A stretch of 64,000 bases of DNA from Candidatus Babeliales bacterium (GCA_050250855.1 JBFWNW010000002.1:69925-133924); one strand, 5' to 3'; positions 1-64,000 are shown, counted from the stretch's first letter. The notes: a model not told the origin generated them from the letters alone. Program-made: numbers and translations.

Positions 1-113
1 AAATAGCATGAGGCTCTTTTAGTACAAAGCTAGAGAAAAGAGCGTTTTCAAAGTGGATGACCGTTGCGTCAGCAATGAAAGAGCAGCATGCAATGCAATA
101 AGAGGCATCCATT

Positions 114-1703
114 ATGAATACTTTTAAAACATTTAATCTTCACCCTGATTTAATAGCTACCCTGGAAACATTGGGTATAACTACCCCCACCGAAATACAG
201 ACTCAAACCCTACCAATTTTACTTTCCCAAAACAAAGATTTTCATGGGCAAGCTCAAACAGGAACAGGGAAAACATTAGCTTTTGGCCTTCCTTTACTCA
301 GCAACATTAAAGCTGACAATAAAAAGACCCAAGCCCTTGTTGTGGCCCCAACCAGAGAACTTGTCGTACAAATTTTCCAAAGCTTACAACCTTTAGCTCA
401 GGCTCGTGGTATTTCTATTGCCGCTATTTATGGTGGTGTTTCTATAGAAAATCAGTTCAGAGACCTTAAAAAAGGGGTTCAGGTTGTTATAGGTACACCG
501 GGCCGCTTAAATGACCATTTAAAGCGAAAATCGTTGTCTTTAAGCACTATTCAGACGCTTGTCCTTGATGAAGCTGATATCATGCTTGATATGGGCTTTA
601 GAGAGGAAATAGATGAAATTCTACAATTTACTCCGCAAGACCGTAATATTTGGCTCTTTTCTGCTACCGTGAAATCAGGAATTAGCGAGCTTATGAAAAC
701 TCATATGAAGGACCCTGCTTCAGTACGCGCATCGCAAAAAAATGTAGGGAACTCAAATACTAAGCAGTACTTTTGCACTGTTCCTAAAAAATATCGCTTT
801 GAAGCTCTCTTGCGCTTTATTACCAATACTCCTTCATTCTATGGCTTTATTTTTTGCCAAACAAAAATAGAAACAGCAGAACTTGCAGAAAAATTAGCTG
901 CTAAAGGATTAAGCTCTAATGCCCTCCATGGCGATATGAATCAAGCAAATAGAAATCGTGTTATTAAAGATTTTAAAAATAAAAAATTTAGCGTGCTTGT
1001 GGCAACTGACGTTGCAGCTCGTGGTATTGACGTTGCTGATATTACGCACGTTATTAACTACCAGCTTCCAGAAGACCATGAGTCGTATGTTCACCGTGTA
1101 GGAAGAACAGGACGTGCTGGTAAAGAAGGTACTGCTATTACGTTAATTAATCCACGTGAAGTACATACTATAAAAACATTACAAAAACGTTTTGGTGTTG
1201 CTATTGAAGCAATAGAAGTTCCTTCTGTAGAAGCTATGTATGACCGCCAAATTCAGGAAGCTCACAGTTTTGTAGAATCTATGCAAAGTACCACTACAAA
1301 AAAATCTCATTTAGAAAAGCTACAAGCATTACTGAAAAATTATTCAACAGCTCAAATTAATACAGTAATACTATCGCTCCTTGATGAAAAATTCTTCAAG
1401 AATATTGATGATACACCGGTTAATTTCAGTGCTGCAGTAGAAGTCGACAATCGTTACCATAATGCTGATGTTGGTGAAATTATGATTAACGTTGGCTCGC
1501 AAGACGGCATTCAAACCCAGGATATTTTACATTACTTATTGCAAGATAAAAGTCTTAACAAGCGCAACATTGGCAAAATTCGAGTTATTAAGAAACGTAG
1601 TTTTGTTAAAATTCCACATGAAAAAGTTAATGATATTATTACAGCACTTAAAGGCAAAACTATTCGCGGACGTCGCGTATATATTGCTGCTGTAACACAG
1701 TAA
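114..1703 (+). CDS. DEAD-box ATP-dependent RNA helicase with C-terminal DbpA-type RNA-binding domain
   Basis: 529-aa ORF. Motif I AQTGTGKT, motif II VLDEAD, motif III SAT, motif VI HRVGRTGRAG. AAGAGG Shine-Dalgarno-like sequence 8 nt upstream. Confidence 0.95.
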   Translation: MNTFKTFNLHPDLIATLETLGITTPTEIQTQTLPILLSQNKDFHGQAQTGTGKTLAFGLPLLSNIKADNKKTQALVVAPTRELVVQIFQSLQPLAQARGISIAAIYGGVSIENQFRDLKKGVQVVIGTPGRLNDHLKRKSLSLSTIQTLVLDEADIMLDMGFREEIDEILQFTPQDRNIWLFSATVKSGISELMKTHMKDPASVRASQKNVGNSNTKQYFCTVPKKYRFEALLRFITNTPSFYGFIFCQTKIETAELAEKLAAKGLSSNALHGDMNQANRNRVIKDFKNKKFSVLVATDVAARGIDVADITHVINYQLPEDHESYVHRVGRTGRAGKEGTAITLINPREVHTIKTLQKRFGVAIEAIEVPSVEAMYDRQIQEAHSFVESMQSTTTKKSHLEKLQALLKNYSTAQINTVILSLLDEKFFKNIDDTPVNFSAAVEVDNRYHNADVGEIMINVGSQDGIQTQDILHYLLQDKSLNKRNIGKIRVIKKRSFVKIPHEKVNDIITALKGKTIRGRRVYIAAVTQ

Positions 1704-1724
1704 AATATAATTCAAAAATTTGAA

Positions 1725-1757
1725 AGGAGCCGATTAAACTCGGCTCCTTTTGCTTTT
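1725..1757 (+). terminator. Rho-independent terminator after the helicase gene
   Basis: aggagccga / ttaaac / tcggctcct 9-bp stem followed by tttgctttt. Confidence 0.8.
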
Positions 1758-1821
1758 ATGTTGCATAATTTTTCCTTCAAGGTACCCTAGTGTATGAATT
1801 TCAATCTTGAAGGAGACTTTT

Positions 1822-2577
1822 ATGAATAAAAAAATTACCCTATCACTCGCTTTACTTACTTCTATTTTTAGCTCTCTTTTTGCAGATCAAATCTATACCC
1901 CGCAAACAGCTGTTATTGGCTGGGAATTACCAAACATTTTGCTCGAAAGCACCTGTCCTTCTAAAGCTGGTATTATTTGGGAAATTTTTAGTGATGCAGA
2001 AAATAAATGGGACTTAGTAAAACTTCTCTTTAATGGAGAATTAAGAAAAGATATAAAAGAACTAGCGCGCAGAAGTGATTATGTTATCGATGAAATTGTT
2101 GAAAAATTAAGTGACAAATACCCAGCGCTTGCTCCGCATGCAAACAACATTATGGATCTGGTAACAGAATTTGAAATAATCAATGAAACTTTCCAAGTAT
2201 TACAAGAATGCAAACAATGTGGTTATAAAAATTTTATTATCTCAAACATTGGCGCAGAGTCGCTACGCTTAATAAGCTCAAAACTGCCTGATTTTTTTGA
2301 ACTTTTTGATGGGATTGTTGTTGCACATGAGCAAGAAAATAATGATGATAAATGGATTGCAAAACCACAAAGCGAATATTACAAGGATATGCGTGAAGAA
2401 TTAACGCAACAGGGAATCAATAGTAATATCATAGTTATTTGCATTGATAGTAAAAAAGAAAATATTGACGCTCTTATAAAACTTTCAGAATTTAATATGA
2501 AAGCAGTTAGATACAAAAACCCTGACCAACTACGCAAACAATTAACGCGTTTGGGTGTACTTACCGCTGCAGCATAA
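1822..2577 (+). CDS. Secreted HAD-superfamily-like protein with a degenerate catalytic motif I
   Basis: ATG at 1822 is preceded by AGGAGA; the track ORF begins at a TTG at 1807. Signal peptide MNKKITLSLALLTSIFSSLFA. Paralogue of 5102..5848. HAD motif II (ISN), III (KP) and IV (CIDSKKEN) are recognisable, but motif I reads GWELPN. Confidence 0.6.
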   Translation: MNKKITLSLALLTSIFSSLFADQIYTPQTAVIGWELPNILLESTCPSKAGIIWEIFSDAENKWDLVKLLFNGELRKDIKELARRSDYVIDEIVEKLSDKYPALAPHANNIMDLVTEFEIINETFQVLQECKQCGYKNFIISNIGAESLRLISSKLPDFFELFDGIVVAHEQENNDDKWIAKPQSEYYKDMREELTQQGINSNIIVICIDSKKENIDALIKLSEFNMKAVRYKNPDQLRKQLTRLGVLTAAA

Positions 2578-2585
2578 AGGCCGCT

Positions 2586-2918
2586 ATGATTAGTTACCAA
2601 GATTTTGAAAAAGTTGATATTCGTACAGGAACAATTATTGAAGTTCAAGAATTCCCTGAAGCACGAAAACCTGCTTATAAATTAACTATCGACTTTGGCA
2701 AAGAACTAGGTGTAAAAAAGTCTTCTGCTCAGATAACACAAAATTACAGTCGCCAGGAACTTATTGGCAAACAGATTATTGCCGTAGTCAATTTTGGCCC
2801 TAAACAGATAGGGCCCTTCATTTCTGAAGTATTAACACTCGGGCTAGCACAAGAAGATGGCGCTGTTGTTTTGGTAGCACCAACTAAAACAGTTCCCAAT
2901 GGAACGAAACTTTTTTAA
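2586..2918 (+). CDS. csaA: tRNA-binding-domain chaperone CsaA
   Basis: Near-collinear match to B. subtilis CsaA as I recall it: DFEKVDIRTGTI..EFPEARKPAYKL.IDFG.E.G.K.SSAQIT...VNF.P...G..SEVL.LG...VPNGTK. Confidence 0.9.
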   Translation: MISYQDFEKVDIRTGTIIEVQEFPEARKPAYKLTIDFGKELGVKKSSAQITQNYSRQELIGKQIIAVVNFGPKQIGPFISEVLTLGLAQEDGAVVLVAPTKTVPNGTKLF

Positions 2919-2920
2919 AT

Positions 2921-3436
2921 ATGAAAACTCTGCATTCAACTACTTTTGAAACACTGCTGGGCACTATGCTTGCCATAGCAGATGAAAATTTTTTGTATCT
3001 TTTAGAGTTTACTGAACGCAAAAACCTTACAAAAGAACTTAAAAATTTACAAAAAAATTATGCTATCGTTCCTGGTACCACCAAAATAACCGAATCTATC
3101 AAACAAGAGATAAAAGGCTATTTTGCCGGAAAACTGCAACAATTCAAAACACCAATCAAAGTATCAGGAACGCCATTCCAAGAAAAAACCTGGCAAGCAC
3201 TCGCAAAAATTCCTTTTGGCAGTACGCAAAGTTATGCTCAACAAGCAATCTCTATGCATAAACCAAAAGCATGCCGCGCGGTTGCAAAAGCAAATAGCAC
3301 CAATCAACTTGTTATTATTATTCCATGTCATCGGATAATTAATAAAAGTGGAAAACTTGGTGGCTATGCTGCTGGCCTTGCACGCAAGCAATGGCTCCTT
3401 GAGCATGAAAAACAAGTAGCTATGAGATCAATTTAA
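2921..3436 (+). CDS. ogt: Methylated-DNA--protein-cysteine methyltransferase
   Basis: Active-site IPCHRII motif, FGSTQSYAQQA and GGYAAGL helix-turn-helix region. 171 aa. Confidence 0.9.
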   Translation: MKTLHSTTFETLLGTMLAIADENFLYLLEFTERKNLTKELKNLQKNYAIVPGTTKITESIKQEIKGYFAGKLQQFKTPIKVSGTPFQEKTWQALAKIPFGSTQSYAQQAISMHKPKACRAVAKANSTNQLVIIIPCHRIINKSGKLGGYAAGLARKQWLLEHEKQVAMRSI

Positions 3437-3674
3437 ATCGCGGTTGTTCTTGATTATCTATAAGAACAGTTTCACAGAATTTGTTTAGCGATCTTGCAAA
3501 GATAGGGTTATCGCCAAGCTTTGGGTCATTATAAAGCCCTTGATACACAACCCATTGTTCAAGATCATCAGCTTCGCTATTCCATACAAGCATTAAAATT
3601 TTATAACGTTTACCTTTATAGTGCTCGTAAACATCATGGGCAGATGGTTTTTTAAAATTCCCTTGAGTAAGCAT
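3420..3674 (-). CDS. DUF1653-family small protein
   Basis: YEHYKGKRYKIL...VVYQGLY pattern typical of DUF1653. 84 aa. Its 3' end overlaps ogt convergently. Confidence 0.7.
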   Translation of the reverse strand: MLTQGNFKKPSAHDVYEHYKGKRYKILMLVWNSEADDLEQWVVYQGLYNDPKLGDNPIFARSLNKFCETVLIDNQEQPRFKLIS

Positions 3675-3733
3675 TGTTAACTCCTTTGTAGTAACTTAAA
3701 TTTTTGTCTGATTGCTTGGTGCAGTATAAAAAC

Positions 3734-4120
3734 CTACTTTAATTCTACTTCTTGTTCTTCTAAACTCTTGTAAAAAGCAGAGCGTAGCCATACTTTATCA
3801 ACTGCTTGAAGAGCTACAGCAAATACTGCATAATGAAATGCCGCCCATAAACCCATATAAGAACTCCTCTGCAGAGAACTTTTGATATCGCGACGGCCAA
3901 GGTCACTTATTGTGCATATAGTAATTGGAAACAAAAATTTATATGCCGCCCATGTCCCTACCATAATTGATGCAGCATTTATATTAGCACGAACATTAAA
4001 GTACCAATCAGTTGAACTATATTGCTTTGGCAAATTATTTTTTTCACTTGAAAAGGTTGTACTTATTGCAGAAGAAAGCAATACTACCAATGCAAAATTT
4101 TTATAATGAGCTAAAAACAT
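3734..4120 (-). CDS. Hypothetical exported or membrane protein, paralogue of 4252..4890
   Basis: Shares MFL..YKNFAL..LL N-terminus, DWYFNVR.N.N.A.I and YKSLEEQ blocks with the neighbouring gene. Confidence 0.6.
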   Translation of the reverse strand: MFLAHYKNFALVVLLSSAISTTFSSEKNNLPKQYSSTDWYFNVRANINAASIMVGTWAAYKFLFPITICTISDLGRRDIKSSLQRSSYMGLWAAFHYAVFAVALQAVDKVWLRSAFYKSLEEQEVELK

Positions 4121-4194
4121 ATACTCTCCTCATAGTGTTAATATAAAAAATTAAAATCTAGCTTCATACTAAACATCGATAAAGAAAATATACA

Positions 4195-4229
4195 ATAAAA
4201 AAAGGGCTGAGAAAAATCCCAGCCCTTTA
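4195..4229 (-). terminator. Rho-independent terminator of 4252..4890
   Basis: Minus strand reads aaagggctg-loop-cagcccttt followed by ttttttatt. Confidence 0.75.
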
Positions 4230-4251
4230 AATAGTTTTTTTGGTCTATATC

Positions 4252-4890
4252 TTAGTTTGCTTCTTGCTCTTCTGCTGCAACAGCAACCTCTTCTTTTTGA
4301 ACAGCATCACTACTTGCTTCATTAGCTAAACTCGCTGCATTTTCAAGTACAACCATAAAAGGATGTTTTTCTGTCTCTTTATACTCAGCTTCAGTTTGTT
4401 TTTCTGAACTCTTCAAGCAGGATTTCATTATAGCCTCAATACGATTTATCTCATCCTTAAGCATAACCACAAAAGAATTATTTTCTGCCTCTTTATGCTC
4501 AGCTTTATTTTGCTCTTCTAAGCTCTTGTAGTAAGCAGGGCTAAGCCATAGTTTATCAATTGCTTTCAGGGCTAAAATCATACCTGCATAGGAAAACATA
4601 TGGGGAAGTCCATACTGAGAAGCATTGTAAAAAGCATCTGCAAAAGAACAAGGATGAATAAACATGCTCCCCTTTACCTTAAAACTACGGATTAGATAAA
4701 TATATTCAGATACTGCATAAGTTCCTGCAATAATTGCTGCAGAATTCAAGTTAGTACGAACATTAAAATACCAGTCAGCTGCGCTGTGCCCTTTTGGCAA
4801 AGATTTTTCTTGCTCTCCTGAAACTGCTGTACCAACTATAGAGAAAAGCAATGCAGCTAATGCAAAGTTTTTATAACGAGACAGAAACAT
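4252..4890 (-). CDS. Hypothetical exported or membrane protein with a repeated acidic C-terminal tail
   Basis: Paralogue of 3734..4120. The C-terminus has an internal repeat: KAEHKEAENNSFVVMLKDE and EAEYKETEKHPFMVVLENA. Confidence 0.6.
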   Translation of the reverse strand: MFLSRYKNFALAALLFSIVGTAVSGEQEKSLPKGHSAADWYFNVRTNLNSAAIIAGTYAVSEYIYLIRSFKVKGSMFIHPCSFADAFYNASQYGLPHMFSYAGMILALKAIDKLWLSPAYYKSLEEQNKAEHKEAENNSFVVMLKDEINRIEAIMKSCLKSSEKQTEAEYKETEKHPFMVVLENAASLANEASSDAVQKEEVAVAAEEQEAN

Positions 4891-5101
4891 AAAATCCCCT
4901 ACAAGGTTAATTTTGTTATAATAAAGATTAGATCTGCCTTAAGAATAACTTCTACTATAAAAATGTCAATTCAAAAGAACTGCTTGCCCATCACCTTTTA
5001 ATTCAAATAGAAAACTATAAATAACGCCTTTTTGACTTTTTTTTAAAAATCTATAATGTTATACATATATGGGTAAAAAATAGCTATAAATGGAGGCTAT
5101 C

Positions 5102-5848
5102 ATGCAAAAACGGTTATTATTATCTCTTTCCCTGCTTTTGGCAAGTTCTTCACTCTTTTGCCAACAAGAAACACCTAAACTTAATAACACTAATACGATC
5201 ATTGCCTGGGATTTTCATGACGTTTTAGTAAGAAAAAATTGGTCTAATATAGGGTCTTCTGCCCTTAATTTGATAAAAAAAGATTGGAGTCTTTTAGGCT
5301 ATTTATTCTCTCCTATTTCATTTTATATTCCAGCGTATAGAATAATAAAAAATTCAAGCAACCCTGAAGAAATTGTTGATAAACTGATCAGCAATTATGG
5401 TTATTTAAAACAACATGAAGATGACCTTTTAAATCTTGTTAATCAGCATGACCTTATTCCAGAATCTGTTACTGCACTAGAGCTCTTAAAAAAACAAGGT
5501 TACAAAAATTACCTAGCTTCAAATATGGGACCAAAATCATACACAATAAATCAAAAACGTTTTTCAGAATTTATGAATAAGTTTGATGGTAAATTTATTC
5601 CTTCTGACAATACTGAACAGGATAAAAAACCAAAACCATTTTTAGAATATTTTTATGGTCTGCGATCATTTCTTAATACACAAAAAGATATAACAGATCA
5701 AACAACTATCATTTTCCTTGATGATAGTGCAAAAAACATTAAAGCAGCAAATGAATCTCAAAAAAATATTATTGGGCTGCACGTTACTGATCCCAAAAAT
5801 ATAAAAAATCTTTTGAATAACCATATTACTCTAAATCAGGATGTATAA
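5102..5848 (+). CDS. Secreted HAD-superfamily hydrolase-like protein
   Basis: GGAGG lies 5 nt before the ATG at 5102. Signal peptide MQKRLLLSLSLLLASSSLFC. Motif I-like AWDFHDVL, motif II ASN, motif III KKPKP, motif IV FLDDSAKN. Confidence 0.65.
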   Translation: MQKRLLLSLSLLLASSSLFCQQETPKLNNTNTIIAWDFHDVLVRKNWSNIGSSALNLIKKDWSLLGYLFSPISFYIPAYRIIKNSSNPEEIVDKLISNYGYLKQHEDDLLNLVNQHDLIPESVTALELLKKQGYKNYLASNMGPKSYTINQKRFSEFMNKFDGKFIPSDNTEQDKKPKPFLEYFYGLRSFLNTQKDITDQTTIIFLDDSAKNIKAANESQKNIIGLHVTDPKNIKNLLNNHITLNQDV

Positions 5849-7284
5849 TGAAATTATTTAACTACGCTATACCGTTCTTTCTTTTTGCAACCTTTTCAAC
5901 GCCACTATTAAGTAAAAAAACCAAAACAAAAAAATATGATTGGCAAAAAGAAGACCACTGGAATTGGTCAACAGTTGACTCCATGAGCAATGAAGATTTC
6001 TGGCAGCAATTAACACGCTTCTTCCCTCAAGATTTTGCTTGGGGTGTTGCAACATCAGCATTCCAAATGGAAGGAACACAATCTGCTCATGGCAAACATT
6101 GTTTAAATAGTTGGACTAAAAATGCACAACTTGCTCAACCGGGCATTGCAACTGGCCACTGGGATCGTTACAAAGAAGACGTTCAGTTGATTAAAAAAGC
6201 AGGTTTTACGCACTACCGCTTTTCTATAGAATGGAGCAAAGTTGAGCCTGAATGTGGTGTTTTTGACGAAGATGCTCTGCAGCATTATAGTGATCTTGTT
6301 GATGAACTTATCGCCAACGGCATTACTCCCATTCCTTGCCTTTTCCATCATGCATGGCCGCTGTGGTTTGATGATAAAGATCATTTTGAAAAAACAGAAA
6401 ATATCCATTATTTTACCCAATTTGCTTTATACGTATTTGAAAAACTGCATCACAAAATTCAGATGTGGATGACGTTTAATGAACCTGCCGGTTATGCAAT
6501 GGCTGCTTACGTTGATGCAAAATATCCACCGTGCAAAAAACTTGCCTTTAAAGAATGTGGCATTTGGCTTAAAAATGTTTTAAATGCGCACGTTGCTGTT
6601 GCTATGAAATTTAAAGAGATTAACCCAACAGTACAAGTTGGCTTTCCTCATATGTTCAATCCTTTAGATCCTTACAATAGTTGGAATCCTTGCGATTATA
6701 AAATAACAGGAGAATTTAACTATTTACTCCATGATGTAACGCTCAATTTCTTTAAAACAGGACATTTTGATTGGAAAATTTCTTTATTTGGTATGAATAC
6801 CTATCGCATTCGTGATTACAACAAAAATGCACCAAAGTCACTCGATTATTTAGGTGTTAACTATTACAGCCATACCACTATAGGTTGGTTTAAGCGTAAA
6901 GTGCGTGAAAATGAACCTTATACTGGCGGTAAGAATGGCAGAACTATTTATCCAGAAGGTTTGTATCGTTCTATTAAAAAAGCCAATGAACTTGCAACTG
7001 CTCTTAACATTCCGCTTTATATTGCAGAAAATGGTGTTAACGATCCACAAGACATTTGGAAAAATGAGTTCTTAAAAAAACATTTATCAGTTATTACACG
7101 AGCAATGCAAGAAGGCATTGATATTCGTGGCTACTACTGGTGGACTTTGCTTGATTCATTCTCATGGTCCCACAATACTGATAGCAAAATGGGTTTTTAT
7201 GCTGTTGATGAAAACCTTAACAGAACATTACGCTTTGGCGTTCAGCCTTTTATTGAATTCATGAAAACAGTACAAGCGAGTTAA
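5848..7284 (+). CDS. Glycoside hydrolase family 1 beta-glucosidase with an N-terminal signal sequence
   Basis: GH1 acid/base motif TFNEP and nucleophile motif YIAENG. Also WGVATSAFQMEG and YRFSIEWSK. Start overlaps the upstream stop by 1 nt. Confidence 0.9.
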   Translation: MKLFNYAIPFFLFATFSTPLLSKKTKTKKYDWQKEDHWNWSTVDSMSNEDFWQQLTRFFPQDFAWGVATSAFQMEGTQSAHGKHCLNSWTKNAQLAQPGIATGHWDRYKEDVQLIKKAGFTHYRFSIEWSKVEPECGVFDEDALQHYSDLVDELIANGITPIPCLFHHAWPLWFDDKDHFEKTENIHYFTQFALYVFEKLHHKIQMWMTFNEPAGYAMAAYVDAKYPPCKKLAFKECGIWLKNVLNAHVAVAMKFKEINPTVQVGFPHMFNPLDPYNSWNPCDYKITGEFNYLLHDVTLNFFKTGHFDWKISLFGMNTYRIRDYNKNAPKSLDYLGVNYYSHTTIGWFKRKVRENEPYTGGKNGRTIYPEGLYRSIKKANELATALNIPLYIAENGVNDPQDIWKNEFLKKHLSVITRAMQEGIDIRGYYWWTLLDSFSWSHNTDSKMGFYAVDENLNRTLRFGVQPFIEFMKTVQAS

Positions 7285-7291
7285 AAACTAA

Positions 7292-7327
7292 AAAGGGCCG
7301 GCTAAACACCGGCCCTTTATTCTTTTT
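7292..7327. terminator. Bidirectional hairpin terminator between convergent genes
   Basis: aaagggccgg / ctaaaca / ccggcccttt, with an A-run before and a T-run after. Confidence 0.8.
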
Positions 7328-7340
7328 CTAAAAAAACTAA

Positions 7341-7976
7341 TTATGAAACTAAAGGATAAATTTCAACGCGGCGGTTAGCAGCTTGGCCTTCCTTAGTTAC
7401 CGCTTGCTCCATAATCATAGGCTCATCATAGCCAACGCCAATCAAAATGCGTTTGCTTTCTGGCACGCCAAGCATATTTGCAGCATGAATAGCACGCTCA
7501 TTAGATCTAATCATATTATATAAAGAATCACCTTTTGGCGACCAACAGCAAGCATGGCCACGGAAGACAATTTTATAGCCTTTCTTTTGCCATTTATTAA
7601 TTTCTGAGCGCACTGCTTTAAGCTGAGCTTTTTGATCCGCTCGCGGCTCATTACTGTCATAATCAAAATAAATGCAGCATTTCTCTCCCTCAGTACGGGC
7701 TGGTTTTAAGCGGAATTCTTCTTTTGCATCAGCCTTCGCTACCACCATTCCTTTATCATGAGACTCTTCGTCTAAAACAAAGGTTTCTACGTCATCAAAT
7801 GTATTAGTATCTTCATCAAAAAAGCTTAAAAGGGTTCCTTTTGAATCACCACCTAAAGGCATAGCTAATTTTTGGCCCTCAGTATCAGGCTTAACTTCCT
7901 TGACCTGCTTGTCTCCACAGCCGGCAAGAACTCCTAGTAAGATAATAAAAAGGGGGAATAAATTGCGTTTTTTCAT
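7341..7976 (-). CDS. OmpA/Pal-like peptidoglycan-associated lipoprotein
   Basis: Internal start MKKRNLFPLFIILLGVLAGC carries a lipobox (LAGC) and is preceded by GGAG. C-terminal OmpA-like domain ends in NRRVEIYPL. The longer track ORF to 8198 would overlap rng. Confidence 0.8.
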   Translation of the reverse strand: MKKRNLFPLFIILLGVLAGCGDKQVKEVKPDTEGQKLAMPLGGDSKGTLLSFFDEDTNTFDDVETFVLDEESHDKGMVVAKADAKEEFRLKPARTEGEKCCIYFDYDSNEPRADQKAQLKAVRSEINKWQKKGYKIVFRGHACCWSPKGDSLYNMIRSNERAIHAANMLGVPESKRILIGVGYDEPMIMEQAVTKEGQAANRRVEIYPLVS

Positions 7977-8158
7977 AGAAATCTCCTCTAAAAAACTCAT
8001 TATACTCAGGTTCAGATAGGGGAAACGTACCATATTTTTAACTATTTTACTAGAAGATTCTCTCGTTTCCTGTAATTTGTTGTACGAATAAGGTATACTA
8101 GAATTATACCTGGTTAAGGTTAAAAAATTATAGTTATTTAGGGGCGGATTGGAGATCC

Positions 8159-9667
8159 ATGAAAAAAATTTTAATACAAGTAACCCTTTGGCAAACAAAG
8201 GTTGCTATACTCCGGGATGGAGAACTACAGAATATCTATTTTTCATCCCCGGTCAGTGAAAATCTTGAACGTTCATATTTTAAGGGTATTGTTAATAAGG
8301 TACTGCCTGGGATACAAACAGCCTTTGTAGACATCGGGCAACCAAAAGCAGGCTTTTTACATATATCAGAAATTGATCGAGAGCTTGCACTCCAGCGCAT
8401 GAGCTCTACCGTAGATCTTGAAGATTTTAAGGATTCAAAACCTGAGCCTTCTCCATCTCGTCATGGTATGGATATTAGCAAGATATTCAAGGAAAATGAG
8501 AATATCTTAGTACAAGTAAGCAAAGAACCTGTTTATGAAAAAGGGGCTAAACTTACTACCTGCTTTACCATTCCTGGTAGATTTCTTGTTCTTATGCCCA
8601 ATATTCCCCGCATAGCTATTTCTAAAAAAATAGAAGACCGAGAAGAACGCGCACGCCTTAAAGAATTGGTTTTGGCTAATTTACCTGAGGGTATGGGCGC
8701 TATTATACGTACAACTTCAGAAAAACGTTTAGAAAAAGAAATCATTCGCGACCTGCATTACTTAGTTGATATTTGGAATACTATTCTAAAAAAATATCAA
8801 GCTGCAAAACCTACTGAAAAAATTTATGAAGATTTACCATTAGTGCTCAGCATTGTGCGTGATCATCTTGATGAAGATGTAGAAGATGTTGTTATTGATG
8901 ATCAAAGAACACAAGTTGAAGTCTATAAATTTGTAAAAACAATAGCACCAGAATATGCTCAACGCATCCATTATTATGCAGGGCCTCAAGATTTATTTGA
9001 GCGCTTTAATGTTAATAAGCAACTAGAAGAAGCACTTTCTGAAAAAGTTCATCTAAAATCTGGCGGTTCTATTATTGTTGAAACTACACAAGCTATGACC
9101 GTTATTGATGTAAATACTGGTAAATTTATAGGTAAAACAGATTTAGAAGAAACAATACTTAAGACAAATTTAGAAGCTGCTGAAGAAGTTGTACGCCAGT
9201 TGCGCTTGCGCAACATTGGTGGGCTTATTGTTATTGACTTTATTGATATGGCAACGCATGCCCACCGCCAAAAGCTTTTAAAATTTCTAGAGCGCATGCT
9301 TAAAGAGCGTGATAAATTCCAATCTGTGGTACTGAAAGTTTCTGAGTTTGGGCTTATTCAGATGACGCGTAAGCGTTCAGGCAAAACATTGTTGCAGGAA
9401 TTAATGACAACCTGTCCAACCTGTAAAAGTCTTGGTGTTATTAAATCAATCCAAACGCAATGTTATACAATTTTGGAAAAAATAAAAATCGCTTTAGAAA
9501 AAAAGAAAACTGAACCAAAAATAACCCTTGTTCTTAACCATGAAATGTTTGAATACATGACTGGCATAGAATACAACGTTATTCTTGAGCTTGAGAAAAA
9601 ATACAATGCCAAAATTACTCTCGTAAGCGATGAAACCATGCACTTACTAGAGTTTGAGATTCAGTAA
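8159..9667 (+). CDS. rng: Ribonuclease G/E family endoribonuclease
   Basis: N-terminal S1 domain (GIVNKVLPGIQTAFVDIGQPKAGFLHISE) and catalytic core (VIDVNTGKF, GGLIVIDFIDM). 502 aa. Confidence 0.9.
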   Translation: MKKILIQVTLWQTKVAILRDGELQNIYFSSPVSENLERSYFKGIVNKVLPGIQTAFVDIGQPKAGFLHISEIDRELALQRMSSTVDLEDFKDSKPEPSPSRHGMDISKIFKENENILVQVSKEPVYEKGAKLTTCFTIPGRFLVLMPNIPRIAISKKIEDREERARLKELVLANLPEGMGAIIRTTSEKRLEKEIIRDLHYLVDIWNTILKKYQAAKPTEKIYEDLPLVLSIVRDHLDEDVEDVVIDDQRTQVEVYKFVKTIAPEYAQRIHYYAGPQDLFERFNVNKQLEEALSEKVHLKSGGSIIVETTQAMTVIDVNTGKFIGKTDLEETILKTNLEAAEEVVRQLRLRNIGGLIVIDFIDMATHAHRQKLLKFLERMLKERDKFQSVVLKVSEFGLIQMTRKRSGKTLLQELMTTCPTCKSLGVIKSIQTQCYTILEKIKIALEKKKTEPKITLVLNHEMFEYMTGIEYNVILELEKKYNAKITLVSDETMHLLEFEIQ

Positions 9668-9673
9668 TTTTTA

Positions 9674-10519
9674 TTATGGATTTCCATATTTTTTGAATAT
9701 TTTTTCAACAAAAATACGGTTTGATTCTTTAGAAAGCTTTACTGCATGGTTATAATCAGCATTAAGTTTAAACGTTTTTTCTTCATTGCAACGATCAAAA
9801 CCATAGCCTTCCCATAATTTTTCCCAGTTTTCTTTATACTCCAAACAACTGAGAATGGTAGGCAATGCTCCTTCAAGCCAAGCATCATTTTTTCTATAGA
9901 TTTCGCACAGTTCAATAAAATCATCTTTATATACCGCTGGTATATATGCTATATCTGCATATGCATGACAGATGCAATTATCTCCCCAGTTAGCTTTTAA
10001 CATTTCCTTATAGCAATCAGGCGTTTCTTTATAAGCATTCTTTAGTGCTTCATAACCAAATTTTGTTGGCCACCAACAATTAGTAATTGCTCTAATCCCT
10101 TTATTTAAATTAACAGCTTCTCCAATATCATATCTATGCCAATTAACGAATACATGATTAGCGGCCCATATTTTTGATAGATCAAAACGATTATAACGCC
10201 AAACATTCATTAAGCAATCATCGTGACAGAACAAATACCCTTTATAATCAGGAAATCTTTGCATAGCATCACTAAGAGCATAATAACTAAATGCCCCTCG
10301 CTCCTCTTCAATCGCATAAACGTCAGGACACTCACTTGGTCCATAAAAAATTACTTTAGAAAAATAAGGCTCATAGATCTTTTTTAAAAATGAGATTGCT
10401 TCATAATGAGCAAAATTAAAATTTATAATTAAAAGAACATCATCAAACATTTTTCCATAATTAGAAAAAATAATAGTAAAGACAAAAAAATAAACAATTC
10501 TTTTACTAAAAAAAACCAT
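9674..10519 (-). CDS. Hypothetical protein, last gene of the glycan locus; possible glycosyltransferase
   Basis: 281-aa ORF with a hydrophobic N-terminus (IVYFFVFTIIF). I recognised no family motif. Function is guessed from context only. Confidence 0.35.
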   Translation of the reverse strand: MVFFSKRIVYFFVFTIIFSNYGKMFDDVLLIINFNFAHYEAISFLKKIYEPYFSKVIFYGPSECPDVYAIEEERGAFSYYALSDAMQRFPDYKGYLFCHDDCLMNVWRYNRFDLSKIWAANHVFVNWHRYDIGEAVNLNKGIRAITNCWWPTKFGYEALKNAYKETPDCYKEMLKANWGDNCICHAYADIAYIPAVYKDDFIELCEIYRKNDAWLEGALPTILSCLEYKENWEKLWEGYGFDRCNEEKTFKLNADYNHAVKLSKESNRIFVEKIFKKYGNP

Positions 10520-10531
10520 AGGTTTCCCTTT

Positions 10532-11611
10532 CTAGTGTGTTATAGTTTTATAATAGCTATAAGCCTTTTCAAGCATAGCTATTTGCTCCGGTGTAAAAAT
10601 TAACTCTCTTTTGTAATCAGGAATAGTTAATGATAACACGGTATCAATAAAATATTCTGTAGAAAATAGAAATGCCATTTCGCTCTTCAAGTAAGCTTTA
10701 ATATTTTTAATATATTGATCATATTCTTCTTTTTTCATCTTTTTCATAAATTTATATAATTCTCGATTATTTTTAAATTTACGGCGATCAATAAAGCAAC
10801 TTGGCCATACACAATCGGTAATATTTTCTGCACCCCAATAGACTGGTACACAGCCAGAAACTAAACAATCAAAAATTTTTTCTGTAATATAGCCAGGAAC
10901 ATTATTACAATTTTCATAACAAATGCAAAATTTATAATTTTTTAATACTGGGCGTTTATGAGGAACCTTGCCTTTAAATGTCTTAAATTGCGATGCAGGC
11001 CAACCACCTTCACCATAAAAATCAAATTTTTTTCTCCTTTTACTTTTTTTCTCAAAAAAATTAATTACTTCTCTTCGTGCAGAATATAACTGGCCAACTC
11101 CTCCTGACATCTTATAGCTTACTATCATAGTGCACAATTTCTTTTGATCAAAAGAAGGAATATCTTTTTCTATTTCTAATGATGGTTGAGGATAAAAAAA
11201 CTTTAAAGCTTTATCGTTATCAATCATTGCATCAGATAAATATAAAATTTTTTTACAATAAGGCCGATAATCAAAACTATACATTCCTGGCGCAATCAGA
11301 GGCGGTTCAAAAACTCCAAAAATAGATTTTTCTTGCAATGTTTTCGGCAAAAGATCGACATTAGGAGTATTTAAAAAAAAAGCCCCTATACAATTATCAT
11401 CATTATAATCACTAAGCTCTAAACAGCTTGGATGATAACCAAGATTTTTTATGGCTTGTGCAAAATCGTAAAACATCTTCCATCCATTATCGCGACAAGG
11501 GTAATTAGGAATATTTAATATTTCATCAGACAAATTAAAATAAAATACTTTTTCTGTTCCAACTACAGTAAAAAAAGCTAAAAAAACTAATACTCTTATC
11601 TTATTATTCAT
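10532..11611 (-). CDS. GT10-family alpha-1,3/4-fucosyltransferase (copy A1)
   Basis: GT10 signature FCICYENCNNVPGYITEKIFDCLVSGCVPVYWG; compare H. pylori FutA FENS..GYVTEKI...IPIYWG. Signal-like N-terminus. Confidence 0.85.
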   Translation of the reverse strand: MNNKIRVLVFLAFFTVVGTEKVFYFNLSDEILNIPNYPCRDNGWKMFYDFAQAIKNLGYHPSCLELSDYNDDNCIGAFFLNTPNVDLLPKTLQEKSIFGVFEPPLIAPGMYSFDYRPYCKKILYLSDAMIDNDKALKFFYPQPSLEIEKDIPSFDQKKLCTMIVSYKMSGGVGQLYSARREVINFFEKKSKRRKKFDFYGEGGWPASQFKTFKGKVPHKRPVLKNYKFCICYENCNNVPGYITEKIFDCLVSGCVPVYWGAENITDCVWPSCFIDRRKFKNNRELYKFMKKMKKEEYDQYIKNIKAYLKSEMAFLFSTEYFIDTVLSLTIPDYKRELIFTPEQIAMLEKAYSYYKTITH

Positions 11612-11618
11612 ATATTTT

Positions 11619-12467
11619 CTACGCCTTCAAGTAACTATGTTGTAAATGGGGATTAAAAAAAAGAGCCGCGAGCGCAACATTTGATACGCCATGGATAAAA
11701 TGATCACACTTAGAAAGCAACTGTGTTTCAATCAAAACCTGTTCTCCCATTAATGCTCTATTTTTTACTTGTTGGTTCCATATATGTAATCCTGTATCAT
11801 CAAGAGATCGATAGGAGTCATAATAGATCACCTTACCAGGTAATTTCTTTTTTAATTCATCAAGAACTCGTTGATCATCAGTCGCTACCAAAAATTGTGC
11901 TCCCTTATGCTTAGAAGCCTCTTCTATATACTGCTTAAGAGGAATTCGCGGTGCTTCATTATGGTCTGTTCTGCGTACATGAATACCGACCGTCTTTTTA
12001 CCTTGCATATTTTTGTGATAAAAATCATCAATTTTTGCACTAATTTGAGGTTTTATATGTATATATTTTTCTATATATGAGTTAATAAAAGATCTATATT
12101 CATAAGAAAAATTTTGTTCATATCCAATATATCCGCAAGGTATAGCTTGACCATCTGGCGTAACATAATCTTCATGTATTACATCACCAGAATTATACTG
12201 AGCTTCTGAGACGGGATAAAAATAATATTCCCAAATATTATCACTTCCATTATAAGTTCCTGATACTTTATAATAAGCAGGAGCACGGTTCCAATGTACC
12301 ACAAGATCTAGCCCTTTTTCTTCACACCATATAAGATGACTGACTACACCAAATATATTAGAAAAAAGACCTGCCCAGCGACCACCTAAAACATAATGAT
12401 CTTTTGAAAAAGAGAAAAAACTAAAAAATATAATCGACATACAAAGAAAACAAGAATAATTTTTCAT
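11619..12467 (-). CDS. GT23-like (FUT8/NodZ-type) fucosyltransferase (copy B1)
   Basis: GIHVRRTDH ... FLVATDDQRVLDELKKKLP ... GLHIWN ... closely parallels FUT8 IGVHVRRTDK ... VYLATDDPSLLKEAKTKYP ... GLHNRY. Signal-like N-terminus. Confidence 0.75.
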   Translation of the reverse strand: MKNYSCFLCMSIIFFSFFSFSKDHYVLGGRWAGLFSNIFGVVSHLIWCEEKGLDLVVHWNRAPAYYKVSGTYNGSDNIWEYYFYPVSEAQYNSGDVIHEDYVTPDGQAIPCGYIGYEQNFSYEYRSFINSYIEKYIHIKPQISAKIDDFYHKNMQGKKTVGIHVRRTDHNEAPRIPLKQYIEEASKHKGAQFLVATDDQRVLDELKKKLPGKVIYYDSYRSLDDTGLHIWNQQVKNRALMGEQVLIETQLLSKCDHFIHGVSNVALAALFFNPHLQHSYLKA

Positions 12468-12502
12468 TAACTATTTCCTCAACAAAAATCTGTTTTATAG
12501 CT

Positions 12503-13387
12503 CTAAGAAATAACCAAGCCTACCTTAAAATCTTCCGTCATTTTTAAATATATGCTTTTTAATAATGGATTAAAAAACAATGCACCCAAGGAAACATTTG
12601 ATACAGAGTGAATAAAACAATCGCACAAAGAAAGTAGCTTTGATTCTATAAGCACTTGCTCTCCCATAAGAGCTTTATTATCTACTTGTGGGTTCCATAT
12701 ATGCAATCCTTTATTATTTGAAGAACGATACGCATCATAATAAATAACGTTTCCCTTTAGTTTTTGTTTTAAAATATCTAACACTGATTGATCATCGGTC
12801 GCTACTAAAAACTGCACATCTTTAAAAGAATTTGCCACCTGAATATAAGCATTAAGAGGAATGCGTGGCGATTCATAATGATCTGTTCTTCTAACGTGAA
12901 TTCCTATTGTTGCTTTACCTTCCATATTTTTTTTATAAAAATCATTCATTTTTTCAAGAATAGAAGGCTTTATGTGAATATATCTTTGAATATAGGAGTT
13001 AATAAATGATCTATATTCATAAGAAAGATTTTTTTCATATAAATAATATAAACATTCAATAGCTTCTCCATCTGGTGGCGTATAATCTGCGTGCAATTCA
13101 TCACCAAGTTGATAGTGAGCTTCTGAAACAGGATAAAAATAATATTCCCAAATATTATCACTGCCATTATAACCATCACTCATCTTGTAAAAAGAAGGCT
13201 CATCTTTCCAATAAACTACTAAGTCCATTCCCTGTTTTTCACACCAAATGAGATGATTAATGACCCCAAGGATATTTGAAAATAACCCTGTCTGCCGACC
13301 TGTCAAAACATAATAATTATTACTTAAACAAGAAAATGATTGTCCTAAGAAAAAAACTCCTATAATAATTTTTACAAAAAACCGCAT
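12503..13387 (-). CDS. GT23-like (FUT8/NodZ-type) fucosyltransferase (copy B2)
   Basis: Paralogue of 11619..12467: GIHVRRTDHYESPRIPL, FLVATDDQSVLDILKQKL. Confidence 0.75.
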   Translation of the reverse strand: MRFFVKIIIGVFFLGQSFSCLSNNYYVLTGRQTGLFSNILGVINHLIWCEKQGMDLVVYWKDEPSFYKMSDGYNGSDNIWEYYFYPVSEAHYQLGDELHADYTPPDGEAIECLYYLYEKNLSYEYRSFINSYIQRYIHIKPSILEKMNDFYKKNMEGKATIGIHVRRTDHYESPRIPLNAYIQVANSFKDVQFLVATDDQSVLDILKQKLKGNVIYYDAYRSSNNKGLHIWNPQVDNKALMGEQVLIESKLLSLCDCFIHSVSNVSLGALFFNPLLKSIYLKMTEDFKVGLVIS

Positions 13388-13390
13388 AAC

Positions 13391-14461
13391 TTATCCTATT
13401 TTTTTAAACAAAAAAGAACAATAATCCTTTGCCTTTTCAAGGTTAGTTATTTGTTCCGGGTTAAAAATAAGCTCTTTTTTATAATCAGGAACTGTTAATG
13501 ACAAAACTAAATCAATAAAATATTCCATAGAAAATAAAAACGCCATTTCACTCTTTAAATATGCCTTGATATTTTCAATATATTGATCGTATTCCTCTTT
13601 TTTCATATGCTTAATGAAATTGTACAACTCTTGATTATCCTTAAATTTACGCCGATCAATAAAGCAATTTGGCCATACATAATCGGTAATATTTTCTGCA
13701 CCCCAATAAATAGGGACACATCCTGCAACTAAACAATCAAAAATTTTTTCTGTAACATATCCTGGCGCATTGTTGCTATTTTCGTAACATATACAAAACT
13801 TGTAATTTTTGAGCACTGGTCTTTTGTGAGAAACCTTCCCTTTATAGGTTTTAAATGACGCTGGCCATTCAATACCATATACATCAAGCTCTTGGACTCT
13901 TTGAGGATCTGAATCAAAAAAATTAACTACACTAAGACGTTGGGTAAATAATTCTCCAGGCCTTTCTATAAATTTATAGGTTGCAATAAGTGCACATAGT
14001 TTTTTTTCATGAAAATCTGGAATATCCTCTTCAATCTCCAGTGAAGGTTGAGGATAAAAAAATTTAAATCTCGTATTGTTATCAATCTTATTATCCAAGA
14101 GATATAAAGTTCTAAAAGGATAGAAGGTTGTTGTATAATAACCAGGAGCAATAATAGGCGGCTCCCATAATGAGAATAAACATTTTTCAGGAATTAGATT
14201 CGGTGAAATATAATTGGGCAAATTAATAAAAAAAGCACCTGCATAATCTTTTGATCCCAGATAATCAAATTCTTTTACCTCATAACCAAGTTTTTTTGCC
14301 GCCTGAGCTAATTCATAAAAAACTCTATAAGCAGCATCTCTTTGCGGATAAGAAGTATCAGTAAAAGTAACTTCTGGAAGATTTATATAAAAAATCCTTT
14401 GATCAGCTTCACTCAAAAAAACCTGTAATAAAAAAGTAATTCCTAATAAATAGCGCACCAT
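13391..14461 (-). CDS. GT10-family alpha-1,3/4-fucosyltransferase (copy A2)
   Basis: FCICYENSNNAPGYVTEKIFDCLVAGCVPIYWG. The C-terminal half is nearly identical to copy A1. Confidence 0.85.
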   Translation of the reverse strand: MVRYLLGITFLLQVFLSEADQRIFYINLPEVTFTDTSYPQRDAAYRVFYELAQAAKKLGYEVKEFDYLGSKDYAGAFFINLPNYISPNLIPEKCLFSLWEPPIIAPGYYTTTFYPFRTLYLLDNKIDNNTRFKFFYPQPSLEIEEDIPDFHEKKLCALIATYKFIERPGELFTQRLSVVNFFDSDPQRVQELDVYGIEWPASFKTYKGKVSHKRPVLKNYKFCICYENSNNAPGYVTEKIFDCLVAGCVPIYWGAENITDYVWPNCFIDRRKFKDNQELYNFIKHMKKEEYDQYIENIKAYLKSEMAFLFSMEYFIDLVLSLTVPDYKKELIFNPEQITNLEKAKDYCSFLFKKIG

Positions 14462-15933
14462 TATACTATGCCAAAATTATACAGCTTTCTCTTTTGATAT
14501 AGCTGCTGATCATACCTAAAATATTGTGCATTACGCACATATAAAGGATCGTTATGATCAGAACCATCTAAAGGGTAATTATTCTTAATAAGCTGCTCAT
14601 AGAATATTTTTTCTTTACCGAGTGAACGGGCTACTTCAGCCAGTTCATTATCGCAGTAATATGATTTATATTCTGGATAATAAATATATCCAAACCGTTT
14701 ATAATACATTCTGCCTATAATAGGATAAATAACATAGTCTTTAGGATCTCTGCCATCTGAAAAATTAAGGATACCGTCAAAATCAGGAAAATGTTTCAAC
14801 ATTTGACGCACTATAACTACATCATAGTTTTTTACGATAGGTTCAAGATCATCACTTACTACTAAAATAACGTCAAACTTATCAATAAAATCATCGATAT
14901 CTTTATTGTATGCTTCAATTTTTGAACTACTATTGCCAAAGCGATAAGAAAGATTTGGCAAACTATCAAGAATACTTATTACCTTGGCATTATTCATAGT
15001 TGGATCATCTTGATCGCACGTAATTAAAAAATGGTAGGGAATGGTTCCTGATAACATCTCATAGTACTTTTTTAAATATTGGAAAAATTGTACCGGACGA
15101 TAACGCGTTGGAATTTTTATAAGTAGACGAACTAACTGCTCTCTTGACTGCTTGCAAGCATGAAATGCTATAGTATCTATATCTTTTTTATATGCACTAT
15201 AGGGCCTTGGAGGTAAACAATCAACATAAGTACCTTCTTCAATACGGCCCACATCATAGCGCCAATTAATTTTATCTATTCTCGTGCGTGGTGAAACTAC
15301 ATCAGTTTTGCCCAATCGTATACAGCGACTCTCATAACCATCCCACGCAAGTACCGTTTTATATAACATTTTTTGATCAGTGGTCCATCCAATTGCAGTA
15401 TCATGCCATTCTTTAATCTTTTGAGGGATATCCTCTTTTGTGAAAATCTTAAAAATTTCTGCAAAAATTTTACCTTTACCTGCAACATAGCACATAGGAA
15501 TTTCTTTGAATTGTCGTTCAAACTCTTCGCTATCTCGATAAACAACAAAAACATCATCAGCTAAATCTTTAATACGCTCGGTAAAATAATCTCGAGAAAG
15601 AGGTAATAAGTCTATATCAGAAACTATGCAACAATCATTGGGAAATAACAAGGGCAAAAATAAGCGAATACATTGAGCATATAATGACGTTGGTATGCCT
15701 GGAATAGGCTCAAAGCGAATAATGTCACCTAATGATTCATCTATTTCTACACTTTTATCTGCAATTAAAGCTAACGTTGGCCTTATACCAACTACTTCTT
15801 TCCACATCTTGGCAACCAGCGGCCAGTATTCTATATAATTGGGATTTGCATCAGTAGACAAAATAACACGATCAAGCGTTAAAGCTTCTGCTTTAAAAAT
15901 ACATAAAAAAAGTACTACGTATATTCTTCTCAT
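14461..15933 (-). CDS. Hypothetical two-domain protein, possible glycosyltransferase
   Basis: 490-aa ORF with signal-like N-terminus MRRIYVVLFLCIFKAEA and 1-nt overlap with the downstream gene. No family motif recognised with confidence. Confidence 0.4.
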   Translation of the reverse strand: MRRIYVVLFLCIFKAEALTLDRVILSTDANPNYIEYWPLVAKMWKEVVGIRPTLALIADKSVEIDESLGDIIRFEPIPGIPTSLYAQCIRLFLPLLFPNDCCIVSDIDLLPLSRDYFTERIKDLADDVFVVYRDSEEFERQFKEIPMCYVAGKGKIFAEIFKIFTKEDIPQKIKEWHDTAIGWTTDQKMLYKTVLAWDGYESRCIRLGKTDVVSPRTRIDKINWRYDVGRIEEGTYVDCLPPRPYSAYKKDIDTIAFHACKQSREQLVRLLIKIPTRYRPVQFFQYLKKYYEMLSGTIPYHFLITCDQDDPTMNNAKVISILDSLPNLSYRFGNSSSKIEAYNKDIDDFIDKFDVILVVSDDLEPIVKNYDVVIVRQMLKHFPDFDGILNFSDGRDPKDYVIYPIIGRMYYKRFGYIYYPEYKSYYCDNELAEVARSLGKEKIFYEQLIKNNYPLDGSDHNDPLYVRNAQYFRYDQQLYQKRKLYNFGIV

Positions 15934-15943
15934 AGCTATCTCT

Positions 15944-17305
15944 TTATTCAGTACATGAAATTAAACAAATATCTTCTTTGTCTTTGGATAAATCATAAGA
16001 TTGTATAGTTGAAAGTGATAATACAGTATTTCTTTTTACTATCATGCCACATGAATCTGCAGGAGACATAAATTTTACTTGTGAAATAGCTAAACCATCC
16101 CATAGATATGAAGCATTTTGCTGAGAAGAAAAATCTTTTTTGGATAGTATACAGAAATTTGATTTTGTATCATGCATAGCTTCTGCACAAATTTCTCTAT
16201 TTTTTAATGTTTCTAAAGCTTTAACGTCTGTAATAACACAATAATAATCATAATTAACATCTTTTAACCAAAAATCAGGTGATGCATCCTGCGATGGGTT
16301 AATAACAAACGTATAATGAGAGTAAAGAGAAGCTAATTGTTCATAATCATTTTTATGAGATAAGTCTCCACAGCAAATAACGTTTAGATTTTCATTTTTA
16401 TATAAACCTTTAAATGCGCTTAATGTCTCTGCAAGTGTATTTGGATCATTAGCATAGATCAAAAAAGGAATAGATTTTTTTTGATACGATTCTCGATAAG
16501 GTCTTTGTTCAAGGGGTTTGTATGCCGACCGGCTGCTAATAACCTTTCTTAAAAATTGTTGCTTTTCCCAGTTAGTTGCACCATCTGCAATTGGATTATC
16601 TTCATTGTAGCGATATAAAATGTTTGGGTTAAATTTGTAATGATTAATTGCCATCTCTATAATTGGATACACCCAAGAAACGTCCTGTGCCATAGAGAAA
16701 AACATACCTTCATGTAGTAAATCTTTAAGAGCAACTTCTCTAAAAAGCCATGCATACATGCAACGAGGAGGACTAAAATACCAATTTTGACGAATAAGAT
16801 TACGCTGCTTTACCATAGGAGGAATATCACCAGACCATGGTGCATAACCGTTTCTTGTTCCCCAAAAATTACCGTAGGTAAACCAAATAGATTCATCACT
16901 AAACTGTTCATTGATTGATGATAAAACATCTTTTGTAGTAAAGGTATCATCGCCATCCAAAATTACTGCAATTTCATGAGGTTTGCAGAATTTATAAAAG
17001 GCATACACAATATTTCTGAGCGCAAGACCACGAATTTCATTTTTAATAAGAGTAACGCGATGATGTATATCATACTGATCAATAAAAGCCTTTGCATTTG
17101 CATAAGTATTATCAGGAGAACAATCATCTATATAAACAACGCGAAATTTTTCATAATCCTGCATAAGAACTGATGCTAAATTTTCATTGCATACATCTTG
17201 ATTTTTATAAGAAGGAATAATAACAACAATATCATGCTGATATGCTGCTGCTATAGTATATACTCCCCCTACAAAAATTAATCCAAAAAATAGTTTTAAA
17301 TTCAT
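15944..17305 (-). CDS. GT2-family glycosyltransferase with an extra C-terminal domain
   Basis: VVIIPSYKNQD...VVYIDDCSPDNT and DGDD (DXD) motifs. Preferred start MNLKLFF at 17305 forms an ATGA overlap with the upstream stop. An alternative start lies at 17335. Confidence 0.8.
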   Translation of the reverse strand: MNLKLFFGLIFVGGVYTIAAAYQHDIVVIIPSYKNQDVCNENLASVLMQDYEKFRVVYIDDCSPDNTYANAKAFIDQYDIHHRVTLIKNEIRGLALRNIVYAFYKFCKPHEIAVILDGDDTFTTKDVLSSINEQFSDESIWFTYGNFWGTRNGYAPWSGDIPPMVKQRNLIRQNWYFSPPRCMYAWLFREVALKDLLHEGMFFSMAQDVSWVYPIIEMAINHYKFNPNILYRYNEDNPIADGATNWEKQQFLRKVISSRSAYKPLEQRPYRESYQKKSIPFLIYANDPNTLAETLSAFKGLYKNENLNVICCGDLSHKNDYEQLASLYSHYTFVINPSQDASPDFWLKDVNYDYYCVITDVKALETLKNREICAEAMHDTKSNFCILSKKDFSSQQNASYLWDGLAISQVKFMSPADSCGMIVKRNTVLSLSTIQSYDLSKDKEDICLISCTE

Positions 17306-18243
17306 ACACACTTCCTTATTTGCTTTAAGTACCATTGAAAATTTTTAATATCATTTCTTGAACTATAAATATGGGTATTTTCATTAACAAAATCACCTTG
17401 CCAGGTAATATAAAAAGGAATTGAAACCTGATTATAATCCAAAAGCATAGGAACTTTCTGCGTATAGTCTTGTTTATGAATGCAAAGATCTTTTAAATAG
17501 GCTAAAATTCCCAACAACGCTTGTTCATAGCGAGCACAACCAAACCCTTCAGGAGCTGTCCCATCATCAATAAAATTTCTTAAATCTTTGCTCATGTTAT
17601 ATAAGGGAGTAATAAAAAGATCTTGTGCTTTTTGCGCTACACCAATAACACCAGCCATAACTGCCTCTTGTGAAAGTATCCATTGATACTCGGGAGCATC
17701 AAGATTAAATTTATTTCTTACATAACGCGTTGTCTGCCATGCAATGGGATGTCTAAATTTACCATTATCACGCTCATTACCAATAGTAGCTAAAAAATAT
17801 CCTTTGTGCTGTATATATTCAAATAAATCATCAAGAGGACGCAATACCGTTGAGCCTGCATCTATCCATAGAACATAGGGAAATCTTTCTAAAGCCTGTT
17901 TTATAACAACAGGTTTCCATGCAAACCATCCAGGAACCATTCTTCCTGCCTTATTAATTACTACCTGCCTGAGTAAGTCAGGATGCGTTAATTCAACATT
18001 ATAAACTGCTATATTTTGAATAGTTTTAAGAAAAGAAATTTGTTGTTCTTCAAGGCCTAAATCAAAAACAGCAATTTCGTTAATATTGTCATAATTTGTA
18101 GCATGTAATGATCCAATTAAATTTAAAAGCTTAGAAAAATATTTTGCATCACATGCAGTACAATAATACTGAGGAATAGCTTGTAGAAAAGCCATTCCTC
18201 CTAATAAAGCTAACCATACATAAAGAGTCTTTCTTTTTATCAT
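17302..18243 (-). CDS. Nucleotide-diphospho-sugar-transferase-like protein
   Basis: Signal-like N-terminus. FAWKPVVIKQALERFPYVLWIDAGS resembles GT-A families with a W-K-P...D-x-D/S core. Family assignment is uncertain. Confidence 0.45.
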   Translation of the reverse strand: MIKRKTLYVWLALLGGMAFLQAIPQYYCTACDAKYFSKLLNLIGSLHATNYDNINEIAVFDLGLEEQQISFLKTIQNIAVYNVELTHPDLLRQVVINKAGRMVPGWFAWKPVVIKQALERFPYVLWIDAGSTVLRPLDDLFEYIQHKGYFLATIGNERDNGKFRHPIAWQTTRYVRNKFNLDAPEYQWILSQEAVMAGVIGVAQKAQDLFITPLYNMSKDLRNFIDDGTAPEGFGCARYEQALLGILAYLKDLCIHKQDYTQKVPMLLDYNQVSIPFYITWQGDFVNENTHIYSSRNDIKNFQWYLKQIRKCV

Positions 18244-18249
18244 TACTCT

Positions 18250-18840
18250 TTACTCAAAAAATGTACGAATATCTATAGTATCACTGACAATCGTTGTCTG
18301 AATTGCATAACGCAAATAAGTATAACGATATTTGAAAGTTGCAAGAACTGGTTCATACCCATATGCAGGTTCTTCTGTATCATGTACAACAAAAATATCT
18401 GCATTATGGCGCAAACGCTCAATATCAACTCTTCGTCTATCACCAGGACGATGATCAACAAAAACCACTGACCAATAGCGATCTGTTCCTACAGCATCCC
18501 ATAATTCTGGCTTTGGATTCTTTGCCCAATCATCTTCAAAAACAGGAATATAGCTAAAATGATGCCAATCTCGTGCCAAATCTATAAATAAAGAAAGCCA
18601 TCTTTTATCAGTATCTGTTGTAAGAAGAAACCGTTTTGTTACTGAACAAACAGCATGCAAAAGTGGCGTACTATAATCCCCAGATCCAAGTTCTAAAATA
18701 GGCCCTTTAGTATTTGCCACGACCGTCATAAGAGGAGCCATGTGAGTCCCATAATTGCCATCACCAAGACGTCTATTCGCTTCTATAAACTGGCCATTTA
18801 AACTCAATAAAATTATGAATAAAAATAATTTTTTTTGCAT
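18250..18840 (-). CDS. Possible SAM-dependent methyltransferase-like protein
   Basis: ILELGSGDYSTP resembles Rossmann motif I, and VVFVDH / VVHDTE strands follow. Start MQKKLFLFIILL at 18840 avoids overlap with the upstream gene. Confidence 0.35.
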   Translation of the reverse strand: MQKKLFLFIILLSLNGQFIEANRRLGDGNYGTHMAPLMTVVANTKGPILELGSGDYSTPLLHAVCSVTKRFLLTTDTDKRWLSLFIDLARDWHHFSYIPVFEDDWAKNPKPELWDAVGTDRYWSVVFVDHRPGDRRRVDIERLRHNADIFVVHDTEEPAYGYEPVLATFKYRYTYLRYAIQTTIVSDTIDIRTFFE

Positions 18841-18853
18841 ACTATTCCCTCTT

Positions 18854-19774
18854 TTAAAAAGACCAATCAATATCCCAAATATCTAAATCTTTAAAGTAAC
18901 CTTTTCCATACTGTTCAAACCATGCCAATACCTGTTTTTTCCTCCATAAAATTGGTTTATCCCATACAGAAAAATCAAGAAATTCATAACCTTTAAACCA
19001 ATATACTGGAGATGGTTGCGTTCTTAATCCTCGCTCATCTTTTGAAGGGAAATAACGCACATTAATTTCCTGGCAAGATTTTTCTGGTTGCCTGATACGC
19101 TCAAGACAGCGATACCACGCTTGTTTTTCTAATAAGTTTTGCCAATTAACAAACTGAAAATGCAAAAGGCCATATTCATAACCCTGTAAACGGAATCTTT
19201 TTCCTTGCACGGGAAAACTACGATTATGCAAAAAGTATGAAGGAAAATTTGAAACACCATCATCGCAAAAAATAACAGGTTTATAATCATTGGTCCATTT
19301 TGAGTCATCAAAACGATAGCGATCTATTGTTCTCCAGAGTTGAATCCAACAAACCTCCATACTTTCTCCTGGCTGCAAAGAAAGAATAAGTTTGCGTAAA
19401 AAATTATTATCTGAACAGTTTGCAGTAAACATTTCATCCGCATCAATTAAAACAAAATGAGTACCACCAAGTGCTCTGCCAGCATCTAATAATTTCTGCT
19501 TGTTATCACTTTCTTTGCCAACTTGCCAGCCAGATTGTTCATTGCGCAAAATGACAAATTCTTTGCCAAGCTTTTTACAACATGATTCAACCAGAATTTT
19601 AGTGCTATCTTCAGAATTATCATCAAGCGTAACAAATGCATCAACATAAAAAGACAATGCTTGTAAACATTGCTCAATACATTGCTCTTCATTTCTTACT
19701 TGCATAAGACTTACTATTTTAGGTGAAGCAGTTAAAGATAAAAAAGTCCCTAACAATAATAATAATTTAAACAT
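18854..19774 (-). CDS. GT2-like glycosyltransferase
   Basis: VSLMQVRNEE...VTLDDNSEDST and LIDADEMF (DXD) motifs. Start MFKLLLLLG at 19774 is preceded by AAGGAG. Confidence 0.6.
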   Translation of the reverse strand: MFKLLLLLGTFLSLTASPKIVSLMQVRNEEQCIEQCLQALSFYVDAFVTLDDNSEDSTKILVESCCKKLGKEFVILRNEQSGWQVGKESDNKQKLLDAGRALGGTHFVLIDADEMFTANCSDNNFLRKLILSLQPGESMEVCWIQLWRTIDRYRFDDSKWTNDYKPVIFCDDGVSNFPSYFLHNRSFPVQGKRFRLQGYEYGLLHFQFVNWQNLLEKQAWYRCLERIRQPEKSCQEINVRYFPSKDERGLRTQPSPVYWFKGYEFLDFSVWDKPILWRKKQVLAWFEQYGKGYFKDLDIWDIDWSF

Positions 19775-19787
19775 ATTCAGCACTCCT

Positions 19788-20636
19788 TTACTGAACAAAT
19801 GCTTCTTTTTTTAACCAGCTTCCTGCCCAATGGTGCACCGCATATGATTCAGGTTTTTGCCATTCTGAGGCAGGGGTTCCTCGTTGTTCATAACCACATG
19901 GGTAAAAGTAACTAGCGGGAAAAGCTACGATACGAAATTCTTGCATCATAGAGGGAACATATTTTAAAAAAAGTTTAGTAAAAAACAAAGGACCCGTTCT
20001 TAGTATAATCTGAATCTCATGAGATGAATTACGCAACTCTTCAATACATTTTTGCAATAATGGATGATGAGGAATAGACGCTATTAAAGCATTGTTAAGC
20101 TGGACCATATTGGTATCCAAAGGTTGAATACCGGTGTAAAAATCATAAATACATAAAGAATTCATTGATTTTAAACATTCAAAATCGGTATCAATGTAAA
20201 TACCCCCAAATTGCTCTAAAATTTCATAACGCCAAATATCAGACTTTTCACCATAATTCTTTGAAGCATCAAATAGATCTTTATTACGCCACGCAAATGA
20301 TGCTACATCTGCATCTGTCCATAATTTATATTCCCAGCCAGGATTATGCTTCAACCAGCTTTCTTGATAAGCGCGGTATTTTTCAGGAAAAGGACTACCA
20401 AGCCAAATTTGATGTATTATTTTAGGGATACGAACAGACGTCGGCACAATTCTTGCTGGTGAAAATAAGTTATATAAACGCTCAAAAAAGTTTTTAAGCA
20501 TCATATTATTATTCTTTTCAAGAATATGTTTATATGAATCAGCTTGCATTGATGTATTAAAATCTACCCATATAAAATTTTCCTGTGCACAAACTAAAGA
20601 ACTAAAAAGAAACGTTATGCTTAATAGTTTTTTCAT
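19788..20636 (-). CDS. GT32-type glycosyltransferase with a DXD sugar-binding region
   Basis: IPKIIHQIWLG...NPGWEYKLWTD...SDIWRYEILEQFGGIYIDTDFECL is a classic Gly_transf_sug/OCH1-type signature. Signal peptide MKKLLSITFLFSSLVCA. Confidence 0.8.
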   Translation of the reverse strand: MKKLLSITFLFSSLVCAQENFIWVDFNTSMQADSYKHILEKNNNMMLKNFFERLYNLFSPARIVPTSVRIPKIIHQIWLGSPFPEKYRAYQESWLKHNPGWEYKLWTDADVASFAWRNKDLFDASKNYGEKSDIWRYEILEQFGGIYIDTDFECLKSMNSLCIYDFYTGIQPLDTNMVQLNNALIASIPHHPLLQKCIEELRNSSHEIQIILRTGPLFFTKLFLKYVPSMMQEFRIVAFPASYFYPCGYEQRGTPASEWQKPESYAVHHWAGSWLKKEAFVQ

Positions 20637-20638
20637 AA

Positions 20639-21670
20639 TTATACCCTTGCTTGTTTATAAGATTTTTCTGGTACAACCTTGTGCGCTAAATACCAAAAAT
20701 ATGCTTCCTTTAAACCATTTTTCAATGAAGTTTTTGCTGTCCAACCAAGCTGTGAAATTTTATCAACATTTAATACTTTTCTTGGCGTGCCATCTAAAGT
20801 ATTGATATTAAAAAGGATTTCTCCTGCATACCCAACGATCTCTTTAATTAAAGAAGCTAGTTCGGCAATTGTTATATCTTTACCGGTCCCAATATTAATA
20901 TGACCCGATTCTTCATAACTATTCATTAAAAATAAGCATGCTTGCGCTAAATCATCGACGTATAAAAATTCTCGCAACGCTTTACCCGTTCCCCATAAAG
21001 AAACTGACGGTTTATTTTCTTCTTTTGCTGCATGAATTTTTGCAATAAGTGCAGGAATAACGTGCGATGATTCAAAGTCAAAATTATCATGAGGACCATA
21101 AAGATTTGTTGGCATACAAGAAATAAATTTTGTACCATATTGCCTGTTATAGCTTTTGCATAAAAGTATGCCGGCAATTTTTGCAAGCGCATACGGCTCA
21201 TTTGTTTTTTCAAGTTCATCGGTCATTAAATACTCTTCTTGTATTGGTTGAGGACAATTACGAGGATAAATGCAAGAAGAACCTAAAAATAAGAGCTTTT
21301 TAACGCCATTGGTATACGATGCATGAATAATATTTGCTTCAATCATAAGATTGTCATAAATAAATGAGGCTGGAAAATCATTATTTGCTTTAATGCCGCC
21401 AACTTTTGCAGCAGCCAAAAACACATATTCCGGTTTTTCTTGGTTGAAAAAATCATGTACCGCTGCTTGGTTGCGCAAATCAAGTTCTGCAAAACTACGC
21501 GTTATAAGGTTAGTATATCCTTCAGCTTGCAACGCTCGCATTAAAGCAGAGCCAACCAACCCCTGACCTGCTATATAAATTTTTGCCTGCTTGTCCATAT
21601 GTGCTTCACTAACACCAGTAAAAAGATTAAAAATCAAGCCTATACTCATTATCTTTGTTACGTAGTTCAT
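20639..21670 (-). CDS. fcl: GDP-L-fucose synthase (GDP-4-keto-6-deoxymannose 3,5-epimerase/4-reductase)
   Basis: Collinear with E. coli Fcl from [11 protein letters not shown] (ATG at 21598) to the C-terminus: [33 protein letters not shown]. An upstream in-frame ATG at 21670 has a strong AGGAGA SD and adds the hydrophobic 24-aa segment [24 protein letters not shown]. Confidence 0.9.
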
Positions 21671-22859
21671 GAGATTCTCCTGATAATTTTTGAGCTGCAA
21701 TGTAGATATTTGAGCCGGTTGCCTCACTTTTTAATTCCCATGCAATTTGTTCTAAATCTGCATCCATCATTAGACAAACTAAATCTTTAAAGGTTGTTTT
21801 TGGCTCCCAACCAAGAAGTTTTTTTGCTTTGCTAGGATCACCCAGTAAAATTTCAACTTCAGTCGGTCTGAAATAACGAGGATCAACCGCTATCAACAGC
21901 TCACCAGTTTTTTTATTGTATCCTTTTTCCTCAGCACCTATACCGCGCCATTCTACCGTAATACCAACACGTTCAAATGCTAATTCAACAAACTCTCTTA
22001 CGGTATGCGTTTGTCCGGTTGCAACAACCCAATCTTCAGGCTTTTCATACTGTAAAATAAGCCACATTGCTTCTACATATTCTTTGGCATAGCCCCAATC
22101 TCGTTTTGCATCAAGATTACCTAAATAAATAGGATCTTTTTTACCTAAAGAAATTGCGGCTACCGCACGCGTAATTTTTCTGGTTACAAAGGTTTCGCCA
22201 CGTAAAGGAGATTCATGATTAAATAAAATACCATTTGCAGCAAACATGCCGTAGGCTTCTCGATAGTTTACCGTTATCCAATAGGCATAAAGTTTTGCAA
22301 CACCATAGGGAGAACGTGGATAAAAAGGGGTCGTTTCTTTTTGAGGAATTTCTTGTACGTTGCCATACATTTCTGAAGTTGATGCTTGGTAAAATTTCGT
22401 TGTTTTATCAAATCCGGTTACACGCAATGCTTCTAATAAACGCAAGGTACCTATGCCATCAGCATTTGCTGTATATTCTGGCACTTCAAAAGAAACTTTT
22501 ACATGAGATTGTGCTGCAAGATTATAAATTTCATCAGGCTTAATTTCTTGTATCAAACGAATAAGATTGGTAGAATCGGTCATATCACCAAAGTGTAAAA
22601 AGAAATTTCCTTTCTTTTTATTATGAGGATCACGGTATAAAGGATCTATGCGATGCGTATTAAACATTGATGAACGACGTTTAATGCCATGAACTTCATA
22701 CCCTTTACCCAGTAAAAATTCAGCCAAGTAGGCCCCATCTTGACCAGTTATACCGGTAATTAAGGCAACTTTTTTCTTCATACTCTGCTCTCCTGCAAAA
22801 AAAGTACTGAATCCTAAGCAAGCTACTGCAACAAAAATTTTTTTATAAGAGTGCTTCAT
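21627..22859 (-). CDS. gmd: GDP-mannose 4,6-dehydratase
   Basis: Collinear with E. coli Gmd from [16 protein letters not shown] (ATG at 22781, AGGAGA upstream). The longer ORF from 22859 adds [26 protein letters not shown]. Confidence 0.92.
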
Positions 22860-22874
22860 ATCCTATTTCCTTTT

Positions 22875-23903
22875 TTATGTATAATGATGGCTATTTTTTT
22901 CCCGTAATTGATGCAAAATATGTTTTACTTTATCTGTCTGATCTCGCTTCGCTATTAAAAGAACATCATCTGTTTCTACAACACATAGATCTTCAACGCC
23001 TATAAGTGCTACGAGCTTTTTTGGCACCTGAACAATATTATTAGCTGCGTGCAATTCAATAACTTCTGTTTGCTGTTGGCTATGCTTTTTGTGCAAAGAA
23101 AGAAATATTTCTAAGTTGCCAACATCTGACCATGTAAAAGAGCAGGGCTGTACATACACGGCATTACTTTTTTCTAATACCGCATAATCAATAGAAATAT
23201 TTTCGGCATCTTTGTAATCTGCTTTATGTTCAAAAAAATCACATACCACCTTATATAGCTGTTGGGCATGACGATTGTATTCTTCTATAAAAACAGAACT
23301 TTTGGCACAAAAAATACCTATATTCCATAACATGGTATCCATGGTACTATATACATCCGCCAATTGCGCTGAAGGTTTTTCATGAAAACGAGAAACTTTT
23401 ACAACATCATTTTTTTGCGCTGCCATTTCTATGTAGCCATAGTTTGTTGCGGGAAAATCAGGACGAATTCCTAACAATGTTATGGCATCATGAGCTTGCG
23501 AAAATTCTAACGCATTATTTAAATGTTTGGCAAATTGGTCATCTTCTACAATAAAAGCATCAGCAGGTAAAAAAGCTATAATTGCTGAAGGGTCTTTTTG
23601 TTGAATATAAAGCGTAGCCAAAAGTAATGCTGGCGCTGTATTGCGGCCAATTGGTTCAGACAAAATGCCGCCTATAGAATCTCCCAAAAGACTTTTAATA
23701 GAATCAACCTGCTGCTCAGTTGTCATAATAAAAATATTATGTTTTTCAACAATTAAAGAAGCACGCATAACAGTACGCTCAAGCAAAGAATTTTGATCAT
23801 CAAGAGAGAGCAGCTGCTTTGGCTTTTTCTCTCTACTCAAAGGCCATAAACGCTCACCTTTGCCTCCAGCTAAAATAACAATATAGCGTGATGTTATATC
23901 CAT
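22875..23903 (-). CDS. manC: Mannose-1-phosphate guanylyltransferase (nucleotidyltransferase domain only)
   Basis: VILAGGKGERLWPLSREKKPKQLL N-terminal NTP-transferase signature. At 342 aa there is no C-terminal isomerase/cupin domain. Confidence 0.8.
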   Translation of the reverse strand: MDITSRYIVILAGGKGERLWPLSREKKPKQLLSLDDQNSLLERTVMRASLIVEKHNIFIMTTEQQVDSIKSLLGDSIGGILSEPIGRNTAPALLLATLYIQQKDPSAIIAFLPADAFIVEDDQFAKHLNNALEFSQAHDAITLLGIRPDFPATNYGYIEMAAQKNDVVKVSRFHEKPSAQLADVYSTMDTMLWNIGIFCAKSSVFIEEYNRHAQQLYKVVCDFFEHKADYKDAENISIDYAVLEKSNAVYVQPCSFTWSDVGNLEIFLSLHKKHSQQQTEVIELHAANNIVQVPKKLVALIGVEDLCVVETDDVLLIAKRDQTDKVKHILHQLREKNSHHYT

Positions 23904-23909
23904 AACTAT

Positions 23910-24623
23910 TTATTTTTTTCTTCGTTCAAAAAACAAACGACAAAATGTTTTAGCTGCTTCTTTCATAATTGCTACTGAAAGCTTTGAATCGCCATGAATT
24001 CTATTACGTGCATGAATCGGAATTTCTGTTATACGCAAACCATCCTCTTTAAAGCGATACAGTGATTCAATGCAGAAAGAAAATCCTTTTGAACTTACTT
24101 TTTTATAGACATGAGGCTTTAATTTTTGTACAGAATATAAACGGTAAGCACCGGTACAATCGTACGGCATACCAAGGCCTCGTTTAATTAAATTTCGCCA
24201 AAAGTAAGTAAATGGTAAACGAATTCTTCCCCAACCGCTCATGCCACCGCCATGAATATAGCGTGAACCAATAACGACATCATGAACATCTCTTTTTTCA
24301 AAAAGAGCAGGAATATAACGCGGATCGTGCGTAAGATCTGCATCCATCGTAATTAAAAATTTATAATTATGTTTTTGCGCATATTCAAATGCCTGCACGT
24401 GAGCCGTTCCTAAACCAAGCTTTGCAGGGCGATGCATAACATGCACAGAAGGATCTTTTTTACTTAAATCATCAAGAACTTTTCCGGTGCCATCTGGAGA
24501 ATTATCATCACAAAAAAGAATATCAACATCTTCTTTGTGCTTCTTTATTTCTTCATACAAAATTAAAACATTGTCACGTTCATTATAGGTGGGAACAAAA
24601 ACTAAAACTTCATTTTTTTGCAT
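23910..24623 (-). CDS. Polyprenyl-phosphate sugar synthase, Dpm1/Ppm1-like GT2
   Basis: VFVPTYNERDN...DILFCDDNSPDGTG...HRPAKLGLGTA...ITMDADLTHDP is the canonical dolichol/polyprenol-phosphate mannose synthase pattern. Confidence 0.8.
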   Translation of the reverse strand: MQKNEVLVFVPTYNERDNVLILYEEIKKHKEDVDILFCDDNSPDGTGKVLDDLSKKDPSVHVMHRPAKLGLGTAHVQAFEYAQKHNYKFLITMDADLTHDPRYIPALFEKRDVHDVVIGSRYIHGGGMSGWGRIRLPFTYFWRNLIKRGLGMPYDCTGAYRLYSVQKLKPHVYKKVSSKGFSFCIESLYRFKEDGLRITEIPIHARNRIHGDSKLSVAIMKEAAKTFCRLFFERRKK

Positions 24624-24632
24624 AGTATAAAC

Positions 24633-25985
24633 CTAGTGAATCAATTGGTACGTAATAATAGTATTTTCTTTCTTTGCACAACGATATGCAACAACCATAC
24701 CAAAAGCAGAAAAAAGGATAAAGAAGTATTCAAACATCATCCGATAGCGCGCACATCCGTCATGTCCTGTTATAAAGGAAAAATAAAAAATTGAAATAAT
24801 GACAAAGCTAACTATAAAATAATATTTTTTATGCCATAGAGCATAAAGGCCGATCATGATAAAAAATAGTTGCAATACCATCCAGAGTAATTGTAAAAAT
24901 GCAATAATATGTATTAAACGCGATGAAGTGCCATCAACTACATAATGGTAAAAACGATTATATAAAGAGCCTGACTTTGAAAAAAATGATGTTTCCGTAC
25001 CTTTTAACGATGGATTTACTAAAAATTTAAGTTGATTCGTATACAAAGCACCTACCGTCTTTATCATGTTATGCAACCAAATACGTACAACTAATACTGG
25101 TTTTTCATAAAAATAAGAATGCATCAATGCTTTTGGTTTATTCCAACGCGTATGATCATTATGATGTTTACCATCCATTAACGTACCGACCTGAACTAAT
25201 CCTTCTGCCCATGAGATACCTTGGTCATGTGCTATAACTTTTGCCAAAAAATAAAAATAAATATTTTCATGCATTAAAGGGGCAATTGTCATAGAACCAA
25301 ATTGATACTTATTGTGTAGCATATAACCAGCAACAGGAATATAAAAACAAAACAAGCACAGTAAAATGGCATTCAATACTTTTTGTCTCTGTAAATAAGC
25401 ATGTAGCCCGACAAAAAAGATTACTATGAAAATATAAAAAAGCGCTACCGGTTTTACCGCAACTGAACAACCATACAATAAGCCTGCTAGGGCTAAAGAA
25501 GATAAGCTAGACGTTTTAAAATACGTACATAAACGCTCAAGAGAAGCTATCAAGAAAAATGCTAAAAGCACTTCTGTGAGCATAAATTGACTGTATATTA
25601 AAAAACCAAGATTAAAAGATCCTAACAAAACAGTTACTTGTGCAACATGTTCATCAAAAAGCATGTATGCTATGCGATAGAGCAACAATAACGCTAAAAG
25701 GCTTAGCAAGATTTGTGCAATAATGACCCATGTGTGATGAAAACCAAATAACTTATAAATACTACCTAGAAAAAATGGGTACCCTAATGTTTGAACGGGA
25801 ATAATGGATCCTCGTTGAGGATCCATTAATTGATTATCTGTTGCAAAATAGTTGCCTATTGCCACATATCCTGATGAATCAAGATCACAATGAGCTTCAT
25901 AGGCAGGATTTATCCTATACAAACTGTAGGATAATAAACAAAAAATAACTATCGAACAGAGTAAAACTATTTTTGTACTATTCAT
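24633..25985 (-). CDS. GT-C fold membrane glycosyltransferase (PMT/ArnT-like)
   Basis: 450 aa with many predicted TM helices. CDLDSSGY acidic motif in the first extracytoplasmic loop. 4-nt overlap with the upstream gene. Confidence 0.65.
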   Translation of the reverse strand: MNSTKIVLLCSIVIFCLLSYSLYRINPAYEAHCDLDSSGYVAIGNYFATDNQLMDPQRGSIIPVQTLGYPFFLGSIYKLFGFHHTWVIIAQILLSLLALLLLYRIAYMLFDEHVAQVTVLLGSFNLGFLIYSQFMLTEVLLAFFLIASLERLCTYFKTSSLSSLALAGLLYGCSVAVKPVALFYIFIVIFFVGLHAYLQRQKVLNAILLCLFCFYIPVAGYMLHNKYQFGSMTIAPLMHENIYFYFLAKVIAHDQGISWAEGLVQVGTLMDGKHHNDHTRWNKPKALMHSYFYEKPVLVVRIWLHNMIKTVGALYTNQLKFLVNPSLKGTETSFFSKSGSLYNRFYHYVVDGTSSRLIHIIAFLQLLWMVLQLFFIMIGLYALWHKKYYFIVSFVIISIFYFSFITGHDGCARYRMMFEYFFILFSAFGMVVAYRCAKKENTIITYQLIH

Positions 25986-28159
25986 TGATTGATTTCTTGA
26001 TTACCTCCTCCTTGGCAGGCAAGCTTATCAACAATCAGCGTTATTTCTGCTACGCGCATTAAACGTTCTATGCTAATTGGCGCTTTATAATCATTGTGCA
26101 TAGCGCCAAAAAAATCCTTAAGCAACTGCTCATGACCTTTATCAGGAACCATTACTTTTTCATTAAATGATGATGGTAATCCAAAACCTTGCAAGACTTT
26201 ATAATCGTCCATCAAAATTGATTTAGAATCATAAAAGACTTCCATACGCTCTTTTCCTAGATCGCCATGACCTAATGACGTATACAATAAAGAACAAATT
26301 GAACCATCTGCAAAGCTAAATTGAACGGAAAAATTATCCGTTGGAAAAAGATCATCATGTTTTGGTTTTAGTGATTCTACTGATAATGCTACTGGATAGG
26401 AATCTGTTAAATGAACAAAAAGATCAAAAATATGACACGCCTCACCTATAATTCTGCCAGCACCAACTTCAGTTTGAATCCAATGATTTTTAGGGATAAA
26501 ACCAGCATTCATTCGATAATGTACAACAAGTGGTGATGAACGCTTTGCTACTTCTTTTTTTATTTTCTGCACAAAAGGAGCAAAGGAACGATTATAATCA
26601 ACACAGAATGGCAATGAAGAATTTTTCTCAAAAAACGCTTTCATTTCGTGTAGTTGATCAAAATCAGTAACCATAGGTTTTTCTAAGAATACCGCTTTGC
26701 CATGTTGCAATGCAGCAAGAGCTTGCTTGCTATGGTATTTGTGAGGAGATGCAATTAATACTGCATCAACTAAATCTTCATCAAAAAGTTTGCTATCATC
26801 AGATAATGCTTTTGCTGCACCATATGTTTTTGAAACAGTAATTGAATTTGCCATATTGGCATCAACAACGGCATTAATTTTTACATTTTTGATACGAGAA
26901 ATTATAGGCATAAGCTTCACTTTTGCAAAGCCACCAGCACCAACAACCCCGACACGTAAACGATCTTTAAATGCTGGAACAAATCTTATTTCTTCTAATG
27001 GTACGGATTCTTTTTGAACCGCCTCTTCTTGATGAGGCGCAAGCTCATGTTCTTCAGTACGATAAGAAAGAACTACCGCCAAAACGTCTTGCGATTTTAA
27101 AGAATCATATGCCTTTTCTGCTTGATCAAGAGAGGCTTCTTGTGAAATTAAACTATCAACATCAAGCTTTTTACGTTCAATAAGATCAACAATTGATTCC
27201 ATATTGCGATTTTCTGTCCAACGCACGTAGGCATAAGGATAATCTAAACCATTTTGCTCATACGATGCATCGTAACGGCCAGGACCATATGAACATGAAA
27301 TAAGAAAATCAATCTCTTTTTGATAAAATGGTGAACGATCAAAGGTAAGCGGAACATCACCAACTAAGACAACACGCCCTTTTTTGCGCGTAATTTCCAT
27401 AGATTGTTGAATTATTCCTTTATGCGATGATCCTGCGGTAATAATAGTACAGTCAACGCCCTGATGAGCAGTTACAAATTCTATTTCTTTTTTTATATCA
27501 ACTTCTGCAGGATTCAACACGGTATCAGCACCTAGTTTAAGCGCTAAATCAAGGCGATTTTTTAATAAATCTAATGCAATAACTTTGCAACCAGAAATCT
27601 TTGCCAATTGCACCGTAAATTGCCCAAGTAGACCTAAACCAAGAACGCACACGGTATCACCCAGTTTAACATCGGCACGACGTAAACCTTGTAATGCAAT
27701 TGCACCTAACGTTGTAGTACTTGCTTGGCGCAAATATTCTTCGCTGCTTACTTTAGTAACAAGATTTTCTGGCACAATGACCATTTCAGCATGATGAGCA
27801 AAACCTGCGCCAGCACAAGCAACAAAATCTCCTGCTCTGTATTTTTTTATATTTTTGCCTACAGCAATAACTTTTCCAGAACATGAGTATCCTAGTGCTT
27901 GCAAATTGCCGGCAAGTTTTTCGCGAATAAGTGCTTTTGTTCCTTCTATCCCATTTTTTGCAATAGAAAGAAGAACTTTAGGCAACTTTAACGGAATATT
28001 GCTAAAAACACTTTGTTGAGCATTTGCAATAGTAGAACCTTCTGTTCCTGGACTAATACAAGAGTAATAAACTTCAACAAGAACACTATTATCATCAAGA
28101 ATAGGTTCGCATACATCTTTTACTGCTATAATACCTTTTTCTAGAAACAGTTGTCTCAT
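25982..28159 (-). CDS. Bi-domain oxidoreductase: zinc-type alcohol dehydrogenase (MDR) N-terminal half plus Gfo/Idh/MocA C-terminal half
   Basis: N-terminal half carries GLGLLG Rossmann and MDR features. C-terminal half has VGVVGAGGFAK Rossmann, then EKP and other Gfo/Idh/MocA features. 725 aa. Confidence 0.8.
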   Translation of the reverse strand: MRQLFLEKGIIAVKDVCEPILDDNSVLVEVYYSCISPGTEGSTIANAQQSVFSNIPLKLPKVLLSIAKNGIEGTKALIREKLAGNLQALGYSCSGKVIAVGKNIKKYRAGDFVACAGAGFAHHAEMVIVPENLVTKVSSEEYLRQASTTTLGAIALQGLRRADVKLGDTVCVLGLGLLGQFTVQLAKISGCKVIALDLLKNRLDLALKLGADTVLNPAEVDIKKEIEFVTAHQGVDCTIITAGSSHKGIIQQSMEITRKKGRVVLVGDVPLTFDRSPFYQKEIDFLISCSYGPGRYDASYEQNGLDYPYAYVRWTENRNMESIVDLIERKKLDVDSLISQEASLDQAEKAYDSLKSQDVLAVVLSYRTEEHELAPHQEEAVQKESVPLEEIRFVPAFKDRLRVGVVGAGGFAKVKLMPIISRIKNVKINAVVDANMANSITVSKTYGAAKALSDDSKLFDEDLVDAVLIASPHKYHSKQALAALQHGKAVFLEKPMVTDFDQLHEMKAFFEKNSSLPFCVDYNRSFAPFVQKIKKEVAKRSSPLVVHYRMNAGFIPKNHWIQTEVGAGRIIGEACHIFDLFVHLTDSYPVALSVESLKPKHDDLFPTDNFSVQFSFADGSICSLLYTSLGHGDLGKERMEVFYDSKSILMDDYKVLQGFGLPSSFNEKVMVPDKGHEQLLKDFFGAMHNDYKAPISIERLMRVAEITLIVDKLACQGGGNQEINQ

Positions 28160-29485
28160 TTAAATTTCTCCTTGCATATGATCTATAATTGAGCGAATTG
28201 CTGCATTACTTGCAGGCCAAAATAGTTTTTCTTGTGTATCTTGTTCCTTGTGAGGCTCATAAAAAATACCACAAAAATCCAAAATCTTTTTATGCTGTAT
28301 ATCAAGTGCATCTATTTTTTTAAATGCTGTATGTTTTACAAGACATAAGATAATATCAGCCTGTTCGATGCCTTTTTGTAATGAAACACCATCGTGACCA
28401 AAAATTTCTACAATATTCTCATTGTGAATGTATGGATCACAAATCAGTAAATTCATATCAGTAAAAATTGAAAGTTTTTTTGCTATTTCTAATGCTGGTG
28501 ATTCGCGTAAATCATCAATATCTGGCTTATAGGTGAGGCCTAAAATAAGTACGTTAGCTACTTTTTGATGCGCTTGACGCCAACGCTCAATACAGTAACG
28601 TGTTGCTTGAACAACCTGTCTTGGCTTTGCACTATTAACATCACGAGCCATTTTTAAAAGTTTTGTTTCTTCAGGAAATGTTTGCACTAAAAACCAAGGA
28701 TCAACTGCTATGCAATGCCCACCAACACCGCATGAAGGATTTAAAATATTAACGCGTGGATGTTTATTTGCTAATTCAATAACTTCAAAAGGATTTAAAC
28801 CTATTTTATACGCCATTGCAGCAACTTGGTTTGCAAAGGCAATTTCAACATCACGAGAGCTATTTTCAACTAGCTTTACCATTTCTGCTGTTGTTGCATT
28901 AGTAAGATATAATGCTCCCTTTACAAATGCTTTATAAAATAGTTTTGCTTGCTCAACTGATTCTTGGTTTATACCGCCAATAATGCGAGCATTGTGTACA
29001 AGCTCATGAAAAATCTTGCCTGGCAACACGCGCTCTGGACAATGTGCAACAAAAAAGTCTACGCCTGCCTTTAAGGGGGTAAGCATTTCTAATCGCTCAC
29101 CAAGCTTATCAGTAGCTCGGACCGGCACAGTAGATTCTAAAATAACAACGTCACCCTTTTTGAGTACCGTAGCTATTGAAGCTGCAGCATGCCAAATATA
29201 AGAAAGGTCTGCTTCTTTATTTTCTAAAAATGGCGTTGGTACTGCTATAACAAAAAAGTCAGCCGCTTCTATAGCTTGTATAGCACGGAAATTACCGGAA
29301 GAAAGAGCTTCTCGCAATTTCTCCGAAAGCTCTGGCTCTTCTATGACAGGGTCAAAATTATTAATACGTTCAACTTTTTTTTGATCTATGTCAAAACCAA
29401 CAACATCAAAATCTGCATTTGCTGCAACAATAGCTGTTGGAAGACCTATATAACCAAGACCAACTACACATACCTTTTTTTTCAT
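28160..29485 (-). CDS. wecC: UDP-N-acetyl-D-mannosamine dehydrogenase / nucleotide-sugar dehydrogenase
   Basis: KVCVVGLGYIGLPTA N-terminal Rossmann motif and catalytic GGHC motif (PSCGVGGHCIAVDP). 441 aa. Confidence 0.85.
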   Translation of the reverse strand: MKKKVCVVGLGYIGLPTAIVAANADFDVVGFDIDQKKVERINNFDPVIEEPELSEKLREALSSGNFRAIQAIEAADFFVIAVPTPFLENKEADLSYIWHAAASIATVLKKGDVVILESTVPVRATDKLGERLEMLTPLKAGVDFFVAHCPERVLPGKIFHELVHNARIIGGINQESVEQAKLFYKAFVKGALYLTNATTAEMVKLVENSSRDVEIAFANQVAAMAYKIGLNPFEVIELANKHPRVNILNPSCGVGGHCIAVDPWFLVQTFPEETKLLKMARDVNSAKPRQVVQATRYCIERWRQAHQKVANVLILGLTYKPDIDDLRESPALEIAKKLSIFTDMNLLICDPYIHNENIVEIFGHDGVSLQKGIEQADIILCLVKHTAFKKIDALDIQHKKILDFCGIFYEPHKEQDTQEKLFWPASNAAIRSIIDHMQGEI

Positions 29486-29500
29486 AGGAAAAGTTCCTCT

Positions 29501-30685
29501 CTATTTTACTACTAATGTAGGCTTAATTTTTTTGTGATCAAGAACATTAGAATTATCGTGCATAAAAAAATTCTTAATACCTTGTACCATTTTTTCTGCT
29601 GCATAACCATCACCAAAGATAGTACGTTTTTTTGGCTCACTTAACAAGATGGTATCAGCTATTTGTTGTAACATATCAGTAATATTCTTTTCATCCGTCC
29701 CTACTAAATGTGCAACACCTTCCCACACTGCCTCCATGCGCTCTGTTTCGTTGCGCAAAATTAAGGTAGGCTTTCCTAAACTTGCTGCCTCTTCGCAGAT
29801 GCCGCCGGAATCTGATGCTACAATATCGGCCTGTAAAAGAATGTATACTAAATCTTTATACGCTACTGGCTTACACATAAAAATATTTGAAGTGCCATCA
29901 AGACCAACCGACTGAATAGCTTGCAATACGTTTGGATTTGGATGATAAGGATAAATAAAAAATGTATCAGGATTTTTTTGAGCATACGTTTTGATGGCAG
30001 TTAGTATTGATTTAATACCGCCATTAAAGGATTCTCTACGATGCGCTGTTACTAAAATAATTTTTTTACCGTGTTTTTTATTCTCTTCTATAACTGCTTT
30101 AAGAGTAGCATCAATAAGAACTACTTCTTGTTTAATTTTTTCTTCCATAATACGCAAGGCATCAACAACGGTATTTCCTGTGCATAACACTCTTTGTCTT
30201 TCAATATTTTCTGATAAAAGATTTGCTGCTGCCGTTGCTGTTGGTGCAAAATGAAGCTGTGCGACCATAGAAATAAAACGTCGATTCATTTCCTCAGGAA
30301 AAGGTAAATCTATTGTTGGGGTACGCAATCCTGCTTCAACGTGAGCAAGGGGGATTCTTAGGTAAAATGCAGCAAGAGCTGCTGTCATTGCCGTGGTTGT
30401 ATCTCCTTGCACAATAACAAGAGAGGGCTCAACTGACACAAATATTTCTTTAATTTTTTCCAAAACTTTTTGCGTAATATGGAAAAGGTCTTGTCCTGGC
30501 ACCATACAATGCAGTTCAAAATCTGGCTTAATTGAAAAAAGATCAAAAGCTTCTTGCAATAAATTGTTATGTTGATTTGTTGAACATATTAAAACAGGCA
30601 ACTTTGCTCGTTTAAGAGCATAGTAAAGAGGTATCATTTTAATACCTTCTGGCCTCGTTCCAATAACAAGAATAATTGGTTTCAT
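29501..30685 (-). CDS. wecB: UDP-N-acetylglucosamine 2-epimerase (non-hydrolysing)
   Basis: ILVIGTRPEGIKMIPL, VQGDTTT, HVEAGLRT and SDSGGICEEA motifs. Confidence 0.9.
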   Translation of the reverse strand: MKPIILVIGTRPEGIKMIPLYYALKRAKLPVLICSTNQHNNLLQEAFDLFSIKPDFELHCMVPGQDLFHITQKVLEKIKEIFVSVEPSLVIVQGDTTTAMTAALAAFYLRIPLAHVEAGLRTPTIDLPFPEEMNRRFISMVAQLHFAPTATAAANLLSENIERQRVLCTGNTVVDALRIMEEKIKQEVVLIDATLKAVIEENKKHGKKIILVTAHRRESFNGGIKSILTAIKTYAQKNPDTFFIYPYHPNPNVLQAIQSVGLDGTSNIFMCKPVAYKDLVYILLQADIVASDSGGICEEAASLGKPTLILRNETERMEAVWEGVAHLVGTDEKNITDMLQQIADTILLSEPKKRTIFGDGYAAEKMVQGIKNFFMHDNSNVLDHKKIKPTLVVK

Positions 30686-30816
30686 ATAATAATTTTACGT
30701 TTATAAAAACTATATCAAATACATCTGCAAACATACCATAATCGTACTACATAGCAAGATTTGAAATATGAAAATTAGTTGATAAACTGATAGTTTGTAT
30801 AAAAATAGGGAGTATC

Positions 30817-32298
30817 ATGAATACAACATTTTCACATTTTAATCGTCCATATTCTTGGAAAAATTTAAGCTTTCTTTTTATTGCAGCATTCATACTACGA
30901 GCTCTTTTTTTCTTTTTTTATGTACAACATGAAGAGCGTTATCGTCAAGCAGATTCTATGGATTATCATGCATGCGCAGTAAGCCTTGGCGCTGGATTTG
31001 GCTTAGTACATCCACAACATAGAAAGCCTATTTTTTGGCGCGTTCCAGGTTATCCTTATTATCTATCAAAATTTTATACATCATATGGACTAAAGGATCC
31101 TCGCTTTGAAGGAAACCGTGAAGCACAAAAAGCATCAATTTGGTTTCAAATCTTTTTATGCTCCTTTACTCCTATTCTTACTTTTTTTCTTGCGCTCTTT
31201 TTAACAGGATCATTAGCTCTTGCATGGATTACCGGCTGGATTTTTGTATTTCATGTAGGATTCATTCTGGCAAGTACCTATCTGCTTACAGATGGCCTTG
31301 CTACACTATTTTTTTTAATGTTTTTAATACTTTTTTATCTTTGTTTTAATTTTATAGGAGAACAGCGACACTTATCTGCCAATAAATATCTTTATTGCAT
31401 TGGCGCTGCATTAACTCTTTCTGCTTATACGTGGATGAGACCAAATGGTGAATTTATTGCACTTCTTGCTCTTATAATTTTTGCCCTTGCTGCTGGCACA
31501 TGGAGAAAAAAAGTTGTTATGATGATACTCTTTTTTTCTGTATTTTTTTCAAGCATTAGCCCATGGTATTTTAGAAATTACCGCCTTACTGAAAAATGGT
31601 TTTTCTGTCCCATGTCTGGACCTTATCATTTAGCATTTACTGCCCCAAAAATATTACGCAGAGTAACAAAACAACCCCTTGATATCTGTTTGAAATACCT
31701 TTTTTATCAAACTAAACAGGAATTAGACCGCCAAGAAAAAGAATTAAAAATTACTTCGCCCCATCTTTATGTACCGCAAGAATTAGTATGCGGTTCCATT
31801 GCGCGCCAGTGGCTAACAAAATATCCTCATTATCTTGCTTGTGATTGGGCTCGAGAAGTTTCCAAGGCAACGTTTGATTTGTATTCAAGTCAACTTGTTG
31901 CCTTTGCAAATAATAGTTATACCTATGATCCCATTGAAGAATTTTTAACGGAAAAACTAAAAAATTGCATCTATAAACAAGCTATGCCTTGGTGGATGCG
32001 ACTAGTCTGCTGGCTTGAATTAATCTTTTCTCTTTGCGTCTGGTTTGGCTTATTTGGTGGCCTTATTTATTATGTTATTCTTCCTTTATTCTATCTTATA
32101 AGAAAAAAACAACCTCTTCATGCTGTATCTTTACTCTGGATTAAAACAGGACTCATGATAGGGGGATTATTGTTTATGACAGGAGGATTTGGTTATGCGC
32201 GCCTTCGTATGCCACCTGAAGCGCTCATGATCATTCTTTCGCTAACATTTTGGTATTGGTTTTTAGAAAAAAAACATCTTGAGGAGCTTACTCAATGA
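30817..32298 (+). CDS. GT-C fold membrane glycosyltransferase (PMT/ArnT-like), second copy
   Basis: 493 aa, polytopic. YRQADSMDYH acidic loop motif after TM1. Divergent from the wecB operon. Confidence 0.6.
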   Translation: MNTTFSHFNRPYSWKNLSFLFIAAFILRALFFFFYVQHEERYRQADSMDYHACAVSLGAGFGLVHPQHRKPIFWRVPGYPYYLSKFYTSYGLKDPRFEGNREAQKASIWFQIFLCSFTPILTFFLALFLTGSLALAWITGWIFVFHVGFILASTYLLTDGLATLFFLMFLILFYLCFNFIGEQRHLSANKYLYCIGAALTLSAYTWMRPNGEFIALLALIIFALAAGTWRKKVVMMILFFSVFFSSISPWYFRNYRLTEKWFFCPMSGPYHLAFTAPKILRRVTKQPLDICLKYLFYQTKQELDRQEKELKITSPHLYVPQELVCGSIARQWLTKYPHYLACDWAREVSKATFDLYSSQLVAFANNSYTYDPIEEFLTEKLKNCIYKQAMPWWMRLVCWLELIFSLCVWFGLFGGLIYYVILPLFYLIRKKQPLHAVSLLWIKTGLMIGGLLFMTGGFGYARLRMPPEALMIILSLTFWYWFLEKKHLEELTQ

Positions 32299-32813
32299 AA
32301 CATCTTTATGCTCCATGGCGAAAAAAATACGTAGAAGATATTGTTCATGGTAAAAAAGAAAAAACAGAAGAAGGCGAATGCCCTTTTTGCTTAAAAATTT
32401 TATCCCATGAAGATGAAAAAAATTTTATTTTAGCGCGTTTTAAATATTTCACTATAATGCTTAATCTTTATCCTTATAACGCTGGCCATATTTTAATTGT
32501 ATCTAATGACCATAAAAATTGCTTAAAAAATATATCAGCCCAAGCGCGCCATGAACTCATGGAGCTTACCAATGAATCGATCAACATTTTAACTGACGTT
32601 TTAAAAGCAGAGGGCATTAACGTTGGGCTTAATATTGGCAAAGCAAGTGGCGCTGGCATTCCTGCACATTTGCATCAACACGTATTGCCGCGCTGGGTTG
32701 GCGATACTAACTTTTTACCACTCCTTGCTCATACTAAGCAAATTTCAGTGGACCTTGAAGAGCTTTTCCTTAAGCTAAAACCTTATTTTGAAAAGCTCAC
32801 TGCTCACCACTAG
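32295..32813 (+). CDS. HIT-family nucleotide hydrolase/transferase (Ap4A-phosphorylase-like)
   Basis: Histidine triad HLHQHVLPRW, plus NLYPYNAGHILIV and CPFC. ATGA overlap with the upstream gene. Confidence 0.8.
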   Translation: MKHLYAPWRKKYVEDIVHGKKEKTEEGECPFCLKILSHEDEKNFILARFKYFTIMLNLYPYNAGHILIVSNDHKNCLKNISAQARHELMELTNESINILTDVLKAEGINVGLNIGKASGAGIPAHLHQHVLPRWVGDTNFLPLLAHTKQISVDLEELFLKLKPYFEKLTAHH

Positions 32814-32872
32814 GCTGTTGCGTTTTGGTTATAATACATTACTTTAAGTATACATAATCTGAAAGGAAAACT

Positions 32873-33538
32873 ATGCTTAAATTAATGTCGCTGCTACTTT
32901 TATTTCAATTAGAATCACCAGAAATAACAGTAAAAAAGGCCAATCACGATAAAGTATTGGAAATCTATCTTGATATAGCATTTAAAACTGCCTATGAAAG
33001 AGCAGTGAATTATGGATTGTGTGCTTCAAATCTTTCGCATTATATTAAAGATTCACAGGAGATTCCTTCTTTGAAGTATAATGAGAAAAGAAGCATTATA
33101 GATTCTTTACAAAATGAATCTCATCAATATCCTTTTGCTTATATAGCAGGCAAATTTAACTTGGATCATGTAAAACTTTCCCGTCTTTATGATGTCATAA
33201 CCCCCTATGAAATGGCACTGAATTTTTATCTTTATGCTGCTTATACGAAAGGGCTTTTTAGCCGAGAGTATAATCTTCTTGCAAATATATGGCATTCAAA
33301 CATACACCATAAAGAAATGATATTTGAATGCTTCAGCGATAAAGAACATAAAAAGATTCAGGCTCGATGCAAAAAGATTATTAAAAAAGATTTTCGCCAG
33401 CCACTCTACAGTGTGAAGCCAGCCCCTCACAAAAATCCGTATTGGGTTCATCCTCATTCCCCTTATATAGATCACGGGATTAACCCTCATTCATCATGGG
33501 CTAATCATTCAAATATTTATAAATATCAGCCCTTTTAG
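32873..33538 (+). CDS. Hypothetical protein with a His/Pro-rich C-terminus
   Basis: 221-aa ORF with no recognised motif. The last ~7 codons run into the antisense of a HAD-gene remnant. Confidence 0.4.
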   Translation: MLKLMSLLLLFQLESPEITVKKANHDKVLEIYLDIAFKTAYERAVNYGLCASNLSHYIKDSQEIPSLKYNEKRSIIDSLQNESHQYPFAYIAGKFNLDHVKLSRLYDVITPYEMALNFYLYAAYTKGLFSREYNLLANIWHSNIHHKEMIFECFSDKEHKKIQARCKKIIKKDFRQPLYSVKPAPHKNPYWVHPHSPYIDHGINPHSSWANHSNIYKYQPF

Positions 33539-33613
33539 TATACAAAAACCCTTTTATACCAAGAGATTCTGCTGAAGCAATATTTTTCTTTTTGATCATC
33601 AATAAAAACAGCG
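33517..33613 (-). pseudogene. 3'-terminal remnant of the HAD hydrolase gene (copy of 37007..37101)
   Basis: About 97 nt align to the 3' end of 36997..37731 (NIASAESLGIKGFLYTKRADIYK vs NIASAESLGIKGLLYTKGADIYK). A 1-nt indel breaks the frame upstream. Confidence 0.8.
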
Positions 33614-33680
33614 CGAAAGAATATTCTTGCTTTTTATATAAAGAATATGATGTACTTTCTATATAAAAAAAAGGAGAACC

Positions 33681-35117
33681 ATGAAGAATCATTTTAAAAA
33701 ATTACTATTGTTCGGATTACTCGGTGCAATGCCCACAATTTTTGCTGAGAAAATAAAGCTTGAATCAAGCAATGACAAAAAGTTCGAAATCGAAAAAAAA
33801 GCCGCAGAACAATCAATAACTATTAAAAACATGTTAGCAGATATAGGTGAAGCAACTGATCAACCAATTCCTTTGCCCAATATAGATGGAGCAACGTTGG
33901 GGCATATGGTAGAATTTCTTACAAACATAGATAAAAATCCGAAAAAATATAAAAATCCTCAAGAACTAATTACTTTGATTAAAAATAAAAATTTAGATCT
34001 TGAAAATCTTATAAAAATAGTTAATGCAACAAATTATCTTGATATACCTACGCTCCTTGATGCTGCAACTACAGTTTTAGCAGAATATATCAATACCAAT
34101 CCAAGCAATCTTGAAGAAAAAGTCAAAAAACTTCCTTTAGATATTCTAAAACTTGTTATGCAAAAATTAAATTTTAAAGAAACACCATTCAAAACACTTA
34201 TGGAAGATAGATCTGTCACTTCAGTAGCATGGTCACCAGATAGCAAAAAGCTTGCATCAGGCTCAGATGACGGTATCATAAAAACATGGGATACCAATAC
34301 CTGGCAAAAGACACCTCTTAAAGGGCATACATCCTATGTCCATTCAGTAGCATGGTCACCAGATGGCACCAAGCTTGCATCAGGCTCATATGATGATAAA
34401 ACCATAAAAATATGGGATGCCAATAACGGGAAAGAGCTCAAAATTCTTAAGGGGCATACAGGCGATATCATTTCAGTAGCATGGTCACCAGATGGCACTA
34501 AGCTTGCATCAGGCTCAAATGACGAGACCATAAAAATATGGGATGCAAAAAACTGGAAAAAGCTCCAAACTCTTACGGGGCATGAAGGCGCGATTAATTC
34601 AGTAGCATGGTCACCAGATGGCACTAAGCTTGCATCAGGCTCACATGACGAGACCATAAAAATATGGAATGCAAAAAATGGCACAGAGCTCCAAACCCTT
34701 ACAGGGCATACAGCTGAGGTCACTTCAGTAGCATGGTCACCAGATGGCACTAAGCTTGCATCAGGCTCACATGACAAAACCATAAAAATATGGGATGCCA
34801 ATAACGGGAAAGAGCTCCAAATTCTTAGGGGGCATAAAGATTCTGTCTATTCAGTAGCATGGTCACCAGATGGCAAAAATCTTGCATCAGGCTCAGATGA
34901 CAAAACCATAAAAATATGGAATACCAATACCTGGAAAGAGCTCCAAACTCTTACAGGGCATGAAGGCGCGATTAATTCAGTAGCATGGTCACCAGATGGC
35001 ACTAAGCTTGCATCAGGCTCACATGACAAAACTATAAAAATATGGGAACGAGAGTCTGAAATAGGAAAAAAATTACAAGAAGTTATAAAAGAAAAAGAAA
35101 AAACAACCAAAATCTAA
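33681..35117 (+). CDS. Secreted SKP1-like (BTB/POZ) / F-box-like / 7xWD40 fusion protein, copy 1
   Basis: AAGGAGA SD. Signal peptide MKNHFKKLLLFGLLGAMPTIFA. IKLESSNDKKFEIEKKAAEQSITIKNMLADIG...PIPLPNIDGATL aligns with SKP1. LPLDILKLVMQKL follows, then 7 repeats of GH..V.SVAWSPDG.KLASGS.D.TIKIW. Confidence 0.85.
   Translation: MKNHFKKLLLFGLLGAMPTIFAEKIKLESSNDKKFEIEKKAAEQSITIKNMLADIGEATDQPIPLPNIDGATLGHMVEFLTNIDKNPKKYKNPQELITLIKNKNLDLENLIKIVNATNYLDIPTLLDAATTVLAEYINTNPSNLEEKVKKLPLDILKLVMQKLNFKETPFKTLMEDRSVTSVAWSPDSKKLASGSDDGIIKTWDTNTWQKTPLKGHTSYVHSVAWSPDGTKLASGSYDDKTIKIWDANNGKELKILKGHTGDIISVAWSPDGTKLASGSNDETIKIWDAKNWKKLQTLTGHEGAINSVAWSPDGTKLASGSHDETIKIWNAKNGTELQTLTGHTAEVTSVAWSPDGTKLASGSHDKTIKIWDANNGKELQILRGHKDSVYSVAWSPDGKNLASGSDDKTIKIWNTNTWKELQTLTGHEGAINSVAWSPDGTKLASGSHDKTIKIWERESEIGKKLQEVIKEKEKTTKI
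34200..35045 (+). repeat. Seven tandem ~126-bp coding repeats (WD40 blades)
   Basis: tcagtagcatggtcaccaga recurs at 34221, 34344, 34473, 34599, 34725, 34851 and 34977. Confidence 0.95.
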
Positions 35118-35261
35118 AACAAGAACTGCAGCTGGCAATGCATGAAATTGATTTCTTAAATAAAGAATTACAATCATTGCAAAGTGAGCTGGATAGATTG
35201 GTAAAAATGCTGGGATAATCTAAAAGTTTATCGCAAAATTAGAAACTTTTGCAGTTTTATA

Positions 35262-35379
35262 CTTCGATTCGGGTCAAAACCCTTGCTCCCGTCGCCCCCA
35301 AGGCTACATCGGACACCGCAGGGCGAACGTTTATATTAAAGCCGTTTGTGCTGAGTTTATCCAAGCATTCGAACGGCAG
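35262..35379 (-). repeat. GC-rich MITE-like palindromic element, short copy
   Basis: The reverse complement gccgttcgaatgcttggataaactcagcacaaacgg...cgttcgccctg matches 41988.. (gccgttcgaatgcttcgacaagctcagcacgaacgg...cgttcgccctg). GC content is far above the surroundings. Confidence 0.75.
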
Positions 35380-35446
35380 TTAAAGGATATTCTTGCTTTT
35401 TATATAAAGAATATGATGTACTTTCTATATAAAAAAAAGGAGAACC

Positions 35447-36886
35447 ATGAAGAATCATTTTAAAAAATTACTATTGTTCGGATTACTCGGTGCAATGCCT
35501 ACAATTTTTGCTGAGAAAATAAAGCTTGAATCAAGCGATGACAAAAAGTTCGAAATCGAAAAAAAAGCCGCAGAACAATCAATAACTATTAAAAACATGT
35601 TAGCAGATATAGGTGAAGCAACTGATCAACCAATTCCTTTGCCCAATATAGATGGAGCAACGTTGGGGCATATGGTAGAATTTCTTATAAACATAGATAA
35701 AAATCCTCAAGAACTAATTACTTTGATTAAAAATAAAAATTTAGATCTTGAAAATCTTATAAAAATAGTTAATGCAACAAATTATCTTGATATACCTACG
35801 CTCCTTGATGCTGCAACTACAGTTTTAGCAGATCATATTAATGCTACGCAAACAGCTATTAATGATTTTAAAGACAAACTTCCTTTAGATATACTAAAGC
35901 TTCTTGTGCAAAAAATACCAGGAGGAACGTTTAAAGAAACGCCATTCAAAACACTTATGGGGAATACGAACACGGTCTATTCAGTTGCATGGTCACCAGA
36001 TGGCACTAAGCTTGCATCAGTCTCAGATCTCAAGACCATAAAAATATGGGATACCAATACCTGGAAAGAGCTCCAAACCCTTACAGGGCATACAGCCGCG
36101 GTCGATTCAGTAGCATGGTCACCAGATGGCAAAAATCTTGCATCAGGCTCAAGTGACACAACCATAAAAATATGGAATACCAATACCTGGAAAGAGCTCC
36201 AAACTCTTAAAGGGCATACAGCCGTGGTCACTTCAGTAGCATGGTCACCGGATGGCAAAAAGCTTGCATCAGGTTCACATGACAATACCATAAAAATATG
36301 GAATACCAATACCTGGAAAGAGCTCCGAACTCTTACAGGGCATACAGCCGTGGTCACTTCAGTAGCATGGTCACCGGATGGCACTAAGCTTGCATCAGGT
36401 TCACATTCACCTGACAATACCATAAAAATATGGGATGCGAATACCTGGAAAGAGCTCCAAACTCTTACAGGGCATACAGCCGCGCTCACTTCAGTAGCAT
36501 GGTCACCAGATGGCACTAAGCTTGCATCAGGTTCAAATGCATATAGCAACAATACCATAAAAATATGGGATACCAATACCTGGAAAAAGCTCCGAACTCT
36601 TAAGGGGGATACAGCCGCGATCACTTCAGTAGCATGGTCACCAGATGGCAAAAATCTTGCATCAGGCTCAAATGACAAAACCATAAAAATATGGAATGCA
36701 AAAAATGGCACAGAGCTCCAAACTCTTAAAGGGCATACAGCCGCGGTCGATTCAGTAGCATGGTCACCAGATGGCACTAAGCTTGCATCAGGTTCATGGG
36801 AGCTAAAAATATGGGAACGAGAGTCTGAAATAGGAAAAAAATTACAAGAAGTTATAAAAGAAAAAGAAAAAACAACCAGAACCTAA
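35447..36886 (+). CDS. Secreted SKP1-like (BTB/POZ) / F-box-like / 7xWD40 fusion protein, copy 2
   Basis: Same signal peptide and SKP1-like N-terminal domain as copy 1. [13 protein letters not shown], then 7 WD40 blades, some with 2-3 aa loop insertions (HSPDN, NAYSNN). Confidence 0.85.
   Translation: [479 protein letters not shown]
35965..36815 (+). repeat. Seven tandem ~126-bp coding repeats (WD40 blades), copy 2
   Basis: Recurring gcatggtcacc[ag]gatggca...cttgcatcagg...accataaaaatatgg units. Confidence 0.9.
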
Positions 36887-36996
36887 AACAAGAACTGCAG
36901 CTGGCAAGGCATGAAATTGATTTCTTAAATACAGAATTACAATCATTGCAAAGTGAGCTGGATAGATTGGTAAAAATGCTGGGATAATCTAAGCTT

Positions 36997-37731
36997 TCAT
37001 AATAGCTTATAAATATCAGCCCCTTTAGTATATAAAAGGCCTTTTATGCCAAGAGACTCTGCTGAAGCAATATTTTCTTGTTGATCATCAATAAAAACAG
37101 CTTCTTGAGGATCAAAAGCATGTTTTTGCAAAACATGCTCAAAAATAGCTTTTTCTGGTTTTATTAACTGCACTTGGCAAGAAGCGATAATGTCATCAAA
37201 AAGAGCAAATATTTCTGGAAAAGCTTTTTGTAAACAATCAAGGAGCTCGTGATCAATATTAGTAAGCATAAGCAGAGAATACTGATTACTTTCTTTTAAT
37301 GCAGCAATATTCTTTATGAGTTTATTATTCGGCTGCATGGTAGGTATTCTGTTTTTACTATCAAATGATTGCCTCATAGAATTTTTAAATAACTGATATT
37401 CCCATTCTTGTGCAAAATAGCTTTGTTGATCAAGAATCTCTATAAATTGTAGTAATTTTTCTAAAGCTTCTTGATTACTCATAAGTCCTCTCTGCCAAGA
37501 ACAAAAGGATGCTGGCAGATAATTACCACGAAATGCAATAACATCTTGATATTCCCCCGGCATTTCTTCGCGCATTTTATCAAGAATTTCGTAATATTTG
37601 TCATAAGGAGTTGTTCGATACTTACAGAAAAATCTTAATGTACTCAACCAGCCTATTTGCTTTAAAATAACAAGTGGCTTTAAAAAAAATAAAACACCAT
37701 AAAGGTCAAAAATTACTGTCTTTTTCTTCAT
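36997..37731 (-). CDS. HAD-superfamily hydrolase (subfamily IA-like)
   Basis: Motif I VIFDLYGVLF, motif II LTN, motif III KPEKAIF, motif IV FIDDQQEN. No signal peptide. Confidence 0.8.
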   Translation of the reverse strand: MKKKTVIFDLYGVLFFLKPLVILKQIGWLSTLRFFCKYRTTPYDKYYEILDKMREEMPGEYQDVIAFRGNYLPASFCSWQRGLMSNQEALEKLLQFIEILDQQSYFAQEWEYQLFKNSMRQSFDSKNRIPTMQPNNKLIKNIAALKESNQYSLLMLTNIDHELLDCLQKAFPEIFALFDDIIASCQVQLIKPEKAIFEHVLQKHAFDPQEAVFIDDQQENIASAESLGIKGLLYTKGADIYKLL

Positions 37732-37732
37732 A

Positions 37733-38287
37733 TCAACTCATACTAAAAACAAATTGTTTATGCTTTTCATCATAGGCAAGTTTGCCTTTTAAAGATAATT
37801 TTTTTTGCTGCGCTACTTTAGGCAATGGTTCTACTAAAAAAGAATCCTTTGAACTATCAAGATGAAAATGAACGCTATTTGTTTGGCCATCAACAGGGTG
37901 CATGCTGCCATGAAAAGTTCCTTCTAAGGATACCAACTCAAAACCCTCTTTTTCCACTGCTTTTTTTAAACTCTCAAAAGATATATTCTCATTTCTTTTA
38001 GTCCAAAAAAGTTCTATATAACTTTGTTCATAATCTTCTGTTACATTTTTAAAGAGGGGCTCTTCTATGCCATTAATTTTTTTAAGAGCCGTTAATACTG
38101 ATTCAGCACATAGCTCGCACTCAACACCGCTCACTTTTACATAAAAAAGAGAAGCATTCTTTTTCTTTCTCAATAACGTTGAAATTTTTTGTTGATCACT
38201 TTTTTCTGATCTTTTTTTAGTGTAAGGCCCGGCATAGCTGATACAACATACCGTTATTATTATCATTAAAAAAATACTTTTTTTCAT
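37733..38287 (-). CDS. Exported or lipoprotein-like protein with a heavy-metal-associated (HMA)-like domain
   Basis: Start MKKSIFLMIIITVCC at 38287. VKVSGVECELCAESVLTALKKINGIEE resembles the HMA fold and keeps a CxxC pair. Confidence 0.5.
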   Translation of the reverse strand: MKKSIFLMIIITVCCISYAGPYTKKRSEKSDQQKISTLLRKKKNASLFYVKVSGVECELCAESVLTALKKINGIEEPLFKNVTEDYEQSYIELFWTKRNENISFESLKKAVEKEGFELVSLEGTFHGSMHPVDGQTNSVHFHLDSSKDSFLVEPLPKVAQQKKLSLKGKLAYDEKHKQFVFSMS

Positions 38288-38492
38288 AGCACATTCTCTA
38301 TCTTTTATAAAAAAATTATATAATACCAAACAATCACGCCTCTTTATTTTTTTCTTGACAGCACTCTGGTTGCTTGTTAGGATCATCTGTGACTAAAGAA
38401 TTTAACAATGTCCCTAAACGAACAATACGATCTACTGTATTGTTCACCCCCCTAACCCTTCAGCTTTTTCTAAGTTGAAGGGTTTTATTTTT

Positions 38493-38759
38493 CTATCTTT
38501 TTGGCTTTGAAACCTGAAAAATTTGTCCCTTATCATTTTGTAAAATAAGCTGATCTTTACTTACCCCTTTTACAATCCATTCATCATTAAAACGATCGCC
38601 TACTTGATAACTATCTTTATTTTCATAAGAAGCTTTTTGGCAAGACTCTTTAGGTTTTTGCTCAGAGTGTTTAATGCTATCATCTGCAAAAGAGAAAGGA
38701 TCTCGTGCTTGCAAAATAGGAAAACTAATACAGACCAAAAGCATATAATATTTTTTCAT
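38493..38759 (-). CDS. Small secreted PilP-like protein
   Basis: Signal peptide, an RDPF motif, then a short beta-rich C-terminal domain (VGDRFNDEWIVKGVSKDQLILQNDKGQIFQV), as in PilP/GspC HR domains. 4-nt overlap with the upstream gene. Confidence 0.45.
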   Translation of the reverse strand: MKKYYMLLVCISFPILQARDPFSFADDSIKHSEQKPKESCQKASYENKDSYQVGDRFNDEWIVKGVSKDQLILQNDKGQIFQVSKPKR

Positions 38760-39322
38760 ACTCCCACACCTTCATTAAATTTTAATACTAAGGACATTTG
38801 CAACACCGCATCGTGCACTTTTTTTATGTCACAACAATGAATAGTGGTGGCTGGTAAATTTTTTTCAATCACCTGTAATAACTTTATAGAATTTTCAAAA
38901 GACCCCTGTACTGCACTGTGAACTACAGTTCTAGGGCTCCCTTTTTTATTCATTTTTTGTTCAGATGAAAATGACTGCAAAGATAACCCAGATTCTTCAA
39001 CGAGCGAACAAAAAAGCTTGCTATATTCATCAAACGGTAATGCTTTATTTTTTGCCTCTTGTATTGAATCTTTAAGCGTTTTTATTGAGCGCTCAAGATC
39101 ATGAAATAGTCTGTTGTCCTGAATAAGAGTTTGTTGACCTTTTTCTAAGGTAGCTATTCCCTGTTTATAATTTTTTATAGTACTAAGCAAAATACGATAA
39201 CAAGTGCCGTACCATAGAGCAACCAATCCTAGTAGCAATAAACATGAAATACCATACCAAGTTTTAAGTGAAAATTTGCTCGCATATGCGCTGAGCCTAT
39301 ATGGCCGTGCTATAAATTCCAC
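38756..39322 (-). CDS. PilO/GspM-like bitopic membrane protein
   Basis: One TM helix (ISCLLLLGLVALWYG), a coiled-coil stretch, then a ferredoxin-like C-terminal pattern (..VQGSFENSIKLLQVIEKN...). Confidence 0.45.
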   Translation of the reverse strand: MEFIARPYRLSAYASKFSLKTWYGISCLLLLGLVALWYGTCYRILLSTIKNYKQGIATLEKGQQTLIQDNRLFHDLERSIKTLKDSIQEAKNKALPFDEYSKLFCSLVEESGLSLQSFSSEQKMNKKGSPRTVVHSAVQGSFENSIKLLQVIEKNLPATTIHCCDIKKVHDAVLQMSLVLKFNEGVGV

Positions 39323-39336
39323 CTTTTTACCTCATA

Positions 39337-40542
39337 TTAAAAATATTGATTTGTCCATTGTAATGGATCAATTGCTACATTATTAATACGCATTTCCCAA
39401 TGGAGATGATAACCACTTGCATAGCCAGTTTTTCCAAGCGTTCCTATAGGATTACCGCGTTTAACTACGCTACCAACGGCAATATTTTCTGCAAATTCAT
39501 CAAGATGATAGAATAAAGAAAAAACACCATAGCCATGATCAATTACAATAGTGTTACCACTTTCTGCATAACGATTTTTAACGATAACCCTACCGCCCTG
39601 CGTTGCCCATACGACGCTTTTTGGACTGCTAATAACATCTATTGCTTTATGCGTATAACGCCCTTTTTCTTGCGTAGTTCTTATGGTACCAAACTCAGTA
39701 GTAATCGTTTGAATTTCTATAGGCGGATAGAACGAACCATGCCATAGTTTTTCTTGAGGTGATTTTTGCACCAATATCTCTAGTTCTCGCTCAAGTTCTG
39801 CATTGCTCAAACCAAGCTCTTTTTCTTTTTTAAACTGTTCATAATCAACTTTGAGAATCGATTTTTTAAACTGAAATGCAACGACTTGAAATTTGCTCTC
39901 TAGCTTTGAACTATTACCGACATTATCCTGCGCTTCTATAGTAAAAGGATGTTCTGTTGGTGATTCTTCACATGCTATAGGAATAAAACATTCATAAACT
40001 AATGAGTTTTTTGACTCTGGAAAACATATAAAATTATCATCGAGTGTTTTTACAAAAGCAGTTTTTAAAGGCTTATTGGCTTGAAACTGAAGATGCAATG
40101 TTCTGCCTTGAAAAACTTTACTCTCCGTTTGCGGACGCACAAAAGCTGCTCGTAAGGGCTCATTATCAACTAAAAATTCACAGGTGATAGTTTTTTTTGC
40201 TTGATTATACGTACCACTTACTACTTCTGCCTTTAAGGAATGTGCTCCATGCGCAAGATGTTTTGTTGCAAAGGTAAGCGGATGCTCAAAATTCTTTTTG
40301 CCAATTCTTAATTTTGAAATAAGAGGTTTTTCATCAAGCCACACAGAACACTCAGCAACTTTATAAGAATCCTTACCTTCAAGCGTACATTGCACGTCTC
40401 CTGCATAGTAATGCTGATCAATTAATCCTTTGAGCATAATGGTTGGCTCTGCTGTATCAAAAAAGTAGTGGTAATAATTCCATGTAGTATAGCCGCTAAA
40501 AACAAATAATAATGTTATAAGAGCTGTCTTTATATAGTTCAT
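39337..40542 (-). CDS. M23-family metallopeptidase (LytM domain) with an N-terminal membrane anchor
   Basis: HKAIDV, IDHGYGVFSLFYHL and GYHLHWEM (HxH) M23 motifs. 401 aa. Confidence 0.85.
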   Translation of the reverse strand: MNYIKTALITLLFVFSGYTTWNYYHYFFDTAEPTIMLKGLIDQHYYAGDVQCTLEGKDSYKVAECSVWLDEKPLISKLRIGKKNFEHPLTFATKHLAHGAHSLKAEVVSGTYNQAKKTITCEFLVDNEPLRAAFVRPQTESKVFQGRTLHLQFQANKPLKTAFVKTLDDNFICFPESKNSLVYECFIPIACEESPTEHPFTIEAQDNVGNSSKLESKFQVVAFQFKKSILKVDYEQFKKEKELGLSNAELERELEILVQKSPQEKLWHGSFYPPIEIQTITTEFGTIRTTQEKGRYTHKAIDVISSPKSVVWATQGGRVIVKNRYAESGNTIVIDHGYGVFSLFYHLDEFAENIAVGSVVKRGNPIGTLGKTGYASGYHLHWEMRINNVAIDPLQWTNQYF

Positions 40543-40693
40543 AAATAATCCTTGTCATAATCTAGAAAAAAACTCATAAGTAAGTTCAATATAAATCTTT
40601 TTAAAAATAAGGTAAATTGATTATCAGAAAACTATTTCTTTAGCTATACCCCAATTTTACAAATTGCCAATATTTTGCTATAGTAAAAATACT

Positions 40694-41953
40694 ATGGAAA
40701 CCTTAAATAAAGCTCTCATTCCTACATCTCCAGGTATCTATCTCTTTAAAAATAAGGATAATACCATTATCTATATAGGTAAGGCAAAGTCACTCAAAAA
40801 AAGGGTAAATTCCTATTTTCTTAACTATCATAAGGACTGGAAAATTAAGGCTCTTATTGATGAACATACCTCCATAGACCATATTGTTACCAAAACTGAA
40901 CCTGAGGCCCTCCTTCTTGAAGCTCAGCTTATAAAGCAGCATCAGCCCAAATACAATGTTTTGCTCAAAAGCGGACAACCTTTTGTATACCTTTTATTCA
41001 CAGCAGAGCCCTTGCCTCAACTAGAATTAGTAAGAAATAAAAAGAAAAAAGGTACCTATTTTGGGCCATTTTTGCATAAAAAACAGGCCCGTAGTGTTTA
41101 TAGCTACCTTTTAAGAACCTTCCGTCTAGAATGGTGTAAAACAAAAATAAAAGAAGGGTGCTTGCGTTATCATATAGATTTATGCGTTGGGAACTGCCGC
41201 CAAGATTTTAACCCTGATGAATACCTTTTTAGAATAGAATTAACCAAAGATATTCTTAAAGGACATTATGAAAAGTCTTTAAAAGATTTAAAAGAACGCA
41301 TCACGCTCCATAGTAAAAATTTCGAATTTGAAAAAGCAAAAAACTTACACGAATATGTACAAAATTTAGATACTATTTTTGCTACCTTAAAAACAAAATT
41401 TTCTGATAAAAAATATGAACATGATGTTTTTATAGCAACAATGCCGCTTGCACATAAAAAAGAACCTGATCTGAAATTAGCTGAAGAGCTCCAAGCATTT
41501 CTGCAACACCATGACCCTATAAAAACAGTAGATTGTTTTGATATTTCTCATTTTCAAGGTAATTATATTGTAGGCTCATGCGTTCGCTTTACGTATGGCG
41601 TTCCTGATAAACATCATTTTCGTCATTTTAAAATAAAAACATTAGTACAACAAAATGATTATGCTGCATTACAAGAAATTGTGAGCCGTCGGTACAAAAA
41701 TCCTGCTGAAATTCCTGACCTTATTGTTATTGATGGCGGTAAAGGACAATTAAGTGCTGTAAAAGCTATTTTACCAGCTGCACCTTTAGTGAGCCTTGCA
41801 AAACGAGAAGAAAGATTGTTTACTGGTTATAATCCTGAGGGAATTCTTCTTAATCAAAAAACTGAGGTTGGTAAGTTTTTTATTGCTTTACGCGATTATG
41901 CTCATCATTTTGCTATTAGTTATCATAGAAAACGAAGAAATAAAGAGTTATAA
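40694..41953 (+). CDS. uvrC: Excinuclease ABC subunit C, short form lacking the C-terminal (HhH)2 domain
   Basis: GIY-YIG (PGIYLFKNKDNTIIYIGKAKSLKKRVNSYF), UVR domain (FEFEKAKNLHEYVQNLD), RNase H-like endonuclease domain ending in LRDYAHHFAISYHRKRR. ATG at 40694; the track ORF starts at a TTG at 40664. Confidence 0.85.
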   Translation: METLNKALIPTSPGIYLFKNKDNTIIYIGKAKSLKKRVNSYFLNYHKDWKIKALIDEHTSIDHIVTKTEPEALLLEAQLIKQHQPKYNVLLKSGQPFVYLLFTAEPLPQLELVRNKKKKGTYFGPFLHKKQARSVYSYLLRTFRLEWCKTKIKEGCLRYHIDLCVGNCRQDFNPDEYLFRIELTKDILKGHYEKSLKDLKERITLHSKNFEFEKAKNLHEYVQNLDTIFATLKTKFSDKKYEHDVFIATMPLAHKKEPDLKLAEELQAFLQHHDPIKTVDCFDISHFQGNYIVGSCVRFTYGVPDKHHFRHFKIKTLVQQNDYAALQEIVSRRYKNPAEIPDLIVIDGGKGQLSAVKAILPAAPLVSLAKREERLFTGYNPEGILLNQKTEVGKFFIALRDYAHHFAISYHRKRRNKEL

Positions 41954-41985
41954 TATAAGTTAAGAGTTTATTCACAAACTACTAA

Positions 41986-42207
41986 TTGCCGTTCGAATGC
42001 TTCGACAAGCTCAGCACGAACGGATTTTAATACAGATACTTCCTCCGTTCAACCTAATTCTTCGATTGAATATTCAGGAGTAAGTACTGCGCTTAGTAGC
42101 TCACTCCGTTCGCCCTGACCCCTCGTCAGCTTTGCAGCTGCTCGGGACTAAAGGCCACTCGAGGGGAGCCTGCCCTGAGCTTGTCGAATGGGTCGAAGGG
42201 TACGAAC
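41986..42207 (+). repeat. GC-rich MITE-like element with terminal inverted repeats, long copy
   Basis: ttcgacaagctcag at 42001-42014 and its exact reverse complement ctgagcttgtcgaa at 42174-42187. Internal ccgttcg/cgaacgg hairpins. Related to 35262..35379. Confidence 0.75.
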
Positions 42208-42230
42208 ACAAAATTAATTTGGAGATAATT

Positions 42231-44789
42231 ATGAATACAGAAATTCTTACTAATGCAAGCCAAGAACTTATCAATAAAAGTATTCAATTGGCCATGGCCA
42301 ATAAAAATCCTGCTTTATTACCCCTCCATACGCTTGCTGCAGGACTTGGCGATGAATTTTGTTCTTCATTTTTTGCTGCACTCAATGTTGCTCAAGAACC
42401 ATTAAAAACATTAATTGAACAAGAACTTGCCAAACTTCCTAAAGCTGAAGGAGCTCGCCTTGCAGCTGATTATTCTTTTGAACAGTTTATGTTAGAACTA
42501 GAAAAGGAAGCTCAAGGACTTGGTGATACCTATATAAGTCTTGAACTTTTTTTACTTGGTTGGGGCACTACAAGCTATCTTCCTGAGGCTATAAAAAATT
42601 TCTTTAAACAAAATAATTTTACCAAAAGCACTATCCTTGCTCATATGAAATTATTGCGAAAGGGCAAAACAGTGAATTCAAAATCTGCTGAAAAACAGTA
42701 CCAAATTTTAGAAAAATATTGCACAGACCTTACTAAACTTGCTCGTGAAGGAAAACTTGATCCCGTCATTGGCCGCCATGAAGAGGTTCGTCGCGTTATT
42801 CAAATTCTTTCACGCAGAACAAAAAACAATCCTGTTTTAATTGGACAACCAGGCGTTGGTAAAACTGCTATTGTAGAAGGTATTGCACAACGCATTATTA
42901 ATAATGACGTACCTGAAGGACTACAAAATAAAAAAATATTTGCCCTTGATCTTGGCATGCTCATTGCAGGAACTAAATATCAAGGAGAGTTTGAAGAACG
43001 TCTTAAAGGAATTTTAAAAGAAATAGAAGAAAGTAAGGATGATATTATTCTCTTTATTGACGAGCTGCATATGCTTGTTGGCGCTGGTGCAGCTGGTGGC
43101 GGCATGGATGCTTCTAATTTACTCAAGCCTGCTTTAGCGCGCGGCATTTTGCATTGCATTGGCGCAACAACGCTGCAAGAATATAAAAAATATATAGAAA
43201 AAGATGCGGCACTTGAGCGCCGATTCCAAAAAGTTTTTGTTCCTGAACCAACGGTAGAAGATGCTATTTCAATTTTACGTGGCTTAAAAGAGCGCTATGA
43301 ACTTCATCATGGTATTCGTATAAAAGACCAAGCGCTGGTGGATGCGGTACAACTTTCTGCCAAAAATATCGCTGATCGCTTTTTGCCTGATAAAGCAATA
43401 GACCTTATTGATGAAGCAGCAGCAAGTGTTCGCATGACCATTGATTCTCATCCGGTTGAAATAGATCAACTTGATCGCAAGATTCGTCAGCTTGAGATTG
43501 AAAAAGTTGCTTTAGCAAAAGAAAAAGATGAGGCTTCACAAAAGCGCTTAAAAGATATTGAAAAGGAATTGGCTAATCTTAAAGAACAGCATAAAAAACT
43601 CATGAGCCAGTGGGAAGCTGAAAAAAAACCGTTAGAAACTATTCATAAATTGCGTGAAAAAATTGAACAAGCGCAGCTTGAATTCCAACAAGCAGAACGT
43701 GAGGGTGATTTTGCAAAAGCTTCAGAAATTAAGTATGGCAAGTTAGTAAAATTGGCAAGTGAGCTTGATAAAGAACAAGAAAAAATTAAAAAATTAGAAA
43801 CACACCTTATTAAAGAAGAAGTCGATGAAGAGGATATTGCACGTATTCTTTCTCGCTGGACTGGCATTCCTGCAGAAAAATTACAAACTTCAGAAAAAGA
43901 AAAAATCCTTAACATGGAAAAAATCTTAAAAGAACATGTTATTGGACAAGATGAAGCTCTTGAAAAAGTTTCTCAAGCAATTCAAATGCACCGTGCCGGG
44001 CTTACTGACCAAAATAGACCAATAGGTTCTTTTCTCTTTTTAGGACCAACAGGGGTTGGTAAAACTGAAGTAGCAAAAACATTAGCAGACTTTTTATTCA
44101 ATGACCCTCATCGCCTCATTCGCATTGATATGTCTGAATACATGGAAAAACATGCCGTTGCGCGCCTTATTGGTGCTCCTCCTGGTTATGTTGGTTATGA
44201 AGAAGGTGGTCAATTAACAGAACAAGTACGCCGCAACCCTTACAGCGTTATATTATTTGATGAAATTGAAAAAGCACATCCAGATGTTTTTAATATTTTC
44301 TTACAAATTCTTGATGAAGGCCATTTAACAGATAGCCAAGGACGTACCGTCTCCTTTAAAAATTGCATTATTATTATGACTTCTAATATTGGCTCTGATA
44401 TTATCCTTACGGCAAAAGAATTAACCGATAAGGTAAAGTCTGAAGTCGAGCAACTACTGTTTAAGCATTTTAGACCAGAATTTTTAAACCGTATTGATGC
44501 CATAGTATTCTTTAAAAGTCTTTCAGAAAAAGATGTGGAAAAAATTGCAAAAATCCATCTTGGCATGCTAGAAAAACGCTTACAAGAAAAGGGCATTACT
44601 CTTACTATGAGCAAAGATGTTTTGAAAATAATTGCACAAGAAGGGTATGAAAAAGAGTTTGGCGCTCGTCCATTAAAACGGGCTATTCAACGATTTATTA
44701 CGGTACCAGTTTCACTCTCTATGCTTCAGCATCCTGATAAAAAAGAAATTCATTTAGGAACTAAAGGCGGGGCGATAATAGTGGAATAG
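42231..44789 (+). CDS. clpB: ATP-dependent chaperone/disaggregase ClpB
   Basis: Two AAA+ modules ([16 protein letters not shown]), a long middle coiled-coil and [15 protein letters not shown] at 42231 is preceded by GGAGA. The track's 42132 start lies inside the repeat element. Confidence 0.95.
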
Positions 44790-44812
44790 AACTTATCAAA
44801 TATTGAATAATT

Positions 44813-44821
44813 TGATATAAT
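44813..44821 (+). promoter_or_regulatory. Extended -10 promoter element (TGaTATAAT) immediately upstream of the 44828 ATG
   Basis: tgatataat at 44813-44821, with the ATG 6 nt downstream and no SD sequence. Confidence 0.4.
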
Positions 44822-44827
44822 AGCAGC

Positions 44828-45628
44828 ATGAATTACAAAAAAAAATTAATAAAAACTATTACACATTCTCTTGATGGCCCATTATTGGACACCATAAAAA
44901 TTGCTTTTTCAGCTAATGCTCCCTTTAATGAGTATCCTTTTTGCATACCGCTTATTAAAAACTTAAAAAATATAAACTTTCCGCAGCAAGTTACTTTTTT
45001 TGTTGGCGAAAACGGGACAGGTAAATCAACCATTATGGAAGCCATTGCGCAAAAATCAGGATTTGGCCCTGAAGGTGGCAGTAAAAACATACATTTTAAA
45101 ACGTCTCAGGAAAATACCTATACAGGAACAGAGTCTCTTGCAGATGCTATGACACTTTCATGGCGAAAAAAACCTATGAATGGTTATTTTTTTAGAGCAG
45201 AAAGTTTTTTTAATGTTGCAAATTATCTTGATCTTATAGCAAAAAATGGTGGCCCTGAATTGGCTTATGGTCCTTATGGTGGCAAGTCTCTGCATGAACA
45301 ATCACATGGTGAAAGCTTTCTTGCTTTTTTTAAAAATCGGTTAGGAATAGAAGGCTTTTTTCTATTTGATGAGCCAGAGGCAGCACTTTCACCGCAGCGT
45401 CAGTTATCATTGCTGGCAATAATGCACGATATCTGCAAACATAATACACATGCACAATTTATTATCGCAACGCATTCACCTCTATTACTTGCTTACCCAA
45501 ATGCTACTATTTATTCATGTGATGGGGATGCATTAACTCAGATTTCTTACGAAGATACGCTGCATTATCAAATTACAAAAAACTTTTTAAATAACCCAGA
45601 GGGTTACTTACGTTACTTATGCGATTAA
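44828..45628 (+). CDS. AAA/ABC-like ATPase (COG3910-type predicted ATPase)
   Basis: Walker A GENGTGKST, Walker B FFLFDEPEAALS, then ATHSPLLL. Confidence 0.75.
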   Translation: MNYKKKLIKTITHSLDGPLLDTIKIAFSANAPFNEYPFCIPLIKNLKNINFPQQVTFFVGENGTGKSTIMEAIAQKSGFGPEGGSKNIHFKTSQENTYTGTESLADAMTLSWRKKPMNGYFFRAESFFNVANYLDLIAKNGGPELAYGPYGGKSLHEQSHGESFLAFFKNRLGIEGFFLFDEPEAALSPQRQLSLLAIMHDICKHNTHAQFIIATHSPLLLAYPNATIYSCDGDALTQISYEDTLHYQITKNFLNNPEGYLRYLCD

Positions 45629-45636
45629 ATTAAATC

Positions 45637-45654
45637 GGGGGCTTTTCAGCCCCC
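45637..45654. terminator. Hairpin between convergent genes
   Basis: gggggct / tttc / agccccc, a 7-bp GC-rich stem in an AT-rich spacer. Confidence 0.6.
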
Positions 45655-45662
45655 CTTAATCT

Positions 45663-46733
45663 TTATTTATCGCAATAAACAACAATACAAGGTCTGCTAT
45701 TTTGTTCTTGCTTCAATTTTTCTTTTTCATATTCGAGCGATACTTGCTGAATACCTTGGCAAACGCCAGTAACAAATTGACCTGCTTCTTTTAATGCCAA
45801 ATAATCTTCTCGTGCTTGTAGTGCTGCTTCGCGTTCACGCTGTCTTATTCTTTCTTGTGCTAAACGCGCTTCTTTTTCTCGTAGCTCTTTTTCTTTGCGT
45901 TCAAGCTCTTGTTTTTTGTAATAATGGCTTGTGCTTACAATTCTCTGCACATCACGCAAAATAATAAGCATTCCATTGGCATCTTGATACACAACAGAAT
46001 ATCTGTTCAAATACTGGATATGAGACTCTAAATTTCGAATATCACGATTAAGGTTTTGAACATAATACAAAGCAGGAAATTCTTTGCGTATGTTATAAAC
46101 AAGTCGCTCCAAAAATTGCTCTCTGCCCGCATAAGAAAGCTTTGGCATATTCATAAACTCGCTACCATAAGAGCGATGTAAGCAACCCTGTAACGAGCAA
46201 AATTCAAAATAATGCTTATGCATAGTAACTATATCTTTAAAATTTTTAATACGCTTTACAAAATCCTCTATCTGCACTACAGCACGTTGCGCTTCAAATA
46301 CAAACATCCCTTTTTCATAATTGTTATAAGATTTTGTTATGCGCTTTGTTAATTCTTGTCTGATTTGATCAAGATTGTTTTCATAGGTCATATTACAAAA
46401 ATCAAGAAGCTTAGATCCACTAAAACGTTCATAGAGTGTTCTTAAATCATTTTCACTCAATTGATACCCTGATTTACAACCAACAGTATATTCAAATCCT
46501 CGTATAACATGCTCCAAATTTCGCTGTGCTTCTTCTAATGCTGTATGAGCTTTTTGCAAAACTGCCTCATCTGACTCTGGCCAAAAAAGCCAGTACCCTA
46601 TTCCAGCAACCGCCGCACATGCCGTTGCAAAAATACCTACCTTTTCTGGGGTGCTAAGTTCAACTGGCTTTGCCTCTTGAACCTGAGTATAAAGCGCTAA
46701 GCCTAGTGATATTTTCATAATGTGTTTTTTCAT
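45663..46733 (-). CDS. Hypothetical membrane-anchored coiled-coil protein
   Basis: Start MKKHIMKISLGL at 46733. One TM helix (IFATACAAVAGIGYWLFW). C-terminal charged coiled coil ELERKEKELREKEARLAQERIRQREREAALQ. Confidence 0.55.
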   Translation of the reverse strand: MKKHIMKISLGLALYTQVQEAKPVELSTPEKVGIFATACAAVAGIGYWLFWPESDEAVLQKAHTALEEAQRNLEHVIRGFEYTVGCKSGYQLSENDLRTLYERFSGSKLLDFCNMTYENNLDQIRQELTKRITKSYNNYEKGMFVFEAQRAVVQIEDFVKRIKNFKDIVTMHKHYFEFCSLQGCLHRSYGSEFMNMPKLSYAGREQFLERLVYNIRKEFPALYYVQNLNRDIRNLESHIQYLNRYSVVYQDANGMLIILRDVQRIVSTSHYYKKQELERKEKELREKEARLAQERIRQREREAALQAREDYLALKEAGQFVTGVCQGIQQVSLEYEKEKLKQEQNSRPCIVVYCDK

Positions 46734-46896
46734 TGAAAAGTCTCCATGTATAAGTAGTTGTGAAAAAACTAATTTCGTTTCAACTATAGCGATATTTGCC
46801 ACAAAATCAAAAGCCCCCCTAGACCAAAAAACTATACAAATACATAAATTTTGGCATATTCTTTCAATAATACATTTCAACACCAAAAGGATTCCT

Positions 46897-47595
46897 ATGA
46901 AAAAATTTCTTCTTGCTTTAGCAATAATGTTTAGCACTCCGGCTGTACAAGCCCAAGACCCAATTAGTTGGTTTTTTGAATTACTTGGTTATCGAGTAGA
47001 AGAGCGTGAAGGCTGGCAAGTACAACAAGCGGCCCGTGAAAATGCAGCTTATGATGTAGCAGAGGCAAATGCTAGCCAACGCGCAGATTATTATGGTGAA
47101 ATTCGCCAAACATTTAAAAATTCTTTTGATTATGTATTAGTAAAGCCAGGCACCTACAACAGTAAAATTGAAAAAGCTAAAAATCACTATTCAAATGAAT
47201 TAATTAACCACTACCAAAAACAAAATGCTCATACATGGCTTGCATTAGATCAAGCAAAAAAGCAAGCAAAAGACGTTGCTGTCCAAAAAGCCAAAGAATT
47301 TATCTTGCACAACGCTAAGGATTATGCAAATAAGCTCCTTTATGGCAAAAATCTCCCTTGCAATCCCGATTACCTTATAAATGAAGTTCATAATAACATT
47401 GCTAATAAAATAAGATATCTCGACACTTGCCAAGATTTTGTTGGCCAAAATTTATACTATGAAGTTGAGGCTATATTAGAAAGAGAAATAGGATGTACGT
47501 GCACTATGATTACCCATGATCAATCAGATTACGCAGATTATCTTAATGCTCAGAACCAGAAATATGCACCTTCAGCACCGCCTATGGATCTATAA
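46897..47595 (+). CDS. Hypothetical secreted protein
   Basis: ATG at 46897 gives signal peptide MKKFLLALAIMFSTPAVQA. The track ORF's 5' extension overlaps the divergent gene. Confidence 0.55.
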   Translation: MKKFLLALAIMFSTPAVQAQDPISWFFELLGYRVEEREGWQVQQAARENAAYDVAEANASQRADYYGEIRQTFKNSFDYVLVKPGTYNSKIEKAKNHYSNELINHYQKQNAHTWLALDQAKKQAKDVAVQKAKEFILHNAKDYANKLLYGKNLPCNPDYLINEVHNNIANKIRYLDTCQDFVGQNLYYEVEAILEREIGCTCTMITHDQSDYADYLNAQNQKYAPSAPPMDL

Positions 47596-47606
47596 AGGAA
47601 TTTAGC

Positions 47607-48368
47607 ATGCAAAAAAAAGGATATATGCTCATTGGTAATTGGAAAATGTACATGAGCACTTATGAAGCACGTGCATGGCTGGAATCTCACACTAAAAATC
47701 TTGCTACAACTCTTAAGGGCTCAGGACATTCTTTAGTCCTGTGCCCTTCTTTTGATGCTCTTTTTTTAGTGCAACAGTTTTTAAAAGATTCTTCTATAGA
47801 ATATGGTGCGCAGGATTGTTCGGAACATATACAAGGGGCGTACACGGGCCAGGTTTCTGCTCAATCATTGCAAGACCTTGGTTGTTCTTACGGCATTATT
47901 GGCCATAGCGAAGTAAGACAGTTTCATGCAGAAACATCAGATATAGTTGCTCAAAAAATGGTGCGTTTATTGGAACATGCTATAACCCCGATAATTTGCA
48001 TTGGAGAATCTCATCAAGATTACCTAAATGGTAAAGCACAAGAACACATTAAGAAACAACTTAAGCCCATTGAGCGTGCTCTTACTTCTTATAAAAAATC
48101 TGCAAATCTTATTATCGCCTATGAACCAATTTGGTCGATAGGAACGGGCATTGTACCAGAAGTTAATTACTTAGAAAGCATCTTTGAATTCATTAACTCT
48201 TTAACTGCCAGTTGGCCAAAAACTACTACGTTTAAACTTTTATATGGCGGTAGCGTTAATGAAAAAAGCAGTATACAGCTTAAAAATATAGCTGCTCTTG
48301 ATGGCTTTCTTGTAGGTAAAGCAAGCACTGACCCTAAAAAATTAAGTGATATGCTAAAGCTCTTATAA
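47607..48368 (+). CDS. tpiA: Triosephosphate isomerase
   Basis: GNWKMY, IGHSEVR and AYEPIWSIGTG motifs. Confidence 0.95.
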   Translation: MQKKGYMLIGNWKMYMSTYEARAWLESHTKNLATTLKGSGHSLVLCPSFDALFLVQQFLKDSSIEYGAQDCSEHIQGAYTGQVSAQSLQDLGCSYGIIGHSEVRQFHAETSDIVAQKMVRLLEHAITPIICIGESHQDYLNGKAQEHIKKQLKPIERALTSYKKSANLIIAYEPIWSIGTGIVPEVNYLESIFEFINSLTASWPKTTTFKLLYGGSVNEKSSIQLKNIAALDGFLVGKASTDPKKLSDMLKLL

Positions 48369-48440
48369 ATTCTTTTTTTACAAATGCTAAAAAAAGGGTT
48401 ATCCTGAAACTATAAGTATACTCAAGTACTGGAGACTATT

Positions 48441-48734
48441 ATGAATATTGTTATCGGTTTACTAACAGCTCTTTTTGTTTTTGTCAGCATTCTTTTGATT
48501 CCCCTTATTCTTTTACAAAAAGGTAAAGGAAGCATGGGTCTTGGCTCTATGGGCGGCGGCGCTCAAATGCTTTTTGGTGGCAGCGGTGGTCAAGATCTTT
48601 TCCAAAAATTAACATGGACTCTTGGTGCAATTTTCATGTTTGGCTCGCTTGCAATTTCTATCATGAAAACCCAAGATTATCGCTCTTCTCGCTATTTAAA
48701 GGGTTATAAAACTCAACAGCAACTTCCAGAATAA
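48441..48734 (+). CDS. secG: Preprotein translocase subunit SecG
   Basis: Two TM helices flank a Gly-rich loop (LLQKGKGSMGLGSMGGGAQMLFGGSGG). Classic tpiA-secG adjacency. Confidence 0.85.
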   Translation: MNIVIGLLTALFVFVSILLIPLILLQKGKGSMGLGSMGGGAQMLFGGSGGQDLFQKLTWTLGAIFMFGSLAISIMKTQDYRSSRYLKGYKTQQQLPE

Positions 48735-48750
48735 GAATCTTATTCTGCGC

Positions 48751-49521
48751 ATGCTTATTAGCAACACGGGAAGATTTTTTTTAAAAGCATGTAATGCTAC
48801 TGGTTCCTTTATTCTTTTTTTAGGACATGTGCTGCGTACTTTTTTTTCTGAAAAACCTCCTTATAAAAAGATACTGCACAATATTGAGTCTATAGGAATT
48901 CATTCGCTTCCTATTGTTTTATTAACCGGTACGTTTTCTGGCGCCGTACTCGCTTTGCAAAGTTATTTAGGATTCAAGCGCTTTGGCGGTCAAGATTTTA
49001 TAGGCCCTATTGTAGCATTAACCTTAACACGAGAGTTAGGCCCCGTTTTAACAGGACTTATGGTCACAGGAAGGGCCGGTTCTTCCATTGCAGCAGAAAT
49101 TGGCACCATGAAAATTACTGAACAAATTGATGCTCTGCGCACGATGAATATTAATATCTGGCACTATCTTATGGTTCCCCGTATTGTTGCTGCTACTTTT
49201 ATAGTACCTTTTCTTTCACTGATTGCTATGCTCATGGGAATCTTAGGCGGTTATTTTGTATGCACCTATATTTTACATATAAATAGTCACCTTTATATTC
49301 TTGGCATTCAAAAACATATTGACCTTTTTGACATTATAAGCGGCCTGATTAAATCTGCTTTTTTTGGCCTCATTTTTTCATGGGTTGGTTGTTATAAAGG
49401 ATATAAAACATATGGCGGCGCTCAAGGAGTTGGCAAAGCCACAACACAAACGGTTGTCCTTGCTTCTGTTATGATTTTAATAGCTAACTACTTTTTAACC
49501 GCACTTCTTTTTGGTCTCTAG
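48751..49521 (+). CDS. mlaE: MlaE-family ABC transporter permease
   Basis: Polytopic 256-aa protein. Motifs ..G..SLPIV.LTG.F.G.VLALQ.. and TRELGPVLT.L...GRAGS..AAEIG.MK..EQIDAL. Confidence 0.85.
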   Translation: MLISNTGRFFLKACNATGSFILFLGHVLRTFFSEKPPYKKILHNIESIGIHSLPIVLLTGTFSGAVLALQSYLGFKRFGGQDFIGPIVALTLTRELGPVLTGLMVTGRAGSSIAAEIGTMKITEQIDALRTMNINIWHYLMVPRIVAATFIVPFLSLIAMLMGILGGYFVCTYILHINSHLYILGIQKHIDLFDIISGLIKSAFFGLIFSWVGCYKGYKTYGGAQGVGKATTQTVVLASVMILIANYFLTALLFGL

Positions 49522-49524
49522 CAT

Positions 49525-50277
49525 ATGATTCAACTTATTAATGTTCATAAAAAAATTAAAAATTCATTTATCTCTAAGGGCATAGATCTGGTAATCCCTG
49601 CTCACAAGATGACCGTTATTATAGGAAGATCGGGTGAAGGTAAGTCACTTCTTTTAAAACAGATCATGGGACTTGTAAAACCAACATCAGGCTCAATTTT
49701 GATTGATAATAAGGATATAACTACATTATCAGAAAAAGAGTGCGCTCCTATTTTTAGCCAACTGGGCTATGTATTTCAATTTGCAGCTCTTCTTGATTCA
49801 CTCAATACATTTGAAAATATAGGAATAAAGTTGCTCCTTGATGGCATGCCCCGAGAAAAGGTTCTTGCTATTGTGCAAGAAAAATTAGCTCTTGTTCATT
49901 TACCACAAGAAGTATTATGGAAATATCCTTCTGAACTTTCTGGCGGCATGCGCAAGCGCGTTGGCTTGGCACGCACTTTAACCACAAACCCTAGCATTAT
50001 TTTGTATGATGAACCAACAACGGGCCTTGACCCTATTACAACACGAGTAATTCATGAACTTATGCATGACATGCAAGTAAAACTCAATGTAACGTCTGTT
50101 GTTATTTCACATGACGTTGAAATTTTTAAATATGCGGATCATGTAGCACTATTGCATGAAGGTAAAATTCAGTATTCAGGAACTGCCTGCGACATATGGC
50201 AAACGGATAATGCTCACGTTCATCAATTCATTCATGGCTTACAAAACGGCCCTATTCAAGCAGAATGGCAACTCTAA
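49525..50277 (+). CDS. mlaF: MlaF-family ABC transporter ATP-binding protein
   Basis: Walker A GRSGEGKS, signature LSGGMRKRV, Walker B ILYDEPTTGLD. Confidence 0.85.
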   Translation: MIQLINVHKKIKNSFISKGIDLVIPAHKMTVIIGRSGEGKSLLLKQIMGLVKPTSGSILIDNKDITTLSEKECAPIFSQLGYVFQFAALLDSLNTFENIGIKLLLDGMPREKVLAIVQEKLALVHLPQEVLWKYPSELSGGMRKRVGLARTLTTNPSIILYDEPTTGLDPITTRVIHELMHDMQVKLNVTSVVISHDVEIFKYADHVALLHEGKIQYSGTACDIWQTDNAHVHQFIHGLQNGPIQAEWQL

Positions 50278-50390
50278 AACAAATCGCCATTGTAAGATTT
50301 GATCAAACTGATACAATGAATATTACTCAGTAATTTGCACGAGGATTTACTAATAAGAATAGTATAAAACTTGGATAGTAAGGCATAGTT

Positions 50391-51377
50391 ATGGTTCATG
50401 AATTAGATAATCAACTTATTGAAAAAATACAAGAACAAAGCGCTTTATTTAATCTTTTAAAAAATGAAGTCGGCAAACATATTGTTGGCAATGAAAAAGC
50501 TATAGATTTTATTATTATAGCCCTTCTTTGCAATGGACATATTCTTTTGGAAGGTGTTCCTGGTGTCGCTAAAACAAAAATGATTAAAACAATTTCTGAT
50601 GCGCTAGGTCTTTCGTTTAAGCGAATTCAATTTACGCCAGATTTATTACCAGCAGATTTGCTTGGCACCCTTATTTTTAACCCAAAAACTCATGAATTTG
50701 AAACAAAAAAGGGTCCTATTTTTGCCAATTTAATTTTAGCCGATGAAATTAACCGTACGCCTGCAAAAGTTCAAGCTGCTTTGCTTGAATGTATGCAAGA
50801 ACATCAAGTAACACTCGGTTCTACTACCTACAATCTCGAAAAACCTTTCTTGGTATTTGCTACACAAAATCCTATAGAACAAGAAGGAACCTATCGCCTT
50901 CCTGAAGCGCAAATAGATAGATTCATGTTTAAACTTCTTATTGAATATTTAAATCCTGAACAAGAAAAACAAATTATAGCAAAAACAGAAAATAGTAGTC
51001 CTATTGTTCGTATTCTTGACCAGGCAACTATTTCAGCCGCGCAAGCATTAGTCAAAAAAGTATATGTCGATCAAAAGATTGTTGATTATATTATTGACCT
51101 TATTTTTGCAACAAGAAGACCACAAGATTATGGCTTAAAAAATATTAAACCATATATTCATTATGGCGTTTCTCCTCGTGCTACGCTTGCACTCTATCAT
51201 GCTGCTCAAGCTCATGCATTTTTAAAGAAACGACATTTTGTAATACCTGATGATGTAAAAGCAGTTGCTCCTGCAGTGCTTCGTCACCGCATAACGTTAA
51301 GCTACGAGGCAGAAGCGGATGATATTACGCAAGATGCTATCATTCAAACAATTTTAAATACTATTCCATCTCCATAA
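50391..51377 (+). CDS. MoxR-family AAA+ ATPase
   Basis: ILLEGVPGVAKT, FKRIQFTPDLLPADLLG and LADEINRTPAKVQAALLE.MQE motifs. Confidence 0.9.
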   Translation: MVHELDNQLIEKIQEQSALFNLLKNEVGKHIVGNEKAIDFIIIALLCNGHILLEGVPGVAKTKMIKTISDALGLSFKRIQFTPDLLPADLLGTLIFNPKTHEFETKKGPIFANLILADEINRTPAKVQAALLECMQEHQVTLGSTTYNLEKPFLVFATQNPIEQEGTYRLPEAQIDRFMFKLLIEYLNPEQEKQIIAKTENSSPIVRILDQATISAAQALVKKVYVDQKIVDYIIDLIFATRRPQDYGLKNIKPYIHYGVSPRATLALYHAAQAHAFLKKRHFVIPDDVKAVAPAVLRHRITLSYEAEADDITQDAIIQTILNTIPSP

Positions 51378-51486
51378 TAATAAGTAGGACAAATCAAGGG
51401 TCTATTCTTGCAATCAAAAATAGCCCTTGACAAAAAATTAATATGAAGGGTATTGTGTGAAAGTAATGTCAAAAAAAGGAATATTA

Positions 51487-52638
51487 ATGAAACATCCTTT
51501 TTGGCTTCTTAATAGTACTCTATTATTAACCTTTATTGGGTCAATACTTTTTGTAATTTTTTCATGGCAAAAAATGCCTTTAAAGGTATCCTTTGAGCCT
51601 GGTCCTGAAATAAAACCTATTAAAAAAGAACTTACAAAAATTGATCTGAGTAAAATTTATACTAACGATCTTTTTGATACGTATGTTCAACCATTGCCAA
51701 GTATCAAGCAGCCAACATTTACAGCACCTATTCCTGCACCCCCAATACCAAAACCACCAGCAATTCCTTCTACACCGCCTATAAAATTTTTAGAACCACT
51801 TAAAATTAATTTGCGTGGCATTATTATAGCAAGCGATGAACGCATGAATATTGCTATTATTCAAGATGCAAAAACAGGAAAATCTGAAAACTACAAAATT
51901 GGTGACATGCTTGAAGATGCTCAACTTATTAGAATATTAAAAAACAAAATTATTCTTATTCGCTCAAATGGGCAACAAGAAACTCTTTATGTAAGTCAGC
52001 ATGATGCAGAGCTTGAACAACTTATGAAACCTCAGCAAAACTGGACTTCTGTTATCAAGAAAACATCAGAAAATGTTTATAGCATAGATACCGATCTTTT
52101 TGCTGAAAAAATAAAAAATCTTTCACAATTTATTGACGCACTGAACTTAACAACAGTATATAAACAGGGTGAAAGCATTGGATGCCGCCTTGGTAAACAA
52201 AGTAATGATTCATTAGGCTTAGCGCTTGGTTTAATGCAAGGTGATATTATTGAATCAATACAAGGTATTCCGGTAACAACCACTGAAAATCGCTTTACTA
52301 TTTACCAAAATCTTCTTTCTTTAGAAAAAGGTCAGGAGATTTCCGTTATTGTGATACGACGAGGTCAACCAATGCGTTTTAGTTACCTATTGGAAAAATA
52401 TACGGGAATAAGTGCTGCTGCGCAGCTAGAAGGAATCTCAGTAAAATATGATGAAAAAACAGAAGAGCAAGTTAAAGCAGAAAAAAGAAAGCTTCTAGAA
52501 GAAAAATATCGTTTTGCTCCAACTGCTGAAGAACTACAAAAAAAAGAAAAACAGGATATGCTCAAATTAAGTAGACGAAATAGCCAGTTATCTAATAGGC
52601 AAAATCGTAGTACACTATTAAATACTATGAAACTTTAA
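51487..52638 (+). CDS. GspC/PilP-like inner-membrane secretion-system component with a PDZ-like domain
   Basis: N-terminal TM helix, Pro-rich linker (PIPAPPIPKPPAIPSTPP), HR-like beta domain (LRGIII...IILIRSNGQQETLYV), PDZ-like segment (GLMQGDIIESIQGIPV), Lys/Glu-rich tail. Alternative starts at 51457 (GTG) and 51466. Confidence 0.6.
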   Translation: MKHPFWLLNSTLLLTFIGSILFVIFSWQKMPLKVSFEPGPEIKPIKKELTKIDLSKIYTNDLFDTYVQPLPSIKQPTFTAPIPAPPIPKPPAIPSTPPIKFLEPLKINLRGIIIASDERMNIAIIQDAKTGKSENYKIGDMLEDAQLIRILKNKIILIRSNGQQETLYVSQHDAELEQLMKPQQNWTSVIKKTSENVYSIDTDLFAEKIKNLSQFIDALNLTTVYKQGESIGCRLGKQSNDSLGLALGLMQGDIIESIQGIPVTTTENRFTIYQNLLSLEKGQEISVIVIRRGQPMRFSYLLEKYTGISAAAQLEGISVKYDEKTEEQVKAEKRKLLEEKYRFAPTAEELQKKEKQDMLKLSRRNSQLSNRQNRSTLLNTMKL

Positions 52639-52650
52639 ATGTAGAAAAAA

Positions 52651-55296
52651 ATGAATTATAAAAAAATTATATCAATGCTTTTTATATTCTTTTTTTGTCA
52701 GCATCTAGAGGGATACACGAGAAAAACAAAAACTTCTTGTGCTAGTCCTGTTGCTGCAGAAAAACAACAGAGCTCTTATGGCAAAAGAGCATCACGAAAT
52801 AAACCTAAAGCGGTTATTTCTGGTTCTACCCAAGAATGTCAACCTGAAGCTTTAGATACCTGTGCTCCTGCAGTTTTTAATCCTGCGCAAAAGGTACAAA
52901 GCCGACAACCCTTTGCCGCAAAAAAAGATCCTAAACAGACTAAAACAAAACCACTATCACAAGTAGAGCAAAAACAAGTTGATGAGCCTTTAGATGGTCA
53001 CGATTTTTCTGAAGCTAAAAAGCATATTCCCACGCGCCCAAAAACAGCAACTGATGATAAAGAAGATTTAATAGAAGTAAATCTTGAAAAAACAGATCTT
53101 CCTAATTTGTTGCGTTGGATTTCTGATGTATTTAACGTTAAATTTTTAAGTGAAGATGCTCTTCAACCGTCGCCGAGTGGCAGAAATTTATCTGGTAATG
53201 CTATTACTTTTAAAACCCATACGCCACTTACCAAGCGTGAAGTGTGGGATCTCTTTATTACGTTTCTTGATCTTTTTGGTTTTGGCCTTTCTGAAGGCAC
53301 TATTCCAGATTTATATAAAGTTTTACCAACAGGGCCACAGGGGTCTCCTAATTTACTTTCAAAAGCACCGCTCCCTTCTTACATTAATATACCTTGGCAA
53401 GATTTACCTGATAATGATAGCACCGTGCGCTATGTATATTTGGTAAAAAATAGTAACTTAGCAACCATTCAAGGTATTGTTGATGCCTTTAGAAGTAACA
53501 CCTCAATATTACGAAAATTAGAAGATCTAAATGGTCTTTTTATGATTGATAAATCATCCAATATTCGTTCTATTATGCAAGTTGTTGATGAGCTTGATAA
53601 AGCAACACAACCGGAAGCACTTTCTGTTCTTAAGTTAAAAAATGCTGACGCTAATGATGTTGTTAATCTTTATAACCAATTAGTAAAAACAGAAGATCCT
53701 CGCGGCATTGCTCGCTTTTTGGGAGGCAAAAAACCTACTACTATTTACTTTCCCGAAGGCCTTCGCATGATTCCTGAACCGCGAACCAATACGCTGATTA
53801 TTTTGGGAGATAAAGAAGGTATCAAAAAAGCAGAAGATTTCATTATTAACCATGTTGATACTGAATTAAAAATTCCTTATTCACCTTTGTATGTTTATGA
53901 ATTACAGTACACCAGCGCCAAAGATATGGCAGAAATTTTAACGAATGTAACACAATTTACCGGAGGCTCTGCAGCCGCAGCAACAAGCGGCGGTGTTCGT
54001 GAAGGTGATAAATATTTACGTCCTATGGTGTTCAAGGCAGAAGATCAAGGAAATCGTTTACTTATTAAAGCAGAAAAAGAAGATTATTTAAAAGTGCGTG
54101 ATATTATTAGAAAACTTGATGTAAAACAACCACAGATTGCTATGGAAGTTTTAATCGTCAATGTTATTCAGACCAATGATCGCCAACTTGGCGTTCAGAT
54201 TCGTAACAAGTCAACAAATACCGTTAGTAAAAATCTTGATTTCCAAACTTCCGGGTTCCCTCTTGCGAATAATACTCGCTCAGCTCCCGTCATTGATCAA
54301 AATACTGGCTCAATCATGGCAAACCTTATTAGCCTTGCGCAAGGACAATCTGTTGGCTCAACCTTGTTGACCATTTCTAATGCAGCATCGGGCGTATGGG
54401 GAATTTTTAAAATTTTACAAAACTATGCACAAACAAATATTGTTTCTAATCCGTTCTTAATTACGACTAATAAATATACGGCTCAAGTTTCTATTGGTGA
54501 AACACGCCGTATTCAGACAAGTACAACCTCTGGTGTACAAAACGTTGCAGCATTTGGCGACGTTGAAGCGAATTTGACAGTAAAAATAACACCACAAATA
54601 AATAGTATAGGTATTATTAACTTAGTTGTTGATATTAGCATTCAAAACTTTACGCAAGCTGACCCTAACAGTGCTACTAAAGATACAAAAACAGTAAAAA
54701 CAAACGCTAACGTTGCTAATGGCGAAGTTCTTGCTATTGGTGGCCTCTTGCAATCAAGAGAAGATGATGCCACCAGCAAAGTACCTATTCTTGGTGATTT
54801 TCCTGTGCTTGGTTGGTTCTTTAAAAGTAAGGCAAAAACGAAAACAAAAGATAATTTACTTATTTTTATTTCTCCTCGCATTATCGAACCTATGCTTGCA
54901 GGTGGCATTGGTGAATACACACAAGAAAAAGCATGTAAATCAAAAAATATTATGGGCGAAGCTCGTCATCCTGCAGAAAAACGCGATCCTATTCATCGTT
55001 GGTTCTTCCATGACTATCCATGCGAAGGTACTGAGTATATTGACGATTTCCTTGCAAGTCGCAACAATGAACCAGTATGCCGCGTAGAATGTGAAGAATG
55101 TCCAGATCAAATAGATCCAGATTATACCTGTTGCGGAGAGCCAGCCACACGCTTTATAACAACAGATGCTGCAGTTGGCACTGATGCAAAGAAAAATAGT
55201 CCCGCACCTAAAGAAAAAGTTATTCTTGCTGATAACAAGGCAGAAAATAAAAAATCAAAAAAATCTCTTATTAACTTCTTGCCAGGTGAAGCATGA
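52651..55296 (+). CDS. Secretin (GspD/PilQ family), copy 1
   Basis: Signal peptide. N-domain repeats. C-terminal secretin domain NANVANGEVLAIGGLLQSREDDATSKVPILGDFPVLGWFFKSKAKTKTKDNLLIFISPRII. Cys-rich C-terminal tail. Confidence 0.9.
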   Translation: MNYKKIISMLFIFFFCQHLEGYTRKTKTSCASPVAAEKQQSSYGKRASRNKPKAVISGSTQECQPEALDTCAPAVFNPAQKVQSRQPFAAKKDPKQTKTKPLSQVEQKQVDEPLDGHDFSEAKKHIPTRPKTATDDKEDLIEVNLEKTDLPNLLRWISDVFNVKFLSEDALQPSPSGRNLSGNAITFKTHTPLTKREVWDLFITFLDLFGFGLSEGTIPDLYKVLPTGPQGSPNLLSKAPLPSYINIPWQDLPDNDSTVRYVYLVKNSNLATIQGIVDAFRSNTSILRKLEDLNGLFMIDKSSNIRSIMQVVDELDKATQPEALSVLKLKNADANDVVNLYNQLVKTEDPRGIARFLGGKKPTTIYFPEGLRMIPEPRTNTLIILGDKEGIKKAEDFIINHVDTELKIPYSPLYVYELQYTSAKDMAEILTNVTQFTGGSAAAATSGGVREGDKYLRPMVFKAEDQGNRLLIKAEKEDYLKVRDIIRKLDVKQPQIAMEVLIVNVIQTNDRQLGVQIRNKSTNTVSKNLDFQTSGFPLANNTRSAPVIDQNTGSIMANLISLAQGQSVGSTLLTISNAASGVWGIFKILQNYAQTNIVSNPFLITTNKYTAQVSIGETRRIQTSTTSGVQNVAAFGDVEANLTVKITPQINSIGIINLVVDISIQNFTQADPNSATKDTKTVKTNANVANGEVLAIGGLLQSREDDATSKVPILGDFPVLGWFFKSKAKTKTKDNLLIFISPRIIEPMLAGGIGEYTQEKACKSKNIMGEARHPAEKRDPIHRWFFHDYPCEGTEYIDDFLASRNNEPVCRVECEECPDQIDPDYTCCGEPATRFITTDAAVGTDAKKNSPAPKEKVILADNKAENKKSKKSLINFLPGEA

Positions 55297-56912
55297 TACG
55301 TGATATTTTTATTCCAGAAAAAGTTGGTACGTATTATCTATCACCAAAACGCATTATAGGATTTGATATAACCAAAACATACGTATACGCTTCACAAGTT
55401 TATTGCGCTGGCTCTTCTATTACGTTGGAAAAATTTTATCAAGAACAGATTGACCCTGATGTTACAAGATCTTATGTAGAACGAGTGAGCCAAGCAATTA
55501 GAGCAATTATGAGCCAAGCTCCTTATTGCGATGAAATGAGATCTTCTCTTTCAAGTACCTTAATTGTTTTTAAAGAATTAACATTACCGTTCTTGAATGC
55601 AGAAAAAATTTCCTTACTCTTGCCGTATGAAATTGAACAATCATTACCATTTTCATTACACGATGCAGTTGTTGATTTTATTACTACAAAGCAAACAGTT
55701 CAACAAGGAACATCAGACGTTATTGCTGCTGCTACCCAGAAAGAATATATTGCAGAGCAAATAGTTTATTTTGAACAAGCTGGCTACAACCCTACAACTC
55801 TCACTGTTGATCTTTTTGATCTTTATGGCCTTTATCGCCAAATTCCTTCTTATGCAACATCGGAGGAAACGGTGGCCCTTATTGATATAGAATTTAATAT
55901 AACCAGAATTTGTTTTATTATTGATGGTCAATTAAAACTTGTGCGCACATTACAGCGCGGCATTGCAAATATTGCAAAAACAATGGCTCAAGAACTTTCT
56001 GCTGCTAATGGAAAAGCACTAGAAGATCTTGTCAGATTTGGTCTAGAAAAACATGACGATGCATCCTATACGACTGCTGCACAAAAAGCAATGCAGATGT
56101 TCTTAAAAGATATTCAGTTCACCTTGCAATCATTTATAACGCAAACAGGCTATCAAGAAAAAATTAATAAAATTTTATTACTGGGCCGAGGCTCTGAAAT
56201 TAATAATCTTGAGCAGTTCTTTACTAAAAATTTGAGTATTGAAACCGTGCTTTTTGATACGAATGCTTTATTAAAACTACCAAATGTTTCAATAAAAACA
56301 GGCGTGCGTATTCCGCGTGCAAATAGCATAAGTTTATCTACAGCTTTCCCTACTACTATTACTGAAAGATTCAATTTACGCCAACAAGAGTTTGCTATTC
56401 CCTCAACCGTTACGTTTTACAAACAGTTTTTTGTAGCAGTTACTCTTTTTCTGTCAACATTCTTAATGCTCTTTATGCACAGCTATTGGCAAAAAAGAAC
56501 GCTAGCTCATACGGCAACAGCAATGGAAAAAGCGGTAGTAAATAAACTTAATGAGCTTGATCTAACGGATAAAAAACAGTTTGCTACTGCTCTTGAAGAT
56601 GCAGAGGAAAAAGTTGCACGAGAAGAAGAATTATGGTTTGGTTTTTCTCGTCAAACACGTTTTTCTTTCCTTAAAGCATTGCAAGATTTAAGCATTCTTA
56701 TAGATAGAAAAGGCCTTGGACTTCAGCTTAAAAAAATGATCATTACCACCAATGAAATTACCCTAGAGGGTGAGGTCAGAGGATTTGAAGAACTAAAAAC
56801 GCTTGAACGCGAATTGCGAGAATCAAAACTATTTGCCTATGTTCCTACACTGCAAGAGCTTAAATTTAATGAAAAGTTACCATTACGTAAAAATAATGAG
56901 GGACCTCAATGA
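55293..56912 (+). CDS. PilM-PilN fusion / GspL-like actin-fold assembly protein
   Basis: The N-terminal ~350 aa follows the PilM pattern (IIGFDITKT..., LIDIEFNITRICFIIDG, KILLLGRGSEINNL). One TM helix (FFVAVTLFLSTFLMLF), then a ~140-aa periplasmic domain. ATGA overlap upstream. Confidence 0.7.
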   Translation: MIRDIFIPEKVGTYYLSPKRIIGFDITKTYVYASQVYCAGSSITLEKFYQEQIDPDVTRSYVERVSQAIRAIMSQAPYCDEMRSSLSSTLIVFKELTLPFLNAEKISLLLPYEIEQSLPFSLHDAVVDFITTKQTVQQGTSDVIAAATQKEYIAEQIVYFEQAGYNPTTLTVDLFDLYGLYRQIPSYATSEETVALIDIEFNITRICFIIDGQLKLVRTLQRGIANIAKTMAQELSAANGKALEDLVRFGLEKHDDASYTTAAQKAMQMFLKDIQFTLQSFITQTGYQEKINKILLLGRGSEINNLEQFFTKNLSIETVLFDTNALLKLPNVSIKTGVRIPRANSISLSTAFPTTITERFNLRQQEFAIPSTVTFYKQFFVAVTLFLSTFLMLFMHSYWQKRTLAHTATAMEKAVVNKLNELDLTDKKQFATALEDAEEKVAREEELWFGFSRQTRFSFLKALQDLSILIDRKGLGLQLKKMIITTNEITLEGEVRGFEELKTLERELRESKLFAYVPTLQELKFNEKLPLRKNNEGPQ

Positions 56913-57478
56913 CGATAGTTAACCATATTAAAGAATTCATTGAGCAACTTGATGAAGCAGCTTTTAAGCGTTACATAGTTACCTTTTTTGCTCTTTTTTT
57001 CCTCTGCATAGGTTTTATTATATATCGCTACTATAGTGGCGTTTCAGTTATAAAAAATCGCATTGATACTATTAATAAAAAAAGAAAAGAGGTTAAAAAT
57101 CTCTTAGAACGTTTTGAAGTTGTTAAAGTACAAAAAACGGAAGTAGATACACTTCTTGAAAAAGATGCAGCATTTAAAATTGGTGGTTATTTTGATACTA
57201 TTATTAATCAACTAGGCATAGCCGGTAATCAAACTCGTGCTCCTGAAACTTCATCTGAAGAGCTAGATAATGGCTACACTGAAGTTAAGTTGTATGCAAG
57301 CTTTACCAACATGAATACACAAAAGCTTGTAGCATTACTTGACACACTTGAGCAAAATGAACGAATCTATACAAAAGAAGTTGAAATTTATAAACCAGAT
57401 GTTGGCAAAACAATCAACATAAATATTTTAATTGCAACGCTTGAACCAAAAATTGAAACAACTGAAATAACGGAGTGA
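56909..57478 (+). CDS. PilO/GspM-like bitopic membrane protein
   Basis: 189 aa with a single TM helix (IVTFFALFFLCIGFIIY), a coiled coil and a C-terminal alpha/beta domain. ATGA overlap upstream. Confidence 0.55.
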   Translation: MTIVNHIKEFIEQLDEAAFKRYIVTFFALFFLCIGFIIYRYYSGVSVIKNRIDTINKKRKEVKNLLERFEVVKVQKTEVDTLLEKDAAFKIGGYFDTIINQLGIAGNQTRAPETSSEELDNGYTEVKLYASFTNMNTQKLVALLDTLEQNERIYTKEVEIYKPDVGKTININILIATLEPKIETTEITE

Positions 57479-57480
57479 TT

Positions 57481-60033
57481 ATGCTAAACAAGCGTTTTAT
57501 ATTTCTTGTAAGCATAGTACTATTTACTACGCATGCATTAATGAGTACTGAAGAAATTTCTTTAAAAAAAGATGATTCAGTAAAAAAAACTCATACAAGA
57601 ACTGGCAAAAAAAAAATTAAATTCGAGTTTACGGATAAACCTCTTGTAGATATTATCAATGAACTCGCACAAGAAAAAAAACTAAATATTATTCTTCCGC
57701 AAGGTGATCCTGTTGAAATAAAAACAAAGGTAACCTATCATCTTAAAAAACCTTTAACCCTTGCACAAGCATGGAAAGAAGTTATTTCACTACTTGACCT
57801 TGCTGGCTATACTATGCAGCCGCAGGGCACTGATATGCTTCTTATTAGAAAAGTTGATGATAATATAAAAAAACAAATTACTTCAATCTTTATTGATCAA
57901 CCTCTCGATAAATTACCTGATAATGAAAACTTTATTCGTGCTGTTTTTTATTTGGCCAATATAAATCTTAAAAATGAGTCTAGCTGGGGGGATTTAAATC
58001 CCATATTAACCGATATGCTTTCAGCTAAAGCAAATATCCAGGTTGATAAAAAAACTAACGCTTTAATTTTAACTGACAAAGCAACCAATATAAAATCGGT
58101 TATGAAAATAGTTTTGGAGCTTGATAAAGGTGGCCCTAAAGATAGCATTGAAGTTATTCCTCTTTACTATACCTCAGCAGATGATATTCAAAAACTTTTT
58201 GATCAACTGCTTGCACCACGTCAACAACCAGTACCTGGTGCTCCTCCTGTGCAAGAGCAAGCTTCTTATTTTCCTAAAAATACAAGAATTATTGCATTGC
58301 CGCGTAATAATAATTTAGTAATTATGGGTACGCCGTATACTATAGATCTAGTGCGTGATTTTATTATTAAATATATTGACCGTCCTTTAGAATCTGGTGA
58401 ATCAATTCTTCATATTTATGATTTACAATATCTTGATGCACAGCAATTTCAGCCCGTTTTACAACAAATTGTAAGTCCTGGGCAAACAGGACAAAGTACT
58501 GGACAGGCTGTAGCTCAAGGGCCTAAGCAATATTTCCAGGGCGTTATTATTGCTGCCGAAAAAACAAGCGAAACGGAACAGCTTGCACCGTCAACCGTAG
58601 GCACCAATGGTTCAACGGCTGGCGCACAGCCACAAGCAGAAACCGCAAAAGTAGGTGGTAATCGTTTACTTATTGCAGCACGTAAAAAAGATTGGATTCG
58701 CATTAAGCAACTTATTGAGGATCTTGATAAACCCCAACCACAAATTTCTTTAGAAGTACTTGTTGCTGATATAACTCTCAATAGCGATAAATTATTAGGC
58801 AGCCAAATGCGCAACAAACAAGGCTGGAATGATGCCATTTCACAAGGTGTTGATTGGCAAAGTGCACAACTTAACCAGCCTGTATTAAAAGCTGCACCTA
58901 TAAATCCCGATGGTACCGGCGCTAGTGATATCTTCACTCAATTACCTGCAGATGCCCTTATGTCAAACTTATTGCAATTGAATGATCCTTTTGGCAATGG
59001 CCAAAACCTTGCATCAGTTATGACACCTGGATCTTTAGTATTTTCTTTAAAAGATTCTGCCAATAATGGCATTTGGAGTGTTTGGCAATTTATTAATAAC
59101 TACACCACAGCAACGCTTATCGCTCAACCCTTTGTGGTTACCAAAAATCACCAACAAGCAAGTGTAACTATTGCACAGCAACGATTCGTTGCTGGTAAAG
59201 CAGATACCAGTAATACTGCCGTTAACGTTGCTAATGAATGGATTACCGCTGCATTTACTATTGATATTCTTCCTCATATAAGTAGCTCTGGTAATGTCAA
59301 TTTACAAGTAGTGGTAAAAATAAACCAGTTTGCATCCTCTGATGTTACTAACAACACGCGCTTGACGCGCTTAGTACAAACCAATGCAAACGTTGGCGAT
59401 GGTCAAATTTTAGCTCTTGGTGGCCTAACGCGTGAATCAACGGATGATGCTATGCGAGAAACTCCGGTTTTAGGAAATTTCCCCATCTTAGGATGGTTCT
59501 TTAAAGCGAAGCAAAAAATTAAGGAACGTAATAACCTTATCATTTTTATTAGACCAGTAATTGATAAAGAGATTGTCGGTGGTACAAGCAAATTTACTCA
59601 ACGCAAACTTGCTTATGCTAAAGATAGTATTGATGAAAGTCTTTGCTTTGAAAATCTTAATGACCCTATTACGCGTTGGTTCTTTAAGCCTGATCCGTTC
59701 TATGCAAAAAATACTATTGATGAGTACAAACATATAACGCAAAAACATCGTGAGCCATCTGGAAAAGCTGAAGACGTGAAAGTTTTAGCTGAGCAATCTG
59801 TAGATAAAAAAACTATACGAGAGCTTGTTAAAAATGAAACAAATCCTTTATTAAATACGCAAGAAGAAAAATCTGTGCATATTGCCACCACAAAATCTTC
59901 TCCTGCACGCAAAGAACGTTCTGTGCAAGAGAAAAGAATGCATGATATTATTGCAAAAGAAGCTTCATGCCAAGACTTAAAACTATTACTTGAAGACGCA
60001 GAAAATCCTTTACTTGCTAATTCTCAAGCATAG
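57481..60033 (+). CDS. Secretin (GspD/PilQ family), copy 2
   Basis: ATG at 57481 follows GGAG. Signal peptide. Secretin domain NANVGDGQILALGGLTRESTDDAMRETPVLGNFPILGWFFKAKQKIKERNNLIIFIRPVI. Roughly 160-aa C-terminal extension. Confidence 0.9.
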   Translation: MLNKRFIFLVSIVLFTTHALMSTEEISLKKDDSVKKTHTRTGKKKIKFEFTDKPLVDIINELAQEKKLNIILPQGDPVEIKTKVTYHLKKPLTLAQAWKEVISLLDLAGYTMQPQGTDMLLIRKVDDNIKKQITSIFIDQPLDKLPDNENFIRAVFYLANINLKNESSWGDLNPILTDMLSAKANIQVDKKTNALILTDKATNIKSVMKIVLELDKGGPKDSIEVIPLYYTSADDIQKLFDQLLAPRQQPVPGAPPVQEQASYFPKNTRIIALPRNNNLVIMGTPYTIDLVRDFIIKYIDRPLESGESILHIYDLQYLDAQQFQPVLQQIVSPGQTGQSTGQAVAQGPKQYFQGVIIAAEKTSETEQLAPSTVGTNGSTAGAQPQAETAKVGGNRLLIAARKKDWIRIKQLIEDLDKPQPQISLEVLVADITLNSDKLLGSQMRNKQGWNDAISQGVDWQSAQLNQPVLKAAPINPDGTGASDIFTQLPADALMSNLLQLNDPFGNGQNLASVMTPGSLVFSLKDSANNGIWSVWQFINNYTTATLIAQPFVVTKNHQQASVTIAQQRFVAGKADTSNTAVNVANEWITAAFTIDILPHISSSGNVNLQVVVKINQFASSDVTNNTRLTRLVQTNANVGDGQILALGGLTRESTDDAMRETPVLGNFPILGWFFKAKQKIKERNNLIIFIRPVIDKEIVGGTSKFTQRKLAYAKDSIDESLCFENLNDPITRWFFKPDPFYAKNTIDEYKHITQKHREPSGKAEDVKVLAEQSVDKKTIRELVKNETNPLLNTQEEKSVHIATTKSSPARKERSVQEKRMHDIIAKEASCQDLKLLLEDAENPLLANSQA

Positions 60034-61267
60034 CAAGAGCAAGTTCATCTTCAATCATAAGTAAGCGGTTATATTTTGCCAGGCGCTCACCACGGGAAAG
60101 TCCGCCAGCTTTTATTTGCCCAGCATTAGCACCAACAGCAAGGTCTGCAATAAAAGCATCATTGGTTTCGCCCGAACGGTGAGAAACTAAGGTATTAAAC
60201 CCATGCTCCTGGCATAATTGAAGGGCTTGTAGCGTTTCTGTGATGGTACCTATTTGATTTGGCTTAATAATAGATCCTGTTGCCAATCCTTCGATAATAC
60301 CTTGATAGATACGTGTTGGATTGGTTGCAAAAATATCATCGCCAAGAATTTGAATTTTTTTGCCCAAGGTTGCCGTCAATGTTTGCCAACCTTCAATATC
60401 AAAAGCAACAAGACCATCTTCTAAAGAAAAAATAGGATAATCTTGCACCCATTGACCATAGAGCTCAATAAGTTCTTGCGTAGAAATTAATTTGCCATAC
60501 CATTCGTACGCTTTTTTTTGTTTGTTGTAAAAAAATGATGCTGCAGCATCAAGCGCAATTTTAAAAAGAGATTCTGCTTTAAGTGATTGTATAGTTTCCA
60601 TTAATAGATCTAATGCTTGTCTGTCATCAGTTAATAATGGTGCAAAACCACCTTCATCGCCAACACACGTCAATAATTTTTTACGTTTTAATATATCTTT
60701 TAATCTATGATAAAATTCAACACCATATTCAAGTGACTGACGAAAATTTTGTGCTCCAGAAGGCACAATCATAAACTCTTGTATATGAAGTTTATTATCT
60801 GCATGCATGCCGCCATTAATAACATTAAAAAAAGGAATTGGCAGCATAACTGATTCATAACCTAATAACTGAGCAATAAATTCATACAACTCCATTTCAT
60901 TAACTACTGCTTGCGCTTTAATAACTGCCATACTCGCCGCAAGCATACTATTAGCTCCCAGTTTACTTTTGTCATCAGTACCATCAAGTTGCAAAAGAAT
61001 TTGATCAATAACAACAACATCAGGTTCTTTGCCAACAAGAGCTGGTGCAATAATTTCTTCTATAATTTGGATAGCTTTTGAAATTCCTTGGCCGTTAAAG
61101 CGATCACCGCCATCACGCAGCTCATGCGCTTCGTAAGGACCTTTTGATTTTCCAGCAGGAACCGCTGACGCAACAAAAAAACCATCATCTAAATAAAGAT
61201 AGCATGCTATGGTTGGATATCCGCGTGAATCAAAAATCTCTCGGGCTTGAATTTTTGCTATTTTCAT
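60017..61267 (-). CDS. eno: Enolase
   Basis: IFDSRGYPT N-terminus, SHRSGETND and KYNRLLMIEDEL. 416 aa. Confidence 0.95.
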   Translation of the reverse strand: MKIAKIQAREIFDSRGYPTIACYLYLDDGFFVASAVPAGKSKGPYEAHELRDGGDRFNGQGISKAIQIIEEIIAPALVGKEPDVVVIDQILLQLDGTDDKSKLGANSMLAASMAVIKAQAVVNEMELYEFIAQLLGYESVMLPIPFFNVINGGMHADNKLHIQEFMIVPSGAQNFRQSLEYGVEFYHRLKDILKRKKLLTCVGDEGGFAPLLTDDRQALDLLMETIQSLKAESLFKIALDAAASFFYNKQKKAYEWYGKLISTQELIELYGQWVQDYPIFSLEDGLVAFDIEGWQTLTATLGKKIQILGDDIFATNPTRIYQGIIEGLATGSIIKPNQIGTITETLQALQLCQEHGFNTLVSHRSGETNDAFIADLAVGANAGQIKAGGLSRGERLAKYNRLLMIEDELALAMLEN

Positions 61268-61373
61268 AGCTTCCTTTTTTGTTCTGTTTTGAAATTTGTT
61301 ATATTATTTTTAATGTACTCTATCAAGAAATTATACTCAATAGTTCCTCTGAAAAATGTAAAGCTGAAATACC

Positions 61374-61796
61374 TTATACATTCTCGCTATAAAACAGTTT
61401 CTTTATAAAGCAAGCAACACCATCACGGCTTGCATCAAAATGCGGTTGAGGAAGATTTTGAGGGTCAACCCAGCGCCATTCAGCACACTTTTCTGGCTCC
61501 ATGAGCTTCAGTTCACCCGTAAAATCTTTTGCAAGCAAAATAACTGATGCGTAATGCTTGCCAAACTCTTTATACGTCTCAAGGTTGTTGGTAATTGCTA
61601 TTACTTTTGGATCATGAATAATAAGATTAGTTTCTTCTTTAATTTCGCGCACAGCGCACTGCTCAAATGTTTCGCCTAGCTCTAATTTACCGCCAGGAAT
61701 TGACCAAAAGGGCGCATGGCTATTAATACGCTTGCCAACTAAAATCTTGCCGTTATGCTCAATAATTACGCCAATGCCAACGCGAACTATTTCCAT
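61374..61796 (-). CDS. NUDIX hydrolase
   Basis: Nudix box GGKLELGETFEQCAVREIKEETNL. Confidence 0.9.
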   Translation of the reverse strand: MEIVRVGIGVIIEHNGKILVGKRINSHAPFWSIPGGKLELGETFEQCAVREIKEETNLIIHDPKVIAITNNLETYKEFGKHYASVILLAKDFTGELKLMEPEKCAEWRWVDPQNLPQPHFDASRDGVACFIKKLFYSENV

Positions 61797-61798
61797 AC

Positions 61799-63565
61799 TT
61801 ATTTTTTTACCGGCAACTTTTTCAATCCATATTCAAGAAGTTGCTTATCATCAACTGGCGTAGGACTTTCCATTAATGGATCATAACCATTTGCCATCTT
61901 AGGGAATGCAATAACTTCACGAATAGATGTTGACTCCGTTAAAAGCATAATAAGGCGATCAAGGCCGAGGGCTATGCCACCGTGCGGAGGAAAGCCAAGT
62001 TCTTGCGCTTCTAATAAAAAGCCAAATTTTTCTTTTGTTTGTTCATCAGATAATCCAAGAAGTTCAAAAATCTTTTTTTGTACTTCTGGTTTATAAATAC
62101 GAATAGAACCGCCACCAAGTTCAATACCATTAAGCACAATATCGTACGCTCGCGCCTTCATATCATGCGGCTTAAGATTTTCCCAGCCCTCTTGTGGTGA
62201 GGTAAAAGGGTGATGTGCTGAAGACCACGATTTACTTTCTTTATCATATTCAAGTAATGGAAAATCAGTCACCCATGATAGATTTAAAACATTTTTAGGA
62301 ATCATATCAAGAGCATGCGCTACCATTAAACGCAAGCGGCCTAAAAGTTCCCATGCCTCTTTATAGTCGCCAGCAATTAAAAATAATACATCACCATGCG
62401 CAAGGCCTGGCACTACCGTTCTTAACTGCTCATAAAAATCTGTCGGCAAAAATTTGGCAACAGGGGTTTCAATTTTATCTTCTTCTATCTTCATCCATAG
62501 CAAACCTTTTGCGCCAATTTCTTGTGCTCGGTCAACCCAACGCACGAGCTCAGAACGCGAAATATCTTTGCCTTGAACATAGATACCCCCAATTTTACCA
62601 CCTTTATCAAGCACATCGCGTAAAAATTTAAGCTCAGTTTTTTCAAAAAGCTTGGTAAAATCTTGAATTTCCATGCCAAAACGCAGATCAGGTTTATCTG
62701 AACCATAATGAGAAAATGCATGATCATAGGTCATGCGCGATAGTGGTAATGAAATTGTTTTATTAAATAATTTTTTAAAAAGAAACGCAAAAAGCTGCTC
62801 AATTAAACTTTGCACATCCTGTTCTTTAATGAATGACATTTCAATATCAAGCTGAGTAAATTCTGGCTGACGATCAGCGCGCAAATCTTCATCACGAAAA
62901 CAACGGGCAATCTGGAAATAACGCTCCAAGCCGCCGGCCATTAAAAGTTGCTTATAAAGCTGCGGAGATTGTGGTAGCGCATAAAAATAGGTTGGCTTGC
63001 AACGAGAAGGGACTAAAAATTCTCGTGCTCCTTCTGGCGTATTTTTTGTCAAAATAGGGGTTTCGATTTCATAAAAACCTTGGTTTTGCAAAAATTCGCG
63101 CATGGCAAAAATAACATCATTGCGCAAGCGCATACGCTCCTGCATATAGTTCGTACGCAAATCAAGATAGCGGTATTTTAGGCGCAACTCTTCATCAACA
63201 TGCGATGCTTCATCAAGCATAAAGGGCAAGGTTTTTGCCTTATTTAAAATAGTCAGTTCTTCAACTTGAATTTCAAAATCACCAGTTTTTAAATCAGAGT
63301 TCTTGGTTTCTGGCGCGCGCTCAATAACGGTACCCTTAATTGAAATAACATATTCTGAGCGCAATGAATGGGCCATTTCATGTACTTTTGGATTTTTATC
63401 AGGATTAAGCACCAACTGCACTATGCCGCTACGATCGCGTAAATCAATAAAAATCAATCCGCCATGATCTCGACGTCTTGCAACCCATCCTGCCAAAGAA
63501 ACTTCTTTATTCAAGTGGGCTTTATCAATCAACCCGCAACCGGTAGTACGTTCATAATAATGCAT
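61799..63565 (-). CDS. aspS: Aspartate--tRNA ligase
   Basis: Class II aaRS. FIDLRDRSGIVQLV OB-fold region, FRDEDLRADRQPEFTQLD motif 2, GGIALGLDRL motif 3. 588 aa. Confidence 0.95.
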   Translation of the reverse strand: MHYYERTTGCGLIDKAHLNKEVSLAGWVARRRDHGGLIFIDLRDRSGIVQLVLNPDKNPKVHEMAHSLRSEYVISIKGTVIERAPETKNSDLKTGDFEIQVEELTILNKAKTLPFMLDEASHVDEELRLKYRYLDLRTNYMQERMRLRNDVIFAMREFLQNQGFYEIETPILTKNTPEGAREFLVPSRCKPTYFYALPQSPQLYKQLLMAGGLERYFQIARCFRDEDLRADRQPEFTQLDIEMSFIKEQDVQSLIEQLFAFLFKKLFNKTISLPLSRMTYDHAFSHYGSDKPDLRFGMEIQDFTKLFEKTELKFLRDVLDKGGKIGGIYVQGKDISRSELVRWVDRAQEIGAKGLLWMKIEEDKIETPVAKFLPTDFYEQLRTVVPGLAHGDVLFLIAGDYKEAWELLGRLRLMVAHALDMIPKNVLNLSWVTDFPLLEYDKESKSWSSAHHPFTSPQEGWENLKPHDMKARAYDIVLNGIELGGGSIRIYKPEVQKKIFELLGLSDEQTKEKFGFLLEAQELGFPPHGGIALGLDRLIMLLTESTSIREVIAFPKMANGYDPLMESPTPVDDKQLLEYGLKKLPVKK

Positions 63566-63632
63566 GAAAAATCCTTTTTAAAAGGGCTAAAAACCTACAC
63601 TTAGTCTAACAAATGACATAGATTAAAGCAAT

Positions 63633-63655
63633 AAGGGATGCTTAGTGCATCCCTT
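63633..63655 (-). terminator. Hairpin downstream of the partial outer-membrane protein gene
   Basis: aagggatgc / ttagt / gcatccctt 9-bp stem. The U-tract on the minus strand is weak (tattgcttt). Confidence 0.35.
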
Positions 63656-63687
63656 AAAAAAAAATTACTCAACTTACAATAGCTACC

Positions 63688-64000
63688 TTAAAACCTATAC
63701 TCAATACCAATATTAATAGTATAAGCAATATTATCACCAAGAAGCGGATTTGCATCAACAGTAATACCCGTTACATCAGAGTTATCAATCAATTTTAAAT
63801 CATCACGATTTAGTGGCATTCCCTTAATATCTGCATAATGACCACCCGGAACAAACATAGAACCAACTACATAAATTTTGCAGGCATCAAGCAGCGTAGC
63901 ATCAATAAATGCATTCGCTTCCAAACCTAAATAGTTGCGTGCAAATTTAGTTGGTGAAGACATGCCAGTAGTAATATCAAAAGCACGTGTTTTTCTTTGC
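63688..64000 (-). CDS. Partial (5'-truncated by the window edge) putative outer-membrane beta-barrel protein
   Basis: The frame is open to the window edge. The C-terminus ...INIGIEYRF ends in an aromatic Phe with alternating hydrophobic residues, typical of OMP terminal strands. Confidence 0.4.
   Translation of the reverse strand, partial: QRKTRAFDITTGMSSPTKFARNYLGLEANAFIDATLLDACKIYVVGSMFVPGGHYADIKGMPLNRDDLKLIDNSDVTGITVDANPLLGDNIAYTINIGIEYRF

Follow-up and report, generated by a model that had tools for sequence, protein, structure and literature searches.

A Babeliales operon with two secretins around a pilus-type scaffold, best explained as part of the Dependentiae type II secretion system

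What are two secretins doing in one operon, on either side of a single set of scaffold genes? The operon at issue belongs to the only protein-secretion machine known for the parasitic phylum Dependentiae (TM6), and it lies in the window analysed here, a 64,000-nucleotide stretch of a Babeliales (Dependentiae/TM6) MAG (GCA_050250855.1, JBFWNW010000002.1:69925-133924). For Babela massiliensis, the available passages of Pagnier et al. [quoted passage not shown] 2016 (PMC4776705) report two gspD copies and no pilQ in all TM6 genomes and call the role of the duplication an open question. In other words, the secretin duplication itself, as those passages have it, has been on record since 2016 (PMC4776705) and is not new. 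What the retrieved passages of PMC4776705 and PMC4378268 do not describe is that the two gspD copies flank scaffold genes within a single operon with translational coupling, that this scaffold combines a PilM::PilN fusion with a PilO-fold protein, and that the secretins fall into two ancient clades, each with an N0 domain of its own kind. The features of the locus are as follows.

50391..51377, + strand: MoxR-type AAA+ ATPase (conserved upstream neighbour; Pfam bpMoxR/AAA_3 matches recorded for orthologs)
51427..51456, + strand: sigma-70-like promoter candidate (TTGACA-18-TATTGT, 10/12 matches, in the moxR-gspC gap)
51487..52638, + strand: GspC-like protein, 383 aa (Pfam T2SSC, PDB profile search, conserved N-terminus)
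52651..55296, + strand: secretin 1, 881 aa, GspD-type (Pfam Secretin and Secretin_N, NCBIfam, PDB)
55293..56912, + strand: PilM::PilN fusion, 539 aa (Pfam PilM_2, PDB profile, AlphaFold and Foldseek)
56909..57478, + strand: PilO/GspM-fold bitopic protein, 189 aa (AlphaFold model and Foldseek)
57481..60033, + strand: secretin 2, 850 aa, a more divergent GspD-type paralog (Pfam Secretin and Secretin_N, NCBIfam, PDB)

A sequence-only reading of this DNA had proposed five ORFs in this order, ATGA overlaps between genes and a third junction with two alternatives, and all of these were found again in the window: gspC, secretin 1, the PilM::PilN fusion, the PilO/GspM-fold gene and secretin 2, all on the + strand. 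Secretin 1 follows gspC after 12 nt, its stop overlaps the pilM::pilN start in an ATGA at 55293-55296, and pilM::pilN overlaps the pilO-fold gene in a second ATGA at 56909-56912. At the third junction, secretin 2 starts either in a GTGA overlap at 57475 or at an ATG at 57481, two bases past the TGA stop; an independent gene prediction for this DNA takes the latter start, which yields the 850-aa secretin 2.

Eleven full-length loci extend far enough upstream to compare, and in 10 of them moxR is the immediate 5' neighbour of gspC, in the same orientation; it is missing from the locus of one relative, L019, and the genes beyond it vary between loci. MoxR may or may not be part of the secretion system rather than a mere neighbour. 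The TTGACA-18-TATTGT element is the joint best promoter-like site in the region, where the total of such sites is no higher than in shuffled sequence, so it stays a candidate only.

The first gene of the operon encodes a GspC-like protein with an N-terminal TM segment (residues 5-26), a Pro-rich linker, an HR domain, a PDZ domain and a basic C-terminal tail. Its length had been given as 393 aa; the N-terminus MKHPFWLLNS is conserved in eight gspC orthologs, so the start is most likely ATG 51487 and the protein 383 aa. It scores 36.3 bits against Pfam T2SSC (cut-off 27) and 98.6 bits against NCBIfam GspC_delta, under the cut-off of 150. Against the PDB, its profile matches the PDZ domains of DegQ/DegP at 3e-11 and the GspC/OutC HR domain weakly. 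With a predicted TM segment, an HR domain and a PDZ domain (a coiled coil can take the place of the last), gene 1 has the features of a T2SS GspC, the protein that would link the platform to the N0 domain of a secretin.

Are the two secretins of the same kind? Secretin 1 runs from a signal peptide through a leader (residues 22-140), an N0 domain with a clade-specific loop and N1-N3 to the secretin domain (residues 589-746), followed by a post-secretin extension with the motif RDPIHRWFF and a Cys-rich variable tail. The low-complexity Lys/Pro/Gln-rich leader that had been noticed earlier is there: K makes up 14% of it and P and Q 9% each, about twice the content of the rest of the protein. Secretin 2 has a signal peptide, a short leader, an N0 domain that lacks the loop of secretin 1, N1-N3 carrying an insertion, the secretin domain and, after it, the same extension (here NDPITRWFF) and a tail that varies. 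Both exceed the Pfam cut-offs, with 123.9 bits for Secretin and 78.9 for Secretin_N in secretin 1, and 109.8 and 94.3 bits in secretin 2. In NCBIfam, secretin 1 scores 261 bits against GspD (TIGR02517) and 160 against PilQ, and secretin 2 scores 250 and 139 bits, both GspD scores being under the equivalog cut-off of 351 bits. The top PDB matches of secretin 1 are all T2SS GspD (139 bits), and those of secretin 2 are also GspD (97 bits). Both paralogs, then, are of the GspD type. An N0 domain was matched weakly in both by domain scan, and the Pfam and NCBIfam scans reported no AMIN domain for either.

The two secretins flanking the scaffold genes in one coupled operon are, as had been claimed, true paralogs, with 31% identity across ~700 aa (E 1e-103). 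Both carry the RDPI.RWFF extension, a mark of common ancestry. A phylogeny, which the sequence-only reading had proposed, places the orthologs from the retrieved genomes in two reciprocally monophyletic clades whose branching largely matches; mean identity, 45% and 44% inside the two clades, falls to 30% from one clade to the other, and per-domain conservation is equal in both. Because the two clades are reciprocally monophyletic and equally conserved, the duplication is shown to be ancient and both copies to be under equal constraint, neither of them decaying.

This bears directly on the idea that one secretin is redundant or decaying and has no distinct role, which we regard as extremely improbable. 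Secretin 2 is indeed the further of the two from characterised GspD in the PDB search (97 vs 139 bits). Against this, both secretins are full-length ORFs in all genomes retrieved, the two match in mean within-clade identity and in the conservation of each domain, and the secretin-2 family comprises at least 150 distinct 50%-identity cluster representatives with full-length matches and scores above 340 bits. A pseudogene in relatives, a prospect raised with the original claim, is thus not what the retrieved genomes contain, and a decaying or redundant copy is effectively refuted by conservation.

The domain that differs most between the paralogs is N0, at 18% identity, and in secretin 1 it contains a conserved loop specific to its clade. 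Such strong divergence points to different docking rather than to the hetero-oligomeric or dual channel that had been suggested.

The scaffold genes between the secretins are of PilM and PilO type. The third gene encodes a PilM-type actin-like domain (~1-350), followed by a conserved, PilN-like FNLR motif (360-363), a TM segment (~378-397), a coiled coil and a small alpha/beta domain (residues 478-531). It scores 80.8 bits against Pfam PilM_2 (cut-off 27) and 96 bits against TIGR01175, under the cut-off of 133; Pfam PilN is matched at E=0.012 and T2SSL, below cut-off, at E=0.048. Its profile finds M. xanthus PilM in the PDB at 8e-28. The AlphaFold model (pLDDT 88.7) has PilM as its top Foldseek matches, at 1e-25 with a TM-score on target of 0.78-0.81, and EpsL/GspL at 1e-9 only; the fold also matches the PilM:PilN(1-12) complex. 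Of the earlier description of an actin-fold-TM-periplasmic fusion as PilM-N/GspL-like, the PilM part stands and the GspL type does not: the actin-like domain is of the PilM type known from type IVa pili (T4aP), where PilM binds the N-terminus of PilN, and here PilN is covalently attached to it; the best explanation is that the fusion takes GspL's architectural role.

The fourth gene product, with a TM segment at ~19-41, a long helix and a ferredoxin-like domain, has no family match in Pfam, NCBIfam or PDB sequence searches. Its AlphaFold model (pLDDT 88.7) has PilO as its top Foldseek matches (2rjz, 3jc8_O and 5uvr; E ~1e-3, probability 1.0), then EpsM (1uv7), then Amuc_1100. The family is labelled 'hypothetical', and all its source names are Dependentiae/Babeliales. 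By sequence, genes 3 and 4 are not members of the GspL and GspM families; their architectural equivalents are present.

Where, then, are the machine's other parts? Genes for the ATPase, platform and pilins had been called absent from the window, and this was upheld by tblastn, which found no GspF homolog, and by motif scans, which found no GspE-type Walker A motif, no prepilin motif and no PilA, PilB or PilT. A search elsewhere, suggested at the same time, succeeded in part: a gspF-G-H-I-J-K-like operon is conserved in four related genomes (L015-L018), whereas neither gspE nor the prepilin peptidase gene gspO could be located in the loci retrieved. In L016, GspG scores 97.7 bits against NCBIfam TIGR01710, above the equivalog cut-off of 88.85; GspH, I, J and K give weak matches only, and GspF in the relatives scores 359 bits against TIGR02120, under the cut-off of 424. 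These relatives thus have a GspG with GspH-K-like pseudopilins, and the operon is shown to be of T2SS type. Since the scaffold genes are of PilM and PilO type and a separate gspF-G-H-I-J-K operon exists, the system reads as a T2SS with type IVa-pilus-type scaffold parts.

Could secretin 2 instead be a PilQ substitute for a separate type IV pilus or DNA uptake, with secretin 1 alone secreting (Yeoh et al. 2016)? We consider this unlikely. It would fit the PilM- and PilO-type rather than GspL/GspM-type scaffold, and the lack of pilQ in TM6, for which the available passages of PMC4776705 report 'possibly a type IV pilus'; 'Tfp pilus system assembly' genes are also recorded for Babela. Those pilus annotations, however, may stem from the PilM label on the fusion gene, and electron microscopy of Babela, as cited in the same passages, showed no pili. 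In T4aP operons the gene order is pilM, pilN, pilO, pilP, pilQ. Secretin 2, following pilM::pilN and pilO, is in the exact pilQ position of such pilMNOPQ operons, yet it scores far more as GspD than as PilQ and has no AMIN domain in the scans, the operon has no PilP-type lipoprotein, and the sole pilin operon found is the T2SS-type gspG-K set.

Ten complete loci keep the five-gene order, with genes overlapping or abutting, and the partial ones are consistent with it; it holds down to 31-35% PilMN identity and, usually with moxR ahead, occurs in all related genomes retrieved, while the flanking genes change from genome to genome. Each locus has one GspC, one PilMN and one PilO with two secretins; in the L019 relative they accompany four secretin modules, a pair of which is joined in a single 1491-aa polypeptide. 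This fused protein, observed on one contig, consists of two complete secretin-2-type modules, the second without a signal peptide, so two modules can work in one chain. Translational coupling and fixed co-occurrence are as compatible with a single mixed complex as with separate pores, and the L019 double secretin favours co-assembly.

Our preferred reading, held tentatively and falling just short of probable, is that this T2SS scaffold operon serves two separate homo-oligomeric pores with a shared platform and divided work. GspC, the PilM::PilN fusion (for GspL) and the PilO-fold protein (for GspM) would form one inner-membrane assembly platform, and gspF-G-H-I-J-K and the ATPase would be supplied from elsewhere in the genome, the whole being a type IV filament machine. 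Both secretins would be functional and co-expressed, products of an ancient duplication with divided labour, each building its own pore on the same platform. GspC would dock onto secretin 1, the standard T2SS pore in this scheme; secretin 2 would provide another exit, for a fibre or a further class of cargo, since its gene occupies the pilQ position behind pilM-N-O and its N0 domain offers a docking surface of another kind. Through these pores Sec-exported proteins, eukaryote-like effectors among them, would pass out of the periplasm. The gene identities and the conservation of the operon are shown; what we infer is that the platform is shared, that each secretin forms its own homo-oligomer and that the two carry different cargo. 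Counting against this reading are the GspD scores of both secretins below the equivalog cut-off, and the fact that gspE, the prepilin peptidase gene and any pilB, pilT or pilA could not be located. The secretins solved in the PDB match lists are all homo-oligomers, of 12-15 identical chains, a state also given for solved bacterial secretins in PMC10128026.

Those homo-oligomers count against the view, somewhat unlikely in our judgement, that both secretins co-assemble into one conduit, as a mixed ring or as stacked or concentric rings, making an obligately hetero-oligomeric T2SS channel. In its favour, both secretin genes are coupled in one operon with a single platform set, kept across the sampled phylum, and both are under equal purifying constraint. 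The paralogs are only ~30% identical, however, and their N0 divergence fits different partners better than a symmetric ring. The L019 chain cuts both ways: it has two complete modules, but joins two of the secretin-2 type rather than secretin 1 with secretin 2, and on a single contig. The multi-protein pore proposed for the mitochondrial T2SS, with GspD and GspDL (PMC10128026), offers a parallel. Bolder, and quite unlikely, is an obligately composite channel of two, in some lineages three or four, different secretin modules (a mixed or stacked ring), or with one paralog exported and inserted in a host-derived membrane so as to lengthen the conduit. If true, a composite channel would account for how signal-peptide-bearing eukaryote-like effectors (Skp1-like/WD40, ankyrin) leave the cell towards the host, in a parasite without T3SS, T4SS or T6SS.

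Whichever pores are formed, the T2SS is a plausible exit route for proteins bearing Sec signals, and two nearby Skp1-like/WD40 proteins carry signal peptides. The further link that had been drawn to these particular neighbours is unspecific, given that the flanks change.

How does the locus compare with known systems? The Akkermansia Amuc_1098-1102 pilus-like cluster shares a long PilM-like protein (the Amuc_1101 family matches gene 3 at E 4.6e-16), the PilO-like Amuc_1100 fold and an Amuc_1098-family secretin matched only C-terminally, all these family matches being far under the family cut-offs; it has one secretin and no GspC. The mitochondrial T2SS of jakobids, heteroloboseans and others (GspD, GspDL and GspDN1-3; PMC10128026) also has more than one secretin-family protein and one proposed pore, but its proteins are eukaryotic, split or truncated and not encoded in an operon, and its multi-secretin pore, itself a proposal, has an origin unrelated to the Dependentiae duplication. 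The T4aP PilM-PilN-PilO-PilP-PilQ system shares the order of pilM, pilN and pilO before a secretin, the PilM-type cytoplasmic domain with its PilN-like FNLR motif, and the PilO fold. Unlike it, the present operon has PilM and PilN in one chain, an upstream GspC-type protein with TM and PDZ rather than a PilP lipoprotein, and a GspD-like secretin with no AMIN domain reported in place of PilQ, and the associated pilins in relatives are T2SS pseudopilins. The canonical T2SS of Proteobacteria (Gsp/Pul/Eps) can be compared in the same way. Here too a GspC with HR and PDZ adjoins a GspD-type secretin with N0-N3 and a secretin domain, relatives have GspF, the major pseudopilin GspG and H-I-J-K-like minor pseudopilins, and export of folded Sec-translocated proteins is predicted. 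It differs in that GspL gives way here to a chain joining a PilM-type actin-like domain with a full PilN, and GspM to a PilO-fold protein that has no sequence match; the Dependentiae genes are distributed among at least three loci, a pilotin, GspN and GspAB were not seen, and the Dependentiae secretins carry a lineage-specific RDPI.RWFF extension and, on secretin 1, a disordered K/P/Q-rich leader. The best explanation of the operon is that it encodes the envelope-spanning scaffold and outer-membrane part of a Dependentiae T2SS, one that has two secretin copies per operon, both ancient and intact, where other bacteria have one pore protein.

[quoted passage not shown] The ORF listing and a check of the junctions bore out the five genes and the junction sequences of an earlier, sequence-only reading, and a chance-ORF explanation for the operon genes was rejected. 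The genes, their junctions and the adjoining moxR are as follows, with L numbers denoting related loci:

50391-51377, moxR, a MoxR-type AAA+ ATPase gene immediately upstream of gspC (orthologs in L002-L004, L006, L008-L011, L013 and L018)
51487-52638, gspC (gene 1)
52651-55296, secretin 1, 881 aa
55293, junction of secretin 1 and gene 3, ATGA overlap, GCATGATAC
55293-56912, pilM::N (gene 3), 539 aa
56909, junction of genes 3 and 4, ATGA overlap, CAATGACG
56909-57478, pilO-like (gene 4), 189 aa
57472-57483, junction of gene 4 and secretin 2, GTGA overlap (57475) or ATG 57481, GGAGTGATTATG
57481-60033, secretin 2, 850 aa

The start of gspC had been placed at GTG 51457; because eight gspC orthologs have the N-terminus MKHPFWLLNS in common, the start is most likely ATG 51487, which is preceded by AAAGGA. 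For secretin 2, an independent gene call on the matching DNA of GCA_050181685.1 begins at ATG 57481 and gives 850 aa. A scan for promoters and terminators did not rise above shuffled background. Compared with the NCBI contig of GCA_050181685.1, the window encodes identical secretin 1, PilM::N, PilO-like and enolase proteins, and its secretin 2 (57475-60033 versus L001:4609-7164) has a single amino-acid difference (99.88% identity).

Nine loci came from scanning a single genome for each GTDB species, and further loci were reached through the genomic context of the most divergent matches. By tblastn and ORF extraction, the order moxR, gspC, secretin 1, pilM::N, pilO-like, secretin 2 is kept in ten complete loci, partial contigs are consistent with it, a convergent eno usually comes after secretin 2, and the start and stop codons of the operon overlap or abut throughout. 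The moxR gene, missing from L019, lies immediately 5' of gspC in almost every genome and is retained although genes further upstream vary; it may help the secretion complex to assemble, or this may be no more than conserved synteny. The PilM-like protein is identical to one 'Candidatus Babeliales' MAG protein and has 127 detectable relatives, of which all those with a named source are from Dependentiae, Babeliales or TM6. Additionally, L005, L010 and the protein P0198 are clearly of Dependentiae origin and carry the public labels 'uncultured Pseudomonadota' or 'Alteromonas naphthalenivorans', which are probably taxonomic mislabels of MAG contigs.

What kind of secretins are these, and how old is the pair? 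Both large proteins match the Pfam families Secretin and Secretin_N; their best NCBIfam match is the GspD model TIGR02517 (261 bits for secretin 1, 250 bits for secretin 2), with lower scores for the PilQ model (160 and 139 bits), and the top matches in PDB searches are T2SS GspD structures only (139 bits for secretin 1, 97 bits for secretin 2). Their alignment spans ~700 residues with 31% identity (E 1e-103), and they score 329 bits to each other versus 139 and 97 bits to proteobacterial GspD. A midpoint-rooted neighbour-joining tree of 10 secretin-1 and 11 secretin-2 orthologs contains two reciprocally monophyletic clades whose internal branching largely matches, and mean identity is 45% within the secretin-1 clade, 44% within the secretin-2 clade and 30% between them. 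Both proteins also end in a ~50-aa extension beyond the secretin domain with a common (R/N)DPI.RWFF motif, which argues for common descent. Because the paralogs are far closer to each other than to proteobacterial GspD, have this C-terminal motif in common and form two clades in the midpoint-rooted tree, we provisionally place the duplication within the lineage; a representative search of 1.8 billion proteins provided no outgroup for rooting among its best 150 matches, all of which were of the secretin-2 type.

Per-domain analysis found N0, N1-N3, the secretin domain and the extension to be equally conserved in the two clades. The duplication is thus an ancient one, similar purifying selection acts on both copies, and decay of one copy to a pseudogene, which the sequence-only reading had raised, is effectively excluded. 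Of all the domains, N0 differs most between the paralogs, by a wide margin (18% identity), and a conserved loop in the N0 of secretin 1, DAL.P.P.GGK..GN, is missing from secretin 2. Lipoprotein ('self-piloting') secretins were considered and rejected, as a consistent lipobox is missing from the N-termini.

The scaffold proteins are of mixed character. Gene 1 matches T2SSC (Pfam) above gathering score and encodes a transmembrane segment, a proline-rich linker, an HR region with a weak PulC/OutC match and a clear PDZ domain. Gene 3 matches PilM_2 (Pfam), and a 60-sequence profile of it matches PilM of Myxococcus, Pseudomonas and Thermus at 8e-28 to 2e-17. In its AlphaFold model (pLDDT 88.7), an actin-like domain (residues 1-350) is followed by a linker, a transmembrane helix that continues into a long coiled coil, and a small alpha/beta domain; with this model as query, the leading Foldseek match is PilM (1e-25, TM-score of ~0.8 on target), and EpsL/GspL trails well behind (1e-9). 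Between the PilM domain and the transmembrane helix lies a near-invariant FNLR (residues 360-363, nt 56370-56381) that resembles INLLP, the PilM-binding N-terminal motif of PilN, and this suggests continued docking of the fused PilN segment into its own PilM domain. Given the PilM fold, the INLLP-like FNLR and the transmembrane, coiled-coil and alpha/beta layout, gene 3 encodes a fusion of PilM with a full-length PilN that has the architecture of GspL. For the 189-aa protein, profile searches of Pfam, NCBIfam and the PDB gave no family and returned noise only (tubulin, PNPase, E about 0.1). It has a transmembrane segment at about residues 19-41, and its model (pLDDT 88.7) matches PilO of P. 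aeruginosa and M. xanthus best in the PDB, followed by V. cholerae EpsM and Akkermansia Amuc_1100, an assignment made by structure prediction only.

Where is the rest of the machine? Our searches of the window found no GspF homolog, no GspE-type Walker A motif and no prepilin motif, in agreement with the earlier statement that it holds no ATPase, platform or pilin genes. In one relative, gspF and gspG lie some 4 kb away from the operon. The GspF of this relative served as the query for a second, conserved Dependentiae operon, present in four genomes, in which gspF and gspG precede three or four genes of prepilin type that weakly match GspH, I, J and K:

L015:10001-16431, gspF-gspG-prepilin-type operon
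L016:10001-16496, the same operon, with a GspG above the NCBIfam equivalog cut-off
L017:10001-14656, the same operon
L018:10001-16418, the same operon

In none of the four genomes examined is gspE adjacent to gspF. A 527-550-aa MlaD-like gene follows this operon in three of the four, and mlaE and mlaF (window 48751-50277) lie just upstream of moxR; Mla lipid-transport and T2SS genes are therefore neighbours at both loci.

Pagnier et al. 2015 (PMC4378268) give the T2SS as the sole secretion system of Babela massiliensis. The available excerpts of Yeoh et al. 2016 (PMC4776705) report the absence of pilQ and a pair of gspD copies in 7/7 TM6 genomes, and state that one copy may replace PilQ, termed 'an open question', and that pili were not seen on Babela; those of Deeg et al. 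2019 describe type IV pilus assembly proteins, possibly acting via 'a derived pulD channel'. Could secretin 2 be such a PilQ substitute, with a separate pilus or DNA-uptake function? The position of its gene fits, but neither the secretin sequence type nor the pilin genes that we found fit, and we regard this explanation as improbable.

The number of secretin modules also bears on how they are used. In one related locus, L019, a single contig carries four of them behind one scaffold set, in the order gspC, secretin 1, pilM::N, pilO-like, secretin 2 and a double secretin:

L019:2167-14476, operon (JGI 2140918012 contig00016)
L019:10001-14476, ORF of the double secretin P0299

The 1491-aa P0299, found in the representative search, comprises two complete secretin-2-type modules, the second without a signal peptide. 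These two and the resident module all belong to the secretin-2 clade, with 40-47% mutual identity. This one contig shows that secretin 2 has duplicated repeatedly and that a single chain can hold two modules, and co-assembly thereby stays a live hypothesis. A single composite channel built from both secretins, akin to the hetero-oligomer of the sequence-only reading, would draw on this fusion and on the coupling of the operon, and we consider it somewhat unlikely. We tentatively favour two homo-oligomeric pores with one common platform, because all solved secretins are homo-oligomers (to our knowledge, every structurally characterised bacterial secretin pore consists of one protein), because N0, the docking domain, differs most between the paralogs, and because two to four secretin modules come with a single scaffold set.

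What might these pores carry? Several features elsewhere in the window touch on this question or on the cell surface:

9674-30685, minus strand, ~20 co-directional genes
30817-32298, PMT-like mannosyltransferase
33681-35117 and 35447-36886, two near-identical Skp1-like/WD40 paralogs (478/479 aa)

Both paralogs bear a Sec signal peptide (MKNHFKKLLLFGLLGAMPTIFA) and a seven-bladed WD40 propeller, and by eye their N-terminal region resembles Skp1. We regard them as candidate eukaryote-like effectors and, given the signal peptide, as possible T2SS cargo. The proposal that the operon is an exit route for secreted proteins encoded nearby gains general plausibility from these signal peptides, but only that, because the neighbours of the operon vary between genomes and a T2SS would take cargo across the bacterial outer membrane only. 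Two scanned genes of the minus-strand run are glycosyltransferase-like (STELLO-like and GT10 fucosyltransferase-like), and the run may form a cluster for surface glycans, in a lineage for which a lack of LPS genes is reported.

Dependentiae are widespread, obligate parasites of protists, and a very large share of their proteome has signal peptides. They are not known to have any secretion system besides the T2SS, which is therefore presumably central to their parasitism. Signal peptides are given for 44% of Chromulinavorax CDS in the available part of Deeg et al. 2019. The operon is a real, well-conserved variant of a known system, and its most striking trait, the two secretins, has been noted before and never explained. 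The available parts of the TM6, Babela and Chromulinavorax genome papers, together with literature searches, contain no description of the common coupled operon, the PilM::PilN fusion, the PilO-fold protein or the paralog-specific N0, and the searches returned no Dependentiae pilus or T2SS gene inventories beyond these three papers. A phylum-wide, operon-linked, equally constrained secretin pair with a common scaffold offers a natural test of three possibilities: that hetero-oligomers of secretins can form, that two pores can be served by one inner-membrane platform, or that genome reduction brought a merger of T2SS and a pilus-like function. The significance would rise sharply with a composite secretin channel or a conduit extended towards the host.

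Literature searches revealed no earlier bacterial example of a T2SS operon with two secretins or of a hetero-oligomeric secretin. The nearest proposed multi-protein pore is that of the mitochondrial T2SS (GspD and GspDL), which a review (PMC10128026), in its available part, contrasts with the single-polypeptide bacterial pore. Compared with known machines, that of Dependentiae is a T2SS by its pseudopilins, GspC and secretin type but has scaffold proteins of the type IVa pilus (T4aP) type; the operon looks as though a gspC-gspD module had been joined to a pilM-N-O-'Q' module. This mix of GspC/GspD with PilM::PilN/PilO also bears on how T2SS and T4aP diverged.
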